From contig JAFWLS010000024.1 in the NCBI GenBank assembly GCA_017514045.1, positions 14,705 through 78,704 on the forward strand: DNA of 64,000 bases, written 5' to 3'. Under the pieces are notes generated by a model. That model had not been told where the DNA came from. It made no database searches and saw only the letters and a program-made list of their open reading frames with translations. The stretch comes from Candidatus Saccharimonadota bacterium. GTDB taxonomy: Bacteria > Patescibacteriota > Saccharimonadia > Saccharimonadales > Saccharimonadaceae. The position numbers were made by a program, and so were the translations under genes. This document shows, in pieces, positions 1-64,000 of this stretch. Position 1 is the first letter of the stretch. Every line of letters starts with the position of its first letter.

Positions 1-330
1 ACGTCTGTTCCAAATCCAGCCGAACTCCTATCGTCAAAGAAAAACCAAGAGCTCATCAAGATACTTAGAAAAGAATACGACCTTATCATCTTCGATTCTG
101 CTCCATGTGGAGCGGTCGCAGACCCAATAATCATGTCAACCCTTGCAGATACAACTATTATCGTCGCCAGGAACGGCAAGACCCCTAGAACGGCCGTATT
201 ATCTACTAAAGAATCACTAGAAAAAGTTGACGCAAAAATTGCTGGCATTGTTTTGAATGATGTGGATCGTAAAGTCGGTCATTACTATAGCTATTATGGC
301 GGTTACTATGAGGATCGTCGAACCAGTTAA
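1..330 (+). CDS. BY-kinase (CpsD/CapB-type protein-tyrosine autokinase), C-terminal part; the gene starts upstream of the window
   Basis: Frame 1 is open from nt 1 (TSVPNPAELL...DLIIFDSAPCGAVADP...). It ends in the Tyr-cluster tail GHYYSYYGGYYEDRR typical of BY-kinases. A CpsB-type phosphatase gene follows 15 nt downstream. Confidence 0.8.
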   Translation, partial: TSVPNPAELLSSKKNQELIKILRKEYDLIIFDSAPCGAVADPIIMSTLADTTIIVARNGKTPRTAVLSTKESLEKVDAKIAGIVLNDVDRKVGHYYSYYGGYYEDRRTS

Positions 331-345
331 TCACTACGAGGAACT

Positions 346-1050
346 ATGATTGACCTACACTCGCATCTATTGCCCGACGTAGACGATGGGGTGGAAGTTT
401 TTGACGAGAGTATCGAAATAATACGCGAGCTCGCAAGACATGGTATCAAAAAAATCGTTCTAACACCGCACTATGTACCCGAAACAATCTATAACTCTCC
501 TCGTTCCGACAATTTAAAACTCCTTCATGAGCTCAAGAAAAGCATGCAAGATGAGAGCCTCGATCTGGAGTTGTTTCTCGGTAACGAAATCTATATCAAT
601 GGTGACATCTCTTCTCTAGTAAAAGATAAGATTATCTCACCTCTTGGCAACGGAAAATATCTCCTTATCGAATTACCGATGTCGGGGATATATGAAGGTT
701 ATGAGGACATTTTTTACAATCTTCAAATTGAAGGCTTTTCGATTATCCTCGCCCATCCGGAACGCTATATATCCATGCAAAAAGATTTTTCTATACTTGA
801 ACGTCTACATAATCTCGGTATACTCTTTCAATGTAATCTAGGCAGCATAGTAGAGCAATATGGGCACAAGGCTAAGAAAACTGTAAAAAAACTAGCAAAA
901 AAAGATATGATATTTGCTTTTGGCACCGACGTGCACCATTTCCGTGATTTTTCCGACATAGACAAAGCCATCGCACTTCTTACTAAGATTTATGGTAAAG
1001 CCAAGCTAGACAAACTCTTGGTCGACAACCCTCTTAAAGTTCTTAAATAA
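346..1050 (+). CDS. cpsB: PHP-family protein-tyrosine phosphatase (CpsB/YwqE type)
   Basis: N-terminus MIDLHSHLLPDVDDG plus later LAHPERY and GTDVHH metal-ligand-like motifs. It is adjacent to the BY-kinase. Confidence 0.85.
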   Translation: MIDLHSHLLPDVDDGVEVFDESIEIIRELARHGIKKIVLTPHYVPETIYNSPRSDNLKLLHELKKSMQDESLDLELFLGNEIYINGDISSLVKDKIISPLGNGKYLLIELPMSGIYEGYEDIFYNLQIEGFSIILAHPERYISMQKDFSILERLHNLGILFQCNLGSIVEQYGHKAKKTVKKLAKKDMIFAFGTDVHHFRDFSDIDKAIALLTKIYGKAKLDKLLVDNPLKVLK

Positions 1051-1130
1051 CATATTCTCGTCACTTCACTAGTCTTGACCAGGAGATTAAGCTCTAGTAC
1101 AATTATAAGGTGGAGCATTTTGGAGGTATT

Positions 1131-4100
1131 TTGAAACCAAAACTAAAAATATTTTTGTTATCAGTCTTATGCTTGGGACTGATTTTTGGTTCTCTATTCA
1201 TCTTCAAAAAAGCCCCTTCGATTGCGTCGTACAGCTATTATGAAACACTCGACATTTCTCATGATTCCTTAAACGGTAATTCTATTTGGGGAGGCGGCGA
1301 AGCTTTCGAAACCGTAGTTTCTGCAGGTGGGCTTGATGGTGCAACTTCTTTTTATTCTGCAACCAATAAAGCTTCTGGTGGTCTCGACACATCTGGCGCG
1401 CTCAGTCTCGAAGGCATCCCGTATCAACTTAGTTGGACAGGCGCCAGTGACTATACAGGCAATGATACTATCAAACTTCAATCAGAAGGCGACAAAGTTT
1501 CTGTTACGCTTGACACGACCGGAGCATTTGCAAAGCTTTACATACTCGGTACCGCTAGCGGATCAAGTGAAGAGAGCTATGCAGAAATCGACGCAACTAT
1601 TCGATACACCGACGGTGCATCTAGCCAGACAAGTTTCCGACTATATGATTGGCGTAGTTCTGCTCAGATCTTAAATGTTTACAAATGGCCTAGCCTTGCT
1701 AGCAGGACGATCGTAGCCGGACAGGAATACAACGGATCAACGACTAGTGCACCATATCTTCAGTCTACCAATATCAACGTCGATCCCGAAAGAGTCATAT
1801 CATCTATCGATCTCGCACTCGCTAGACGAAACGGCGAACCGATTGCAGTTGGCGTATACGCCATTACTGGTATGATTAATAATTCCGCTCCCACTGCTAT
1901 CGAATCTGCGCAAGTTCGCGATGTTGCAGAGACCAATGCTACTGTTTATTGGCGTTCCGTTGTGGGGGCCACTAGCTATCGTCTAGATGTTGCTCAAGAT
2001 GTCAATTTTAAACATATCTTGCCTGATTATAATAACCTATATACACAGGATGATTCGGTAACCATCGCGGGACTTACCGGCAACACCACATATTATGTGC
2101 GCGTGCGTGCTGAAAACTCTGAGGGCCAGAGCGTCAACTCCGGCATTATAGATTTTACAACAGATCCTGAAACAACCCCTCCAACCATTGCCATCATTGC
2201 AAACCCTGGATTGATACAGATCCAAGATAAAGCCAAGATTATTGGCACCGATACCAGTGGGGTTCGTTCCATCGAAGAGAGTTTAGACAGTGGCACAACA
2301 TGGGAAGCAATCGTCGGAGGTGATAGTATCGAACGAACTATCACGAAAAACGGGACCTATTGTTATCGCGCCACCGATAATTATGGCAATATAAGCGAAG
2401 CCTCATGCGTAACTTATGCTAATCTAGACACCGCTAAACCAGTTATACATATTAACACCAATGAGTATACGGAAGGTACATGGACAAATGCTCCAATCAC
2501 TCTATCTATAGAAAACCTTACTGCTAACGTTGGGCAGACAAGCTATTACTATTCGGAAGACTCCCAGGAGTGGACTGCATTCAATGGTACTTTGATTATT
2601 AACGAAGAAACGGACGAAGAGGGCAAGACCTACTATTTTAAAGCTATCAGCCAGGCAAATATAGAAAGCGACATCAGTGCGCTTACAGTTCATCGCGATA
2701 CTACTGCTCCTGCTGGAGAAATCTCAAGCTCGAACAATGGCTGGAATCAATTTCTTAACACCATTACGTTTGGCCTATTCTTCCACGAAACCAAGAATTT
2801 TACTATTGCAGCCTCTGACACTCTATCTGGCATAGACCGTATCGAATACCTTATTTCAGAAGAGGCCTTTGAGTCTAAGGAGGCAGCTATATCATCCGAA
2901 GGCTGGGCCACAACCTCTGGCCTGGTCACCATTGATCCGGAAAAAGACTTCATTCTATATTTTAAAGTCATCGATAAAGCTGGAAATATTTCAATAATTA
3001 ACACCGATGGTATTGTTCTTGACACCACCAGTGCGTCGATTTTGGGATACGTAGACGCTGCCCACACTTACGAGTTAATAGATGGAGAGACCTATTATCT
3101 CATCAGCAAACTCATCATTGAAGACAATCGTGCCCTAAAAACCGTCTTAATTAACGGCCAATCTATCAATCTAAACGACTCTAATATTATCAGTTTAGAT
3201 TCGAATCAGACCTATTCCATCACCGCGATAGATAAAGCCGGTAATCATTCTAATCTCACAATCAAGACCGGTTCGCTTACTGCTCTAGATCTACATGTTA
3301 CAGAGGAGAATTATAAGACTAGCGATCGATCTGGCTTACTAGCAGCAAAGGCCGAATTGGCTAGAATCGCAGAGTCTGAAGGACATTATGCCACTACTGA
3401 TGAACAAGAGACAATCTCTAATCTTATAGCAGAATACGATCGTGTACTCCAGTTGATAGATAGTTTAAATACTAAGCTGATAGACTGTTTCAAATACTAT
3501 TTTTCGATACCGGATGTCGACCACGTCACGAGTTCTAGCTACGATGAGATGCAGACGCTCATCGACAATATTGAATCTTTGCTCGACGTAGATAGTCTTC
3601 ATCTCTCAATCGAAGAAACAAACACATTGCTCATGCAGAAACGCGAACTCGAAGAAAGGCTTCTTCGTCTCGAATCTGTCTCGAGCAGTCTTAATGCCCT
3701 AAACATCATCAATTATACCGATGTCGACATTATCAAAACCGAAGACGAAACAGAACTCAAAACACTTAAAACGATCGCAGAAACATTGCTCGCTGGCGAC
3801 AATTTGACAGATGACGAGCGCGTCACAGTAGAGTCAGAGTTGGACACTATTTGTTTATTATTAGACAGAATCACAGAAGCCACCAATGCGAAGGTCACTA
3901 GTGCTATAAATTTAGCAAAATCGCTAGTTTCAACAGGATATACTAAGAGTGACAAAGACACGCTTTTGTCGGCCAAGGCTGATTTGGAGACCGCCATCAA
4001 ACAATACACCAATAATTATACCGATTCCGAAAAACAAGCCTTAAACGATCAACTAATTGCTGTCGAATTCGCCATTAACGATATCGATAATCAAATGTGG

Positions 4101-6182
4101 GAAGAAATTCGTCGTACGACTTTCCCGACTGTTTCGACTACAGACGCAACGCAAAAATGGACAGCTATAGACACGGTGGGCGTATCTGCCACTGACGAAT
4201 ATGGTATAGATAAGATAGAAGTATCAAGTGATGGCGGGCAAAACTGGGATCTTGTATCTAATTACGATTCAAGTACAACCGACATTACGAAAAATGGCAC
4301 CTATCTATTCCGCGCCACTAATGATTTTGGCAATACTTCAACAAGAGCTGTCACATATCGCAACATAGATGCGGTTGTTCCGGTAATAGCAATCGATACT
4401 CACGGCTATACGCCTGGATCATGGACTAGCCAACCAGTTACCATTAGTATTGCGAACACGGCAAACAACGTCAGTCCAGTTTCCTTATACTATCGTGCGG
4501 TTTCCACTACAGATGGAGACAATGACTGGCTTCCGTATACGACCAGCATACTTATCACAGAAGATACGGTTTCTAGCATATACGAATTTAAGGCTGTCTC
4601 CGAATCTGGCGTCGAAAGTACCGTCGAGAGCATTGAAGTTAAGAGAGATTCAGTTTGTCCGACGGGGAACATTTCTACAGGTACGAATACAATCAACAGT
4701 ATTTTGAATACCGTTACTTTTGGGCTACTCTTCGACGAAACTAAAACCTACACCATGATTGCCGACGACGCAAGCTCTGGAATAAATACCATAGAGTACT
4801 TAATCTCTGAGGCCGAACTTACCGAGTCTGAACTGGCAGAATCAGCCAATTGGCGAATCACAAACGGTACCGTCTCCGTTGATCCGAACAAGCCGACCAC
4901 CATTTACTATCGCGTTACGGATCGCGCCGGCAATACATCCGTAGTTAGTCTTTCGGGAGTTGTCTTTGATCTACCTGGTCTTTCCGAAGCAGGAATCTCC
5001 ATTGTGACCGAAGACAATAATTCTTCGACGCTCGTGACAAGCTCAGGAGCAATTGTGCTCGTTTCGGATCTCGCGCATACAACTACTGAAGATTTAGCGG
5101 CACTTGCTAATACTAGAGACGAGCTTTTGAACTATCTAGAAAAACACCCTGACGATACATCTGGTATTGTGAACAGTATTGTGTCCGACTATGCCAACAC
5201 TATTAGAGAACTAGAAGAGACTGAAAGTAGTCTCGCTATGATAAGAAACTCCTATATCGAAACAAGTTCAAACCCCGTTACATCGAGTGATAAAGTATCT
5301 ATTTCCACCCTTATCGCAACTATTGTCAGTACCGAAGAGACAAACAGCAATCATCTAACCGCCTCTGAACATCGAGAGCTCGACGATAAACTTAGCACCC
5401 TCTCTAATGTGCTTACAAATCTCGAAGCGATTCGGGCTGAACTTGAAGCAATAGATGCTAGCGTAGGTGGTTATAATATCAATACTGTGACTAAAGACGA
5501 TTTAGGGAACCTGGCTCTACTTAAAACACAAATCAACGAGCTATTAAATAGTCCTGATGTGGCCGACTCGGACAAAGAACATCTTCAGGAGCTTCTAGCC
5601 ACTATCGCGGAGTTAGAGGCTCGTATCGCTGAAGTGCAAAAGGCACTAGAAGAAGCTAAGGAGAACGATCATGTGGGCGGAATCACCCCGGGAAACGTTA
5701 CTCCGGCTGACCAAACATCCCTAGAGGACGCCGCCAGAACATACGCAGAAGCGCTCGGCGTCTTTGACTCGAATCTTTCTTTATCCGATATTTTCGACAT
5801 CAATAACAGAATCGCCATCATCAACTCCGCTCTCGATGTACTTAGTCAAGTCTCTGAGTTCGAAGCGATTGTTTCTCGCTTGCCGAACCCAGAAGATGTC
5901 GATTATAATTCGCGCCTGCTCATCAAAGCTGCAGAGGATGCATATAATGCTCTGTCTGAGTACGGACGCTCGTTGGTGGGCCCAAGCCTATTAGCCAGAT
6001 ATCGAGCCGTGCTCGAATCGTATCGTGCCTATCTTGAAGGGTCGCCACTCCTCTACGCCTTCGAGACACTCGATATCTTTTGGTGGGCTTTATCCACCCT
6101 TGCGGTCATGGGCATATTTATATTGATTGTCCGCCATACTCATAAACACTATATTGATGCCTACGATTTTGACGATTTCTAG
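1131..6182 (+). CDS. giant membrane-anchored surface protein (FN3 domain, two Ig-like module blocks, FIVAR-like helical repeats, C-terminal TM)
   Basis: The ORF is open from GTG 1110. In-frame TTG 1131 lies 4 nt after GGAGG (1122-1126) and gives MKPKLKIFLLSVLCLGLIF, a signal/anchor-like N-terminus. An FN3-like segment (VYWRSVVGATSYRLDV...YYVRVRAEN) lies at about 1893-2165. The C-terminal hydrophobic stretch WWALSTLAVMGIFILIV is followed by a charged tail. Confidence 0.75.
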   Translation: MKPKLKIFLLSVLCLGLIFGSLFIFKKAPSIASYSYYETLDISHDSLNGNSIWGGGEAFETVVSAGGLDGATSFYSATNKASGGLDTSGALSLEGIPYQLSWTGASDYTGNDTIKLQSEGDKVSVTLDTTGAFAKLYILGTASGSSEESYAEIDATIRYTDGASSQTSFRLYDWRSSAQILNVYKWPSLASRTIVAGQEYNGSTTSAPYLQSTNINVDPERVISSIDLALARRNGEPIAVGVYAITGMINNSAPTAIESAQVRDVAETNATVYWRSVVGATSYRLDVAQDVNFKHILPDYNNLYTQDDSVTIAGLTGNTTYYVRVRAENSEGQSVNSGIIDFTTDPETTPPTIAIIANPGLIQIQDKAKIIGTDTSGVRSIEESLDSGTTWEAIVGGDSIERTITKNGTYCYRATDNYGNISEASCVTYANLDTAKPVIHINTNEYTEGTWTNAPITLSIENLTANVGQTSYYYSEDSQEWTAFNGTLIINEETDEEGKTYYFKAISQANIESDISALTVHRDTTAPAGEISSSNNGWNQFLNTITFGLFFHETKNFTIAASDTLSGIDRIEYLISEEAFESKEAAISSEGWATTSGLVTIDPEKDFILYFKVIDKAGNISIINTDGIVLDTTSASILGYVDAAHTYELIDGETYYLISKLIIEDNRALKTVLINGQSINLNDSNIISLDSNQTYSITAIDKAGNHSNLTIKTGSLTALDLHVTEENYKTSDRSGLLAAKAELARIAESEGHYATTDEQETISNLIAEYDRVLQLIDSLNTKLIDCFKYYFSIPDVDHVTSSSYDEMQTLIDNIESLLDVDSLHLSIEETNTLLMQKRELEERLLRLESVSSSLNALNIINYTDVDIIKTEDETELKTLKTIAETLLAGDNLTDDERVTVESELDTICLLLDRITEATNAKVTSAINLAKSLVSTGYTKSDKDTLLSAKADLETAIKQYTNNYTDSEKQALNDQLIAVEFAINDIDNQMWEEIRRTTFPTVSTTDATQKWTAIDTVGVSATDEYGIDKIEVSSDGGQNWDLVSNYDSSTTDITKNGTYLFRATNDFGNTSTRAVTYRNIDAVVPVIAIDTHGYTPGSWTSQPVTISIANTANNVSPVSLYYRAVSTTDGDNDWLPYTTSILITEDTVSSIYEFKAVSESGVESTVESIEVKRDSVCPTGNISTGTNTINSILNTVTFGLLFDETKTYTMIADDASSGINTIEYLISEAELTESELAESANWRITNGTVSVDPNKPTTIYYRVTDRAGNTSVVSLSGVVFDLPGLSEAGISIVTEDNNSSTLVTSSGAIVLVSDLAHTTTEDLAALANTRDELLNYLEKHPDDTSGIVNSIVSDYANTIRELEETESSLAMIRNSYIETSSNPVTSSDKVSISTLIATIVSTEETNSNHLTASEHRELDDKLSTLSNVLTNLEAIRAELEAIDASVGGYNINTVTKDDLGNLALLKTQINELLNSPDVADSDKEHLQELLATIAELEARIAEVQKALEEAKENDHVGGITPGNVTPADQTSLEDAARTYAEALGVFDSNLSLSDIFDINNRIAIINSALDVLSQVSEFEAIVSRLPNPEDVDYNSRLLIKAAEDAYNALSEYGRSLVGPSLLARYRAVLESYRAYLEGSPLLYAFETLDIFWWALSTLAVMGIFILIVRHTHKHYIDAYDFDDF
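2245..3030 (+). repeat. copy 1 of an internal ~260-aa coding duplication (Ig-like module block)
   Basis: ...SLDSGTTWEAI...ITKNGTYCYRATDNYGN...TAPAGEISSSNNGWNQFLNTITFGLFFHETK...SGIDRIEYLISE... aligns by eye with the block at 4189-4970. Confidence 0.7.
4189..4970 (+). repeat. copy 2 of the internal ~260-aa coding duplication
   Basis: ...SSDGGQNWDLV...ITKNGTYLFRATNDFGN...VCPTGNISTGTNTINSILNTVTFGLLFDETK...SGINTIEYLISE... is paralogous to 2245-3030. Confidence 0.7.
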
Positions 6183-6298
6183 ACCGATGTCAGAACGAAG
6201 GCACATATTTTACAAAAATAAGAATTATTATATAAAAACCGAACAAACCGAACAGAGATATACCGAAATTAAAACATAAAAAATATATAAAATCAATA

Positions 6299-6326
6299 TT
6301 GACACTGCATATGCTTGTGCTAAAAT
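6299..6326 (+). promoter_or_regulatory. near-consensus sigma70-type promoter (TTGACA-N16-TAAAAT with an upstream TGC extension)
   Basis: TTGACA at 6299-6304 and TGCTAAAAT at 6318-6326. This is the closest match to consensus seen in the window, and it precedes no annotated CDS. Confidence 0.6.
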
Positions 6327-6332
6327 AAGGAT

Positions 6333-6453
6333 AAGAAATTCGAACGGATCTAACGTTGAGAGGCGTTCGAATTTCAGGAGGTGGGGTTCAATCCATTCAC
6401 CTAGAAAGAAACCTAAACAAACAAAATGCGTCATTTATTTGGCGCATTTTTTT
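6333..6453 (+). ncRNA. candidate ~120-nt small RNA, unclassified
   Basis: Bounded by the 6299-6326 promoter and an intrinsic terminator. It contains a 9-bp hairpin (attcgaacg/cgttcgaat, about 6338-6372) and a second hairpin (aggtg/cacct, about 6379-6402). There is no credible ORF. Confidence 0.3.
6425..6453 (+). terminator. intrinsic terminator
   Basis: Stem aatgcg/cgcatt with a 12-nt loop, followed by a T7 run. Confidence 0.6.
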
Positions 6454-6458
6454 CTACG

Positions 6459-6467
6459 TGCTATAAT
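6459..6467 (+). promoter_or_regulatory. extended -10 box TGCTATAAT upstream of tRNA-Cys
   Basis: Exact TGnTATAAT about 32 nt upstream of the mature tRNA 5' end. Confidence 0.55.
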
Positions 6468-6499
6468 ATTCACATTGATATTTAACAAACAATTCACTC

Positions 6500-6573
6500 G
6501 GTGCTGTGGCGGAGTGGTTACGCAGCGGTCTGCAAAACCGCGTACACCAGTTCAATTCTGGTCGGCACCTCCA
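6500..6573 (+). tRNA. tRNA-Cys (anticodon GCA), CCA encoded
   Basis: Hand-folded cloverleaf. Acceptor GGTGCTG/CGGCACC, anticodon stem GCGGT/ACCGC with loop CTGCAAA, T arm ACCAG-TTCAATT-CTGGT, and 3' TCCA. Confidence 0.9.
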
Positions 6574-6585
6574 AATTATAAAAAC

Positions 6586-6609
6586 AAACCTCTCTGAGGT
6601 TTATTTTTA
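6586..6609 (+). terminator. intrinsic terminator after tRNA-Cys
   Basis: Stem aaacctc/gaggttt with a 3-nt loop, followed by atttttat. Confidence 0.6.
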
Positions 6610-6738
6610 TAATTTGACATGCGTCGATCAGAAAGGAACTGGGAACCAGGTCCATCATGGAGGAGACGATAAAAATCCAGAACTTGTTATGGATTTTTAG
6701 AGTCGACGAACATGATTATCGAGACGTAGTCTCGAGAT

Positions 6739-6750
6739 TTCTGGTCGGCA
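6739..6750 (+). repeat. 12-nt copy of the tRNA-Cys 3' end (ttctggtcggca)
   Basis: Identical to tRNA positions 6556-6567 (T-loop end, 3' half of the T stem, and the start of the 3' acceptor strand). Confidence 0.8.
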
Positions 6751-6772
6751 ATCAGTACCGAAGCCGACGCCA

Positions 6773-6785
6773 TCTGGTCGGCACC
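6773..6785 (+). repeat. 13-nt copy of the tRNA-Cys 3' end (tctggtcggcacc)
   Basis: Identical to tRNA positions 6557-6569. Confidence 0.8.
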
Positions 6786-6797
6786 CATCTTTTCTTA

Positions 6798-6806
6798 TGC
6801 TATAAT
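6798..6806 (+). promoter_or_regulatory. extended -10 box TGCTATAAT, 6 nt before the Nudix ATG (leaderless layout)
   Basis: TGCTATAAT, then tcaatt, then ATG at 6813. No Shine-Dalgarno sequence is possible. Confidence 0.55.
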
Positions 6807-6812
6807 TCAATT

Positions 6813-7238
6813 ATGAAAGTATATGTCAGCACTGTAGTTAAAAGCGATAATCGAATCCTAATAATTCAAGAGGGAAAGAAAAGCTGTTTTGGCAAGTGGA
6901 ACGTACCGTCTGGTCATCTAGAAGAAGATGAAAACATTTTAAATGGCGCGTTAAGGGAAGTCAAAGAAGAAACAGGCCTAGATATTAAGCTAGATCGGCT
7001 GGTTGGGGTTTATAATAACAAATACGAGAACAATAATTCGATTCAGTTTTCTTTCTTAGCGGAAACCGACTCCCCTAAAAAGCTGACCTTTGATCATGAA
7101 GAAATACTAGATGCTAGATGGGTCGATTTGAGCGAAGTGGCTTCATACGATCTCAGAGACGCAGACTACATTCGTGATGTGCTAAACAGAATAGAGAACA
7201 GCAAAACGTTTCCGCTAGACGCAATTGTCGTTAAATAA
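6813..7238 (+). CDS. Nudix hydrolase
   Basis: Nudix box GHLEEDENILNGALREVKEETGL. The ORF is open from 6657, but that upstream part covers terminator hairpins and the promoter, so ATG 6813 is preferred. Confidence 0.8.
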   Translation: MKVYVSTVVKSDNRILIIQEGKKSCFGKWNVPSGHLEEDENILNGALREVKEETGLDIKLDRLVGVYNNKYENNNSIQFSFLAETDSPKKLTFDHEEILDARWVDLSEVASYDLRDADYIRDVLNRIENSKTFPLDAIVVK

Positions 7239-7254
7239 TTGGACAATGTATACT

Positions 7255-7286
7255 AAAAAATCTCCGTAATATACGGAGATTTTTTA
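7255..7286. terminator. bidirectional intrinsic terminator between the Nudix gene and eno
   Basis: A6, then stem tctccgta/tacggaga with a 3-nt loop, then T5. Confidence 0.75.
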
Positions 7287-7299
7287 GTACTGCTGTCTT

Positions 7300-8580
7300 C
7301 TAGAACGGACTGCTGAGTCCTAGACGCGAATTGCCTTCAGCGATACGAATCAGCTCATTGTATTTTGCGATGCGTTCGCTACGGGAAAGCGAGCCGGTCT
7401 TTATTTGTCCCGCACCAAGCCCTACGGCAATATGAGCAATCGACACATCCTCTGTTTCGCCAGAGCGGTGAGAAATAATCGTCCTAAATCCTGCTTTCTT
7501 CGCCATCATCACGGCATTAATAGTCTCACTAAGTGAACCGATTTGATTTGGCTTCACGAGGATAGAGTTCGCAGCCTTCTCCTCGATACCCTTCTTTAAT
7601 AAGCGGGTGTTCGTCACGAACAAATCGTCTCCCACTATTTGGATGCGATCACCTAGCCTCTTCGTCATAGCTTTCCAACCCCCCCAATCGCTTTCCGCAT
7701 GCCCATCTTCGATAGAAATTACTGGGTAATTGTCTATAATCCAGTTGTACCAGTTTATTAAATCATCCGCGGTCTTCCAATCTCCGTTAGTCTTGAGCAC
7801 GTAGTGATCCTTATCGTAGAATTCGCTAGACGCGATATCCATCGCCATAGCTACATCCTCACCGAGCTTATAGCCGGCCTTTTCTATAGCAAGCTTTATA
7901 CACTCAAGCGGCTCATTATTCCCATCGCGAACCTTTGGAGCATATCCGCCCTCGTCACCTACGGTCACTGGATAGCCACGCTCTTTTAGTACGGCTTTGA
8001 GCGCATGAAAAACCTCAGCTCCTATTCTTACGGCGTCACCAATATTCTCTGCGCCTTTCGGAATAATCATGTACTCTTGAAAATCAGTCGCCCAATCCGC
8101 ATGCATACCACCATTCATTACATTCATCATAGGCATCGGTATAGACATTTGGTTAGTTGTGCCAGCTAACTCGGCAATATATGCGTAAAACGGCAGGTGC
8201 TTGGCACGCGCCACTGCTTTAGCTGTCGCTAATGAAACCGCCAAAATCGCATTAGCACCAAGATGGGTTTTGTCCGCAGTACCATCAAGGTCAAGCATAA
8301 TTTGATCTACTGTCGCCTGATCTGCAGAGTTGCCCACCAATACATCTTTAATCTTAGAGTTGACGTTCCAGACGGCCTTAAGTACGCTTTTGCCACCATA
8401 AAACTTTGGATCGTTATCGCGTAGTTCCAATGCTTCACCAGAACCAGTAGAAGCACCTGACGGGACCGCTGCGCGGCCAGCCTCACCAGATTCTAGAAAT
8501 ACATCCGCCTCCACAGTCGGATTCCCACGAGAATCTAAAATCTGCCTCGCTTTAATATTAGAAATAGTAAAATTATCCAT
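7300..8580 (-). CDS. eno: enolase
   Basis: [20 protein letters not shown] and other enolase signatures over the full length. The ORF is open to ATG 8586. ATG 8580 lies 7 nt after the -10 box and is preferred. Confidence 0.95.
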
Positions 8581-8587
8581 AAGCATT

Positions 8588-8596
8588 ATTATAGCA
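8588..8596 (-). promoter_or_regulatory. extended -10 box TGCTATAAT for eno (leaderless layout)
   Basis: The minus strand reads TGCTATAAT-a-ATGCTT-ATG. Confidence 0.5.
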
Positions 8597-8625
8597 AATA
8601 ATTGCCCAAAAATACACAGATTTTA

Positions 8626-8634
8626 TGCTATAAT
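8626..8634 (+). promoter_or_regulatory. extended -10 box TGCTATAAT for the 8653 gene
   Basis: Exact TGnTATAAT. It is followed by the leader gacctcaaaagaggaaga, which contains a purine-rich SD, and then ATG 8653. Confidence 0.5.
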
Positions 8635-8652
8635 GACCTCAAAAGAGGAAGA

Positions 8653-9192
8653 ATGAGGAAGCAGTTAAACCCAGAAAAGTCCAGGAAGCTTCGCCCGTTG
8701 CGTGTGGTGTTGGCAATACTAATTGCAATCCTCATAGTTTTAGTACTCGATCGTCTCCCGACTTCTGTTAAAGATCGCCCCACTAGTGATGGCAACACTT
8801 CATCCGGCCAACCAGCTCCGGAAGGCTCAAGTTATTATTATTTTTATGGTTTTCTGGACATTTTAGAAGAACAAACAGGAGATAGACTAAAAGAGCTTGG
8901 AGTCTCCGAAGAGGATTATCAGAACATTTCTGAACATATGTCTAAAGAGGAAATAAATGAGCTAGAAGCAAAGATTATGTTAGCTTCAAAAATTGACAAC
9001 ATTTATGTTCTTTCCGACGATGATAGCCTAGCTGTGCTTAGACAAATCTTTAAGCTTTCCGACGAATATTCTTTCGAAAAATACATACGACCATATGCTA
9101 CTCCGAACGAATATAAGGACCTTGCCGATTTATTGGCCGAATACCATCAAGACATAAATACCGTAGAAGATTACGACGCTCAGTCAGAATAA
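8653..9192 (+). CDS. hypothetical single-pass membrane protein
   Basis: MRKQLNPEKSRKLRPLRVVLAILIAILIVLVL is a TM anchor. SD-like gaggaag lies upstream. The TTG 8602 extension would span the promoter. Confidence 0.55.
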   Translation: MRKQLNPEKSRKLRPLRVVLAILIAILIVLVLDRLPTSVKDRPTSDGNTSSGQPAPEGSSYYYFYGFLDILEEQTGDRLKELGVSEEDYQNISEHMSKEEINELEAKIMLASKIDNIYVLSDDDSLAVLRQIFKLSDEYSFEKYIRPYATPNEYKDLADLLAEYHQDINTVEDYDAQSE

Positions 9193-9271
9193 ACAAAACC
9201 AATTCTTTCGGCAAGTTTTTTGTGATAAAATTAAACTAAAGCGTTATTTTGTTTTTAGAAGAAAGGAAACT

Positions 9272-10711
9272 ATGGACAACAATCCAACCCCCGACTCCGC
9301 GCCAACACCAGCGCCGGAGCCAACACCAATACCAAACTCAGGCCCGGTCTCGAATCCCGAACCAGCCATGGAGCCAGCGTCGGAGCCAACATCGACACCG
9401 GTCATAGAACCTCAACCTATTGATTCCGCTACTAGCGCTTCTGCTGACGAAACGGCGCCCATAGTGAATCCTTCGGCACCTAATGCCGCAGAAGATGTCG
9501 CCGTTGCTCCGGCACAAGGTAAGAAAAAAATATCTGGTGCATTAATTGGCGTCATCGTAGGTGTCGGTGTGCTTCTTCTTGGCGCTATAGTCCTCCTCGT
9601 TCTGCACTTTACTGCCTCTACGCCAGACAAAATTTTAAATTCTGCCGTAGAAGGACTTCTTAACCAAAAGGACATATCCTTTAACGCTTCTATAGAACAA
9701 AGCAACGGGGAGGAAAGCATGAATTACCTCGTGAGCGTTTACGCAAAAGAAGGAGACGCGGCATACATACGCGTCTCTGGGATAAGTGAGATTTTCAAAA
9801 AGCTCCTTTCGGCCCTCGAGACAGACGTTAGCAACGAATATACTAACGAGGTGAGCGAGATGGAGAATGCTCTAAATGAGCTAGAAAATAACTGGTGGAA
9901 AATTAAAACCGACGATGTTTCAGATAGTTCTTTACCATCCGAACTTAGCGGTATCAATCTCGCTAGTTTAGTCAAAGCTGCAGAAACATACAAAAAATAT
10001 CCTTTCTTGACTGCGCAAAAGACTAGTGGTACCTATAATACTTCGGGAACTCCATATACGTTATCTATTGATAAGGCGAAATACGATACTTTTAGATCGG
10101 CGCTCAATGATGGTTCGACCAATACGGCTTTGCCCGATATCTCTAACATCGATAGTGAAGCTACGAAGCCTATTGTCACCATCATCGGCTCATTCTTTGG
10201 TGAGGGCACACTTACTGGTATCTATCTAAATAGCGAAGATGAATCGTCTAGTACAAAGATTACTATAGATTTCGAACACGCCACTAAGACTGCACCGGCA
10301 GATGCTAAAGATTTCTCGGAAATGCAAAAAATGCTAACCGAGCTCATCGGAGGCTCTTCTTCGTCTGATGATGCTGATTCTGAGCGCCGTAATGACTACG
10401 CACTACTAGCCACCAGCATAACTAATTATATGACTAGCAACAACGGCAATCTTCCGCCAGTCGGAAAACTTGATGCGACAAAATATATCAATGCTACTGG
10501 TAACGACCCGGAAGGCAAACCATACGATGTCGAGTTGGTTGATTATGCATCAGAATACGATATCGAGACATCGACTTATTCCGCCGAAATACCGGTATAT
10601 GTCGTATGGCATGCTAGCTGCCGAGGCAATGAACTAATCGACTCTGAATCGGATCACGCGTTCGCCATTTATGGCTCTCTGGACGGTGGCGCGTATTGCT
10701 CTGCCAACTAG
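9272..10711 (+). CDS. membrane protein with Pro-rich N-terminus, one TM and a C-terminal type-IV-pilin-like head domain
   Basis: SD gaaagga upstream. TM at ISGALIGVIVGVGVLLLGAIVLLVL. The last ~108 aa align with the mature part of the pilin at 18352-18879. Confidence 0.7.
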   Translation: MDNNPTPDSAPTPAPEPTPIPNSGPVSNPEPAMEPASEPTSTPVIEPQPIDSATSASADETAPIVNPSAPNAAEDVAVAPAQGKKKISGALIGVIVGVGVLLLGAIVLLVLHFTASTPDKILNSAVEGLLNQKDISFNASIEQSNGEESMNYLVSVYAKEGDAAYIRVSGISEIFKKLLSALETDVSNEYTNEVSEMENALNELENNWWKIKTDDVSDSSLPSELSGINLASLVKAAETYKKYPFLTAQKTSGTYNTSGTPYTLSIDKAKYDTFRSALNDGSTNTALPDISNIDSEATKPIVTIIGSFFGEGTLTGIYLNSEDESSSTKITIDFEHATKTAPADAKDFSEMQKMLTELIGGSSSSDDADSERRNDYALLATSITNYMTSNNGNLPPVGKLDATKYINATGNDPEGKPYDVELVDYASEYDIETSTYSAEIPVYVVWHASCRGNELIDSESDHAFAIYGSLDGGAYCSAN

Positions 10712-10734
10712 TAGCCCTAAGCCTATAAATATTA

Positions 10735-10740
10735 TATAAT
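10735..10740 (+). promoter_or_regulatory. -10 box TATAAT, 7 nt before the uvrC ATG (leaderless layout)
   Basis: TATAAT, then atactcc, then ATG 10748. Confidence 0.4.
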
Positions 10741-10747
10741 ATACTCC

Positions 10748-12031
10748 ATGAACGAGACGCTAAAGAAAAAGCTGAAAACGTTGCCTTCCAATCCTGGAGT
10801 ATATTTTCATAAAAACAAAGCAGGAGAAATAATCTACGTTGGTAAAGCGGCCGTACTTAAGAATCGAGTACGCCAGTATTTTCAGAACCCCAAAGACCGA
10901 GACCTTAAAACTAGCGCCTTAGTTGAAGAAATATTCATGACTGACTGGATCGTGGTTGATACTGAGATGGACGCCCTGTTTCTTGAAAGTGAAATGATAA
11001 AGCGCTATATGCCAAAGTGGAATATCCTCCTTCGCGATGATAAAAATGTATCTTTCATCCGCATCGATCTTAAAAGCGAAATACCGTATGTTTCTATTAC
11101 TAGAAATCCGCTCGGTGATGATGCGCGGTATATTGGCCCATTTTATGCTAAAACTACAATCGCGACGGCTTTGAGGATCCTTCGCAAAATCTTCCCATAT
11201 TACGATAGGCCATATACTGGAAAAAAGACTCTAGAGACTGACTTAGGTTTAACTCCTGGCATAGAAGTCGGTAAGATGACACCTAAGGACTACCATAAGA
11301 CATTGAATTCTTTGATTCGTTATCTCGAAGGTGATCGGGAAAAACTCTTAAGAGATCTTGAAAAAGAAATGAAAGAAGAGTCGAAGAAGGGTAATTACGA
11401 ACGCGCGGCTGAGCTTAGAAATGAGCTATTTGGGCTCAAAGGCCTCAAGAAAAAAATAGTCTTCTCCGATAAGGAATTTCTTGATATATCCTCCGACCAA
11501 GCTCTGCAAGAACTTCAACGATTGCTCCATCTACCCACACCACCACGCCGTATTGAGGGGTATGATATTTCTCATCAATCTGGTCAAGATGTTGTCGCGT
11601 CCATGGTAGTGTTCACAAACGGTGTTTCCGATCGGTCAGAATACCGCAAGTTCAAGCTAAAAACCCAGCAAAATAACGACACGGCCAGCCTGAAAGAAGT
11701 CATCTCAAGACGTCTCAAGCATTCCGCATGGGATTATCCGGATCTGATTGTTTTGGACGGTGGCGAAGCACAAGTTGCGGCCATCCTCCCGCTTCTGGAG
11801 CACGTAAAAGAAGGTTCTACTATTCCGGTCATTGGTCGTGACAAATCTGGCGCACACTCCAAATCATCCATCGTCAAAATTACCGTACCAACTACGAACG
11901 GGTTCCACACAATAGAGCTTCCGGGCGACTCTCATGTCTCTCGGCTAATAGCACGAATAGACGAAGAAGCGCATCGCTTTGCTATAACATATCATACACT
12001 ATTAAAGCGCAAACGACAGCTCGGCAAGTAA
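10748..12031 (+). CDS. uvrC: excinuclease ABC subunit C, short form (427 aa)
   Basis: GIY-YIG N-terminus (PGVYFHKNKAGEIIYVGKA...LKNRVRQYF), UVR-like helix (YERAAELRNELFGLKGL) and endonuclease core (IEGYDISHQSG...VVF). Confidence 0.85.
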   Translation: MNETLKKKLKTLPSNPGVYFHKNKAGEIIYVGKAAVLKNRVRQYFQNPKDRDLKTSALVEEIFMTDWIVVDTEMDALFLESEMIKRYMPKWNILLRDDKNVSFIRIDLKSEIPYVSITRNPLGDDARYIGPFYAKTTIATALRILRKIFPYYDRPYTGKKTLETDLGLTPGIEVGKMTPKDYHKTLNSLIRYLEGDREKLLRDLEKEMKEESKKGNYERAAELRNELFGLKGLKKKIVFSDKEFLDISSDQALQELQRLLHLPTPPRRIEGYDISHQSGQDVVASMVVFTNGVSDRSEYRKFKLKTQQNNDTASLKEVISRRLKHSAWDYPDLIVLDGGEAQVAAILPLLEHVKEGSTIPVIGRDKSGAHSKSSIVKITVPTTNGFHTIELPGDSHVSRLIARIDEEAHRFAITYHTLLKRKRQLGK

Positions 12032-12075
12032 AGACACTTGTCATCTGCGCCAAAATCACCTATAATAGAACTATT

Positions 12076-12297
12076 ATGATTTCTGTATTTCAAACTGCAA
12101 TTATCGTTTCTGCCGTCCTAGTTATTCTACTAATTCTTCTACAACAGCGTGGGGCATCTCTAGGTGCAGGCCTTGGCGGTACGGGTGAGCTTTTCACTAC
12201 TCGCCGTGGTCTTGATAAGTCACTATTCAACGCTACAATTATCTTCGTAGTCATATTTGTTCTGTCAATTCTGGGGCTATTATTAATTCCAGCATAA
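12076..12297 (+). CDS. secG: preprotein translocase subunit SecG
   Basis: 73 aa with two TM segments flanking a Gly-rich loop (LLQQRGASLGAGLGGTGELF), the SecG pattern. Confidence 0.7.
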   Translation: MISVFQTAIIVSAVLVILLILLQQRGASLGAGLGGTGELFTTRRGLDKSLFNATIIFVVIFVLSILGLLLIPA

Positions 12298-12298
12298 T

Positions 12299-14026
12299 AT
12301 GAAACTATTTTCGAAAAAGCGTGGGCAAAAAGCAATTAAGAAGTTTTCTCGTCTATCCGAAGATGCAGTAATTTCTGGTGAAGCTCATATCAAGAAGAAT
12401 TTTTTTCGTCGATTATCGCACATTAGCGATGTGCGTCTTTTTGTTCTAGAATGGGGACTCCTGGTCTTTGCGCTATTCATGCTTGCGCTCACACAGAGTT
12501 TTTGGTTTAACGATTCTTATTCTGTTGCTAGCTTTGTCAAAGGTGGTACTTATACCGAAGCTACTCTTGGAAAAGTCAGCTCCCTAAATCCACTCTTTGC
12601 CACTACCAATAGCGAAAAAACACTTTCGAAGCTTATGTTCCTTGGCCTCACTGCTTCAGATTCTTCTGGGCATATTGGCAATGTTCTTGCTAAATCGGTC
12701 ACATCAGACGACAGCGCTAAAGTCTGGACAGTCAAACTCAAAGAGAATCTCAAGTGGTCAGACGGGGAACCGCTTACCGCCGAAGATGTAGTGTTCACAG
12801 CTAGGCTTATTAGCGGGCTCGGCCAAGTATCTTCCTACTACTCCAATCTAAACAATGTTAACGTCAAAATAAACGAGGAAGGCAATCTCGTTTTTGAATT
12901 ACCTGCAGTTTACTCAGAGTTTGCCTCTGCGCTTGATTTCCCAATCCTGCCAAAACATGCCCTGGAAGATGCTGACTCAATGACGCTTCTGGAATCTAGT
13001 TTTTCCACAAATCCAATCGCTTCAGGTCCGTTTAGCTACAACGCTCAACAAGCGGTTGGGACTAGTGGTGAGTCCATAATCTATTTAACAGCTAACCCGA
13101 ACTACTACAAGGGATCACCCAAGATTGACAGTTTTGTCGTTCACGCTTATCTAACTACCGACGATATCAAAACAGCTATTGCTAATGGTGCCGTCTCGGC
13201 CACGGCTGAACTTCTGCCAACTGATGCCGACGAAGTGACTTCACGTACAGTTTATGAAAAACAAACCGCCATCAATTCGGGTGTTTATCTTTTCATGAAC
13301 ACAAAATCTGGTGTATTTAAGAATCGTGATGTCCGCAAGGCGGTCCAAACAGGTCTCGATATTTCTGAAATTCGCTCCCTGATTGGCGACGAGCTCCCAC
13401 TTGACTACCCAATTCTTAAATCTCAACTTGAGCTAGCCAACTGGCCGTCGCTACCAGCGCGTAATTTTGAAAGTGCAAAAGCCACTGTTTCAAAGCTAGA
13501 AAAGAAGACTGTTAGTCTTGTGACCATCTCGTCAGGCTATTTCCCGACAATTTTAGAAGACGTTGCCGAGCAGCTCGAGAGCCTCGGCTTTGAAGTCATT
13601 CGCTCAATAGAAGAGCCAGGACAAGACTTCTTAGTTAATACCATTGCGAATCGCAATTACGATATGCTGATTTACGAAATAGAGCTTGGCGCAAACCCGG
13701 ACCTTTTAGTTTATTATCATTCGTCCCAAGCCACTCAAAACGGGCTAAACCTATCCAACTACAATAATTCCGTTGCCGACGATCTCATTATTTCCGCACG
13801 TGAAACCACCGACGAGGGGACGAAAAAGCAGAAATACGAGACATTCTTGAGTCGCTGGATCGACGATGTGCCATCCATAGGACTATATCAAGTCAATCTC
13901 AGCTATTACTTCGATAAGAACGTTAAACCATTTTCCGAAGATACTTCATTAGTTGTTGCAACAGATCGTTTTGCCGACGTCCGCTTCTGGGGAGTCGAAA
14001 AAGTTATTCGTAATCGCACGCCATAA
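12299..14026 (+). CDS. ABC transporter substrate-binding protein, family 5 (peptide/nickel type), membrane-anchored
   Basis: N-terminal TM, then SBP_bac_5-like motifs (KWSDGEPLTAEDVVFT, ANPNYYKG). No cognate permease is adjacent. Confidence 0.75.
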   Translation: MKLFSKKRGQKAIKKFSRLSEDAVISGEAHIKKNFFRRLSHISDVRLFVLEWGLLVFALFMLALTQSFWFNDSYSVASFVKGGTYTEATLGKVSSLNPLFATTNSEKTLSKLMFLGLTASDSSGHIGNVLAKSVTSDDSAKVWTVKLKENLKWSDGEPLTAEDVVFTARLISGLGQVSSYYSNLNNVNVKINEEGNLVFELPAVYSEFASALDFPILPKHALEDADSMTLLESSFSTNPIASGPFSYNAQQAVGTSGESIIYLTANPNYYKGSPKIDSFVVHAYLTTDDIKTAIANGAVSATAELLPTDADEVTSRTVYEKQTAINSGVYLFMNTKSGVFKNRDVRKAVQTGLDISEIRSLIGDELPLDYPILKSQLELANWPSLPARNFESAKATVSKLEKKTVSLVTISSGYFPTILEDVAEQLESLGFEVIRSIEEPGQDFLVNTIANRNYDMLIYEIELGANPDLLVYYHSSQATQNGLNLSNYNNSVADDLIISARETTDEGTKKQKYETFLSRWIDDVPSIGLYQVNLSYYFDKNVKPFSEDTSLVVATDRFADVRFWGVEKVIRNRTP

Positions 14027-14041
14027 AATTGCAACAAAAAA

Positions 14042-14055
14042 ATACCCCGAAGGGT
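14042..14055 (-). terminator. hairpin terminator downstream of tRNA-Leu
   Basis: taccc-cgaa-gggta, followed on the minus strand by a T run. Confidence 0.5.
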
Positions 14056-14069
14056 AACATCTAACGAAA

Positions 14070-14159
14070 TTGGTGCGCCTGACTAGACTCGAACTAGCAC
14101 AGCACTAAAATGGCCACTACCACCTCAAGGTAGCGTGTCTACCAATTCCACCACAGGCG
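14070..14159 (-). tRNA. tRNA-Leu (anticodon GAG), long variable arm, CCA encoded
   Basis: Minus strand GCGCCTG...CTACC-TTGAGGT-GGTAG...GCTAG-TTCGAGT-CTAGT-CAGGCGC-A-CCA. Confidence 0.9.
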
Positions 14160-14282
14160 CATACGCTATTTCGTTTTTAAGATGCCATATTATTATACCA
14201 CACTTCATGCTTTTTGTACAAGAAAACGACCTTGCGCATAGAGCATAACCACTATATAATATACATATTAATAGGAGAGAGT

Positions 14283-16910
14283 GTGCTAGAGTTAAAGAAT
14301 ATCACAAAGGTCTACCAGACCGGTAGTTTTAAACAGAAAGCGCTCGACAATGTTTCGCTGACTTTTCGCGACAATGAATTTGCGAGCGTGTTGGGCCCAT
14401 CCGGATCAGGTAAAACCACTCTTCTTAATATCATTGGCGGACTTGATTCCTACACTAAGGGCGACCTTATCATCGATGGTATATCGACAAAAGAATTCAA
14501 AGACTCAGATTGGGACGCTTATAGGAATCACCGTATTGGCTTTGTCTTCCAAAGTTATAATTTAATATCTCACCAGACAGTTCTAAATAACGTCCGTCTT
14601 GCCCTTACTCTTTCTGGTATTTCCAAAAAAGAAGGTTCAATTCGAGCTCGGGCCGCACTGAAAGCCGTTGGGCTAGGCGATCATATGATGAAGCGTCCTG
14701 CCGAATTATCTGGTGGACAGATGCAACGAGTAGCTATTGCGCGCGCACTCGTCAATGATCCTGATATTCTCCTTGCTGATGAACCGACTGGCGCACTAGA
14801 CTCAGAGACTAGCGAACAAATCATGAAAATTCTAAAGAAAATATCCAAAACTCGTCTCGTCGTCATGGTTACACATAATCCCGAACTTGCCCGGGAATAT
14901 TCCACGCGTATTATCCGTCTTAAAGACGGTCAGATTACTTCCGACTCTCACGTCCATAATGGTAAAATGTTTAGAATTAGCGCCGAAGACGAAAAGAAGA
15001 AATCTAAGAAAACGCACATGTCGTTTAGGACCGCCTTAAGTCTTTCATTTAATAATCTGCTTACCAAAAAAGCTCGCACAATCCTCGTTTCTATTGCTGG
15101 CTCGATTGGAATTATCGGCATAGCATTAATACTCGCAGTCTCAACAGGGTTTCAAAACTATGTCGATTCGATAGAAAAAGATGTCCTCGTTTCTTATCCA
15201 TTGATGATTACTGAAGAATCCTTCTCGATGGCGAATCTTATGGCGGTAGGGATTCAAGGACGTCAAAGCTCAGAAAATTCGTCCGGAGAAGAGAAGGGTA
15301 AAGATGCGGTTGAGGTGCCGCTTCTCTCGGACACACTCAGATCTGTTGCCACCAACGATCTAAAACGATTCAAACAATACTACGAAGAGCATAAATCTGA
15401 GCTAGAAAACGACGTCAAGTCGTTGACTGTAGGATACGGTATCCAGCCAACTGTCTATACTATCGATGCTACGGGTACTCTAGCTAAACTTAACCCATTA
15501 GATACGTTTACAAACATGTTTAGCGGCAGTAATGATATTATCGCCAATTTTACAGGCAGCTCCATGTCGCTCTACCTACCGCTCACGAACGATATGGAGA
15601 CTCTAGAGAGTCAATATAAAGTCCTTTCCGGCCGTTGGCCAGAAGCTTACGATGAGGTTATCGTAAATCTTGGCTCTGAAGGTTCGATAAGTGACTTCTT
15701 CGCTTACGGACTAGGCCTTAAAGACACATCGGAGCTCGATTCGCTCGTTGCCAAGCTTATGGCGGGAGAATCATCGGATATTGAACACGACCCCATCAAA
15801 TTAGATTATCAAGACTTTCTAAACCTAGACCTTAGAGTAATCATTCCGAGCGATCTGTATAGATATAACGAAAAATATAGTGTTTACGAAGATATGTCTA
15901 GCGATGAGGAATTTCTCAAAAAAATTTACGACGAAAAATCCATTAAGCTGAAAGTTGTCGGCGTCATTACTGCTAAGGAAGGCATTACGGCTCAAGCTCT
16001 CGATCAAGGCGTTAATTACAACCCTGAGCTTATTAAAGAAATAATCAAACGTGCCAGTGAATCAACAGTCGTTAAAGAGCAAATCAGAGACGATGACATA
16101 GATGTTTTCTCTGGCGCAAAATTCGATCAACAAGAAGGCAAGTTAAACTACAAATTCTCCGACTTAATAACAGTAGACCAGACCAAACTAATGCAAGCTA
16201 TGATGGGGCAGGGAAACATGGACGACGCCTTCTCGCTCAACTTTACTGAAGACGAGCTCACTCGCGTGATCTCAGCTATTTCGTCTAACACCGAACGCGA
16301 CCAGAAATCAAATCTTCAGGCCCTTGGCTATCAAGATCTAGATGAGCCGTCGTCTTTGTGGTTTTACTTTTCAAGCTTCGATGGAAAAGAAAACTTCAAG
16401 AACTTTATCGAAAAATACAATAGTGAACACGAAAAAGACCAAGAAATAACTTACAGCGACATGACGGGCCTCCTCATGGATTCGGTTCGTACTATCGTTG
16501 ACGCCGTCAGTTATGTGCTGATCGCCTTCGTCTCCATATCGCTCGTAGTATCGTCGTTCATGATTGGTATTATCACCTATATTTCTGTCTATGAACGCAA
16601 GAAAGAAATTGGTATTCTACGCGCAATTGGTGCCTCAAAGCATAATGTTAGCAGCATCTTTAATGCAGAAACCTTCATTATTGGTCTGCTCGCTGGTTTA
16701 TTCGGAATCGGTATTTCTTACGGATTCATTCCAATTATTAATACAATACTCGCTCATGCTGCTGAGGGGGTTGATATACGTGCGGCACTTGATCCTATTT
16801 CGGCACTGCTCCTTGTTGGGCTCAGCATAGTTTTGACGCTTATTGGCGGATTAATCCCAGCCCGTTCTGCGTCTCATCATGACCCAGTTGAAGCTCTTCG
16901 TTCTGAATAA
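14283..16910 (+). CDS. MacB/FtsX-type fused ABC transporter (ATPase, large extracytoplasmic domain, FtsX permease)
   Basis: GTG 14283 follows SD taggagaga. Walker A GPSGSGKTT, signature LSGGQMQRVAIARAL, Walker B ILLADEPT. The C-terminal FtsX-like TM bundle ends ...PARSASHHDPVEALRSE. Confidence 0.85.
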   Translation: MLELKNITKVYQTGSFKQKALDNVSLTFRDNEFASVLGPSGSGKTTLLNIIGGLDSYTKGDLIIDGISTKEFKDSDWDAYRNHRIGFVFQSYNLISHQTVLNNVRLALTLSGISKKEGSIRARAALKAVGLGDHMMKRPAELSGGQMQRVAIARALVNDPDILLADEPTGALDSETSEQIMKILKKISKTRLVVMVTHNPELAREYSTRIIRLKDGQITSDSHVHNGKMFRISAEDEKKKSKKTHMSFRTALSLSFNNLLTKKARTILVSIAGSIGIIGIALILAVSTGFQNYVDSIEKDVLVSYPLMITEESFSMANLMAVGIQGRQSSENSSGEEKGKDAVEVPLLSDTLRSVATNDLKRFKQYYEEHKSELENDVKSLTVGYGIQPTVYTIDATGTLAKLNPLDTFTNMFSGSNDIIANFTGSSMSLYLPLTNDMETLESQYKVLSGRWPEAYDEVIVNLGSEGSISDFFAYGLGLKDTSELDSLVAKLMAGESSDIEHDPIKLDYQDFLNLDLRVIIPSDLYRYNEKYSVYEDMSSDEEFLKKIYDEKSIKLKVVGVITAKEGITAQALDQGVNYNPELIKEIIKRASESTVVKEQIRDDDIDVFSGAKFDQQEGKLNYKFSDLITVDQTKLMQAMMGQGNMDDAFSLNFTEDELTRVISAISSNTERDQKSNLQALGYQDLDEPSSLWFYFSSFDGKENFKNFIEKYNSEHEKDQEITYSDMTGLLMDSVRTIVDAVSYVLIAFVSISLVVSSFMIGIITYISVYERKKEIGILRAIGASKHNVSSIFNAETFIIGLLAGLFGIGISYGFIPIINTILAHAAEGVDIRAALDPISALLLVGLSIVLTLIGGLIPARSASHHDPVEALRSE

Positions 16911-17045
16911 AAAAAACAGCGCATTTTAGAAATTTTTACGCTTTACTTTATCGTGAAAATAATATAAAATAATACGGTAGAGTCTCCGGAGCTGGTTTTT
17001 ATTAGTGCTTCCGAGATAATTATAATAAAAAGGAGAAATTAACGA

Positions 17046-18230
17046 ATGGCAAATTTTGACCGTTCCAAGCCGCATATCAACGTCGGTACTATGGGTCACG
17101 TCGACCACGGTAAGACCACTTTGACTGCTGCGATTACTACCGTTTTGGCTAAGAAGCTTCCATCGGAAGTCAACAAACCTGTTGCTTACGATCAGATCGA
17201 TAACGCTCCTGAAGAGAAAGCTCGTGGTATTACCATCGCTACTTCTCACCAAGAGTACGAATCCGAGAAGCGCCACTACGCTCACGTCGACATGCCTGGC
17301 CACGCCGACTACATTAAAAACATGATTACCGGTGCCGCTCAGGTTGATGGTGCTATCCTCGTAGTTGCTGCTAACGATGGCCCACTTCCACAAACCCGCG
17401 AGCACGTCCTTCTTGCTCACCAGGTGAACGTTCCGAAGATCATCGTCTTCCTTAACAAAATGGATCTCGCCGACCCAGAACTCGTCGAACTCGTCGAGAT
17501 GGATGTCCGTGAGCTTTTGAACAAGTACGGCTTTGACGGCGACAACGCACCAATCATCAAGGGTTCCGCTACTAAGGCTCTTGAAGGTGATCCAGAGAAC
17601 GAACAAGCTATCATGGATCTCGTCAAGGCTATGGATGAATACTTCGATATCCCTGAACACGATCTCGATAAGCCATTCCTAATGCCAATCGAGGACGTCT
17701 TCTCTATCAAAGGCCGTGGTACTGTTGCTACCGGTCGTATCGAGCAAGGTGTTGTCAAGCTCAACGACGAAGTTGAAATCGTTGGTCTCAGAGAGACTCA
17801 AAAATCCGTCGTCACCGGCATCGAGGCCTTCCACAAGACTCTCGATCAAGGTCAAGCTGGCGATAACGCTGGTCTATTACTCCGCGGTATTGAGCGTGAA
17901 CAAATCGAACGTGGTCAGGTTATTGCTAAACCAGGTACCATCACTCCACACACCGAGTTTGAAGCTCAGGTTTACATCCTTAAGAAAGAGGAAGGTGGAC
18001 GCCACACTCCATTCGCTAAGGGTTACAAGCCACAGTTCTACTTCCGCACTACGGATGTTACCGGTGAAGTCGAACTTCCAGCCGACAAGGAAATTGTCAT
18101 GCCTGGCGATCAGGTTACCTTCAACGTCAAACTTCTTGCTCCAGTCGCTATGAACGAGCAAGACCGCTTCGCTATTCGCGAAGGTGGCAAGACTGTTGGT
18201 TCTGGTGTTATCACCAAAGTTATCAAGTAA
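17046..18230 (+). CDS. tuf: translation elongation factor Tu
   Basis: [22 protein letters not shown] and full-length EF-Tu similarity. SD aaaggag upstream. Confidence 0.98.
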
Positions 18231-18248
18231 GACTACTTGCTTAAAGAA

Positions 18249-18272
18249 TAACCCCGCAAGGGGTTATTTTTT
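18249..18272 (+). terminator. intrinsic terminator after tuf
   Basis: aacccc-gcaa-ggggtt followed by T6. Confidence 0.8.
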
Positions 18273-18351
18273 ATGCTTAAACCCTTGCATTATACTATAC
18301 AAGCTGTTATTATAAGGATAAGCATAAAATTAGAAAGGACTAAAAACTAAT

Positions 18352-18879
18352 ATGCAAGACATCAAATCTAAGAAGGGCTTCACCATTATCGAGGTCGTCT
18401 TGGTTCTCGCTATTGCGGGTCTCATCTTCCTCATGGTATTCATTGCGCTTCCAGCATTGCAGAGGAACCAACGCGATAGGCAGCGTACGAACGATTACTC
18501 GCTCCTCTCTACGAGTATGACAAACTATATAACCAGTAATAACGGCAAGTTGCCAATGTCGCTCACGGAAAATGATTCTAAAAAATACATCAACGAGAGC
18601 GGCCAAGACCCAAACGGGTTCACTTATAAACTAAAGATTGCCACTTGTACGGGCGACGGAACAAAGGTTGACGGTGTACCAACTACCAACTGTGTTTCCA
18701 ATCCAGCTATTACATTCACGCAAGCTACGCTTGATGCTGACACTGCGACTGAAGTCTATGTTGTCAAAAATGCTGGGTGTGACGCCGGATTTGTTACTTA
18801 CAAGAAATCCTCTCGCGCCTTTGCTATTTATGGACAGCTTGAATCGGGCAATGGCACTTACTGTAGTGCATCAAGCTAG
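18352..18879 (+). CDS. type IV pilin-like protein (prepilin-type N-terminal cleavage/methylation signal)
   Basis: MQDIKSKKG|FTIIEVVLVLAIAGLIFLMVF, with Gly at -1, Phe at +1 and Glu at +5. A possible promoter is TTGCAT (18285-18290), N17, then TATTAT. Confidence 0.8.
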   Translation: MQDIKSKKGFTIIEVVLVLAIAGLIFLMVFIALPALQRNQRDRQRTNDYSLLSTSMTNYITSNNGKLPMSLTENDSKKYINESGQDPNGFTYKLKIATCTGDGTKVDGVPTTNCVSNPAITFTQATLDADTATEVYVVKNAGCDAGFVTYKKSSRAFAIYGQLESGNGTYCSASS

Positions 18880-18913
18880 GATCCCTTTCTAATCCTTTAA
18901 ACTGCGTAAAGCA

Positions 18914-18939
18914 AAATCTCCCCGGTAGGGGAGATTTTT
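18914..18939. terminator. bidirectional intrinsic terminator between convergent genes
   Basis: aaatctcccc-ggta-ggggagattt flanked by A and T runs. Confidence 0.75.
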
Positions 18940-18951
18940 GATCACGCGAGT

Positions 18952-19152
18952 TTATTTAGAGCTAAGGTGCCAATGATCGCCGAACTCGCATTTGTAAACC
19001 GTCAACCCTTGTACATTATGGTCGTGTTCAGCTACGCGCGCTGCTACTTCTGCTTCGTCGCGTGTCTTATAACAAATCTTATGTGTCTCGCCTACCCAGC
19101 AACGTTCAGGCTCAAATTTACTCAGACGATTAACGTCGAAACTTCTACTCAT
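18952..19152 (-). CDS. small conserved-looking protein (66 aa) ending YKCEFGDHWHLSS
   Basis: Its ATG overlaps the stop of the upstream giant gene (ATGAGTAG, an 8-nt overlap). The C-terminal Y-x-C-x4-WHL-S motif resembles a family of small actinobacterial and phage proteins; this is from memory, not searched. Confidence 0.5.
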   Translation of the reverse strand: MSRSFDVNRLSKFEPERCWVGETHKICYKTRDEAEVAARVAEHDHNVQGLTVYKCEFGDHWHLSSK

Positions 19153-22100
19153 TGCGAGCGATTATATCACGCCTCTTGGTCTTTATCAAACTACGCAGAG
19201 TCTTGCTACCGACAAGCGCGATTAGGATTCCAAATAGCGTAATGGCTGCGGAGAGTACATTATCTGTGATTCTGCTACTGTCACCACTCTCAGTTTGTGC
19301 AGTGAATCTACCACCAGTGTTAGGAGTCTTTAGTTTCTCCTCTTTTGACTTGTTGTAGATATTCGTGAACACCATTACTTCTACATCATCTTCACCACCG
19401 AGAATCTTCGAAACCATAGACTCGACAGTCAATTCGCCATTTTTATCCACTACGTCTATATCTACTTCGTAAATCGTCGGATCATATTCGTAATACTTCG
19501 TGCTACCTATTATCTCTGCTATCGTATAATGATAGGAGCCAACCTTCTTGAACTTAATTGGAGCGAATTCGCCTTCGCCTTCACCCGTAATCTTTATAGT
19601 CTCTATTACTTTACCTTCGCTATTCGCCAACTCAAACTTGAAGTCTTCGTCAACTGTATTCTTTTCATCAATAACTTCGACAATCTTTTGGATTCCAAAT
19701 TGTGCTTTCGTGGCGGATGCTTGATATTTGTTCTTGAATTTAAAAGTATATGCATTGCTTACTTTTTTACCGTCAACAGTAACAGTTGCTTTTAGTTGAG
19801 CCTTCTCGTAATCATCTGCTACCACGATCTTAACTTTGTACACAGTATCATCATACGTAAAACCAGATTGTCCGTCGTCGATCTCGTACACATCAAATTC
19901 AATAGTCTGTTCCTCGTCAAACACAAATTTAATTGTGTCGCTTTGACCGTTGAGCTCGGCAGTATCGATTGTATATTCTTTGTCGTTAAGAACGAATCTG
20001 AAAGTTGCATCTTTCTTAGAATTTGAAAGATCTTCTATTGTCTTCGCGATATTGAACTCGACGCTAACCGGGGCAGCGGAATATGTATTGACAATCGTCT
20101 TATCCTCTATTGAGTATTCAGCGGTTGCCTTAAGCTCGCCATTATCATCCGTCACATTTACAGTAACAACAATATCGCCAGTGGTATTTTGCATTCCGGC
20201 CGGCATCTTTCCGGTTTCGGAAATAGTGTAAGTATAGGTACCAACCTTAGTATATTCAATCTTATCGAACTTCACTGTTCTTGCATCCTTAGTCGCAGCA
20301 ATCGTTTGGTCTTCGATCCCTTCGCCAGAAAGCGTGAAGCTAAATTTGTCGCTATCTTGCCAATCACGGCCTTCGACAGCTTTAGTCGCAGAGAGTACGA
20401 TAGAGGTTTTCTTTGCTTTATAGGTGTTTTCGACTTCAATTTCCGCTATATCGGTTTTCTTGCCGTCGATTTCAATAGTATCAACATAGAGCTTTGCGCT
20501 TACAGTATCGTCTTTTACAGCTATCTTGACCTCTCTTGCCGTCGTGTCATAGCTAAAGCCTGCGTCGCTACCTTTCTTCTCGGAAACTGTATAACTATAT
20601 GTACCAGCTTTGGTGAACTTAATTGCCGCGAAGCTGTTCTCGCCGGTCAACTCTTGCGTAGAAACATCGATAGTTTCAACTGTCTCTCCACCAGAATCTT
20701 TAAGTTCAAAGGTGAAGCTGCCATCTTTCTGAGAATTGCTCAGATCTTTAATAGACTTCTTGACGTATATCACGGTATCAGTTGGCTGAGTTGTATATTC
20801 GTTCACGATAGTTTGGTTTTTTACGGAATAGCTGGCTGTGGCTTTGAGTTCGCCAGCTTTATCTTCTACAGTTACTGTGACCTCGATATCGCCAGTAGTA
20901 TTTTGCATCCCAGCCGGCAAATCGCTAGTTTCGGAAATTATATAACTATATGTACCAATCTTAGTATATTCAATCGCGTCGAATGTGACAGTCTTCTCGC
21001 CCTTAGTTGCAGCAATCGTTTGCTCGGCTATTCCAGCGCCAGATAGTGTAAACTCAAACCTATCATCGTCTTTCCAGCTACGTCCTCTAATTTCTTTAGT
21101 CGCAGAGAGCTCGATAGAGGTTTTCTTAGCCTCATAAGTGTTCCTAATCTCAATCTGGATTTCGTTGGTTTCTACGCCGTCAATCTTAATGGTTTCGATA
21201 TATAGCTGGGCTTCTTCTTTATTGTCTTTGACGACAATTTCAACATTCCTAGGCGTCGTGTCGTAGCTAAAGCCAGTCTCATTACCCTTGCGTTCGTTAA
21301 CAGTATAATTATATGTGCCCTCTTTGCTAAGCTCTAATGTCTCGAAGCTTCCTTCGCCAGTTAAATCATGTGTAGAAATAGTAATCGTGTCTTCGATGTC
21401 TCCGTCAGCGTTCTTTAGATCGAAGGTAAAGCGGCCATCTTTCTTCGAATCACTTACGTCATCTATCGTCTTTCTAACTTTAATCGTGGCGTCTGTCGGC
21501 TTGGTTTCGTACGTGTTTTCAATCGTTTCTGTTTCTCCTTGGGTTACAGTTGCGACCAATGCGCCATTATTATTGTCTACCACGGAAACTTTAACAACGA
21601 TCGGTTCGGTTGTGACTTGTGAGATGCCCGGACGAGTAAATTGAGTGTCCTCAGTGATTGTATATTCGTAGTTGCCAGGGGTATCGTACTCGAGCATAAA
21701 GGTAGCGGTTTTATTGAGTTCATTGACGGTTTTTATTTGTTTGACCGAACCATCTTTACTTTCTAGCGTAAATGTAAATGAATCACCTTCATACCAGTAG
21801 TCTTTAAAGTCTTTTGTGGCCGTAACAACTGCGGTAGCAGGCTCGACGCTATACTCATTTGTAAAGTCTGCCGTGTCCACCTCTTTACCGTTAATCTTCA
21901 TCTCGGAAGAAAGTGTTGCAGTCGTGTAGTCTTCAGTCACAACAATCTCTACCTCATAGGACGTGTCATCATAAGACCAGCCACCTTTTCCTTCATTCTT
22001 CTCAGACACGGTATAACGATAGGTGCCGGCAGTGTCGAAGTTCAAGGTCTTGAAACTGCCTTCGCCACTCAAATTGCTCGTAGTGAAGGAGATAGTATCG

Positions 22101-25100
22101 ATTACATTGCCACTTGCGTCTTTAAGCTCAAATGTGAATTTATCATTATGATTGCCAGTAACCATATCGATTACTGTCTTTGCGACATTAATAGTTTCAG
22201 AAACAGTACCTTGCGTTTCGTAAGTATTATCAATCGTTGCATTATCTTCGGTAACGTTTGTAGAGTTTTTGTTATAAGTCTTTTCGACCGTCATAGTGCC
22301 ATCGCCATTATCGGTCGCCTTAACTGTCAATAAGACCTTCTCATTTTCAGTAAGAGGGAAGACACCAGGATGATCGTATTCTTTCTCAGTAATCTCATAT
22401 GTCCAGGTACCTTCGTCAACAATCTTAAATGTCCAGCTAGCCGGAGTAAGTTGAGTCGCAGTGTTATTGGCAGAAGTTATCTCAGGGAATGATCCAGTAG
22501 TTGTAGTCTTCGGAGTAAGCTCAAAATCGAACCCATTAATCCTGGTCAAATCCCAATAGTTGCCAAACATTTTAGCAACTTTCGCTTGAGTGCTATTTGG
22601 TTCAACTTTATATGTATTTAAGAAACTTGCTTCTGAAAGTTTGTTTTTTATGATATCACCCTTATCGCCAGTCGAAGTAGTCGTAAATCCTTGCATACTA
22701 GTTTCGGTAATTTCATAGTAGGTTCCTGCCGGTATGCCGGTGATAGTTTCACTTTCGCCATTCTTTAAGGTGACCGTCTTCGAGTAGTCGGACAACTCTT
22801 CGGTCTTAGTTTCATCAGTATAGACTTTAATATCAAATTCAAATTCATTACTTTTGGCTTTTGCTTCATTGCCACTTTCGACCTCTACCGCCTTGGAGAC
22901 TTTGAGATCGCCTGCAAGGTAATTATTTATAACCGTAGCTCTTGACGAAGAATTAGCTTGGACAGCTCTATAGTTGCCATCGATTTCTGACTGTTTGTAA
23001 GAGCCATAATTATTTGCGCCTCTCTTGATTTCATGCTTGATTTCGCTGAGCTCATACCAACTCTTCATTTCATCGGTTATTTCTTCGACTTTAAACTTAG
23101 TCCCAGTATCAACATCTATTATCATGATTTCGTCGCCAACATAGATATCGCTTTCCAAAACGCCCGTTCCCGTCATCTTGTTTGTACGGCCAGGATTGGT
23201 TGAGTCAAAATTACATTTCGCAGCGTCTGCCCCATCTTTGCTACAAGGGTTATTGTTCCCATAATAGATGCGGTAAGTATAAGGGTAGCTAGAGTCTTTG
23301 AACGAAAGCCTAACCTTGAATACTTCATCTAATTCATCGATATTCTTACCGTCTTTATCGTGGACCTCCTTAAGTATAGAGATACCACCTTTCAGAGTAT
23401 TGGTTGCAGAAAGGGAATTGAGGCTTTCGATGTCTTTTATGGCGGTTATGTTGCCGGCATTGTCGTAATCGAAGAGCACATTTTTAATCACGCCATTTAC
23501 GATCATTGGATGATATTCATACTTTGTAAGATAGTAATGGCTTGTAATGTCTTGCTCGTCGAGATAGTACCTATGACCTTGCTCGAGTATTACATATTCA
23601 TGACCATCAAAACTCAAAGTTTCGTATTCTTCACCCTGAACGGCTTTACTGGTCGAATAGACCATCACGCCAGGAGCGATTGAATAATCTTTTTCAGAAC
23701 TCCACCCGTTATCCTTAGACAGCTCGTAAGTTTCGACGATTGTATTGTCTTTGTACAAATCTAGCGTGACTTTTCCACCGTAGTCATTTTGTTGATCAGA
23801 ATCGAGATCGTCCTCCCATTTTTTCTTCACGGTCAAGTTACCAGAGTACAGATCAACTGGGTCTGGGTTGTCAATATTTTTGGTGACAGGATCAGACACT
23901 ACCGTGGTAGTCTGACCATTAACTGTCGTTGTTGTTATTGTGGAATAAGTAACAGTCGGGAAGTCCGTATTTGTTTTGAGGGTATAATTCCCATCCGAAC
24001 CGGCAATCTGAGCCTTCTGTACCGAGGTTAATTCGTCATAATCAATCAAGCCATTGTTAAGATCGGAGACAAGATCAAGAGAATTCTGTTTTGGCCACAC
24101 CGAAAAGGCGACGGTGTAAGTTACACCATTTTCGAGAACCAAATCCCCAAGTCTCCAATCAACTTCGCCTTTATTATTAATAGTAGCTTTTGGCGCATCA
24201 GCCCACTCTTCACCAAGCCCATCGTTTGCAGTTGTACTATATTGGCCACCACTACGATAATATCTCAATCCTCTAACCTCACCATTTGTGCTCGTCTTGA
24301 CACTGGAATCGGTCATAGCCGTCACGCCGTCGGTAAGTTCCACATTTGTATAGCCAACACCAGTTGTAATGTCGTTTACAATTTGTTTAAGAGCTGCAAT
24401 AAGCGTTTCTGTGCTACTCGCATTGGTGTAGTAGTCATTATAGGCGCTATTCAGTGGAGTATTATAAGCGCCAGCGCCAGTGTAGGCGTATTGGACGAGC
24501 GCTTTGAGATACCCCTCATAATCGGAGTCGCCCCAAGTAAAAAGGCCATAGAAGGTGTCACCATCTACGACGAGATCCCTTGCATTGTCGCTCGCAGATC
24601 CCCAACGGGCAATCCACCCAGTATTCCCAGTTGCTCCGTTGGAAACAGTATAATCATTATTAGCGGTTGACGGCTGGCCATCCGTCAAAAACAGCACATA
24701 TATGTCTTCATTGGGTTGTGTCGATCTTATACTATCAGCCAATTCATCAGCGCGAATCAGAGCCTCCTCCCAGTTCGTGCCAGAATCAGTCGCTAGACTC
24801 GTAATCTTGCTCTTTAAAACACTGGAATTAGTCGTAAAACCTTGTTGCGTTATACCTTTCTGTCCAAAATTTACTAAAGCAACTTCTATAATATCGCTCT
24901 TGTTTGCATCCCCAGGCACATTTTGGGATAAGAGATTATCGATTATCCCGTTCTCATCTATAAGTGCATGCTTTTCGGCCCACAGACGGCTTCTGGCATA
25001 AAAATCGCCAGTATAAGGGTTCGAATAATTGTAGCCGCCTGGCCCACCTTGCGTTCTCGTAGCATACCAAGTGCCGTTATTGTAGTAGAGCTCACGATAG

Positions 25101-25465
25101 GCATTTCCGTCTTTTCTATAATAAGTCGTTCGAGAATTACCTTCGTTGGCAGGGTTACCAGGAGTGCCAGATGTTACGAGATAATATGTATTACCAGCGG
25201 CCTGATTCATAGAACTAGATGTATCTAGAACGAGGATCACATTAGCCTTCGTGATAGTAGTCGAAGAACTGGTGTCGGTTTCGCCAGTAACGCTCAACGC
25301 AATGGTATAGGTCCCATCGCCATTATCAATTAAATTTTTGTTAGTTGCAGGAGCAGGCAGGCTCCCTTCGTCCGCATATGCGTTTGCAACAAAACTAAAT
25401 GGCATGGATCCAAAAACTACAATCAGAGCTGCCAAAAAGTTAAAAAGCTTTTTCTTCAATTTCAT
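19145..25465 (-). CDS. giant surface adhesin-like protein: signal peptide, vWA (MIDAS) domain, CnaB-type and Spy0128/FctA-like pilin-fold repeats, TPNTG tail
   Basis: Signal peptide MKLKKKLFNFLAALIVVFGSMPFSFVANAYA. MIDAS motif VLDTSSSM. At least 10 repeats of the pattern F-x-F-x-L-kd...G-x-Y-x-Y-x-[IV]-x-E...Y-D-x-T-x-Y-x-V-x-[IV]. The C-terminus is TPNTG, then a hydrophobic segment, then KTKRRD. Confidence 0.85.
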   Translation of the reverse strand: MKLKKKLFNFLAALIVVFGSMPFSFVANAYADEGSLPAPATNKNLIDNGDGTYTIALSVTGETDTSSSTTITKANVILVLDTSSSMNQAAGNTYYLVTSGTPGNPANEGNSRTTYYRKDGNAYRELYYNNGTWYATRTQGGPGGYNYSNPYTGDFYARSRLWAEKHALIDENGIIDNLLSQNVPGDANKSDIIEVALVNFGQKGITQQGFTTNSSVLKSKITSLATDSGTNWEEALIRADELADSIRSTQPNEDIYVLFLTDGQPSTANNDYTVSNGATGNTGWIARWGSASDNARDLVVDGDTFYGLFTWGDSDYEGYLKALVQYAYTGAGAYNTPLNSAYNDYYTNASSTETLIAALKQIVNDITTGVGYTNVELTDGVTAMTDSSVKTSTNGEVRGLRYYRSGGQYSTTANDGLGEEWADAPKATINNKGEVDWRLGDLVLENGVTYTVAFSVWPKQNSLDLVSDLNNGLIDYDELTSVQKAQIAGSDGNYTLKTNTDFPTVTYSTITTTTVNGQTTTVVSDPVTKNIDNPDPVDLYSGNLTVKKKWEDDLDSDQQNDYGGKVTLDLYKDNTIVETYELSKDNGWSSEKDYSIAPGVMVYSTSKAVQGEEYETLSFDGHEYVILEQGHRYYLDEQDITSHYYLTKYEYHPMIVNGVIKNVLFDYDNAGNITAIKDIESLNSLSATNTLKGGISILKEVHDKDGKNIDELDEVFKVRLSFKDSSYPYTYRIYYGNNNPCSKDGADAAKCNFDSTNPGRTNKMTGTGVLESDIYVGDEIMIIDVDTGTKFKVEEITDEMKSWYELSEIKHEIKRGANNYGSYKQSEIDGNYRAVQANSSSRATVINNYLAGDLKVSKAVEVESGNEAKAKSNEFEFDIKVYTDETKTEELSDYSKTVTLKNGESETITGIPAGTYYEITETSMQGFTTTSTGDKGDIIKNKLSEASFLNTYKVEPNSTQAKVAKMFGNYWDLTRINGFDFELTPKTTTTGSFPEITSANNTATQLTPASWTFKIVDEGTWTYEITEKEYDHPGVFPLTENEKVLLTVKATDNGDGTMTVEKTYNKNSTNVTEDNATIDNTYETQGTVSETINVAKTVIDMVTGNHNDKFTFELKDASGNVIDTISFTTSNLSGEGSFKTLNFDTAGTYRYTVSEKNEGKGGWSYDDTSYEVEIVVTEDYTTATLSSEMKINGKEVDTADFTNEYSVEPATAVVTATKDFKDYWYEGDSFTFTLESKDGSVKQIKTVNELNKTATFMLEYDTPGNYEYTITEDTQFTRPGISQVTTEPIVVKVSVVDNNNGALVATVTQGETETIENTYETKPTDATIKVRKTIDDVSDSKKDGRFTFDLKNADGDIEDTITISTHDLTGEGSFETLELSKEGTYNYTVNERKGNETGFSYDTTPRNVEIVVKDNKEEAQLYIETIKIDGVETNEIQIEIRNTYEAKKTSIELSATKEIRGRSWKDDDRFEFTLSGAGIAEQTIAATKGEKTVTFDAIEYTKIGTYSYIISETSDLPAGMQNTTGDIEVTVTVEDKAGELKATASYSVKNQTIVNEYTTQPTDTVIYVKKSIKDLSNSQKDGSFTFELKDSGGETVETIDVSTQELTGENSFAAIKFTKAGTYSYTVSEKKGSDAGFSYDTTAREVKIAVKDDTVSAKLYVDTIEIDGKKTDIAEIEVENTYKAKKTSIVLSATKAVEGRDWQDSDKFSFTLSGEGIEDQTIAATKDARTVKFDKIEYTKVGTYTYTISETGKMPAGMQNTTGDIVVTVNVTDDNGELKATAEYSIEDKTIVNTYSAAPVSVEFNIAKTIEDLSNSKKDATFRFVLNDKEYTIDTAELNGQSDTIKFVFDEEQTIEFDVYEIDDGQSGFTYDDTVYKVKIVVADDYEKAQLKATVTVDGKKVSNAYTFKFKNKYQASATKAQFGIQKIVEVIDEKNTVDEDFKFELANSEGKVIETIKITGEGEGEFAPIKFKKVGSYHYTIAEIIGSTKYYEYDPTIYEVDIDVVDKNGELTVESMVSKILGGEDDVEVMVFTNIYNKSKEEKLKTPNTGGRFTAQTESGDSSRITDNVLSAAITLFGILIALVGSKTLRSLIKTKRRDIIARNE
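19313..19327 (-). other. TPNTG pentapeptide (LPXTG-like sorting motif variant)
   Basis: act cct aac act ggt on the minus strand, followed by a 17-aa spacer, then LSAAITLFGILIALVG, then KTKRRD. Confidence 0.5.
24370..25243 (-). other. von Willebrand factor A domain with DxSxS MIDAS motif
   Basis: DTSSS is encoded at 25211-25225. Downstream FLTDGQPS resembles a vWA beta strand. Confidence 0.7.
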
Positions 25466-25643
25466 TGTAACCCTTAATTTCTTAATGTTGAATTATTACT
25501 CAAAATATACCAAGCAGAGAGTAGATTTGCAAACTTAAGCATATTATTATATAACATGAGCATTAATAGAACATGAAGTTGCTCAAAAAAGATGTTTTTA
25601 TCTAGAAAATAAAGGTAAAACTCTATCGATTATAAACCGATTA

Positions 25644-25652
25644 TGGTATAAT
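25644..25652 (+). promoter_or_regulatory. extended -10 box TGGTATAAT, 6 nt before the potA ATG (leaderless layout)
   Basis: TGGTATAAT, then cttagc, then ATG 25659. Confidence 0.55.
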
Positions 25653-25658
25653 CTTAGC

Positions 25659-26438
25659 ATGGATAAAAGGGTGCTGGTGCGTCTGGAAGACGTAAACAAA
25701 TCTTTCGGCGATAAGTCCATTATAAAAAACCTAGATCTCGATATTTTTGAGGGAGAGTTTTTAACGCTACTAGGCCCTTCCGGTTGCGGCAAAACAATTA
25801 CTTTGCGCATGATCGCTGGACTCGAGTCTGTCACTAGTGGGCGAGTAATATTAGACGGCATAGACGTTACCAGTGTCCCCGCCTCCAAACGTGCTATAAA
25901 TACAATCTTTCAGAACTTTGCTTTATTCCCGCATCTCACCGTTTGGAACAATGTTGCCTTCGGACTCAAAATGAGCAGGACACCAAAGAAGGAGATCGCC
26001 AAACGTGTCAAGAAAGCCCTTAAAATAGTCCACCTTACTGGGTTCGAAGATCGTTTCCCAGCTCAACTTTCTGGTGGCCAACAACAGCGCGTAGCAATTG
26101 CTCGTGGCATCGTAATGAATCACAAAATACTTCTTCTCGATGAGTCTCTTGCTTCGCTCGATCTCAAACTCAAAAGAGAGATGCAGGTCGAGCTCAAAAA
26201 ACTCCAACGTGACTTAGGAATGACTTTCGTTTATGTTACCCATGATCAAGACGAGGCTCTCACTATGTCGGATCGTATCGCTATCATGAATGCCGGCCGA
26301 ATTATTCAACTAGGCACGCCCGAGGAAATCTATGCTAATCCTAAGAACGACTTCGTAAAAAGTTTCATTTCCGATATCGATCTGATTAATTTCAAAAAGA
26401 CTCGCCTTGAGAGGTATCATGAGCCAACACAATCCTGA
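25659..26438 (+). CDS. potA: spermidine/putrescine-type ABC transporter ATPase, short form (259 aa)
   Basis: [30 protein letters not shown]. It is followed by PotB, PotC and PotD homologues. Confidence 0.8.
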
Positions 26439-27330
26439 ACTTGCTGGGATATCAGCCTATAATCAATCTAAGCCCGGAAAGCGTTTTGATTTGTTTAAGG
26501 CGACCTTTACTCTACCCGTCATTCTTTATTCTATTTTCTTGATATTAATCCCACTTATCTATATTCTATTCCTCTCTTTTCTAAAATCAGATAATTATGG
26601 AGGTTATCTTTTCGAGTTTAATTTAGAAAACTATGGAGAAGTCTTAAACTCTACATACATTACTATCTTTTTGAAATCCGCAGGCATTGGTCTTATTACG
26701 ACTTTTATCTGCCTTTTGATTTCATATCCTTTCGCAATTTTCCTACGAGATATTCCGGAGAAACGTCGTAATTTCATAATGAAGCTCGTGATGGTGCCAT
26801 TTTTAACCAACTCGTTAATACGTACTTACGGCCTCATCACAATTTTGCGCAAAAACGGCGTTATTAACTCTGCTCTCACTGGCGCGGGAATCATATCAAG
26901 TCCGCTTCCGCTCATGTACAACAACCTCGGTATTATTATCGGAATGGTTTATACGTTGCTACCATTTATGCTTCTTCCGGTATGCTCTGCCGTAGCTAAA
27001 GTCGATCAGAATCTTCTTGATGCTGCCGAAGATCTAGGCGCTGGAAGGTTTGCCAAATTTTTTAAGATTTACTTGCCACTTACCTTACAGGGTGCTTTCA
27101 ATGGTTCACTCATGGTTTTTATCCCGGCAATCGGCTATTTCTTTATTGCAGATATTCTCGGTGGCGGCAAAGCTATGATTATCGGGAATCTCATCAAAAA
27201 TCAGTTTCTTACAGCCCGCAACTGGCCATTAGGCGCAGCGCTATCAATCATTCTATTACTCTTTACATTCGTGTTAGTCAGAATTTACAGACGAATTGGC
27301 GGTAAACTAGATGATTTAGGAGGTGGCTAG
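26419..27330 (+). CDS. potB: polyamine ABC transporter permease
   Basis: Six-TM BPD-transport permease with EAA-like loop ([21 protein letters not shown]). ATG 26419 follows gagagg and overlaps the potA 3' end by 20 nt. Confidence 0.8.
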
Positions 27331-27331
27331 A

Positions 27332-28132
27332 ATGAGTCTATCTAAACATAGCCACCCGTTGCGCAAAGCTTATATCGCTTTTGTGCTGCTTCTACTATTT
27401 CTACCAATCCTCATTCTTGTAGCCTTTAGTTTCAACGAATCTAAATTGAACGTCATTTTCACTAATTTTACATTCGACTGGTATGCTAAATTATTCTCCA
27501 ACACAGATCTTCTCGATGCGTTTAAGAATACAATCCTTATTGCCTTGCTTAGCACGACCATTTCTACGATCATCGGCGTGCTTTCTGCTGTTGGCTTAAA
27601 GAAATTTCATTTCCGCGGCCACGGCCTTATCGACAAACTCATTTATATTCCAATCGTTATTCCAGAAATCGTTTTAGGCATTGCACTCCTTTCGGTTTTT
27701 ACGCTAGCTAGACTAGAACTAGGATTTTGGACCGTTCTTTTAGCACACATATCCTTTTCCGTTCCTTTTGTTATCACATCGGTTAGGTCTACGCTCTACG
27801 CGCTACCTAAGCACGTCGAATCGGCCGCTGCCGACCTTGGCGCAAGTCGCTTTCAAATATTCTGGCATATTACATTGCCACTCATTTGGCCCGGTATAGT
27901 TTCTGGAGCACTTCTAGCCTTTACGCTTTCCATGGACGATGTTGTGGTTTCGTATTTTTCAGCTGGACCAGGAACTAATACTTTGCCATTATATATATAT
28001 GCCAACATTAAAACTGGAATCAGCCCCGATGTTAATGCACTTACGTCTATTATGCTAGTCATCACCGTCATTACATTGACCCTCAGTGCCCATTTTCAAT
28101 CCAAAAAACTAGCCAGAAGGAGTATAGATTGA
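27332..28132 (+). CDS. potC: polyamine ABC transporter permease
   Basis: EAA-like loop (SAAADLGASRFQIFWHITLPL). ATG 27332 lies 8 nt after AGGAGG. The ORF is open from GTG 27323. Confidence 0.8.
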   Translation: MSLSKHSHPLRKAYIAFVLLLLFLPILILVAFSFNESKLNVIFTNFTFDWYAKLFSNTDLLDAFKNTILIALLSTTISTIIGVLSAVGLKKFHFRGHGLIDKLIYIPIVIPEIVLGIALLSVFTLARLELGFWTVLLAHISFSVPFVITSVRSTLYALPKHVESAAADLGASRFQIFWHITLPLIWPGIVSGALLAFTLSMDDVVVSYFSAGPGTNTLPLYIYANIKTGISPDVNALTSIMLVITVITLTLSAHFQSKKLARRSID

Positions 28133-29172
28133 TGCATCGTCGTTTTGCGCTTGAAAAAATCTTCTTTTCTATTGCTAGTGTAATAATTATTATTTTGATA
28201 GTCTCAATTGCTTTCTATTCCCGTAAGGATGAGCCCTCTAGTCAGAATAGTTTAAACGTTCTAAACTGGACAAGCTACATTCCGAACGAAGTTATCAATA
28301 ATTTTGAAAAAGAATATGGAATTAAAGTCAATTATGGTACGTACTCATCAAATGAAGAACTGCTTGCGAAACTCACTAGCAGTCGCGAGGGTACCTACGA
28401 TCTCGTTTTTCCGAGTGACTACATGGTCGACTTGATGATTTCGCGCAATCTTTTAGAGCCACTCGATCTGAAAAAACTTCAAAACGTCAACAACCTAAAT
28501 ACCCTCTTTTTAGGGCAATCTTACGATTCGGATAATTCGTATTCTCTCCCTTTTTTACTTGCTACCACAGTTTTTATTTATGACTCCACAAAGATTGATC
28601 GCCTCACTTCTTATAAAGACTTGCAGAACCCAGAGCTAGAAAACGATATCGTCATGCTTGACGATCAACGCATTGTAATTGGTGCCATGTTGAACGCTTG
28701 CGGCTATAATATGAATGACGTTCATGAAGACCATCTTGAGTCCAGTCTAGAATTCTTTAATAAAATCAAACCCAACATTAAGGCCTTTGATTCCGACTCT
28801 CCAAAAACGTTCTTTATCACCAAGGAGGTTGATGCTGGGTTAGTTTGGAACGCTGAAGCAATTCTCGCACGCGAGGAAAATCCTGAGTTGAAAATATCAT
28901 ATCCTGCAGAGGGTTTTACGCTTTCTATGGACAACTATACAATCGTCAAAGGTGCTAAGAATATTGAATCTGCCTATTTATTTATCGACTATCTTCTTCG
29001 GCCCGAAGTCGCTCAAATGATTGTCGATGAATATCCATATATTTCAACCAACAAATATGTCGAATCCTTGCCGGAAATTGAACTCAAACAAATACTAGCC
29101 AATGGCTCTTATGTAGAGAATGTTGGGTCTGATATAAAAAAATTCGATAAACTTTGGGCGAAATACAAGTAG
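28132..29172 (+). CDS. potD: polyamine-type periplasmic substrate-binding protein, membrane-anchored
   Basis: N-terminal TM, then a PotD/PotF-like fold pattern (LNVLNWTSYIP...YDLVFPSDYMV...). The start overlaps the potC stop (TGATG). Confidence 0.75.
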   Translation: MHRRFALEKIFFSIASVIIIILIVSIAFYSRKDEPSSQNSLNVLNWTSYIPNEVINNFEKEYGIKVNYGTYSSNEELLAKLTSSREGTYDLVFPSDYMVDLMISRNLLEPLDLKKLQNVNNLNTLFLGQSYDSDNSYSLPFLLATTVFIYDSTKIDRLTSYKDLQNPELENDIVMLDDQRIVIGAMLNACGYNMNDVHEDHLESSLEFFNKIKPNIKAFDSDSPKTFFITKEVDAGLVWNAEAILAREENPELKISYPAEGFTLSMDNYTIVKGAKNIESAYLFIDYLLRPEVAQMIVDEYPYISTNKYVESLPEIELKQILANGSYVENVGSDIKKFDKLWAKYK

Positions 29173-29222
29173 TCAAATCCAGTCAGCTCATATATAATAG
29201 TTATTAACTAAACGGAGGAAAT

Positions 29223-30188
29223 ATGAGCCGATTCGACGAACAATACCTTGATCTCTGCGACAAAATCTTGCGCGAAGGAGAACGTGTCATCAATTACAAA
29301 GATAAGACCGACACTGCTCGCAGTAAAAGAACATCGCTGACTATGCCTAATCATATCGTCCAGGCTAGGGAACAATCAGCAACTATTCGCATCCCGCACT
29401 ACTTTCTTGAATTCGACCTTGAGGAAGAGTTTCCAATTCTAACGACCAAATTCGTCGCCTTCAAAACCGCTGTTCTTGAAATGCTCTGGATTTGGCAAGT
29501 GCAATCCAACGATGTTGGATGGCTCCACGACCGTGGGGTAAAAATATGGAACGAATGGGAAGTTCCAGAGTCTGGCATATATATGGGGCGCGATTTTAAA
29601 AAATTATACAAAGAAAAAGGTCTCAATGAGAACCCTGTTGGCACTATCGGTACGGCCTATGGTTGGGTTGTTAACCGCTATCAGCTCGTTCAGAGCTTGA
29701 TTGAGACACTCAAAAACGATCGAACCAACCGTCGCATGGTCATGTCGCTCTGGCAAAACGAATGGATCCCGACCGCTACCTTGCCATCATGCGTATGGAG
29801 TAACGAATGGATTGTGTCGGGAGATCGATTAAACCTCATGGTTCATTCGCGCTCCAATGACGCTCCGCTCGGTCTACCGTTCAACATTTCTCAATATGCT
29901 GTACTACTTGCTATGATCGCGCAGAGCGTTGGCCTCAAGGCCGGCAAAATGTCGTTCACGATTAACGATGCGCACATTTACGAAAACCAAATTGACGGAA
30001 TCAAAGAACAGCTACGTCGTCGCGATGAAATACTAAAGACCCAGGGCAAAATGTATGATGCTCCGAAACTTTGGCTTAACCCCGAGATTAAAGATTTCTT
30101 TGAGTTCGATAACAGTAAAGAGTTGAACGATATCAAACTTATCGACTATCAGCACCAAGGGAAAATTAAAATGCCAATTACGGCCTAA
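29223..30188 (+). CDS. thyA: thymidylate synthase (ThyA, long form)
   Basis: RRMVMSLWQ, catalytic LPSC, RSNDAPLGLPFNI, DAHIYENQ. SD ggagga upstream. Confidence 0.92.
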   Translation: MSRFDEQYLDLCDKILREGERVINYKDKTDTARSKRTSLTMPNHIVQAREQSATIRIPHYFLEFDLEEEFPILTTKFVAFKTAVLEMLWIWQVQSNDVGWLHDRGVKIWNEWEVPESGIYMGRDFKKLYKEKGLNENPVGTIGTAYGWVVNRYQLVQSLIETLKNDRTNRRMVMSLWQNEWIPTATLPSCVWSNEWIVSGDRLNLMVHSRSNDAPLGLPFNISQYAVLLAMIAQSVGLKAGKMSFTINDAHIYENQIDGIKEQLRRRDEILKTQGKMYDAPKLWLNPEIKDFFEFDNSKELNDIKLIDYQHQGKIKMPITA

Positions 30189-30199
30189 AGGAGATTGAG

Positions 30200-30691
30200 A
30201 TGTCCTTTTCGATAATAGCCTGCATCGGAAAAAACCGCGAGCTCGGGAAAGATAATGGTCTCATCTTTCATTTTAAAGATGACATGAAGTTTTTTCGCGA
30301 AACAACACGCGGTCACACGGTTGTTATGGGTTCTAATACATGGAAATCTCTCGGAGAAAAACCACTCCCTAACCGCCAGAACCTTATACTGTCGCGTAAG
30401 GTGATTCCTAACCTTCCAGAAAATGCCGCTCAGGTTGTCAATTTAGACACGTTCATTAAAGAGCATAAAGATTCGGGCGAAGAAATATTTATTATTGGTG
30501 GAGCTTCAATTTATAAATTATTTTTGCCGTATGCGCGCACTCTATACCTAACAGAAGTCAACGCGACAAAAGAAGCCGACGTGTTTTTCCCAGAATTTAA
30601 TAAGGAAGACTATGATCTAACTACGCTTAATTCAATTACTGAGAACAAAATAAACTTTAATATTAACAAATACACTAGAAAGGAAGACTAA
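30200..30691 (+). CDS. folA: dihydrofolate reductase
   Basis: IIACIGKNRELGKDNGL...FRETT.GHTVVMGSNTWKSL...IFIIGGASIY, the DHFR pattern. Confidence 0.9.
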   Translation: MSFSIIACIGKNRELGKDNGLIFHFKDDMKFFRETTRGHTVVMGSNTWKSLGEKPLPNRQNLILSRKVIPNLPENAAQVVNLDTFIKEHKDSGEEIFIIGGASIYKLFLPYARTLYLTEVNATKEADVFFPEFNKEDYDLTTLNSITENKINFNINKYTRKED

Positions 30692-30692
30692 T

Positions 30693-32069
30693 ATGTCAAA
30701 AGATCCAGTTTTTGACCTCATCAAATCCGAAGAGACCCGCCAGAAAGAAGGTCTTGAACTTATTCCTAGCGAGAACTATGTCTCCGCAAACGTCTTAAAG
30801 GCTGCCGGTTCTGTTTTGACTAACAAATATTCCGAAGGATATCCTAGCTTTGAAGGGATTTCTGGTGACCCTAAAGAATATTGGTCAGAAGAGAAAATTA
30901 CGGACGAGAAACTTGCTAACTACCGCTATTACGGCGGCCAAGACAATATTGATAAAATCGAACGCCTTGCTATTTCGCGCGCCTGCAAGTTATTTCATGC
31001 CGATCACGCCAATGTTCAGCCACATTCTGGAGCTAATGCGAACGAAGCTGTCTATTGGGCATGGTGCGAACCTGGTGATACTATTCTAGCCATGTCTCTT
31101 CCGGCCGGCGGTCATCTCACTCATGGTGCCAAGGTTACACGCTCTGCACATATCTATAATTTTGTCGGCTATGGTGTTGACGAATCCGGCGATATTGATT
31201 ACAAGGAGCTCGAGCGCGTAGCTATTGAAGAACAACCTAAGATTATTCTTATTGGCTACTCTGCTTTTATGAAAATTCCTGATTTTGATCGCGTAGCTAA
31301 GATTGCTAAGAAGATCCCAGGATGTCTCTTGATGGCGGATATGGCACATGTAGCCGGGCTTATTGCCGGCGGAGTTCATCCAAATCCATTAGACCATGGC
31401 TTCCACGTCATGACCACCACTACCCACAAAACCCTTCGCGGTCCACGCGGCGGTCTAATTCTGTCCAAGGGCAATGTTGCCTCTCCACTAAAGAAACCAG
31501 AGCATACTATTGAAAACATCCCAATACTTATCGATCGCGCTGTATTCCCAGGTACTCAAGGCGGACCGCTAGAGCATATCATCTCTGCCAAGGCCGTAGC
31601 GTTTGGCGAGGCGCTCCAGCCAGAGTTCAAGGACTATGCAAAGGCAATCGTCAAGAATGCCAAGACTTTGGCGGACGCGCTCAAAAAAGATGGCTTTGTT
31701 CTCCAAGGTGATGGCACCGAGAATCATCTCGTACTTGTTAATATGGTTAAAAGCTTTGGCATAGATGGCAAGTTCTTTGAGCGCGCTCTCGATATGGTTG
31801 GCTTAAATCTTAACGCGAATTCGCTCCCGACAGATAAAGGCGCTGCATTCCGCCCGTCAGGTGTTCGTCTTGGTACTCCCGCCATCACAACGCGTGGTCT
31901 AGGCGTAGAAGAAATGAAGCAGATTGCTAGTTGGATGCGTCGCGTTGCCGACATTTGCGTAGGGTTAGGCACCGAAGATCGTCTTGCTGAAGCTGCCGAA
32001 GAATTAGGCAAGATTCGTGCCGAAGTTCGCACCCTTGCTCTCAAATTCCCGGTCCCAGGAATAAGATAA
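30693..32069 (+). CDS. glyA: serine hydroxymethyltransferase
   Basis: LELIPSENY, NVQPHSGANAN, TTTTHKTLRGPRGG (PLP lysine). It carries an insertion inside the EGYP..RYYGG motif. Confidence 0.95.
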   Translation: MSKDPVFDLIKSEETRQKEGLELIPSENYVSANVLKAAGSVLTNKYSEGYPSFEGISGDPKEYWSEEKITDEKLANYRYYGGQDNIDKIERLAISRACKLFHADHANVQPHSGANANEAVYWAWCEPGDTILAMSLPAGGHLTHGAKVTRSAHIYNFVGYGVDESGDIDYKELERVAIEEQPKIILIGYSAFMKIPDFDRVAKIAKKIPGCLLMADMAHVAGLIAGGVHPNPLDHGFHVMTTTTHKTLRGPRGGLILSKGNVASPLKKPEHTIENIPILIDRAVFPGTQGGPLEHIISAKAVAFGEALQPEFKDYAKAIVKNAKTLADALKKDGFVLQGDGTENHLVLVNMVKSFGIDGKFFERALDMVGLNLNANSLPTDKGAAFRPSGVRLGTPAITTRGLGVEEMKQIASWMRRVADICVGLGTEDRLAEAAEELGKIRAEVRTLALKFPVPGIR

Positions 32070-32072
32070 ATA

Positions 32073-32081
32073 TGGTATAAT
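32073..32081 (+). promoter_or_regulatory. extended -10 box TGGTATAAT for tRNA-Ala(CGC)
   Basis: Starts 4 nt after the glyA stop and ends 8 nt before the tRNA 5' end. Confidence 0.55.
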
Positions 32082-32089
32082 AAAGTGGT

Positions 32090-32165
32090 GGGGTAGTAGC
32101 TCATCTGGTAGAGCGCAGCATTCGCATTGCTGAGGTAGTCGGTTCGAGTCCGATCTACTCCACCA
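32090..32165 (+). tRNA. tRNA-Ala (anticodon CGC), CCA encoded
   Basis: Acceptor GGGGTAG/CTACTCC with G3:U70. Anticodon arm CAGCA-TTCGCAT-TGCTG. T arm GTCGG-TTCGAGT-CCGAT. Confidence 0.9.
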
Positions 32166-32217
32166 TCCCGGTTATAAAACTATTTTCAACTATTTCGTAA
32201 TCTACAATGTTTATTAA

Positions 32218-32247
32218 ACCCCTCGTTAGTATAGAGGGATATTTTTA
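32218..32247 (+). terminator. intrinsic terminator after tRNA-Ala
   Basis: ccctc, a 9-nt loop, gaggg, followed by atattttta. Confidence 0.55.
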
Positions 32248-32333
32248 TATTATTTTTGCGACAGAAAATGACAAAAATTGTATTTTAACTCCTTAATCTT
32301 GTCTGTCAAATCCCTAACAATATGGTCAAAAAA

Positions 32334-33239
32334 TTAATTGACTTTATTAATCGGGTCATCAACAGCAGAAAGCATCGATTGCACCCAAATTTCGAACATT
32401 TTCTCAAGAGATTCCTGAGTATAGTAGGCATTATGTGGGGTGACAAAAACATTGCCCTTATATTCTTTGCTCAAATCATCACTTTCAAAGGCAACGCCAC
32501 CAAGTTTACCATCTTCCACCATTTGCGCCATTCTTAATGCCACATCTTCAAAACCATTCGCTACAATAATCACCTTCGCTCGAGGATTAAACTTCGATAA
32601 ATCATCAAACAAAGCGAGGCTATCTGGATTCTTCGAAATCGTGATAAACATATACTCACTTTTATTGAGCATTTTGTCGAAATCTAGATAATGATATTCT
32701 GGATCGTTTTTGTTATGAGAATAATAGCAGATTTCATCACGGCCGATAATCCCATCCAACTTCTTCGCGAGCGCGTGACCAATTGCTCCAAAACCAATTA
32801 TGTCTGTCGGTTTACCATACATGTCTTCGCCGATAAACTCTTTATCCCAATTCATTTTGCCTTCTTTTTCAAAAAGAGGAAATTTCTTCGCGAGGGCTAG
32901 AGCCATCATTACGCATTTTTCTGCAACGGAATTTGTTGCATAGTGTGGTACATTGGTAACGACAATGCCTTTTTCAGAACAATAAGCGCAGTCTACCCAC
33001 TCGTAACCAGTTGTTTCTAGGCAAAGGGCTCTTATATTTGGTATTTTATCTATGGTTTCGTTCTTAAATTCCCAACCTACGATATCTGGATCTATGGCGA
33101 TTACTTTCTCACTCTCGTCATTAAAAAGAAGCTCATACTCTGGTTCTTCTAGAATAATGACATCCTCAAATTTTTCATTCAAAAGACCTTTTTGTTCGGC
33201 AGTCAAATCATTTTGTCGGCAATAAATATATAATTTCAT
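32334..33239 (-). CDS. D-isomer-specific 2-hydroxyacid dehydrogenase family protein
   Basis: NAD-binding IGFGAIGHALAKKL and a C-terminal ...FVTPHNAYYT catalytic-His region. SD ggaaggag upstream. Confidence 0.8.
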   Translation of the reverse strand: MKLYIYCRQNDLTAEQKGLLNEKFEDVIILEEPEYELLFNDESEKVIAIDPDIVGWEFKNETIDKIPNIRALCLETTGYEWVDCAYCSEKGIVVTNVPHYATNSVAEKCVMMALALAKKFPLFEKEGKMNWDKEFIGEDMYGKPTDIIGFGAIGHALAKKLDGIIGRDEICYYSHNKNDPEYHYLDFDKMLNKSEYMFITISKNPDSLALFDDLSKFNPRAKVIIVANGFEDVALRMAQMVEDGKLGGVAFESDDLSKEYKGNVFVTPHNAYYTQESLEKMFEIWVQSMLSAVDDPINKVN

Positions 33240-33348
33240 ATAGCTCCTTCCAATGAATTATACCATTTTTGATATAAAACTTCTTCGTACACTGTTAAAA
33301 CTTGGCTTAGTGAGCCCCACCATCTTTATTGCAATATTTTTGGAGTCT

Positions 33349-33357
33349 TGTTATAAT
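33349..33357 (+). promoter_or_regulatory. extended -10 box TGTTATAAT
   Basis: Followed 7 nt later by ATG 33365 of a 20-codon ORF, and about 90 nt later by the 33447 gene. Confidence 0.5.
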
Positions 33358-33446
33358 ACAACCCATGTCAGAATTCTCTGGCAAGTTTTTTAAAATGAGA
33401 GTGAAGCCGATCAGTTTTGTTCTATAAAAAAACAGGAGGGAATGAT

Positions 33447-34022
33447 ATGACAAAAATTGCTCGCTTTGGTGAAATTGGCAACTGGAGAAAGTCCCTTGAG
33501 GATATCAGCATGGGAAATGAAGATGCTAAGAACCGCTTTTTCTACAGATGGGCCGAACGACCAGTCCAACTCTCAGAAGGTTTTTTCTTCGAAGATTATC
33601 CTGCCAGCAAAAAGTTCGATGATGGCGATATAGTCATCGAAGAAATTATGCGTCAAGTCGACTCGATGTTTGTCGGGGGATCTATTCAGCTTAAGCGTGA
33701 GTATCTAGCGAAAGAAGGTTTCCGCGCCTACTTGCTTGATAGATTCAAAGATCCAGGCTTTCTGCACCACTGCGTCTTCTGGGATTTTGGCAACGATCCT
33801 ACAGCTATCGCTTTCGAATGGTTTCATTTCCGCGGCGAGAATCAGCTCCGCCTGGAAATGCTTCGTGGCAAAATCTTTTGGCCGCAAGTTGCCGATGCTG
33901 ATCAGTCTCCGTGGAAACACCTAGTTGACCTATATCACGACCGAATCAAACACTATCAGGAAGATGATCCTGGCTGGAAGTTATTTGTCAAAGTTCTCGG
34001 CTGGCCACCAACACTCTCTTAA
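33447..34022 (+). CDS. hypothetical cytoplasmic protein (191 aa, Trp/Phe-rich)
   Basis: ATG 33447 lies 8 nt after AGGAGGG. No motif recognised. An intrinsic terminator lies downstream. Confidence 0.6.
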   Translation: MTKIARFGEIGNWRKSLEDISMGNEDAKNRFFYRWAERPVQLSEGFFFEDYPASKKFDDGDIVIEEIMRQVDSMFVGGSIQLKREYLAKEGFRAYLLDRFKDPGFLHHCVFWDFGNDPTAIAFEWFHFRGENQLRLEMLRGKIFWPQVADADQSPWKHLVDLYHDRIKHYQEDDPGWKLFVKVLGWPPTLS

Positions 34023-34028
34023 ATCTTT

Positions 34029-34057
34029 AACCTCAAGTTTAGGCTTGAGGTTTTTTT
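34029..34057 (+). terminator. intrinsic terminator
   Basis: cctcaag, a 6-nt loop, cttgagg, followed by T7. Confidence 0.75.
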
Positions 34058-34102
34058 ACGCCTTTTGTATAATAAGGATAAGTAAAAAGGAGGTTAAGTA
34101 GT

Positions 34103-35056
34103 TTGACCGCTGCTTTAATTAAACAGACTCGTATTACGATTCTTTTGTCCTTGAACGCTGCCGCTATCCTGATTGCTGGCATACTAATTTCTGCTTCCAT
34201 TTGGGGAGGTAATCTCGAATTTCGTGCGGTTTCTGAACGCTCTGACGAGATTACTGATGCTATCGAAGAAACAGAGCTTATTGGCTCCGTTTCTGATAAC
34301 TCTGACGGTAAAACTATCTCCAGTGCCGATGGCGTCACGTACCAAGTTGCGCCAAACGGATGGATTTCCTCAGACCCAGTCTCTAGAGGGGAATTATGGA
34401 ACGAAACCTCTATCACTATTTATCGGTCCGCCGACATTGATATTTGTGTAGGAGGGAACCAGTCTAATCTAGGCAGTATGTACTGGCAATCATCAAATCA
34501 AGACGTAATCTCAGGATTTTATTCGACCGCGCGCACATGGTTAGGCTATTCGTCTGACGTGTGCCGTTACCCGATTATAAAAGGTACAGGTACAACTACT
34601 GTCACAGCGGGCACTTACGATGGCCTCCGTCATGACTCTATCACCGTCACCGTCGTGGATGTTCCGAGCGAACAATGGAAACACGATGTACTAAGCCTGG
34701 TGAACGAAGAACGCACCAAAAACGGCATAGCGCCGTTAGAGTGGGGGACTACCTGCGAAGCTGGCGCCGCTGTGCGCGCTCGAGAACTCATGACAGATTA
34801 CTCACACATTCGCCCAGACGGGTCATCATGGGAAACTGCCTGTCCTATACCGGATTCCGGTGGTTCTAGCGGCGAAAATCTGATGGCCGGTAACTCAGCA
34901 GTGTCTCCCAAAACAGTTATGGCGGCCTGGATGAACTCTCCCGACCATCGCGCCAATATTTTGAGTCCGAATTTTACAAAACTGTCAGTCGGTTTTATCT
35001 TTGATCCAGAAACAAAATACAAGACCTATTGGTCGCAGTTCTTCTCGACCTACTAG
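34103..35056 (+). CDS. membrane-anchored CAP/SCP/PR-1 superfamily protein (YkwD-like) with an Ig-like domain
   Basis: TTG start after aaaaaggagg. N-terminal TM. CAP domain motifs VNEERTKNGIAPL...GENLMAG...AWMNSPDHRANIL. Confidence 0.75.
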   Translation: MTAALIKQTRITILLSLNAAAILIAGILISASIWGGNLEFRAVSERSDEITDAIEETELIGSVSDNSDGKTISSADGVTYQVAPNGWISSDPVSRGELWNETSITIYRSADIDICVGGNQSNLGSMYWQSSNQDVISGFYSTARTWLGYSSDVCRYPIIKGTGTTTVTAGTYDGLRHDSITVTVVDVPSEQWKHDVLSLVNEERTKNGIAPLEWGTTCEAGAAVRARELMTDYSHIRPDGSSWETACPIPDSGGSSGENLMAGNSAVSPKTVMAAWMNSPDHRANILSPNFTKLSVGFIFDPETKYKTYWSQFFSTY

Positions 35057-35274
35057 TCTTGTGAATTGCTATCGCCGTTTCCTGCAGGAATAGTTTTTAT
35101 TACAGATGGGTTGTTGACTTCACGATTCTCGGGCTTAATAATCGTCAGCCTGAGAAAAGCAAAAGTCGCTATCGCCACCAGTATCATTACTAGTGTGTCA
35201 AGCAAAATCGATCTTATCTTACTAGACTTACTGGGCTTATTTATCTCGCCTGATTCAGTCGGTTGATGAACCAT
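35053..35274 (-). CDS. small single-TM protein (73 aa), speculative
   Basis: TM LLDTLVMILVAIATFAFL. The start overlaps the 3' end of the CapA-like gene by 34 nt, and the stop overlaps the convergent CAP gene stop (CTAG). Confidence 0.35.
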   Translation of the reverse strand: MVHQPTESGEINKPSKSSKIRSILLDTLVMILVAIATFAFLRLTIIKPENREVNNPSVIKTIPAGNGDSNSQD

Positions 35275-36707
35275 TCTATCTCCTCTTCATTCATTATACG
35301 CGTTTGATAGCTTTCGTCATAGACTGTTCCGAACCTTTTTGTTTGGAGCAGTTTACCGTTCCAGAAATAATGCGTGAGCCCCAGGCTTCTCGTTGTCCCG
35401 GGCCACCAGATTTGGTCAAAGAAAATATTTCCAAGTCCATAGTAGATCTCGCCGTCATTATAGCGCTCGTATGTCTGAGTCTGGTGAGCACTAGTGCCAA
35501 CAACAATATCTGCGCCCATATCAATCAGACTTCTAAACAACCCCACCTGGTCGCCAGGTGCGGAATCGGCTCTATCGCACGTAGTATTCTCATTAGCATC
35601 ATCATAGAAGTTGCATTCATTAAATTGCACATCTACGATTACAAAATCGCCTCGGTTCTTAGCTTCTGAGATTCGCGACTTGGCATTATCTTGATAATAT
35701 TGATTCGCTCCTGGCGTCTCGCCAAGCGTCGCTCCACCTGTGCTCTGGTTGTATGCCAAAAACGTAATATTTGTCCCTTTTTGGGAGATTCTGAGCGGTA
35801 CTTCGGCCTCTGAAGCTGTTCTGCCACCACCAACGGTTTTAATACCAAGCTCCTGGTATTTTTCAAAAGTAGAGATTGCATCATTAGCACCACAGTCGAC
35901 GTTATGATTACCAGTTAGCTCAACAATATCTAGTCCGATATCTGTTAAAGTATCTAAAAACCGCCAATCCGAACAAATATTATTCACGCTCGCATAATTA
36001 GAAAAACTACTTTCATTGCTCGTATGCGTAAGGTCAAACCGTTTCAAATAACCTGAGATTTTCTCTGAGAAATACTTTCCGTTTCCAACCTGAGCTATCT
36101 TGGCATTCATATTGCGGCTTAACGCCGTTATGCCAGTCTGGGTGAACGACAAGACGCTTTCTTTTTTAGGGAAAACTTGCATTAGTGGTCTAATCAGATC
36201 TTTTATCGTGCTTACATCTTCTGAGCTTTCGCCCTCAATGTGCAAATATCTATACTTTGCGCCCTTATCAAAACCGTCTAGCCAATAAGCATTATCAACC
36301 GCCAACAGTTTTTGTTTCTCGTCCAGACTTAGCACGGATATTAAGCCTTCTTCGCTTGTTAGTCTTCTTTCGAATTCTTCTTCCGTAATAGATTCCTTCG
36401 ATTCATAAAAATCTGCTATCGGCACCACTATATCGATCAAAAAATCATTTGTATTCTCATTATATTCATCATAATATTCGGAAATTTTTACATCCTTATC
36501 GAGCTCGATATCCGTCAATAATTCTGAGTATTTCTGCGCATCTCGCACGTCATCATCAATCGTCAAAACACCAGGTACCTTAAAGATACCCGTTTTCAGA
36601 TAAAACTGTACGCCGAAGAAAACCAAACAAGCGCTGAGAAGAAAACATACCACCCCTATCACAAGTTTTTTCATTACATTTCTCATCATAGCATTTTTGG
36701 GTCTCAA
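35241..36707 (-). CDS. CapA/PGA_cap-family metallophosphoesterase-like protein, membrane-anchored
   Basis: VELTGNHNVDCG, ADIVVGTSAHQTQ, YYGLGNIFFDQ. The true start may be an internal ATG (MKKLVIGVVCFLL at about 36674). Confidence 0.75.
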   Translation of the reverse strand: MRPKNAMMRNVMKKLVIGVVCFLLSACLVFFGVQFYLKTGIFKVPGVLTIDDDVRDAQKYSELLTDIELDKDVKISEYYDEYNENTNDFLIDIVVPIADFYESKESITEEEFERRLTSEEGLISVLSLDEKQKLLAVDNAYWLDGFDKGAKYRYLHIEGESSEDVSTIKDLIRPLMQVFPKKESVLSFTQTGITALSRNMNAKIAQVGNGKYFSEKISGYLKRFDLTHTSNESSFSNYASVNNICSDWRFLDTLTDIGLDIVELTGNHNVDCGANDAISTFEKYQELGIKTVGGGRTASEAEVPLRISQKGTNITFLAYNQSTGGATLGETPGANQYYQDNAKSRISEAKNRGDFVIVDVQFNECNFYDDANENTTCDRADSAPGDQVGLFRSLIDMGADIVVGTSAHQTQTYERYNDGEIYYGLGNIFFDQIWWPGTTRSLGLTHYFWNGKLLQTKRFGTVYDESYQTRIMNEEEIEWFINRLNQAR

Positions 36708-36734
36708 AAACTAGTAAAAACACAGGTTTTTTTA

Positions 36735-36740
36735 TATAAT
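36735..36740 (+). promoter_or_regulatory. -10 box TATAAT directly abutting the GH97 ORF (leaderless layout)
   Basis: TATAAT-ATGCTT-ATG, the same ATGCTTATGG string as at the eno start. Confidence 0.45.
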
Positions 36741-36746
36741 ATGCTT

Positions 36747-38750
36747 ATGGTAAAGCTGCTTCAGAATTTTTTGAACTGGGTACGCGGGATAAAGTCACCT
36801 GTCACAGACGCAGAGAAAACACTACTATCTCCTGATGGCACCATCAAGCTCAAGATTACCCTCCGCCAGGGCCACATTTCTTATTCTGTTATGAGGGGCG
36901 ACGCTATTCTTATTCGTGATTCGAAACTTGGAATAAAAGTCAAAGATCTTCCGCCAATCACCGATCATCTATCGGTTGTGCGCACCACGGAGAAGTCTGT
37001 CAACGAGACCTGGGAAACAGTTTGGGGGGAAGAACGCCTTATTGTGAATGCCTATAATGAGATTACGTTATATCTTTCTGAAACCTCTAAGTCTGAACGC
37101 CTTTTCACGCTACGCTTTCGCGCCTTTAACGACGGTATAGCCTTTCGCTATGAGCTCCCGCCACAACCGGCATTTTCTCGCATAGAAATCGAAGACGAGC
37201 TCACAGAGTTCAATGTGGACCTAAACGCCAATTCTTGGTCAATCCCTGCTTATCAACCAGATCGTTACGAGTATAACTATGAGAAAAAGCCAGTATATGA
37301 GTTAGAAAAATCCGTACACACTCCATTAACAATTATTCTTCCAAATAAATACCATCTCAGCATTCACGAAGCCGCCCTGTACAACTATGGAGAAATGACT
37401 ATTAAACTTGACGAATGGAAAGCCCTCAAATCAGACATCACCCCATTGTCGGATGGTATTAAAGCACGCGTTGAACTGCCCTTCAATACGCCATGGCGTC
37501 TTGTAATGATAGCCAATTCTCCTATCGGGCTAATCAAGAATCATATCATGCTGAATCTTAACGATCCACCGACTGAAGACTATTCCTGGGTTAGACCGAT
37601 TAAGTTCCTAGGAATCTGGTGGGCAATGTATGTTGGCGAATGGACATGGGCATCCGGTCCACGACATGGCGCTACTACACAACACGCCATCGAATACATT
37701 GACGCCTGTAGCCGCTTAGGTGTACAAGGACTTCTTCTTGAAGGATGGAATGGTGGTTGGGATGGCGACTGGCTCCAAAATGGCAAGACTACCGATTTCA
37801 TTCATCCTATGCCAGACTGTGATTTGCCAGGCATCGCTGAATATGCACGTGCAAAGGGCATAGATATCGTTGGCCATCACGAAACTGTTGGATTTATAGA
37901 CAACTACGAGGCTCAACTCGAAGCAAGCTACAAATACTATGCTGATTTAGGTATTCGCTACATTAAGCCAGGATATGCTGGCTCCATGATGTCTATCCAG
38001 GGCAAGAGGGAATACCATCATTCGCAACTTGGTGTTCTTCACTACCAGAAATCTCTTGAGCTCGCCGCCAAATACCACATTTGTCTTGATGTCCACGAGC
38101 CAATTAAAGGCACTGGGATTGAACGCACCTTCCCGAACCTTCTCACGCGCGAAGGAGCGCGAGGACAAGAATATGAAGGTGGGGCTCTTAGTCCGTCGCA
38201 TGCTTGTATCCTGCCATTCACACGATTATTGTCCGGAGCTATGGACTATACGCCTGGTATTTTCGACATCACTAATACCACTAAACGCCTTTCTTCTACT
38301 CTAGCTCGTCAACTTGCCTATTTTGTCACTATTCCGTCTGGCATGCAGATGGCGGCTGATCGACCTCATTTCTACGAAGAAGTAAATCCTGGCGCATATA
38401 AGTTCATTCGCGACGTACCGGTCAACTGGGAGCACTCTGTGCCAATTCTAGGATCTATAGGCGAATACTATGTAATAGCACGCAAAGAACGCAACGGCGA
38501 TAATTGGTTCATAGGGGGAGTTACTAACGAAGAGGCTCATAAGGTACGTATTCCGTTAGACTTTCTCGACGACTCATCTACGTACACTGCAGAGATATAC
38601 CGTGATTCCGAAACCGCCCATTTTCGCGATAATCCTCTAGATATACACATCGAAACAACTGAAGTAACAAAAAATAACTATATCGACGTTTGGATGGCAC
38701 CTGGCGGAGGTTTTGCTATCGCCATAAAGAAGCATACTCAAGGTCAATAA
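36747..38750 (+). CDS. glycoside hydrolase family 97 (alpha-glucosidase/alpha-galactosidase family)
   Basis: IKPGYAG...EYHHSQLGVLHYQKSLELAAKYHICLDVHEPIKGTGIERTFPNLLTREGARGQEYEG matches the GH97 catalytic-region pattern known from SusB. No signal peptide is visible. Confidence 0.85.
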   Translation: MVKLLQNFLNWVRGIKSPVTDAEKTLLSPDGTIKLKITLRQGHISYSVMRGDAILIRDSKLGIKVKDLPPITDHLSVVRTTEKSVNETWETVWGEERLIVNAYNEITLYLSETSKSERLFTLRFRAFNDGIAFRYELPPQPAFSRIEIEDELTEFNVDLNANSWSIPAYQPDRYEYNYEKKPVYELEKSVHTPLTIILPNKYHLSIHEAALYNYGEMTIKLDEWKALKSDITPLSDGIKARVELPFNTPWRLVMIANSPIGLIKNHIMLNLNDPPTEDYSWVRPIKFLGIWWAMYVGEWTWASGPRHGATTQHAIEYIDACSRLGVQGLLLEGWNGGWDGDWLQNGKTTDFIHPMPDCDLPGIAEYARAKGIDIVGHHETVGFIDNYEAQLEASYKYYADLGIRYIKPGYAGSMMSIQGKREYHHSQLGVLHYQKSLELAAKYHICLDVHEPIKGTGIERTFPNLLTREGARGQEYEGGALSPSHACILPFTRLLSGAMDYTPGIFDITNTTKRLSSTLARQLAYFVTIPSGMQMAADRPHFYEEVNPGAYKFIRDVPVNWEHSVPILGSIGEYYVIARKERNGDNWFIGGVTNEEAHKVRIPLDFLDDSSTYTAEIYRDSETAHFRDNPLDIHIETTEVTKNNYIDVWMAPGGGFAIAIKKHTQGQ

Positions 38751-38813
38751 TAGTAGATAGCTATTGGTTATTTTTGTCTTTTTATGATAATATACTATAG
38801 ATTGTACATTTAT

Positions 38814-38889
38814 ACGGGTGTAGCTCAGTTGGTAGAGCACTGGTCTCCAAAACCAGGTGTCGGGAGTTCGAGTCTCTCCACCCGTGCCA
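38814..38889 (+). tRNA. tRNA-Trp (anticodon CCA), CCA encoded
   Basis: Acceptor ACGGGTG/CACCCGT. Anticodon arm CTGGT-CTCCAAA-ACCAG. T arm GGGAG-TTCGAGT-CTCTC. Confidence 0.9.
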
Positions 38890-39018
38890 TTGTGAAATTA
38901 AGTCCTCTTTGAGGCTTTTTTTATCTGTAAATTGTCGGTTTGAGCCGCATCGGATTGACTCTTCAATTCCGGGTACTACCCAACAGCTTGATTATACTTC
39001 TTATGGTTTCTAATATTA

Positions 39019-39027
39019 TGGTATAAT
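39019..39027 (+). promoter_or_regulatory. extended -10 box TGGTATAAT for the FxLYD/G5 gene cluster
   Basis: Exact TGnTATAAT 36 nt upstream of ATG 39064, which is SD-led (aaagg). Confidence 0.5.
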
Positions 39028-39063
39028 AGATTCAAAGCACCTAATTTAATTAGAAAGGTATCT

Positions 39064-39537
39064 ATGGATACAGAAGAAAAAAAAGTTAACAAAAAGGAAA
39101 AACGAAAGATTCTTGACGTATTCTTAACTGTCGGAGTCACTATCGTGTTGTGCGTAACGGTCGTAGCTACGTTTCTCACATTTATCCAAGTTCAAAAGTT
39201 ATCACGTAATATGGACATCGTGAAGAACAATGTTTGGATTGAAAAAACAAATTCTTACGATAACGGTTCATCATCGTTCTTTGATCACAAGGTTGAAGCC
39301 GTTAAAAAAGACAGTAAAGATGGAAACTATATTAAAGGTGAGTTAATAAATCGTAGTGGTCAGAGAATTACGGAGGCTACAGTTTATTTTAAACTATACG
39401 ATAAAGATGGTAATCTCGTAGATTGGTCATCGGACAGTATCAAAACATGGGATTCTGGCGAAAAGTGGATTTACAACGCCTACTTCCCAGAAGGCTCAAC
39501 AAAATACGAATTTGCTGAATTTGATATAGCATACTAG
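39064..39537 (+). CDS. FxLYD-domain membrane protein
   Basis: Lys-rich N-terminus, one TM, then IKGELINRSGQRITEATVYFKLYDKDGNLV (FxLYD motif). Confidence 0.55.
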   Translation: MDTEEKKVNKKEKRKILDVFLTVGVTIVLCVTVVATFLTFIQVQKLSRNMDIVKNNVWIEKTNSYDNGSSSFFDHKVEAVKKDSKDGNYIKGELINRSGQRITEATVYFKLYDKDGNLVDWSSDSIKTWDSGEKWIYNAYFPEGSTKYEFAEFDIAY

Positions 39538-39553
39538 AAGAGGACCATTCGTT

Positions 39554-40300
39554 ATGCGTTGGTCGTCTCATCTGAAAAAGCCTGCAAAAGTATTCATCAT
39601 TATTATGGTGTTCGTTGTACTGTTATTCCTTGCCGGCATTATTTACCTAGAAGTAACAGACAGTCTTTCGTTCGAATCAATTTCTCATTACTTTGTAGGC
39701 GACACAGAAAGCGAAATCACCGTTGACGAAGAAATACCATACGAAAAACAAGAAATAAAAGATAGTAATTTAGATGAAGGCGTGACCGAAATAAGGCAAG
39801 AAGGAAAGAAAGGCAAAAAAACAATTACCTTTAGGGTCACAAAAGACAAAGATGGAAACGAAATAAACCGAGTATATGTCGGTGAAAAAGTAGCTGCTGA
39901 GGCTGTAGATGAGATAATCGCAATCGGCACAAGAGCACCAGCAACAGCTAATAGCAATGATAATCAGGGCGGTCAATCAGGTGCTAACAGTCAACAGCAA
40001 GCTAGCAATTCAACTAGCACTCAACCGACCACCCCTGCTACTAATCAAAATTCTCAACAACAAACTAATAACAATTCGCAGCCAAACAACAACGGACCAC
40101 ACTATTGCACTAGCCCATATCAAATAGAACAAGGCGATGAAGGGTGGTACGTAAAGGTTAATATCCCTTGCTCCGAAATGTATGGAAAATGGTCTGCATA
40201 CACAGTCGAAGTAGCCGAAGCTGATTATTATTCTAGAAAAGTATGCAACAAGCAAGCCGGCCCAGCCGATTTGATTATTGAAGTGAGGTGCGGAAAGTAA
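39554..40300 (+). CDS. G5-domain membrane protein, paralogue 1
   Basis: TM anchor. G5 domain (EIPYEKQEIKDSNLDEGVTEIRQEGKKGKKTITFRVTKDKDGNEINRVYVGEKVAAEAVDEIIAIGTR). Q/N/S-rich linker. 4-Cys C-terminal module. Confidence 0.8.
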   Translation: MRWSSHLKKPAKVFIIIMVFVVLLFLAGIIYLEVTDSLSFESISHYFVGDTESEITVDEEIPYEKQEIKDSNLDEGVTEIRQEGKKGKKTITFRVTKDKDGNEINRVYVGEKVAAEAVDEIIAIGTRAPATANSNDNQGGQSGANSQQQASNSTSTQPTTPATNQNSQQQTNNNSQPNNNGPHYCTSPYQIEQGDEGWYVKVNIPCSEMYGKWSAYTVEVAEADYYSRKVCNKQAGPADLIIEVRCGK

Positions 40301-40351
40301 CTATCTTTTAGAACATATTAAATGTTTATATAACAACAAAAGAGAACTATT

Positions 40352-41158
40352 ATGCATTGGCTATCTAACCTAAAGCATTCGCAGAAAGTGTTCGTTACCA
40401 TTGCCGCAGTAATGACGCTTATCCTACTTTTTGTAATCTTCTTTTTTGAAATAAAGAACAACAAACTAGCCGATGTTATGCCGCGATTTTTCAATGGCGA
40501 CACGGAGAGCGAGATTTCTGTAGACGAAGTAATACCTTTCGAGAAAAAAGAAATTGATGATGAAAATCTTGAAATAGGTAAGAAGGAGACCAAGCAAGAA
40601 GGTGTCAATGGCAGGAAGAAGATAGTTTTTAGAGTAACGATGGACAGCGAAGGAAATGTAATAAACCGAACGGTGCTGCGAGAAGAAATAGTGTCTGAAC
40701 CCACAGACGAAATAATACTTATAGGAAAGAAAGAGTATGGAAGCGCTTCTGAAGCGGGAGGTAATTACTCTGCGCAGACACCATACTCTTCTAACGATTA
40801 CTCTCAGAATCAACAAGGTAATAACGACAAAAGTAGCGAGAGCGTACCGCAAAGTAGCGGCAGTAACGATACTGACCCTATACGCTTTTGCAAAAGAATG
40901 TGGCCGTACGGGACTAGAGAGAATCCATATATAGTCTACTATATGGTCAGAACCACCCAATCGTGCCAAGAATACATTGGCCGATGGGATGTAGACGGAC
41001 GTTCGTATACAGAAGTCACAAGTGAGGAATTTTACTCCGCCGATTTCGTATCATCGGGACCAATCGTTTTGGGGTTTAACTGCACGATTCTAGAGTCGAG
41101 ACAAAAGCAATGCCCAAATTGGTATAATGGTGGCATCGAAGCATGCAGCGGCAATTAG
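40352..41158 (+). CDS. G5-domain membrane protein, paralogue 2
   Basis: Same layout. G5 (VIPFEKKEIDDENLEIGKKETKQEGVNGRKKIVFRVTMDSEGNVINRTVLREEIVSEPTDEIILIGKK). Divergent 5-Cys C-terminal module. Confidence 0.8.
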   Translation: MHWLSNLKHSQKVFVTIAAVMTLILLFVIFFFEIKNNKLADVMPRFFNGDTESEISVDEVIPFEKKEIDDENLEIGKKETKQEGVNGRKKIVFRVTMDSEGNVINRTVLREEIVSEPTDEIILIGKKEYGSASEAGGNYSAQTPYSSNDYSQNQQGNNDKSSESVPQSSGSNDTDPIRFCKRMWPYGTRENPYIVYYMVRTTQSCQEYIGRWDVDGRSYTEVTSEEFYSADFVSSGPIVLGFNCTILESRQKQCPNWYNGGIEACSGN

Positions 41159-41193
41159 GAGCAGTAGTATAAGATTTAAAACGAAAGAAACAA

Positions 41194-42024
41194 ATGCATA
41201 GATTAACGAAACTCAAAAAACCAACAAAAATATTCATCATTATAATGTTGATTATAACGATTGGGCTTATCTGTCTAGCCGCTTATTCTGAAGTATCTGA
41301 TTATAAGTTGGGTGAGGCAATGTCTAGGTTTTTTACTGGTGACACAGAGAGTGAAATTTCTGTAGACGAAGTAATTCCGTACAAAAAACAGGAAGTTAAA
41401 GATGAAAATCTTAATGAGGGGACAAGCGAAATAAGACAAGAAGGAAAAGACGGTAAAAAGAAAATCATATTCAGGGTCACCAAAGATAAGGATGGCAACG
41501 AAATAAACCGGAATTATATCGGTGAAGAAGTAATCGACGAGGCCGTAGACGAAATCGTAGCAATCGGCACAAAAGTTCCAGCACCAGCAAACAATAATTA
41601 TAGCCAAAGCGGTTGGTCTAATAGCGGAGGGACACAATCCTATAGTAACAGCGGTAACTCTCAGCCATCTGGGAACAGCCCGCAGTCGTCTAGCAACAAC
41701 TCTCAGCCATCCGATAATAAGCCATCTTCATCAAATCAAGGTCCAAGTGCCACCTCAGAAATCCATTATTGTACGAATCCAAATTTAACAAATGAATACT
41801 ACACTACCAAACAAAATGACCATCGGTACTGCGTGCATATGAAGCATTACTACATAAAGACAAATTACCAATGTGGGCAGACTGGATCTTATTGGGATAG
41901 ATATAATATAGAAGTTTCAAGTGACGAGTATTATTCTTACGATTTATGCAATCCGGACGTTCCTAAAAAAGACGTTGTACTTGAAGCTAGATGTGAAAGC
42001 AGATGGTATTATTATTACGAATAA
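41194..42024 (+). CDS. G5-domain membrane protein, paralogue 3
   Basis: Same layout. The G5 region is roughly 80% identical at DNA level to paralogue 1 by eye. 5-Cys C-terminal module ending RWYYYYE. Confidence 0.8.
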   Translation: MHRLTKLKKPTKIFIIIMLIITIGLICLAAYSEVSDYKLGEAMSRFFTGDTESEISVDEVIPYKKQEVKDENLNEGTSEIRQEGKDGKKKIIFRVTKDKDGNEINRNYIGEEVIDEAVDEIVAIGTKVPAPANNNYSQSGWSNSGGTQSYSNSGNSQPSGNSPQSSSNNSQPSDNKPSSSNQGPSATSEIHYCTNPNLTNEYYTTKQNDHRYCVHMKHYYIKTNYQCGQTGSYWDRYNIEVSSDEYYSYDLCNPDVPKKDVVLEARCESRWYYYYE

Positions 42025-42278
42025 AAAGCCCCCAACGGAGTAAAAGCGAAGCTATTAACTGATTATTATAATAATACATTGGCATCCTTATGGAGTCGCA
42101 AATACTTGTTAAGATTTTTGCGACAACGATTTCACGCTAGTTGTCAACCTCCTCGTAAAGAGTTCTCCAGAGATTCAAACCTGGAATATGTATTACCTCA
42201 CCTCACGCCCCGACAGAGCCGGAGCACACATTTGGGCCTCCTGGGGGTCTGCACCCCGTCAAATTTGAGACAAAAATA

Positions 42279-42306
42279 TAGTGGGAATGACCCCTACTAT
42301 ATTTTT
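42279..42306. terminator. AT-rich hairpin plus T-run, possible bidirectional terminator
   Basis: atatagtggg, a loop, then cccctactatat with a 2-nt bulge, followed by ttttt. An A-run lies upstream. Confidence 0.4.
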
Positions 42307-42467
42307 ACAAGAGTATAAAAATTTTTTAGTTCAATCTTTTCAGCTTCCCATTTTAGCGGAAATTTTCAAAAACTTTTTTACGCCTGATTCATTTCTACAC
42401 CTAGAGCGCCGAGGATATCGAGACGAATGATGGTTCCAACTTCTTTCACTAGGGTGTGCCATTAGAA

Positions 42468-42497
42468 TAAAAAAATAACCCCACGGGGTCATTTTTT
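42468..42497. terminator. possible bidirectional terminator
   Basis: A7, then a short accc/gggt hairpin, then T6. Confidence 0.4.
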
Positions 42498-42596
42498 ATT
42501 CTAACTACGATATAGTTGGAGAGACGAGAACCTATATAGTCTGAACCACCAAAAGATGGGAATAGCCACAAAACCATAGCCAAAATAGAACGGTAG

Positions 42597-42605
42597 TGCT
42601 AAAAT
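42597..42605 (+). promoter_or_regulatory. extended -10 box TGCTAAAAT, 7 nt before the glycosyltransferase ATG (leaderless layout)
   Basis: TGCTAAAAT, then aagtata, then ATG 42613. Confidence 0.5.
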
Positions 42606-42612
42606 AAGTATA

Positions 42613-43851
42613 ATGAAGATATTGATGCTAGGGTGGGAGCTTCCACCGCACAACTCCGGAGGTTTGGGCGTAGCCTGCTTGAACCTTTCTCGTGCTCTCG
42701 CAAAAGACGGTGTCGATATCGACTTTATCGTCCCGTACGAGGCGGAACACAAAGACATTAAATTCATGAATATCCTATCGGCCTCGCACCTGGATCCACT
42801 ATTTCGTTTCGGCATTGGAGCATATGACTCTGATAGAGTTGAAGACATGATTATTCCGGATGTTCACATTCCTGACGCAATATCTAAAGATCAGGTTTCT
42901 ATCCGCCAAATCCAAAAAACCTACTGCGATTTTGTAGAAAAATATCTGATGGAGTACAAACCAGATATCATCCACGCGCATGATTGGCTCACATTTGAAG
43001 CAGGGATCCTCGCTAAGAAAAATTACGGTATCCCATTAGTCGCACACGTTCATGCTACAGAGTATGATCGTGCAGGTGGCGCAGGAGGCAATCCTTTAGT
43101 CCACGAGATTGAACGTGAGGGGCTTGTACTCGCAGATAAGATTTTAGCTGTCTCGAATTCCACTAAAAATATTATCCACGAAAAATACGAAATACCGCTC
43201 AACAAAATTGATGTAGTTTACAATTCTCTTGACGAAGATTTTGCGAAACAGGTCTACAAACTCGACAAGGCGCAGTATAAATATGTCGAATCGCTCAAAT
43301 CAAAAGGATACACCGTCATCAGCACGGTCGGACGTTTCACTATTCAAAAAGGCCTCAGCCATCTTCTTCACGCTGCTGCCAAAGCGATTCGTAGGAACCC
43401 CAAACTCATTTTTGTCTTTGCTGGGGACGGCGAAGAAAAGAACGAGCTTATTAATCTCTCCGCCGAACTAGGTATTAGCAAGAATGTTATTTTCACTGGT
43501 TTTGTTCGCGGCAAACAACTACGTGATGTGTATGAGCTATCAGATATTTTTGTCATGTCAAGCATTTCAGAGCCGTTTGGGCTTACTGCCTTGGAGGCTG
43601 CGCATCATGGCGACGTTTTGATCCTTACCAAGCAATCTGGCGTTGCTGAGGTCCTAAAGAACGCGTTCCGCTATGATTATTGGGATGAGGATAAACTAGC
43701 AAATGAGATTTTGGCAATTTCCAAATCGCCCGCCCTCAGAAACACATTGGCCAAAGCCATAAAAAAGGAATACCGTACGATATCTTGGGATGACGTTGCA
43801 GAAAAGTGCGAAAAGGTCTATAATGATATAGATAAACATAAGCGAGCTTAA
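42613..43851 (+). CDS. glycosyltransferase, GT4/GT5 glycogen-synthase-like (GT-B fold)
   Basis: MKILMLGWELPPHNSGGLGVAC N-terminus, HAHDW, and a C-terminal EPFGLTALEA motif typical of retaining GT-B enzymes. Confidence 0.8.
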   Translation: MKILMLGWELPPHNSGGLGVACLNLSRALAKDGVDIDFIVPYEAEHKDIKFMNILSASHLDPLFRFGIGAYDSDRVEDMIIPDVHIPDAISKDQVSIRQIQKTYCDFVEKYLMEYKPDIIHAHDWLTFEAGILAKKNYGIPLVAHVHATEYDRAGGAGGNPLVHEIEREGLVLADKILAVSNSTKNIIHEKYEIPLNKIDVVYNSLDEDFAKQVYKLDKAQYKYVESLKSKGYTVISTVGRFTIQKGLSHLLHAAAKAIRRNPKLIFVFAGDGEEKNELINLSAELGISKNVIFTGFVRGKQLRDVYELSDIFVMSSISEPFGLTALEAAHHGDVLILTKQSGVAEVLKNAFRYDYWDEDKLANEILAISKSPALRNTLAKAIKKEYRTISWDDVAEKCEKVYNDIDKHKRA

Positions 43852-43862
43852 CGGAGGTAATA

Positions 43863-45068
43863 ATGCGCGGAATATGCCTATATCTTCATATCCACCAGCC
43901 GTGGCGCCTTCGAGCTTATTCTATCTTCGACGTAGCCGTAAACGACAACTACTTCATTGATCCAAACTATAATTCCAAGCAGTCTAACGAACGTATTTTT
44001 CGTAAAGTAGCCGACAAGAGCTATCTCCCCATGTTTGATCTTCTAGAGAAGAATCTCAAGAAGCACCCTGATTTTAAATTTTCGCTTAGCATCACTGGTG
44101 TCTGGATAGAGCAGGCAGAGTTGTGGATGCCGGAACTCATCACCCGTCTACGCAAAATGATTAAAACTGGTCGTGTTGAGCTTGTCGCAGAGACATACTA
44201 CCACTCCATGTCATTTTTCTATTCACGCGACGAATTCAACGAACAGGTCAAAAAACAGATCGAGACCTTTAAACGTGTGTTTGATTTTACACCCATCGTT
44301 TTTCGCAATACAGAATTCTCCTATAACGACGCTGTAGGGGCAACTGTCGAGAAACTCGGTTTTAAGGCGTGTCTCTGTGAAGGATGGGATAGAATTCTCG
44401 ACTGGCGCAGTCCGAACTACGTATATCATGCCTCTGGTACAAAGAACCTCAAGCTTTTGCTCAAGAATTATCGCCTCTCTGACGACATTGCATTTCGCTT
44501 TAGTGACAAAACCTGGAAGGATTGGCCACTTACCGTTGAACGCTACGAATCATGGCTAGAAAGTGCATGCGACAACGGTGATACGGTTAATCTATTTATG
44601 GATTTCGAGACTTTCGGCGAACACCAATGGAAGGAAACTGGAATTTTTGATTTTATGAATCAACTTATTGATCGCTGGCTATCAAAAGATGATCACGTAT
44701 TCTTAACGGTAGCTGAGCGCGCGAAAGAAGAACCGGTCGGAGACTTATCCTATCCTCAAACCGTCACCTGGGCCGACACCGAACGCGACCTTTCTGCCTG
44801 GATGGGCAACAAACTCCAAGACGAGGCTATCACTAGCCTCTACAATCTACGCGACAAAATCATTAAGGCGTCAAAAGAGCGTAAAGATGAGAAGCTTCTT
44901 GAAGATTTTCGCCGCCTCACCACTTCGGACCATGCCTATTATATGTGTACTAAGTATTGGAATGACGGTGATGTGCACGCCTATTTCTCTGCCTACGATT
45001 CGCCATACGATGCGTTCATGTATTTCCTAAATGCCCTTCGCAGTCTAGAATATAAGCTAGACACATGA
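43863..45068 (+). CDS. glycoside hydrolase family 57 protein
   Basis: LYLHIHQPWR N-terminal motif, RNTEFSY (nucleophile region) and FMDFETFGEH, the GH57 conserved regions. SD ggaggt upstream. Confidence 0.85.
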   Translation: MRGICLYLHIHQPWRLRAYSIFDVAVNDNYFIDPNYNSKQSNERIFRKVADKSYLPMFDLLEKNLKKHPDFKFSLSITGVWIEQAELWMPELITRLRKMIKTGRVELVAETYYHSMSFFYSRDEFNEQVKKQIETFKRVFDFTPIVFRNTEFSYNDAVGATVEKLGFKACLCEGWDRILDWRSPNYVYHASGTKNLKLLLKNYRLSDDIAFRFSDKTWKDWPLTVERYESWLESACDNGDTVNLFMDFETFGEHQWKETGIFDFMNQLIDRWLSKDDHVFLTVAERAKEEPVGDLSYPQTVTWADTERDLSAWMGNKLQDEAITSLYNLRDKIIKASKERKDEKLLEDFRRLTTSDHAYYMCTKYWNDGDVHAYFSAYDSPYDAFMYFLNALRSLEYKLDT

Positions 45069-46528
45069 AACAGTTTTTCTGCGCAATATGGAATCATATA
45101 GAATATTTCTTTATTCTGGTGCTTTTTGCTGGCGTCTTCTATCTGAGCTTCAATAGTGGTTCTTTCGTACGCTCAGAGTCGCCTATAGATAATCCAAATT
45201 ATTATGCCAATAAAATTTTCGATAGGTCATATGTCCATCGGATAGATATTTCAATCGCTGAAAAAGATTATGAAGATCTTCTTGCTAACCCCACCAGAAA
45301 AACCAGATACAATACAATCGTTACTGTCGATGGTGAAAAGTTCGAAAACACTAGTTTTTCAACCCGTGGGAATGCTTCTCTCTTTGCAATCGCCGACGAT
45401 AAAAACAGCGATCGATACAGTTACAAGATTAATTTTCAAAAATACAATGACAATCAATATCATGGACTCGACAAGCTACTACTAAACAACCTATTTGCCG
45501 ATGCTAGCTATATGAAGGACCATATTGCATTCGAAATAATGCGCGCATCCGGCGTAGCCTCACCACTCACGTCTTATACGGAAGTGTATATTAATGGCAA
45601 ACTGCAAGGGCTCTATTTGGCCGTGGAAGACATTGATGAATCTTTTCTCAAGCGCAATAATTTCCCGCAAGGCACTTCACTCTACAAACCAGAAGCGTTG
45701 GGTATCGATCATTCGAAACTAGAACAGCTTCGCGAATCGTTACCTGAAGGAGAAAAACTAAATGTAGAGACAAATCCTGCTTCGCCAAATTTTCGCTTCG
45801 AGGGATCTGATTTAGTCTACATTGACGATAATCCGATTAGCTACCCCGCGATTTTTGACAATGCGATAAATAAAACCTCCGCCATTGATCGCGAATATCT
45901 CATTCAAAGCATCGAATCTCTAAGCGATATATCGCTTTCTGATCCCGCCGACTTCTGGGATGTAGATGCGCTTAGTAAATATTTCGCCGCCAATACTTTC
46001 CTATCCAACTTCGATACGTATACTGGTACTCCAGCACACAACTACTATATTGCTGCCGCTAAGGGCAAAAACACTCTTCTCCCGTGGGACTATAACCTTG
46101 GTTTTTACGACGTCTGGATAGACGCAAAAACCGAATCTGGAATAGAATACAATAAAGAAGGAATAAATTGGCCCATCGATAATCCTCTCGCCGACAACAA
46201 CATTAAAACACGACCTGCATGGAAATTAATTCATAACAACTCTAATTATCTAGAAAAATATCATACCAGTATTCAAAACTTACTTGATAATTACTTTATA
46301 AATGGGGAATGTACCAAAGAAATAAATGAAGTCTCGGAGCTGATTCGACCTTACGTCAATGCCGACCCCACCCGTTTCTTCACGGCTGACGAGTTCGAAG
46401 ATGGCGTCAAAGTTCTACGCGCGCATACACTTCTTCGCGCTGATTCTGTGCAAAAACAACTTTGGGGACTCATACCAAGTGCACGCAAGGGCACGATAGA
46501 CATTACAAACGAGCCAATCGACCAATAA
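45065..46528 (+). CDS. CotH-family (atypical kinase fold) protein with N-terminal TM
   Basis: YKINFQKY...LDKLLLNNLFADASYMKDHIAFEIMRASGVASPLTSYTEVYINGKLQGLYLAVEDIDESFLKRN matches the CotH pattern. The start overlaps the GH57 stop (ATGA). Confidence 0.8.
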   Translation: MKQFFCAIWNHIEYFFILVLFAGVFYLSFNSGSFVRSESPIDNPNYYANKIFDRSYVHRIDISIAEKDYEDLLANPTRKTRYNTIVTVDGEKFENTSFSTRGNASLFAIADDKNSDRYSYKINFQKYNDNQYHGLDKLLLNNLFADASYMKDHIAFEIMRASGVASPLTSYTEVYINGKLQGLYLAVEDIDESFLKRNNFPQGTSLYKPEALGIDHSKLEQLRESLPEGEKLNVETNPASPNFRFEGSDLVYIDDNPISYPAIFDNAINKTSAIDREYLIQSIESLSDISLSDPADFWDVDALSKYFAANTFLSNFDTYTGTPAHNYYIAAAKGKNTLLPWDYNLGFYDVWIDAKTESGIEYNKEGINWPIDNPLADNNIKTRPAWKLIHNNSNYLEKYHTSIQNLLDNYFINGECTKEINEVSELIRPYVNADPTRFFTADEFEDGVKVLRAHTLLRADSVQKQLWGLIPSARKGTIDITNEPIDQ

Positions 46529-46553
46529 AAATCCCCGCCTTAAGCAGCGGGGA
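46526..46553. terminator. hairpin terminator between convergent genes
   Basis: A-run, tccccgc, an 8-nt loop, gcgggga. The T-run lies on the minus-strand side. Confidence 0.6.
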
Positions 46554-46567
46554 ATGGTGTTGGAGGA

Positions 46568-47398
46568 TTAATACAGCTTTCTTACACCAGCTGGTGGGGC
46601 TCCTGGTATGCAATTTTCAACCAAAGGGTCATCCTCGTTGTATTCTTCAGCATAGATAGCTTCAATGATACCAACGATAAATGGCAGAAAAGAGAAATCA
46701 TGGTATCTTCTCAGCACGCCAGCGAAGATATGATCGATTGCCCGATAGGACTTTATTTCCTCGCAGGAGGCTTTGTCTTGCTCCGTGATATCGCCCTTAC
46801 GCTTGAGGCTACCGACGATGCCTTTTGATTTGAGATATGCAATCCCGAGCACGAACGACGCTTTGTCGAACAGTTTCATGTTAGTATCACCGTCTCTCAA
46901 ACTAGCAAACTGGCTTTGGTGATCCTTCTTAGCCACTTCAGGGAAGAGCCCCATAAAGTTATCGAACGCTTCCTGTTCTAGACGATCTTTTTCTTTCCGA
47001 TCATTGCTGCCATCGTCCGTCCAGTCGCCAATTTCGGTTTCGCCTATTTCATGGAACGCAACCTGCTCTACGTATCCAAGCCAGTCTGGTTGAAAACCAT
47101 AATAATAAGGGATGAACTTACCGAAGAAGTCACGAAAGAGCAAAATTGCGTTTACTAAACCGAATACGTGCTCAGCATCGCTAAAAGGCGTCTCGGTGGG
47201 CAAAAATGTCTGCGTGTCAGGGTCAAAGAAGCTCATTTTTACGTAGCCCATCCTAGCTACCATACGCTGATCCATCATTTTTTTCCACGCCAACCAAAAG
47301 TTCCGGCATCTTTCGTCAAAATCAGGAATCTCCTTGCGTAGATAACGCAAGGCTTCAGGTAGCGAACCGTTATACGCGGCGATACGGTCTTTGTTCAA
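46568..47398 (-). CDS. HD-superfamily-like protein (YfbR/HD_3-like layout, with HE in place of HD)
   Basis: SDAEHVFGLV...VAFHEIGETEIGDWTDD...KEKDRLEQEAF...LFDKAS resembles the H...HD...E..GD...K..E..A...DK pattern. TTG start lies 7 nt after GGAGGTG. Confidence 0.5.
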   Translation of the reverse strand: MNKDRIAAYNGSLPEALRYLRKEIPDFDERCRNFWLAWKKMMDQRMVARMGYVKMSFFDPDTQTFLPTETPFSDAEHVFGLVNAILLFRDFFGKFIPYYYGFQPDWLGYVEQVAFHEIGETEIGDWTDDGSNDRKEKDRLEQEAFDNFMGLFPEVAKKDHQSQFASLRDGDTNMKLFDKASFVLGIAYLKSKGIVGSLKRKGDITEQDKASCEEIKSYRAIDHIFAGVLRRYHDFSFLPFIVGIIEAIYAEEYNEDDPLVENCIPGAPPAGVRKLY

Positions 47399-47577
47399 GC
47401 ATATTCACCTCCAATTTTAATCTGCAACCCACCAACCCACACATTTTATCAAAAGTTATAGAGAAGCACAAGAATTAGAAGTTCACACTATTCTTAGATT
47501 ATATGTAATCTTACGTCGAGATATTGTTTTTGCATCATGCTTATGATAAAATTAAAACAGAACATAAAGGTCATAAA

Positions 47578-50500
47578 ATGAAGATAAAAAACACGATTCT
47601 TTCTTTATGGGGAAAGTTAATTAATGCAAAGAAGATATTATTATTCAGTGGCTTAGCAGTTCTGGCAATTTTTGGAATCAGCAGAATACCAGGTTTTGCT
47701 GCTACATCGGACGAGTCAACTAATCTTAGAGTTAAAATGCAGAGAATCGTCCAAGAAGTTGCCATGGCGTACTACAGGAAAGGTCAGAAGATAGAGTACG
47801 ACTCCTGGCGTCGCAATGATCGTATTTCGCCCGAACAGATTACTAGTCAAAACGTCAGCTATATGGTATGCTCTGGCTTTACCGCCTCGGTATATAAGGA
47901 AGCCTTCGATGTAAATGTCCCATCCACAACACAAAGAATCAAAAGTTATGCCGCAAGTTTAGCTGATGAGGGTAATCTCAAGAAAATATCAGATCACGAA
48001 TACACTGGTACTAGAGCTCATGGCGAGATAGCCTATTATACCGACGATTTTCACGGCGTTCGCCTTGTTGGTAGTAGCAGCAACGAAGGAGATCTTGCCA
48101 AACGCAAAGCATACCGCGAGAAGATACTTAACCTTCTCGAGCCAGGCGATGTGATATCGACGTTTGGCAAATACTATGATAACAGTACTACTGGACACGC
48201 AATGTTAGTTTATAAGATTATCGAACGAAATGGTAAAAGAGTTAATGCGGTACTCCTCAATTCAAATGGCCAAACAACATACAACAATAACAACATCACA
48301 AAAGGCATTAAGATTACTGAGAAAAGCGTACTTATAGATGACTCTGAATTTGCTTCAAATACCTTTAAAGAGGGAACTGTATATACGCACTACCTGTTTG
48401 ATGACGGAGATGACATTCATTCTATCAGCGACAACACTTTCGAAAATGCTGATTTTAACAATGGTATTATAGGTACTTCAAAAGCCCACTTTACCGTCTT
48501 GAGAATGTTATGGAACGTAGGCGACACAGAGGGCACTATTGCCGACATTCTTTGCGCTGGTAGCTGCTTTCAAAATGAGAATCTTAAGCATATATCGCTT
48601 TCCGACTTATCCGAAATCCCGAGTAGATCATTAGTTAGACTAAGCTACCCAGGCATTCAAATAGAGAAGACTGTAGATGTTCATAATGGCAGTACAGTTT
48701 CACGCGGCGACCAGCTAACATATACTATTACTATAAAAAACAACTCTGGACAGAAATATTCAAACATAGCAGTCGCCGAGTACTTTGATACCAGTTTAGT
48801 AGAATTTGTCTCAGCGGGCGAATCAGCAACGAGAGACGGAGGAACAATAACCTGGAGTAATGTTAGCGTCGCAAAAGGCGCCACTAAAACTATTACATAT
48901 ATCGTGAAGGTTAAGGATAACGTTGCCTACGGCCAGACTATCGAATCCACTGGTAGCGTTGCTGGTATTCCGTCTACTACAGTCAGTAATACAATTAACG
49001 AAAAACTCACCAGCAGCGAAAAGAATGATATCAAGACAATATACAATAGCGTTAAAACCAGTAAAAACGGCATAGCGCTTATTAAGGAAGTGTACAAAAA
49101 TGTCGATCCAACCTTCGTCCAAGCACTAGAAGATGTTAATCTCGAAGAACTGCTGGGTTATCAATACGACAAAAATTATGACTGCGTGATCCCGAGTGGG
49201 GTTGCTATTTCTGCTGCGGATTATGGCAATATGTTGATTACTCCAAGAAAAAGAAGCTCAAAGTACACCTATTCGACTTCCATCAATGATAAGCCAGTCG
49301 TCAACTCGAGCAACATTTTCTCCGTGAAGGTCTTTAACAATTATTATTCAATGTTACATGATCTATATATGCTCACTTCAACCTCACCTCAATTATGCGT
49401 CAGCAATGCTCAGCAACTAGCATGGCAACGCGCTACTACTGCAAGCGTAGATGCTAACGGTAACATAATAATAATAGACTTCTCAACCGGCGCGAATAAA
49501 CGCTCTGACCGCCAAGTACGTGTGTATCCAGAGACTCTTCAAACTGGCGATGTTCTACTATATAGGAATAACAACGATACGCGAAAAAAGATTGACAGTA
49601 CGGCAGAGGCTGGAGATGGAGAAGATGATGACACCTCGCAAGGCGACTCCAGCACAGTCACACCTTATTGGGAGAGGCGTGGTCTAGAGAACGGATTCTA
49701 TGCCTATGTATATTTGGAAAACGGTAGCAAAGGAGCAGGCTTCTATGGCGGTACGTACAATATGAGACGAGCAAAGATCGTGGATGAATCCATTGTTGCT
49801 TATAATGGCACCAAGACGGACAAGTACGAAAGATTTATTTCGGCAGACAACACTAAAGACAGCGACACTCTTCAGTCTCTCTTCTCAAAAGATTACTACG
49901 TAATTCTTCGCCCATCGATCAGACAATCACAGATTGTGACCTTTACTGATCCGACCGCCACAGTTTCCAAAGCCGTGGGCGGCGACACTACGTTCACTAA
50001 CGCTGCCACCACGACCGGCGATGGCACGATTAGCTACGAATCGGGCAATAGTGATGTTGCGACCGTCAACAATAGTGGCAAGGTGACAATTCGCGGTGCG
50101 GGCCAGACAACCATCACGGCGACAGCATCGAAGACCTTTAAATATGCCTTGGCTTCGAAATCTTATTCACTAGTCGTCAATAAAGCGAGTCAAGTCGTCT
50201 CCTTCGCACAAACATCAGTAAATAAATATCTTGGCGATGAGCCATTCACGAATCTCGCCACCACTACGGGCGATGGAACAATCTCCTACAGATCGAATAA
50301 AACCAGCGTCGCGACTGTTGATGCAAACACCGGTTTAGTCACCATTGTTGGCGTCGGCAAAGCTACCATTACTGCCACGGCAGCCGAGAGCGACAACTAC
50401 TTGTCCGCTTCCAAATCATACACACTTACAGTTTCCAACAAGCCTACCCAGACTGTATCATTTGTTAGTTCGTCAGTAGAAAAAGATCTTGGCGATGAGC

Positions 50501-52164
50501 CATTCACGAATCTCGCCACCACTACCGGTGATGGCGAGATCACTTATAGCTCGGATAATACTAATGTCGCTACAGTTGATGCGAGCACCGGCTTAGTCAC
50601 AATCGTTGGTGCCGGAAGCGCCACCATCACTGCAACCGCAGCGGAAACCGCCAATTACGCCGCTTCTTCCGAATCCTACATTCTTACCGTCACGACCAAA
50701 CAACTCCAAACCATTACTTTCGAAAATGCGTCAGTACAAAAAGTTTTCGGAGACGCTCCATTCACGAATCTCGCCACTACTACGGGCGACGGAGCAATCA
50801 CATATAGATCTAGCAAGACTAGCGTCGCGACAATCGATAGCAACACGGGTCTAATTACGATCGTTGGCGTTGGAAGAACTACAATCACCGCCACGGCCGC
50901 CGAAACAGAAACCTACGCTCCAGCATCCAAGTCATTCGTGCTAACCGTAACAAAGGCTACTCAGACAATCGTTTTTGATAGCGCATCCGTCCAAGTTACC
51001 GTCGACGCTAATCCGTTCACAAATACTGCTACAGCTAGCGACGGCGGAACAATTACATACAGCCTAGACAACACGAATGTGGCTACGATTAATGAAGAGA
51101 CCGGCGAAGTAACTATTGTCGGTGCTGGCACTACTACTATCACTGCCACCGCCACAGAAACCGATAATTTCGCTTCGGTATCTAATTCTTACGTACTTAC
51201 CGTCAATAAACTTTCGCAGACAGTGTCATTCAGAAAACGATCAATCAATGTATCTGTCGGGGAACCATCATTTACGAATCTCGCCACCACCACCGGCGAC
51301 GGAGCAATCGTCTATAGCTCTAGCGATACCAATGTAGCTACCATCAATGAAAACACCGGAGAAGTAACTATTGTTGGCGTTGGTGCTGCTACTATCACTG
51401 CAACCGCCGCAGAAACCAGAACTTATAATAGCGCTACTGACTCATATACTCTAAGAGTTCATGAATCTGAAGCCGACTTAGTCGTTACGCTAACTTACGA
51501 CGCTAACGGAGGCAGCTTCCCGTCCGATGCTCAAGCGACCGCCACCTGCGTACTTGAGGATGAAGATTGCAGTATGATAATATCTGATCTCGAACCAACG
51601 AAAGAAGGCTATATCTTCCTCGGCTGGTCTGAATCTAGGAATGCTACCGAATATCTCTATAGACCAGGAAACACAATTATACTCGTAGGTAACACAACTA
51701 TTTATGCTATTTGGTCAGATGGGGAGTTGGTCTGGATAGACGGGTCAGAATATACAATCGGAAGCGAACAAGGTCTCGTATTGAAGATTGACCATCCAAT
51801 ATCCGCATTTAGAAGGATTCTAGTGGATGATAGAACTGTCGACACGAAAAATTATACAGCCGAATCTGGCAGCACTATCATTACCCTCTCACCAGAATTC
51901 CTCGGCACTCTCTCTGTCGGCGAACATTCTATTCGAGCAATCTTTAATAATGATGTATCCGTATCATCCTCCTTTAGCGTAATCCGAGGCGAAGATCTCG
52001 CTCCTGCAACTCCTGATACCGGAGTAAATAACTCCGACGATAAGGGTTCTTCTATCGGCGTAGTTATCGGACTACCAACCATCGCCATGTTAGCAGCAGT
52101 CATACTATTCTTTAGAAGAAAAAACCATTCATTCTTAAGAGGAGAAATCGATTTTCTCCCATAA
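47578..52164 (+). CDS. giant surface protein: signal/anchor, papain-like (NlpC/P60-type) domain, DUF11-like repeat, six Ig-like repeats, Listeria-Bacteroides repeat, TPDTG tail
   Basis: ATG 47578 follows aaagg and gives MKIKNTILSLWGKLINAKKILLFSGLAVLAIFG. The ORF is open from TTG 47524. See the domain features below. Confidence 0.8.
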   Translation: MKIKNTILSLWGKLINAKKILLFSGLAVLAIFGISRIPGFAATSDESTNLRVKMQRIVQEVAMAYYRKGQKIEYDSWRRNDRISPEQITSQNVSYMVCSGFTASVYKEAFDVNVPSTTQRIKSYAASLADEGNLKKISDHEYTGTRAHGEIAYYTDDFHGVRLVGSSSNEGDLAKRKAYREKILNLLEPGDVISTFGKYYDNSTTGHAMLVYKIIERNGKRVNAVLLNSNGQTTYNNNNITKGIKITEKSVLIDDSEFASNTFKEGTVYTHYLFDDGDDIHSISDNTFENADFNNGIIGTSKAHFTVLRMLWNVGDTEGTIADILCAGSCFQNENLKHISLSDLSEIPSRSLVRLSYPGIQIEKTVDVHNGSTVSRGDQLTYTITIKNNSGQKYSNIAVAEYFDTSLVEFVSAGESATRDGGTITWSNVSVAKGATKTITYIVKVKDNVAYGQTIESTGSVAGIPSTTVSNTINEKLTSSEKNDIKTIYNSVKTSKNGIALIKEVYKNVDPTFVQALEDVNLEELLGYQYDKNYDCVIPSGVAISAADYGNMLITPRKRSSKYTYSTSINDKPVVNSSNIFSVKVFNNYYSMLHDLYMLTSTSPQLCVSNAQQLAWQRATTASVDANGNIIIIDFSTGANKRSDRQVRVYPETLQTGDVLLYRNNNDTRKKIDSTAEAGDGEDDDTSQGDSSTVTPYWERRGLENGFYAYVYLENGSKGAGFYGGTYNMRRAKIVDESIVAYNGTKTDKYERFISADNTKDSDTLQSLFSKDYYVILRPSIRQSQIVTFTDPTATVSKAVGGDTTFTNAATTTGDGTISYESGNSDVATVNNSGKVTIRGAGQTTITATASKTFKYALASKSYSLVVNKASQVVSFAQTSVNKYLGDEPFTNLATTTGDGTISYRSNKTSVATVDANTGLVTIVGVGKATITATAAESDNYLSASKSYTLTVSNKPTQTVSFVSSSVEKDLGDEPFTNLATTTGDGEITYSSDNTNVATVDASTGLVTIVGAGSATITATAAETANYAASSESYILTVTTKQLQTITFENASVQKVFGDAPFTNLATTTGDGAITYRSSKTSVATIDSNTGLITIVGVGRTTITATAAETETYAPASKSFVLTVTKATQTIVFDSASVQVTVDANPFTNTATASDGGTITYSLDNTNVATINEETGEVTIVGAGTTTITATATETDNFASVSNSYVLTVNKLSQTVSFRKRSINVSVGEPSFTNLATTTGDGAIVYSSSDTNVATINENTGEVTIVGVGAATITATAAETRTYNSATDSYTLRVHESEADLVVTLTYDANGGSFPSDAQATATCVLEDEDCSMIISDLEPTKEGYIFLGWSESRNATEYLYRPGNTIILVGNTTIYAIWSDGELVWIDGSEYTIGSEQGLVLKIDHPISAFRRILVDDRTVDTKNYTAESGSTIITLSPEFLGTLSVGEHSIRAIFNNDVSVSSSFSVIRGEDLAPATPDTGVNNSDDKGSSIGVVIGLPTIAMLAAVILFFRRKNHSFLRGEIDFLP
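47740..48260 (+). other. papain-like cysteine peptidase/amidase-like domain (NlpC/P60 superfamily-like)
   Basis: Candidate nucleophile in YMVCSGFTASVY (Cys codon 47869-47871) and candidate His in GDVISTF...TTGHAMLVY (His codon 48196-48198). Confidence 0.45.
49930..51460 (+). repeat. six tandem ~85-aa (~255-bp) Ig-like (Big_2-type) coding repeats
   Basis: Each unit reads Q-[TVI]-[VI]-[STV]-F...FTN.ATTTGDG.I.Y.S....VAT[VI][DN]..TG.VTIVG.G..TITATAAE...Y...S.S[YF].L.V. Confidence 0.85.
52009..52023 (+). other. TPDTG pentapeptide (LPXTG-like sorting motif variant)
   Basis: act cct gat acc gga, followed by a 10-aa spacer, then IGVVIGLPTIAMLAAVILFF, then RRKNH. Confidence 0.5.
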
Positions 52165-52289
52165 ACCATAAAAAATAGCCCGAAGGCCTCAGTTTTGTGG
52201 TAGAGTGCAGAAGATCACAAGATCCGGCTCCGCTAGATAACGAACTCTTCCGTTCGAACCTCCTGCTGCTCAATGAGCAGTAAACAAAA

Positions 52290-52311
52290 ATAACCCATCG
52301 GGCTATTTTTC
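52290..52311. terminator. bidirectional hairpin terminator downstream of tRNA-Ala(GGC)
   Basis: A5, taaccc-atc-gggcta, T5. Confidence 0.55.
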
Positions 52312-52319
52312 TTTACTCC

Positions 52320-52395
52320 TGGTGGAGTACAGGAGATTCGAACTCCTCACCTCTTCCATGCCATGGAAGCGCTCTACCAAATGAGCTAGTACCCC
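52320..52395 (-). tRNA. tRNA-Ala (anticodon GGC), CCA encoded
   Basis: Minus strand GGGGTAC...CTTCC-ATGGCAT-GGAAG...AGGAG-TTCGAAT-CTCCT-GTACTCC-A-CCA, with G3:U70 present. Confidence 0.9.
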
Positions 52396-52425
52396 ATATA
52401 GGTTGTTTATATTTTAGCACAAGTA

Positions 52426-52434
52426 TGCTAAGAT
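52426..52434 (+). promoter_or_regulatory. extended -10 box TGCTAAGAT, 6 nt before the trpS ATG (leaderless layout)
   Basis: TGCTAAGAT, then gtaaat, then ATG 52441. Confidence 0.5.
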
Positions 52435-52440
52435 GTAAAT

Positions 52441-53454
52441 ATGAAAAAGACTATCCTCACAGGGCTTCGCGTCAATAGCGAACTCACTCTAGGCAACTAT
52501 TTGGGCGCTCTTCTTCCCATGGTTCGCCTTGCCAATAAATACTCTAATGAATACACTGTTAACATCTTTGTCCCAGATCTTCACTCGATTATTTCCGAAA
52601 TAGATGGCAATCTCCAGGATAATACTCTTCGTAGCATCAAATACTATCTTGCCGCAGGCCTTGAGCTTAATGAGAATGTCCACATTTATCGTCAATCTCA
52701 TGTCCCAGCTCATACTGAGTTAGCCTGGGTTCTGAACTGCGTAGCCACCATGGGCGAGATGTCACGCATGATTCAGTACAAAGAGAAATCCGAAGGTAAA
52801 GAATCTACCAATGTAGGTATTTTTGATTATCCGGTACTCATGGCTGCAGACATATTGCTTTACGATGCATCTTTCGTTCCTGTGGGAGAAGACCAGTTCC
52901 AGCATCTTGAGCTTACGCGTAATCTTGCGATCAGGTTCAACAATCGCTTCGGTGAGACTTTCACTATCCCGGAAGAGACGAAAAAACAGGCCGAGTTCAT
53001 GGGTACGGATAATGGTATTCGTATCCGCGACCTTGTAAACCCTGACAAAAAAATGTCAAAATCTACTCCAGGCGAGAATTCCAAGATTATGCTTTCTGAC
53101 GACCCGGCGCAAGCCGTTAAGAAGATTATGGGTGCCACGACTGATTCTCTTGAAAACATCAACTTCGATCTCGCAAACCAGCCTGGCATTTCTAACCTTC
53201 TTCAAATTGAAGCGCTGATCAATGACCGCCCACTAGGTGAAGTTATTCGTGAATGGCAAGGTAAATCCCGGTATGGTGATCTTAAGAAACAGGTTGCATC
53301 TAGTGTCGAGAAGCTACTGGCTGATTTCCAGACTAAGTACGCTAATATTTCCGATGCAGAAATCGAGAAGCTTTTGCCTGAAGGCGAAGCTTACGCGAAT
53401 GAAATCGCCAACCACAAACTTGACGAAGTCTATCAAAAAGTAGGTTTACGCTAA
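52441..53454 (+). CDS. trpS: tryptophan--tRNA ligase
   Basis: SELTLGNYLGA (compare the E. coli TrpRS GELTIGNYMGA) and KMSKS. Confidence 0.92.
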   Translation: MKKTILTGLRVNSELTLGNYLGALLPMVRLANKYSNEYTVNIFVPDLHSIISEIDGNLQDNTLRSIKYYLAAGLELNENVHIYRQSHVPAHTELAWVLNCVATMGEMSRMIQYKEKSEGKESTNVGIFDYPVLMAADILLYDASFVPVGEDQFQHLELTRNLAIRFNNRFGETFTIPEETKKQAEFMGTDNGIRIRDLVNPDKKMSKSTPGENSKIMLSDDPAQAVKKIMGATTDSLENINFDLANQPGISNLLQIEALINDRPLGEVIREWQGKSRYGDLKKQVASSVEKLLADFQTKYANISDAEIEKLLPEGEAYANEIANHKLDEVYQKVGLR

Positions 53455-54363
53455 ATGATTATTACTGGCAAGAAGTTTTCCAAACCTGCCATGTCCCGCG
53501 TAATCAACGGTGACGTTGTTTTGAATTCCGATGAGGAGAAACCAGAAAAATTTCGTCTTGATCATTTACTAGTGGAGGCGTACCCAGATTACAATCGTTC
53601 TGTCCTACAGAAATTTATTCGTTCTGGCTACATTATGGTTGATGGCCAGGTCGTAACTAAACCAAATGCTCAATATGAAAAAACGGCCAACATACAGATG
53701 ACTATTCCGCGCCAGCCGGCAAAGAAGACCGTTCCGCCGACTATTATCTATGAAGATGAACATGTCAAAGTTGTCGATAAGCCATCTGGTCTGCTTTCTA
53801 TTGCCAAAGGCGATTATTGTGCGGAACCAACATTAGAAGACCACGGTCTGCTTGTTCATCGTCTCGACCGCGATACTTCCGGAGTTGTTATTCTAGCGAA
53901 GGATGAGGAAACGCGTGGCATGCTTCGCCGTCAATTTCAGGAACGCAAGGCTCACAAAGTTTATTATGCGGTTGTAGAAGGTCGCCCGAAACTCGATGAA
54001 GCCAAAATAGATCTGCCCATTGCTCGCAATTACAATCACCATACCACTTTTCGGGTTGATCCAAACGGTAAGGAAAGCACCACATTCTATAAGGTTATAA
54101 AGACGAATGATAATTATTCGCTTCTAGAGCTTCGTCCGGTCACTGGGCGCACTCATCAATTGCGCGTTCATCTTCAATACATCGGCACTCCCATCGTAGG
54201 CGACCGTGTTTATGGCAATAAAAATAACAGCCAAAAACGTCTCTTCCTCCACGCCCACGAATTAGAAATAACTATTCCTGGCCCAACCAAAGAATCTAAT
54301 AATATTCGTAAAACTTTCGAGTCACCTATTCCTAAGGAATTTTACGAGTTCTTTGAGGATTAA
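53455..54363 (+). CDS. RluA-family pseudouridine synthase with S4 domain (RluD-like)
   Basis: HRLDRDTSGVVILAKD catalytic motif, an N-terminal S4-like segment, and GRTHQLRVH. Confidence 0.88.
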   Translation: MIITGKKFSKPAMSRVINGDVVLNSDEEKPEKFRLDHLLVEAYPDYNRSVLQKFIRSGYIMVDGQVVTKPNAQYEKTANIQMTIPRQPAKKTVPPTIIYEDEHVKVVDKPSGLLSIAKGDYCAEPTLEDHGLLVHRLDRDTSGVVILAKDEETRGMLRRQFQERKAHKVYYAVVEGRPKLDEAKIDLPIARNYNHHTTFRVDPNGKESTTFYKVIKTNDNYSLLELRPVTGRTHQLRVHLQYIGTPIVGDRVYGNKNNSQKRLFLHAHELEITIPGPTKESNNIRKTFESPIPKEFYEFFED

Positions 54364-63964: not shown

Positions 63965-64000
63965 ATTAGTATCGCAGAAATACACTCTTTACTACACTCT

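Follow-up and report, generated by a model that had tools for sequence, protein, structure and literature searches.

The window, a stretch of 64,000 nt from an 845-kb Saccharibacteria genome, holds two giant genes whose products end in what are predicted to be wall-sorting signals. The first, P0001 (19145..25465, minus strand), encodes a predicted secreted, adhesin-like protein of 2106 aa in which domain searches place a vWA domain, nine FctA/Spy0128 isopeptide domains and a DUF7601, downstream of an N-terminus (MKLKKKLFNFLAALIVVFGSMPFSFVANAYA) where a Sec signal peptide was judged present by eye. The last 61 codons of the gene correspond exactly to positions 19148-19330, and the translated C-terminus reads ...EEKLK-TPNTG-GRFTAQTESGDSSRITDNV-LSAAITLFGILIALVG-SKTLRSLIKTKRRDIIARNE, followed by the stop codon. 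All four parts lie on the minus strand: the TPNTG pentapeptide (residues 2047-2051, 19313..19327), where a sortase is predicted to recognise the protein and would cut between T2050 and G2051; a hydrophilic spacer of 19 aa leading to the membrane segment (19256..19312); a hydrophobic segment of 16 residues (19208..19255; mean Kyte-Doolittle 2.61 in the best 15-aa window) that may serve for membrane retention; and a putatively cytoplasmic basic tail of 20 aa with six K/R (19148..19207). A first-pass annotation of this DNA had read KTPNTGG correctly but counted a 17-aa spacer where 18 residues follow KTPNTGG (19 from the G of TPNTG), and had placed KTKRRD directly after the hydrophobic segment, whereas it lies inside the 20-aa tail.

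The second gene, P0002 (47578..52164, plus strand), encodes a surface protein of ~1528 aa when read from its ATG (position 47578), with a database copy (P0242) of 1528 aa. Its N-terminus (MKIKNTILSLWGKLINAKKILLFSGLAVLAIFG) likewise has a Sec signal peptide as judged by eye, and its domains are six Big_2, a DUF11 and Flg_new (Listeria-Bacteroides repeat), a set unrelated to that of P0001; the annotation had called the two proteins unrelated. The translated C-terminus, ...LAPA-TPDTG-VNNSDDKGSS-IGVVIGLPTIAMLAAVILFF-RRKNHSFLRGEIDFLP and a stop codon, comprises the TPDTG pentapeptide (52009..52023, plus strand) and then a spacer of ~10 aa, a hydrophobic segment and a tail (52024..52161, plus strand), with the terminal RRKNH that the annotation had reported. 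The tripartite layout of a sortase signal is thus borne out in both proteins, and it recurs in unrelated ones.

Both signals are retained in homologues while the first residue varies. The nearest homologue of P0001 is P0003 ('VWA domain-containing protein [Candidatus Saccharibacteria bacterium]', 62% identity), which ends in KTPDTG, 17 aa, a hydrophobic segment and then RHDIIARNE, the basic tail being kept as NKNLRGLIRAKRHDIIARNE. The closest orthologue of P0002, P0243 (61% identity), has IPDTG in place of TPDTG and conserves the spacer as ANSSNDKGSS; P[ND]TG is thus kept in both cases. Furthermore, a non-Leu first residue is not unusual in the adhesin family of P0001, because its homologues in other phyla end in TPKTG (Olsenella), PPKTG, KPDTG, GPFTG and VPQTG, with PPKTG and SPKTG found in Clostridia. 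The standard anchor models respond unevenly to these tails. That of P0002 scores 20.8 bits on the TIGR01167 LPXTG_anchor model (cut-off 15.9) and 13.3 bits, below the cut-off of 23.5, on NF033846 (Rumino_NPXTG), the P0001 tail is matched by neither TIGR01167 nor any NCBIfam anchor model, and the C17 tail gave no match to TIGR01167.

Enrichment of candidate motifs was assessed by binomial test in ~764 ORF-derived proteins of the genome, within a zone 35-65 aa from the C-terminus. The substitution of Thr for Leu, which the first-pass annotation had taken as the defining motif and proposed to check by enrichment before C-terminal anchors, is not supported, TP.TG by itself showing no enrichment in this zone (2/5, P=0.12). 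P[ND]TG was adopted as the motif instead for this reason; it falls in the zone in 8 of 10 occurrences (expected 0.9, P=2e-7), and in an unbiased scan PNTG is the highest ranked of all 4-mers (6/7 occurrences, P=4e-6). The argument against chance stands for P[ND]TG and not for TP.TG alone. Nine proteins of the genome carry xP[ND][TS]G followed by a spacer of ~11-19 aa, a hydrophobic segment and a basic tail, with V in first position in four, T in two, A in two and K in one, and three further proteins have canonical LPSTG signals with spacers of 3-4 aa. The domains of the carriers are typical of wall proteins (S8 subtilase, TQ-ester plus SpaA, Flg_new, Fib_succ_major, Big_2, vWA/FctA), and by inspection the N-termini of the seven other carriers are basic and then hydrophobic. 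What stays constant is P-[N/D]-T-G with a long spacer behind it, and the first residue is free.

This variant signal class is common to one rumen-associated Candidatus Saccharibacteria genus. Relatives were surveyed with a profile built from this genome's own tails, which favours N or D at position 3 and under-detects divergent versions; with that bias, 17 of 18 genomes of the genus gave matches, and the tails that were read out carried the class. The remaining genome, G010, was considered as a counter-example and dropped once a codon-pattern scan found long-spacer TPDTG, VPNTG and SPNTG in it. Among 39 signals of the genus the first residue is V in 16, A in 10, T in 5, K and S in 2 each, and L, N, R and P in 1 each. 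Pro, Thr and Gly are present in 39/39, 37/39 and 39/39, of which only the Thr count is free of ascertainment because Pro and Gly were demanded at extraction. In an order-wide sample the same profile, subject to the same under-detection, matched only 5 of 120 genera, two of these matches being weak or interrupted by stops, and the suggestion of a lineage-specific motif is upheld to that extent. The literature searched on Saccharibacteria, Patescibacteria or TM7 describes no sorting motif for Saccharibacteria, and gives no account of how their surface proteins attach to the epibiont envelope.

The distinguishing feature of the class is its long spacer, with a median of 16 aa in the xP[ND]TG signals of the genus against 8 for the homologues found in other phyla (P=3.6e-12), and 1-4 aa in the genus's own LPxTG signals. 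The spacer is conserved among orthologues, for example as LNIS[KR]xDY. Its length departs from that of characterised sorting signals.

As had been noted, no sortase gene lies within the window. The check for such genes elsewhere in the genome, which the annotation had proposed, returned two PF04203 matches (78.5 and 57.6 bits, cut-off 26.6), at C16:86650-87906 and C10:11354-12124, so that lack of a sortase homologue, which the annotation had named as grounds against its reading, falls away. In both sortases the His, Cys and Arg residues align and are conserved. The first gene encodes a 418-aa sortase with a long N-terminal extension, of a type present in 31 of 31 surveyed genomes. By sequence it is nearest to class C (PDB 6ixz, E=1e-14; NCBIfam class C, 70.8 bits), and it probably serves the three LPSTG signals. 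Involvement of a pilus was entertained and set aside, a pilin/E-box search of all signal carriers having given one weak WPKQ match and no backbone pilin.

The second gene, directly downstream of secY, encodes a protein of 256 aa that has a membrane anchor at its N-terminus and, next to the membrane, a conserved helix, WEYxYYxEKEGSERA. Its best class model is class F (NF033748), at 75.4 bits and thus below the cut-off of 166, and NCBI records label its orthologues 'class F sortase'. A PDB search by sequence was nearly empty (E ~0.01). The AlphaFold model (mean pLDDT 83.8) has top Foldseek matches that are all sortases, with probability 1.00, the best PDB matches being A. oris SrtA and T. fusca sortase E at E ~1e-10, and H163, C233 and R247 are invariant in an alignment of 35 orthologues. 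On this modelled structure the enzyme is placed in the sortase superfamily, with a predicted beta-barrel fold carrying the catalytic His, Cys and Arg. The gene order secY-sortase-infA-rpmJ-rpsM, within the ribosomal-protein operon, is retained down to 53% identity, and in one locus secY and the sortase gene overlap by 17 nt. From this coupling it would seem that the anchoring step is built into the central secretion operon of a minimal genome. A scan with this single protein returned only one relative with a name, Candidatus Saccharibacteria bacterium RGIG7994, which comes from water buffalo rumen.

Taken together, both C-termini probably represent sortase-type wall-sorting signals of a genus-wide class, with the secY-linked 256-aa sortase as the likeliest enzyme, a reading in which we place reasonable but not firm confidence. 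We infer that this class-F-like enzyme most likely acts on the long-spacer xP[ND]TG class, on the basis of three instances from other genera in which the genes lie close together, of one genome that has no small sortase, and of parsimony. In G019 the distance between a sortase (39% identity) and a protein with APNTG and a 14-aa spacer is 1.9 kb, and in G030 an LPNTG protein whose spacer is 12 aa long is followed after 25 nt by the sortase gene. The 100% complete genome G025 has the long-type sortase only, and its only signals are short-spacer LPATG/LPNTG, with no long-spacer class. In G027 a small sortase adjoins a short-spacer LPNTG signal, so a small sortase does not always go with a long spacer. 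A correlation between the linker length of the sortase and the spacer length of its substrate was also considered and abandoned, as the three cases do not support it.

By the mechanism envisaged, the precursor would be exported via Sec by its N-terminal signal peptide, with the hydrophobic segment and basic tail at the C-terminus keeping it in the membrane, whereupon a membrane-anchored cysteine transpeptidase would cleave between Thr and Gly and pass the Thr carboxyl to a peptidoglycan precursor. Peptidoglycan as acceptor is implied by the presence of two PBP transpeptidase genes in the genome. The adhesin-like P0001 and P0002, to which the first-pass annotation ascribed a putative papain-like domain, would in this way become covalently bound to the epibiont wall. 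More tentatively, the genus may possess two parallel wall-sorting channels, a long-extension sortase for LPxTG signals with spacers of 1-4 aa and a SecY-coupled sortase for xP[N/D]TG signals ~16 residues from the membrane, told apart by the spacer and N/D and not by the first residue; this is conceivable, though we would not yet expect it to prove correct. If it did, there would be a sortase specificity rule not described before and a direct genetic link between translocon and wall anchoring, the second sortase being translationally coupled to SecY in the ribosomal-protein operon.

It is possible that the signals are sortase substrates but that the enzyme is the 418-aa sortase, or that both sortases process them indiscriminately, the secY-linked one otherwise having a different function. 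The similarity of the 418-aa catalytic domain to class C points this way, since class C enzymes take YPRTG, IPQTG and VPDTG and the class is known for a non-Leu first residue; so do the domain grammar of P0001, which is that of a pilus tip adhesin, and the occurrence of this sortase type in all 31 relatives. The hallmarks of class C are missing, however. Neither sortase sequence has the DP[FWY] lid motif or a C-terminal hydrophobic or membrane segment, neither gene has pilin genes beside it (the neighbours are housekeeping genes), and no V.VYPK backbone pilin motif occurs in the whole proteome, where VAFSVWPKQN in P0001 is the sole near match. The pairing in G025 of the 418-aa type as the only sortase with short-spacer LPxTG signals as the only substrates also argues against this possibility, which we judge unlikely.

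Still less probable is that the C-terminal membrane segment alone anchors these proteins and that P[ND]TG serves as a turn, as a conserved hinge or as the target of another protease or of glycosylation and is not cut by a sortase. In favour are a spacer far longer than in characterised signals and itself conserved among orthologues, and the failure of the P0001 tail on the LPXTG_anchor HMM; in addition, two proteins end right after the motif and lack a membrane segment, which is odd for a signal that depends on membrane retention. Yet Pro, Thr and Gly coincide with the three LPXTG positions under the tightest constraint, the motif is confined to the canonical tripartite context in signal-peptide proteins, small sortase genes adjoin such a protein in G030 and lie near one in G019, and the P0002 tail passes TIGR01167. 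Coincidence, by which TP[ND]TG would merely happen to precede a C-terminal hydrophobic segment in two proteins, could appeal to the lack of significant enrichment of TP.TG alone but is refuted by the enrichment of P[ND]TG, with PNTG as the top 4-mer, and by conservation of the signal in orthologues and in 18 species of the genus.

Saccharibacteria spend their lives attached to bacterial hosts, and foremost among the candidates for recognising these hosts are the large proteins on their surface. With a defined signal class the wall-anchored surface proteome of the lineage can be listed, part of which standard LPXTG models overlook, as with P0001 and its lack of an anchor match. Should spacer length prove to divide the substrates of the two sortases, it would constitute a new specificity principle, with possible use in sortase-based protein ligation.

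Compared to the LPXTG signal (TIGR01167/PF00746), the class described here has the same build, a C-terminal pentapeptide, hydrophobic segment and basic tail in signal-peptide proteins, with Pro2, Thr4 and Gly5 likewise conserved and with sortases and peptidoglycan-synthesis enzymes present. It differs in its free first residue (most often V, next A, followed by T and others, L being confined to a different family), in position 3, which is limited to N or D, and in a spacer of about 11-19 aa rather than a few residues. In Clostridioides difficile, (S/P)PXTG signals are a lineage-specific replacement of Leu1. Together with Rumino_NPXTG (NF033846) they resemble the present class as lineage-specific departures from Leu1 in gut or rumen bacteria, but their first residue is fixed and their spacers are short, in contrast to the free residue and long spacer found here.

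Class F sortases (NF033748), known from Actinobacteria, Chloroflexi and others, provide the best-scoring model for the 256-aa enzyme and share with it the N-terminal anchor, the beta-barrel and the invariant His/Cys/Arg; class E housekeeping sortases are its nearest solved structures. Unlike class F sortases, the enzyme stays below the class cut-off (75 versus 166 bits), is encoded in a secY/ribosomal-protein operon, carries the helix WEYxYYxEKEGSERA, and has as its likely substrates long-spacer xP[ND]TG signals and not LPXTG. In pneumococcal pilins, which have been studied by experiment, the motifs are YPRTG, IPQTG and VPDTG (PMC5640630); as here, the first residue is not Leu, and VPDTG is one of the variants found in the present class. 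P0001 shares with pilus systems the vWA and isopeptide-domain grammar of a tip adhesin. Those systems differ in having a pilus gene cluster, a backbone pilin motif, and a class C lid and C-terminal anchor on their sortases, none of which is found here, whereas in this genus many enzymes and adhesins of unrelated kinds bear the signal, a housekeeping-style use.

The C-terminal tails of P0001 and P0002, two giant proteins encoded in the window, are very probably sortase signals. P0001 (2106 aa; 19145-25465, minus strand) has an N-terminal signal peptide, signal peptides having been assessed by eye, followed by a vWA domain and nine FctA/Spy0128 isopeptide domains, and its last 61 residues read K-TPNTG-GRFTAQTESGDSSRITDNV-LSAAITLFGILIALVG-SKTLRSLIKTKRRDIIARNE. 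P0002 (47578-52164, plus strand) carries Big_2, DUF11 and Flg_new domains, is unrelated to P0001, and ends TPDTG-VNNSDDKGSS-IGVVIGLPTIAMLAAVILFF-RRKNHSFLRGEIDFLP. The first-pass annotation had described both C-termini accurately, with exact coordinates for P0001 and only minor slips of counting. Just after the vWA domain of P0001, at residues 456-460 (24086-24100, minus strand), VAFSVWPKQN resembles the pilin motif V.VYPK[NQ]; it is the sole such match among all signal-bearing proteins, and a search of these proteins found no backbone pilin.

The genome (845 kb, 98.6% complete, 43.8% G+C; the window lies on contig C21) was represented by the products of approximately 764 non-overlapping ORFs, which stand in for genes, and scanning their C-termini revealed three kinds of anchor: long-spacer, canonical and PLGV. 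The long-spacer class comprises nine proteins in which xP[ND][TS]G is followed by a hydrophilic spacer of 11-19 aa, a hydrophobic segment and a basic tail, the motifs being TPNTG (P0001), TPDTG (P0002), KPNTG, APNSG, VPNTG (three proteins), VPDTG and APNTG. The carriers have domains usual for wall-anchored proteins, namely S8 subtilase, TQ-ester/SpaA adhesin, Listeria-Bacteroides repeats and Fib_succ_major. The three canonical proteins have LPSTG with the hydrophobic segment within 3-4 residues. Across all 4-mers, scanned without bias, PNTG showed the strongest enrichment in the zone 35-65 aa from the C-terminus (6 of its 7 occurrences, P=4e-6; runner-up, P=3e-4), and 8 of the 10 P[ND]TG occurrences lay in this zone, where 0.9 would be expected (P=2e-7). 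TP.TG, which had been put forward as the shared motif, shows no enrichment by itself (2 of 5 in the zone, P=0.12).

Orthologous tails also displace the emphasis once placed on threonine as the replacement for the leucine of LPXTG. The closest homologue of P0001 (P0003, 62% identical) ends in KTPDTG and matches it in spacer length and tail, and the closest orthologue of P0002 (P0243, 61% identical) has IPDTG with the spacer conserved. Among 39 distinct signals, position 1 is V in 16, A in 10, T in 5, K and S in 2 each, and L, N, R and P in 1 each; position 3 is N in 18, D in 17, E in 2, and T and G in 1 each; and position 4 is T in 37 and S in 2. The threonine at position 1 is therefore incidental, and the constrained unit is P-[N/D]-T-G. 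A profile built from the nine own-genome tails matches 17 of 18 genomes of the same genus, and the tails read out carry the long-spacer class; in the genome it missed, G010, a codon-pattern scan found long-spacer tails with TPDTG, VPNTG and SPNTG. In an order-wide sample of 150 genomes from 120 genera, the profile matched at E<=1e-3 in 5 genera only, two of these matches being weak or containing stops, so the class is concentrated in this genus, as judged by a one-genome profile that is biased toward N/D at position 3 and under-detects divergent versions. The homologues nearest to P0001 and to the sortase carry the label Candidatus Saccharibacteria bacterium, and the only named close relative is the water-buffalo rumen MAG RGIG7994.

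Comparison with 120 proteins homologous to the C-terminal part of P0001, among them sequences named from Olsenella, Clostridia, Collinsella, Enterococcus and Streptococcus as well as many metagenome proteins without names, places the distinction elsewhere. Their endings include TPKTG, PPKTG, TPPTG, KPDTG, GPFTG, VPQTG, IPQTG, NPETG, LPYTG and LPNTG, and since leucine comes first in only 10 of 39 distinct xPxTG tails, a non-leucine first residue is common in this adhesin family. Pneumococcal pilins provide experimental precedent, with YPRTG, IPQTG and VPDTG (PMC5640630). What separates the genus from other homologues is spacer length, with medians, by the same metric, of 16 aa (IQR 13-17, n=36) and 8 aa (n=39) (Mann-Whitney P=3.6e-12); the median over the 39 distinct signals is likewise 16 aa. 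Because the genus's own LPxTG signals have spacers of only 1-4 aa, two clearly separate signal classes, long-spacer and LPxTG, exist within one genome. Orthologues preserve the long spacer (LNIS[KR]xDY in a 318-aa family, for example); it may set the position of the scissile bond for a sortase that sits away from the membrane, or discriminate between the two enzymes. Two proteins, one in this genome outside the window (C21:106771-108480; L076:2380-2480) and one in G010 (L100), stop right after the motif without a membrane segment (...KVPDTGIVKE and ...TVPNTGFKF); they may represent signals that have decayed, or secreted variants that avoid being retained.

The proposal does not fail for want of an enzyme, as two genes outside the window, encoding sortases of 418 aa (C16:86650-87906) and 256 aa (C10:11354-12124), match PF04203 above cut-off, and each of the 31 related genomes surveyed has at least one sortase. 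The genome also encodes two PBP transpeptidases, and thus a peptidoglycan acceptor exists. Of the sortase class models, class F gives the 256-aa sortase its highest score (75 bits, short of the 166-bit cut-off), and its orthologues are named class F sortase by NCBI. Its gene lies directly 3' of secY and 5' of rpsM/rpsK/rpsD/rpoA, in the same order as in G008. The surrounding operon runs from ribosomal-protein genes and secY to infA, rpmJ, rpsM, rpsK, rpsD and rpoA (secY-sortase loci: C10:11354-13636, outside the window; G008 L035:11886-14186; L138; L140), and the usual occupants of this site downstream of secY are adk and map. The order secY-sortase-infA-rpmJ-rpsM persists in orthologues only 53-57% identical, at one of which secY and the sortase gene overlap by 17 nt. 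An alignment of 35 orthologues retains H163, C233, R247 and a juxtamembrane helix, WEYxYYxEKEGSERA. The AlphaFold model has a sortase barrel (mean pLDDT 83.8). The helix motif itself (residues 51-71) is nearly invariant, is modelled in one helix (residues 29-67) with the membrane segment, with pLDDT falling from ~95 to ~63 across the motif, and could make contact with SecY or with the spacer of the substrate.

By analogy with the family, a precursor exported by Sec would be held in the membrane by its C-terminal hydrophobic segment and basic tail, a sortase thiol would attack the Thr-Gly bond, and a peptidoglycan precursor amine would resolve the acyl-enzyme, leaving the protein covalently wall-bound. 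Which enzyme would act can be approached through gene neighbourhoods. In G019, an APNTG protein whose spacer is 14 aa long is encoded 1.9 kb from a sortase 39% identical to the 256-aa enzyme, and in G030 the gene for a related sortase begins 25 nt downstream of one for an LPNTG protein whose spacer is 12 aa. G025, which is 100% complete, has the long-type sortase only; it carries LPATG and LPNTG signals whose spacers are short, and of the 17 sites at which it encodes P[ND]TG, none is a long-spacer signal. This pairing evidence is consistent but thin, and G027 offers a counter-case in which a small sortase adjoins a short-spacer LPNTG signal, so the chances that the small sortase acts on the xP[ND]TG class are about evenly balanced.

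The third anchor kind is a family of giant proteins with an invariant PLGV ~25-30 aa before the membrane segment, found in the window (56888-63985, minus strand) and at C8:107-6190, C2:298-5829 and C24:12882-15788, with fragments at C3:2-205 and C17:47966-48175. The variants are DPLGVTK, PPLGVKR, APLGVKK and SPLGVKR, with KRRKEDEEE-type tails. The close relative G008 has five more (QPLGVRK, two QPLGVNK, TPLGVKK and DPLGVSTSAE), and none was found in the other 29 relatives. PLGV may mark a separate processing or sorting site, but most copies are paralogues, and their conservation is therefore weak evidence.

That sortases are common among CPR bacteria was known before (PMC6744442). The non-exhaustive library searched yielded no paper on a sorting motif in Saccharibacteria, on the long spacer of such a motif or on a secY-linked sortase. 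The solved structures nearest to the 256-aa model are the actinobacterial A. oris SrtA and T. fusca sortase E. The 418-aa enzyme has a 190-aa N-terminal extension and a catalytic domain nearest in sequence to class C sortases, but unlike these it has no lid motif, C-terminal anchor or pilin neighbours. Many of the P0001 homologues P0004-P0035 and P0045-P0048, including P0034, labelled Candidatus Saccharibacteria, end NPRT[NDLHY]DD, NPQTSDD, PPVTNDS or TPYTYDG, with no glycine at position 5, a membrane segment directly after, and then GKRxLKKE; these NPxTx-type tails resemble sortase B signals (NPQTN) and suggest that other Saccharibacteria have a third specificity of sorting. Variants of LPXTG are already well documented, and the LPXTG model TIGR01167 accepts the tail of P0002; the xP[ND]TG long-spacer signal is therefore a variant within a known type of sorting signal rather than a new system.

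Follow-up and report, generated by a model that had tools for sequence, protein, structure and literature searches.

A four-gene cassette in a Saccharibacteria/TM7 contig couples a nearly invariant FxLYD protein to three membrane proteins in which a G5 stalk carries an exchangeable C-terminal tip. We give about even odds (a probability near 0.5) to the reading that it is a rare, horizontally moving accessory module encoding a modular cell-surface display system, and modular surface-binding display appears to be its most likely function. The pattern is unusually clean: the partner is ultra-conserved, the stalk is conserved, and the tips are swapped while each is under purifying selection. All coordinates are positions within the window, which is the whole stretch of 64,000 nt that was analysed; its relevant features are:

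38814–38889, + strand: tRNA-Trp (CCA), detected by ARAGORN and Rfam, directly 5′ of the cassette
39019–39027, + strand: extended −10 promoter-like element TGGTATAAT, read directly from the sequence, 37 nt 5′ of the FxLYD start codon
39064–39537, + strand: FxLYD leader gene, 157 aa, bitopic membrane protein (NF038353)
39322–39510, + strand: FxLYD domain proper, residues 87–149, with the FKLYD motif (NCBIfam envelope)
39554–40300, + strand: G5a, 248 aa, type II membrane protein (PF07501, 68.5 bits)
39710–39934 and 39935–40093, + strand: G5 domain and linker of G5a, preceded by the TM segment and followed by the tip
40094–40297, + strand: tip type a, 68 aa, with four Cys (C1–C4) in the alignment
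40352–41158, + strand: G5b, paralogue of 268 aa (PF07501, 61.6 bits)
40508–40732 and 40733–40876, + strand: G5 domain and linker of G5b, followed by the tip
40877–41155, + strand: tip type b, 93 aa, with C1, C2, C5, C6 and one extra Cys
41194–42024, + strand: G5c, paralogue of 276 aa (PF07501, 67.2 bits), modeled with AF2
41350–41574 and 41575–41754, + strand: G5 domain and linker of G5c, followed by the tip
41755–42021, + strand: tip type c, 89 aa, five Cys, 18 % Tyr
42025–42612, no strand: gene-free spacer of 588 bp separating the cassette from the GT4/5 gene, part of the inserted interval

Organization of the Cassette and G5 Stalks

A sequence-only reading had described four co-directional genes, with gaps of 16, 51 and 35 nt, headed by an FxLYD protein and continued by a family of three paralogues. 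The open reading frames on the + strand bear out this organization, and the leader scores 52.2 bits against NF038353 (cut-off 23), which places it among the FxLYD proteins. The layout proposed for the last three genes is also present in all of them: a shared N-terminal tail, a TM segment, a G5 domain, a Q/N/S-rich linker and a C-terminal module, here called tip, of 68–93 aa. Each G5 match spans 74–75 of the 75 positions of the PF07501 profile (gathering cut-off 23 bits). Foldseek agrees on the G5 fold (beta-triple-helix-beta), retrieving the G5 domains of Aap, SasG, HP0197, RpfB and IgA1 protease with E about 1e-6 (4fun, 4fzq, 3tip, 3eo5 and 6oh1, E 1e-6 to 1e-5), aligned with an RMSD of 1.4–3 Å over about 78 residues.

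The N-terminal tails are basic (LKKPAKVF, LKHSQKVF and LKKPTKIF), the linkers of all three proteins are disordered, and each protein has an N-terminal TM anchor, one G5 domain and no sorting signal. In the AF2 model of G5c, a TM helix is followed by the G5 domain (pLDDT about 90), a disordered linker (pLDDT <50 for residues 134–187) and a folded C-terminal module. Searches of Pfam and NCBIfam found no above-threshold domain in the G5 proteins other than G5 itself, and no toxin or secretion-trafficking domain.

These proteins are probably exposed at the surface, and would thereby resemble the extracytoplasmic, envelope-associated G5 surface proteins of monoderm bacteria. Like Aap/SasG, HP0197 of S. 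suis, IgA1 protease, StrH, RpfB and YabE, they contain a G5 domain that is bona fide as judged both by HMM and by fold, and their domain order is that of RpfB and YabE, where G5 stands ahead of a small C-terminal functional domain. They differ from the known G5 proteins in joining a single G5 domain to an N-terminal signal-anchor, rather than relying on LPXTG or choline-binding anchoring; in lacking E-spacer repeats, DUF348 and any known catalytic or binding domain; and in having a new, swappable C-terminal domain and an FxLYD gene obligatorily upstream. An assignment as Aap/SasG-type biofilm adhesins was rejected, because each protein has one G5 domain, with neither tandem G5-E repeats nor LPXTG. 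Membership of the RpfB/YabE-type muralytic proteins was likewise discarded, since Pfam detects neither DUF348 nor an Rpf or 3D domain and the tip fold is unmatched.

The FxLYD Leader and Its Linkage to G5 Genes

In the leader protein, a TM segment joins a basic tail to an ectodomain of about 110 aa, in which the motif YFKLYDKDG is invariant across all loci. Among the eight closest loci the ectodomains are 87–100 % identical despite saturated synonymous divergence (pS 0.7–0.98), with dN of 0.00–0.08 over a pS range of 0.43–0.98. This conservation exceeds that of proteins encoded alongside, such as RpsB (45 %), EF-Ts (33 %), Mur ligase (59 %) and DinB (55 %).

The linkage of the two protein types is strict: in 10 of 10 independent loci the FxLYD gene lies 5–16 nt upstream of one to three G5 genes, and the neighboring genes are unrelated between loci. 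Other FxLYD-domain proteins (NF038353, and phrog_14275 from Firmicutes phages) usually have the same N-terminal TM anchor; what sets the leader apart is a domain that hardly varies and whose coupling to G5-tip genes is strict. This association is not described elsewhere and is the first conserved genomic partner for the FxLYD domain, for whose family we know of no function. A text search of the literature for "FxLYD" returned no paper, and sequence and profile searches found no relative in the PDB. Its conserved partner offers a possible handle on what the domain does. At one locus (L005), the FxLYD gene is 5′-truncated and has lost the TM segment beside an intact G5 gene, and the partner may therefore be dispensable.

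The Tips Apparently Form a New Domain Family

The tips share the signature HYC...PC...EVSSxEYYS...LExR, with E, S, E and R positions that are invariant in the alignment. From the sequence alone, a Cys framework and a G.W motif had been proposed to persist in this module. C1 and C2 are invariant and the pairs C3/C4 and C5/C6 are optional, the two Cys of a pair being present or missing jointly; G.W is not conserved in the family. Two or three disulfides probably brace each tip, with C1–C2, C3–C4 and C5–C6 as the predicted pairing; the genome encodes two DsbA-like proteins and lacks a VKOR-type oxidase. Across the family, tip length is 56–112 aa and Tyr content is 6–18 %, against a background of 4.5 %. 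Tip types are only about 25–45 % identical to each other. Type a groups with the tip of L005_1 (support 99/96), its L005 orthologue, to which it is 84 % identical, and type b belongs to a clade of six sequences (97/97), whereas no close orthologue was found for type c.

Isolated tip c is folded confidently by AF2 (pLDDT 82.7, pTM 0.72), but the structure has no relative in the PDB (best E 3.3) or in BFVD (best E 0.84). The tips also lack matches in Pfam and NCBIfam, and resemble known lectins, CBMs and adhesins neither in fold nor in sequence. The module thus matches no known housekeeping domain; such a match would have spoken against the earlier proposal. A tip profile run against 1.84 billion (1.84e9) cluster representatives gave 12 matches, 10 of them true; nine of these have the TM-G5-linker-tip architecture and the other (P0022) is a linker-tip fragment. 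Within that collection, the tip is known only behind its TM-G5-linker. Conversely, the same stalk carries an unrelated, non-Cys tip in the L010 cassette. The tips apparently represent a previously undescribed family of small domains, of about 60–110 aa. The idea is retained that the tip is the variable part, borne by a conserved G5 stalk and probably facing the ligand.

The domain order, in which G5 precedes some 70–90 aa of a further domain, could also mean that these are wall-remodelling enzymes built like RpfB/YabE, and that the tip is a new domain for cleaving or binding peptidoglycan. The invariant E, S, E and R residues of the tip agree with this, as does a CHAP-domain gene situated after the cassette in L028. 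Moreover, the only other G5 protein of this genome, of 357 aa and encoded next to ksgA on contig C16, appears YabE-like as judged from its sequence and gene neighborhood. We nevertheless regard such enzymes as very unlikely: the tip fold is unlike Rpf, lysozyme, 3D/DPBB or any hydrolase, the low identity between types and the unrelated tip of one cassette count against them, and the cassette is rare and accessory, so not housekeeping.

Tips Are Exchanged as Modules and Are under Purifying Selection

The G5 regions of the first and third paralogues, estimated by eye at about 80 % DNA identity in the sequence-only reading, are actually 74 % identical in DNA and 76 % in protein. That reading had also attributed the strong divergence of the C-termini to diversifying selection. 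The module is indeed variable, the tips in the window being 23–38 % identical as against 56–76 % for the G5 domains, and this would be in line with in-place positive selection on the tips of recently duplicated paralogues. However, a pS of 0.72–0.94 in every region marks the paralogues as old; synonymous sites are saturated between the three genes, and the proposed comparison of dN/dS by region is therefore undefined for them. Their dN values are 0.6–1.0 in the tip, 0.53–0.62 in the N-terminus plus TM, 0.5–1.6 in the linker and 0.16–0.33 in G5. The conserved outlier is thus G5, and the tip shows no excess of divergence over the N-terminus and TM or the linker.

Orthologous tips, for which omega can be measured, gave values of 0.03–0.15: 0.13 for G5a and L005, 0.15 for G5b and L008_2, and 0.03 for L008_2 and L029_1, with tip b at about 0.15 against both L008_2 and L029_1. 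Purifying selection thus acts on these tips with no less strength than on G5. Together with the deep tip-type clades, incongruent with the stalk tree, this largely refutes in-place positive selection, to which we assign hardly any probability.

The diversity arises instead by module replacement. Between L008_2 and L026_2, aa identity is 93 % in G5 and only 31 % in the tip; between L008_2 and L029_1, conversely, the tips are 92 % identical and the G5 domains 72 %. The breakpoint of the swaps is the G5/linker border, where nucleotide identity falls from 75–93 % to about 42 %. The tip tree contains deep, well-supported type clades, and an AU test rejected congruence of the stalk and tip trees (p = 6e-65, for groups picked after inspection of the trees). 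Tip diversity therefore consists of discrete, old types, with whole linker-plus-tip modules recombined between stalks, and not of rapid point mutation; a tip that appears to evolve fast in a single genome can really reflect cassette exchange. A survey of copy number and variants, as suggested by the sequence-only reading, shows one to three G5 genes per locus and discrete tip types.

Comparison with Polymorphic Toxins and Peptide Precursors

Systems that swap C-terminal domains include the polymorphic toxins CdiA-CT of CDI, Rhs and MafB, in the classification of Zhang and Aravind. As in these, the cassette joins a conserved N-terminal part to sharply bounded, recombining C-terminal types, and both occur in tandem arrays and islands and move horizontally. 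The variable C-terminus of the G5 proteins does begin at a sharp junction. Nevertheless, they are small (about 250–280 aa) and membrane-anchored, and have no toxin domain, secretion-trafficking domain or pre-toxin junction motif. No cognate immunity gene follows the tips, since the intergenic gaps contain no ORF of at least 50 aa either here or in two-gene cassettes, and the assignment to polymorphic toxins was rejected.

These likenesses raise the alternative that the G5 proteins are membrane-tethered precursors, whose products would be secreted peptides rich in disulfides that serve as effectors or resemble bacteriocins. Proteolysis in the linker would free the tip, whose target would be competitors or the host cell wall, with FxLYD as a processing or protective partner. 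The polymorphic C-termini with a sharp breakpoint on a conserved N-terminal part, the tandem arrays within islands and the small domain with 4–6 Cys would all suit this explanation. There is also a precedent in halocin C8, a Cys-rich C-terminal peptide of 76 aa; the precursor that releases it by cleavage has 283 aa and confers immunity through its N-terminal part (preprint 10.64898/2026.07.27.741052). This precursor, ProC8, with its bacterial homologues (TIGR04449, NF040679), and the G5 proteins are alike in size (~250–280 aa), in a Cys-rich end of ~70–90 aa and in the membrane- or immunity-type N-terminal part before it, and G5c matches NF040679 weakly.

That match amounts to 17 bits against a cut-off of 200 and covers only the TM and G5 (residues 12–126 of G5c), 300 genomes of the phylum contain no NF040679 protein scoring over this cut-off, and none of 17 tips matches TIGR04449 at E up to 1. 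The cassette, unlike ProC8, has no Tat signal and no linked ABC transporter or regulator genes. Kinship with halocin C8 was therefore rejected, and the resemblance is a functional analogy only, not family membership. The tips match no toxin family, most are mildly acidic, and no conserved cleavage motif is visible at the linker/tip border in the alignments. The gaps of 51 and 35 nt have no room for an immunity-sized ORF (at least 50 aa), and neither a protease nor an ABC exporter is linked. Finally, FxLYD stays invariant across the varying tips, with which the stalks do not co-vary either, so that there is no type-specific immunity partner. We therefore consider effector precursors rather unlikely.

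Distribution and Genomic Context

The cassette is rare and accessory. It is absent from all 60 congeners and from 200 genomes of the order examined, about 300 genomes of the family yielded a single marginal match to the TM region (E = 8e-4), and only one other carrier was found among 185,579 species representatives. JGI metagenomes gave only two cassette matches. A literature search combining "Saccharibacteria" and "G5 domain" retrieved no papers. The public data searched contain only about ten loci, and unless the tips should turn out to set host range, the cassette is of limited general importance.

The tRNA-Trp marks a variable hotspot between a GH97 gene and the GT4/5 gene. In congeners this interval holds other cargo, often with the tRNA in the opposite orientation, and in the nearest one (G503) the slot is taken by a DUF285 surface protein. 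DUF285/BspA-like proteins also flank the cassette in L019 and L034. The surface islands of Saccharibacteria that encode them are, like the cassette, accessory, surface-exposed and species-variable, and may use the same slot, but they comprise large LRR-like repeat proteins, as opposed to small stalk-and-tip proteins of unrelated fold. The cassette is horizontally acquired and moves among Saccharibacteria.

Five of nine neighborhoods contain genes for defence or mobility (type I R-M, McrA-like HNH, SLFN helicase, AAA_15, integrase), which would also fit a conflict-related role. One such role is that of a phage-exclusion or envelope-defence module, masking or altering the surface or blocking the entry of phage DNA in the manner of prophage Sie proteins. 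Apart from these neighbors and the patchy, horizontally transferred distribution, it would be in keeping with the FxLYD proteins found in a lysogeny module of Firmicutes phages, beside a cI-like repressor (L023; phrog_14275). We hold it to be quite unlikely, as it leaves the swappable tip unexplained and as the phage protein matches "superinfection exclusion" entries of PHROG only over its TM/low-complexity N-terminus. A known anti-phage defence system was rejected, PADLOC giving only chance-level matches (E 0.002–0.01, 14–16 bits). A phage origin of the G5-tip genes was also discarded: the family is absent from IMG/VR contigs, and the distant phage homologues concern the FxLYD domain only.

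A Putative Display System

In the preferred reading of modular surface display, each G5 protein would be a single-pass, N-in/C-out protein with a conserved basic cytoplasmic tail and a TM helix. One membrane-proximal G5 stalk would be followed by a disordered, Q/N/S/P-rich spacer of about 50–60 residues, long enough to span the wall, with the Tyr-rich tip at its far end, braced by the predicted disulfides. Exchange of the linker-plus-tip unit between stalks, by recombination at the G5/linker border, would draw on discrete tip types each kept by purifying selection, and the number of G5 genes, from one to three, would give each genome its own tip repertoire. The linkage suggests that FxLYD and G5 proteins interact. 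The former, a bitopic partner with a near-invariant ectodomain, presumably contacts the G5 stalk or TM, or else a conserved envelope component, and could serve as scaffold, co-receptor or assembly factor. The tips may function in ligand binding or adhesion, recognizing host-cell or wall glycans, or proteins of host Actinobacteria, and swapping them would alter specificity.

A more specific proposal, which we put forward only tentatively, is that the cassette is an unrecognised specificity system of episymbiotic Saccharibacteria, with exchangeable recognition tips of a new disulfide-braced, Tyr-rich fold, a G5 stalk and an invariant FxLYD co-factor, traded among distant lineages by natural transformation. 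If so, the tip repertoire would help decide which host bacteria or surface glycans can be attached to or exploited. Host recognition and binding by Patescibacteria are described as largely unknown beyond type IV pili (PMC12206443, PMC9894109), and the cassette is a compact, testable candidate for modular surface recognition in these ultrasmall bacteria.

Sequences Flanking the Cassette

Homology between cassettes starts within the FxLYD coding region, and they thus have no conserved element termini. A search of the cassette flanks for direct repeats of the att type, matching the 3′ end of tRNA-Trp, found none, and the interval of the window that holds the cassette contains no integrase. The promoter-like element TGGTATAAT is followed by a GAAAGG Shine-Dalgarno sequence ahead of the FxLYD gene; a two-hexamer promoter scan did not call the element. 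A leader RNA ahead of this gene was rejected, as the 177 nt 5′ of it fold no better than shuffled sequences (z = −0.13) and several cassette loci have less than 70 nt of upstream sequence.

The 588-bp spacer resembles none of the other cassette loci and has no Rfam match over the gathering threshold (best E = 0.067). The distance from the tRNA to the GT gene is only about 45–120 bp in many congeners. Inside the spacer, at 42462–42504, lies a hairpin with 20-nt arms.

Organization of the cassette

The window corresponds to contig C21 of a genome of 845 kb (98.6 % complete), whose proteins find their nearest named relatives in Candidatus Saccharibacteria. The ORF listing confirmed four genes on the same strand, separated by 16, 51 and 35 nt, and direct reading of the sequence showed Shine-Dalgarno sequences ahead of them.

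Features of the cassette and its immediate surroundings
38814-38889, tRNA-Trp, just upstream of the cassette
39019-39027, extended -10 element TGGTATAAT (direct sequence reading)
39064-39537, + strand, FxLYD leader gene (gene 1; ORF listing)
39554-40300, + strand, G5a (gene 2; ORF listing)
40352-41158, + strand, G5b (gene 3; ORF listing)
41194-42024, + strand, G5c (gene 4; ORF listing)
42025-42612, 588-bp spacer without genes, between the cassette and a GT4/5 gene
42272-42306, hairpin in the spacer, 14-nt arms
42462-42504, strong hairpin in the spacer, 20-nt arms

The spacer gave nothing above threshold against Rfam and resembles none of the other cassette loci; beyond it lies a glycogen-type operon (GT4/5 and GH57 genes).

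The domains proposed in the sequence-only reading were borne out: gene 1 scores 52.2 bits with NCBIfam FxLYD (cut-off 23), and the full-length Pfam G5 profile aligns with each of genes 2 to 4 (61.6-68.5 bits, also with a cut-off of 23). In the structure predicted for G5c by AlphaFold2 from a 20-sequence alignment, residues 9-47 form a long transmembrane (TM) helix and residues 51-127 a confidently modelled G5 domain (pLDDT about 90); residues 134-187 are a disordered linker (pLDDT below 50), followed by a folded C-terminal module, hereafter the tip. Foldseek aligned the G5 part of this model with experimental G5 structures from Aap, SasG, HP0197, RpfB, IgA1 protease and StrH (E about 1e-6 to 1e-4). 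Because a basic N-terminal tail precedes the hydrophobic helix, the proteins would have an N-in/C-out topology; the disordered spacer between G5 and tip is of wall length.

The tip is a new, disulfide-type domain. Modelled alone (17 sequences), it folds confidently by itself (pLDDT 82.7, pTM 0.72) into a mainly beta structure with two short helices, which found no significant structural neighbor in the PDB (best E = 3.3) or BFVD (best E = 0.84), and the tips had no match in Pfam or NCBIfam. The family alignment shows the conserved signature HYC...[KR]T.xPC...EVSSxEYYS...G...LExR...C...C, with cysteines C1 and C2 invariant and the pairs C3/C4 and C5/C6 each present or absent as a unit; since they are gained and lost together, they behave as disulfide partners would, and probably form disulfides. 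The window's genome encodes two DsbA-like Thioredoxin_4 proteins; a search of it for VKOR found none. Most tips are mildly acidic and contain about 5 % Cys (background 0.4 %) and 6-18 % Tyr (background 4.5 %). Tips b (40877-41155) and c (41755-42021) each carry an odd fifth Cys, in FNC and RYC, respectively, that their relatives lack.

Among 5.8 billion proteins, a word-indexed search turned up 20 relatives, including a DUF348-G5-3D YabE-like protein of other architecture. An exhaustive search of 1.84 billion cluster representatives with the tip profile gave 12 matches; two were Cys-free repeat proteins, rejected as false positives. Of the ten true ones, P0022 is a fragment with linker and tip only, and the other nine have the TM-G5-linker-tip architecture. 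The only other G5 gene of the window's genome (357 aa; G000:C16:65306-65521, L001 1153-2226, minus strand) is immediately upstream of ksgA/rsmA; from its sequence and gene neighborhood it appears to be of the housekeeping YabE/RpfB-like type, unrelated to the cassette. We considered that the cassette itself might act in RpfB/YabE-like wall remodelling, against which speak the lack of a fold match for the tip and the separate YabE-like gene already present.

Divergence and exchange of the tips

We compared the three paralogues region by region in a codon alignment (Nei-Gojobori). Values of pS were 0.72-0.94 in every region, a saturation that leaves dN/dS between paralogues not computable, and the three genes are old paralogues; G5a and G5c are 74 % identical in the DNA of their G5 regions, less than the roughly 80 % first estimated. 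The excess C-terminal divergence claimed in the sequence-only reading held in part: dN in the tip (0.6-1.0) exceeds that in G5 (0.16-0.33), but tip divergence does not stand above that of the N-terminus plus TM (0.53-0.62) or the linker (0.5-1.6); the conserved outlier is the G5 domain.

Orthologous tips are conserved: identity is 84 % (omega 0.13) between G5a and its L005 counterpart, 65 % (omega about 0.15) between G5b and L008_2 and L029_1 (G5 genes of two other loci), and 92 % (omega 0.03) between the latter two. These pairs show purifying selection on the tips that is no weaker than that on G5, and the linker is the fastest-evolving part in every orthologous pair. The window's tip b is the most diverged of a tight type, with 65-68 % identity versus >90 % among the other members.

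Stalk and tip relationships do not coincide. Genes L008_2 and L026_2 share 93 % identity in G5 (dS 0.71) and 31 % in the tip, whereas L008_2 and L029_1 share 72 % and 92 %, respectively. The tip tree has deep type clades with good support (type a, 99/96; type b, 97/97; P0013 type, 100/98; P0010/14/17 type, 99/97), and the tree of N-terminus plus G5 is nearly star-like, with different groupings. In AU tests, tip data rejected the clade of the stalk tree (p = 6e-65) and stalk data rejected the type b clade (p = 0.016); both groups had been picked after the trees were seen. In a sliding-window comparison of L008 and L026, nucleotide identity is 88-95 % over FxLYD and 75-93 % over the N-terminus plus G5 portion of gene 2, falls abruptly to background (about 42 %) at the G5/linker border and stays so into the flanks. 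The L010 cassette carries on the same stalk an unrelated tip lacking the Cys framework. Within-type conservation and the mismatch of stalk and tip thus show that tip diversity comes from module replacement and not from faster point substitution. Strict positive selection, in line with the diversifying selection initially proposed, is contradicted by the purifying selection within types (omega 0.03-0.15) and the exchange of tips between stalks. The L010 protein, P0019 (L010 6001-6849), combines the usual N-terminal tail, TM and G5 with a 97-aa C-terminal domain. A type I R-M system lies next to its gene, as do an integrase and a transposase in L011.

The FxLYD leader

Our sample comprises about ten loci, mostly on short contigs, with nine independent loci besides the window: L005/6, L007/8/9, L010/11/12, L019/L034, L026/27, L028, L029/30, L031 and L035. 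A small leader gene, called FxLYD by HMM in L005-L011 and by family alignment elsewhere, precedes one to three G5 genes by 5-16 nt at every further locus, although the L035 contig is too short to show the downstream gene. The leader is a strictly coupled, near-invariant partner of the G5 genes. Its ectodomain is 87-100 % identical among eight loci, and the low dN (0.00-0.08) with high pS (0.43-0.98) reflects very strong purifying selection and not recent transfer. In L005 (5784-5984), the leader is cut short at the 5′ end, where a new start codon gives a product of 66 aa without TM; the 57 codons left of it share 98 % identity with the leader of the window (pS 0.72), and an intact G5a orthologue adjoins it.

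An FxLYD domain also occurs in a phage protein of an IMG/VR contig (L023 5698-6216; zinc ribbon, TM and FxLYD; phrog_14275, no assigned function), located between a repressor-like and a cI-like HTH gene, a lysogeny-module position typical of morons and exclusion genes. We considered whether the cassette is a phage-exclusion module; the FxLYD homologues in phage lysogeny modules are only distant and PADLOC gave no match.

We infer that the cassette is a surface-displayed ligand-binding device: the TM-anchored G5 proteins would present the tips at the cell surface, the repertoire of tips would determine which host or envelope ligands are recognized, and the conserved part of the G5 proteins would be what FxLYD acts on. 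That the tips are released effectors or bacteriocin-like peptides, following halocin C8 or polymorphic-toxin logic, is weakened because the cassettes showed no immunity genes, no partner co-varying with the tips, no toxin or halocin match and no exporters.

Distribution and genomic setting

Searches with the FxLYD-leader profile found the cassette in none of 60 congeners, none of 200 genomes sampled across the order and one other species representative among 185,579; about 300 genomes of the family gave one marginal match (E = 8e-4), limited to the TM-proximal profile positions 38-80. It is also present on two JGI metagenome contigs, and the G5-tip family was not found on viral contigs. The cassette is a mobile accessory element of bitopic membrane proteins, and the incongruence of its tree with genome relatedness indicates horizontal transfer. 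Measured against the window's genome, the leader is more conserved than chromosomal genes of the same contig in L010 (FxLYD 69 %; RpsB 45 %, EF-Ts 33 %), L028 (93 %; DinB 55 %) and L031 (82 %; Mur ligase 59 %), whereas the opposite occurs in L019 (54 %; L10 69 %, L7/L12 91 %). Since Saccharibacteria are naturally competent, according to PMC10187176 (preprint version of PMC10633639), competence may offer a transfer route. Neighbors elsewhere include type I R-M, a McrA-like HNH with an SLFN helicase, an AAA_15 ATPase, an integrase with a transposase, DUF285 proteins, a CHAP protein and a T4SS pilin; att-like repeats or conserved termini were not found. Two DUF285 genes flank the cassette in L019 and L034.

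The GH97/tRNA-Trp/GT interval is a rearrangement and insertion hotspot among congeners. In the nearest one, G503 (76-78 % nucleotide identity in the flanks), the slot (L015, G503:C8) holds genes for an 847-aa DUF285 (BspA-like repeat) protein (2153-4696) and a 168-aa protein without family match (4898-5404), and G514 has a weak Thy1-like gene (24.1 bits, cut-off 24.8) between GH97 and the tRNA. In many congeners only about 45-120 bp separate tRNA-Trp from the GT gene, and most have the tRNA in the orientation opposite to that in the window. Among G496-G524, at least 14 congeners carry the tRNA on the other strand, just upstream of the GT gene, and in G498 and G516 it is co-directional with that gene; in the window and G503 it adjoins GH97, with the cargo between tRNA and GT gene. 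Only at positions 38001-42000 of the window is GC skew positive (+0.03 to +0.06), and AT skew peaks there (0.22), which is consistent with the cassette's Lys/Glu/Asn/Gln-rich coding, with a foreign origin, or with both.
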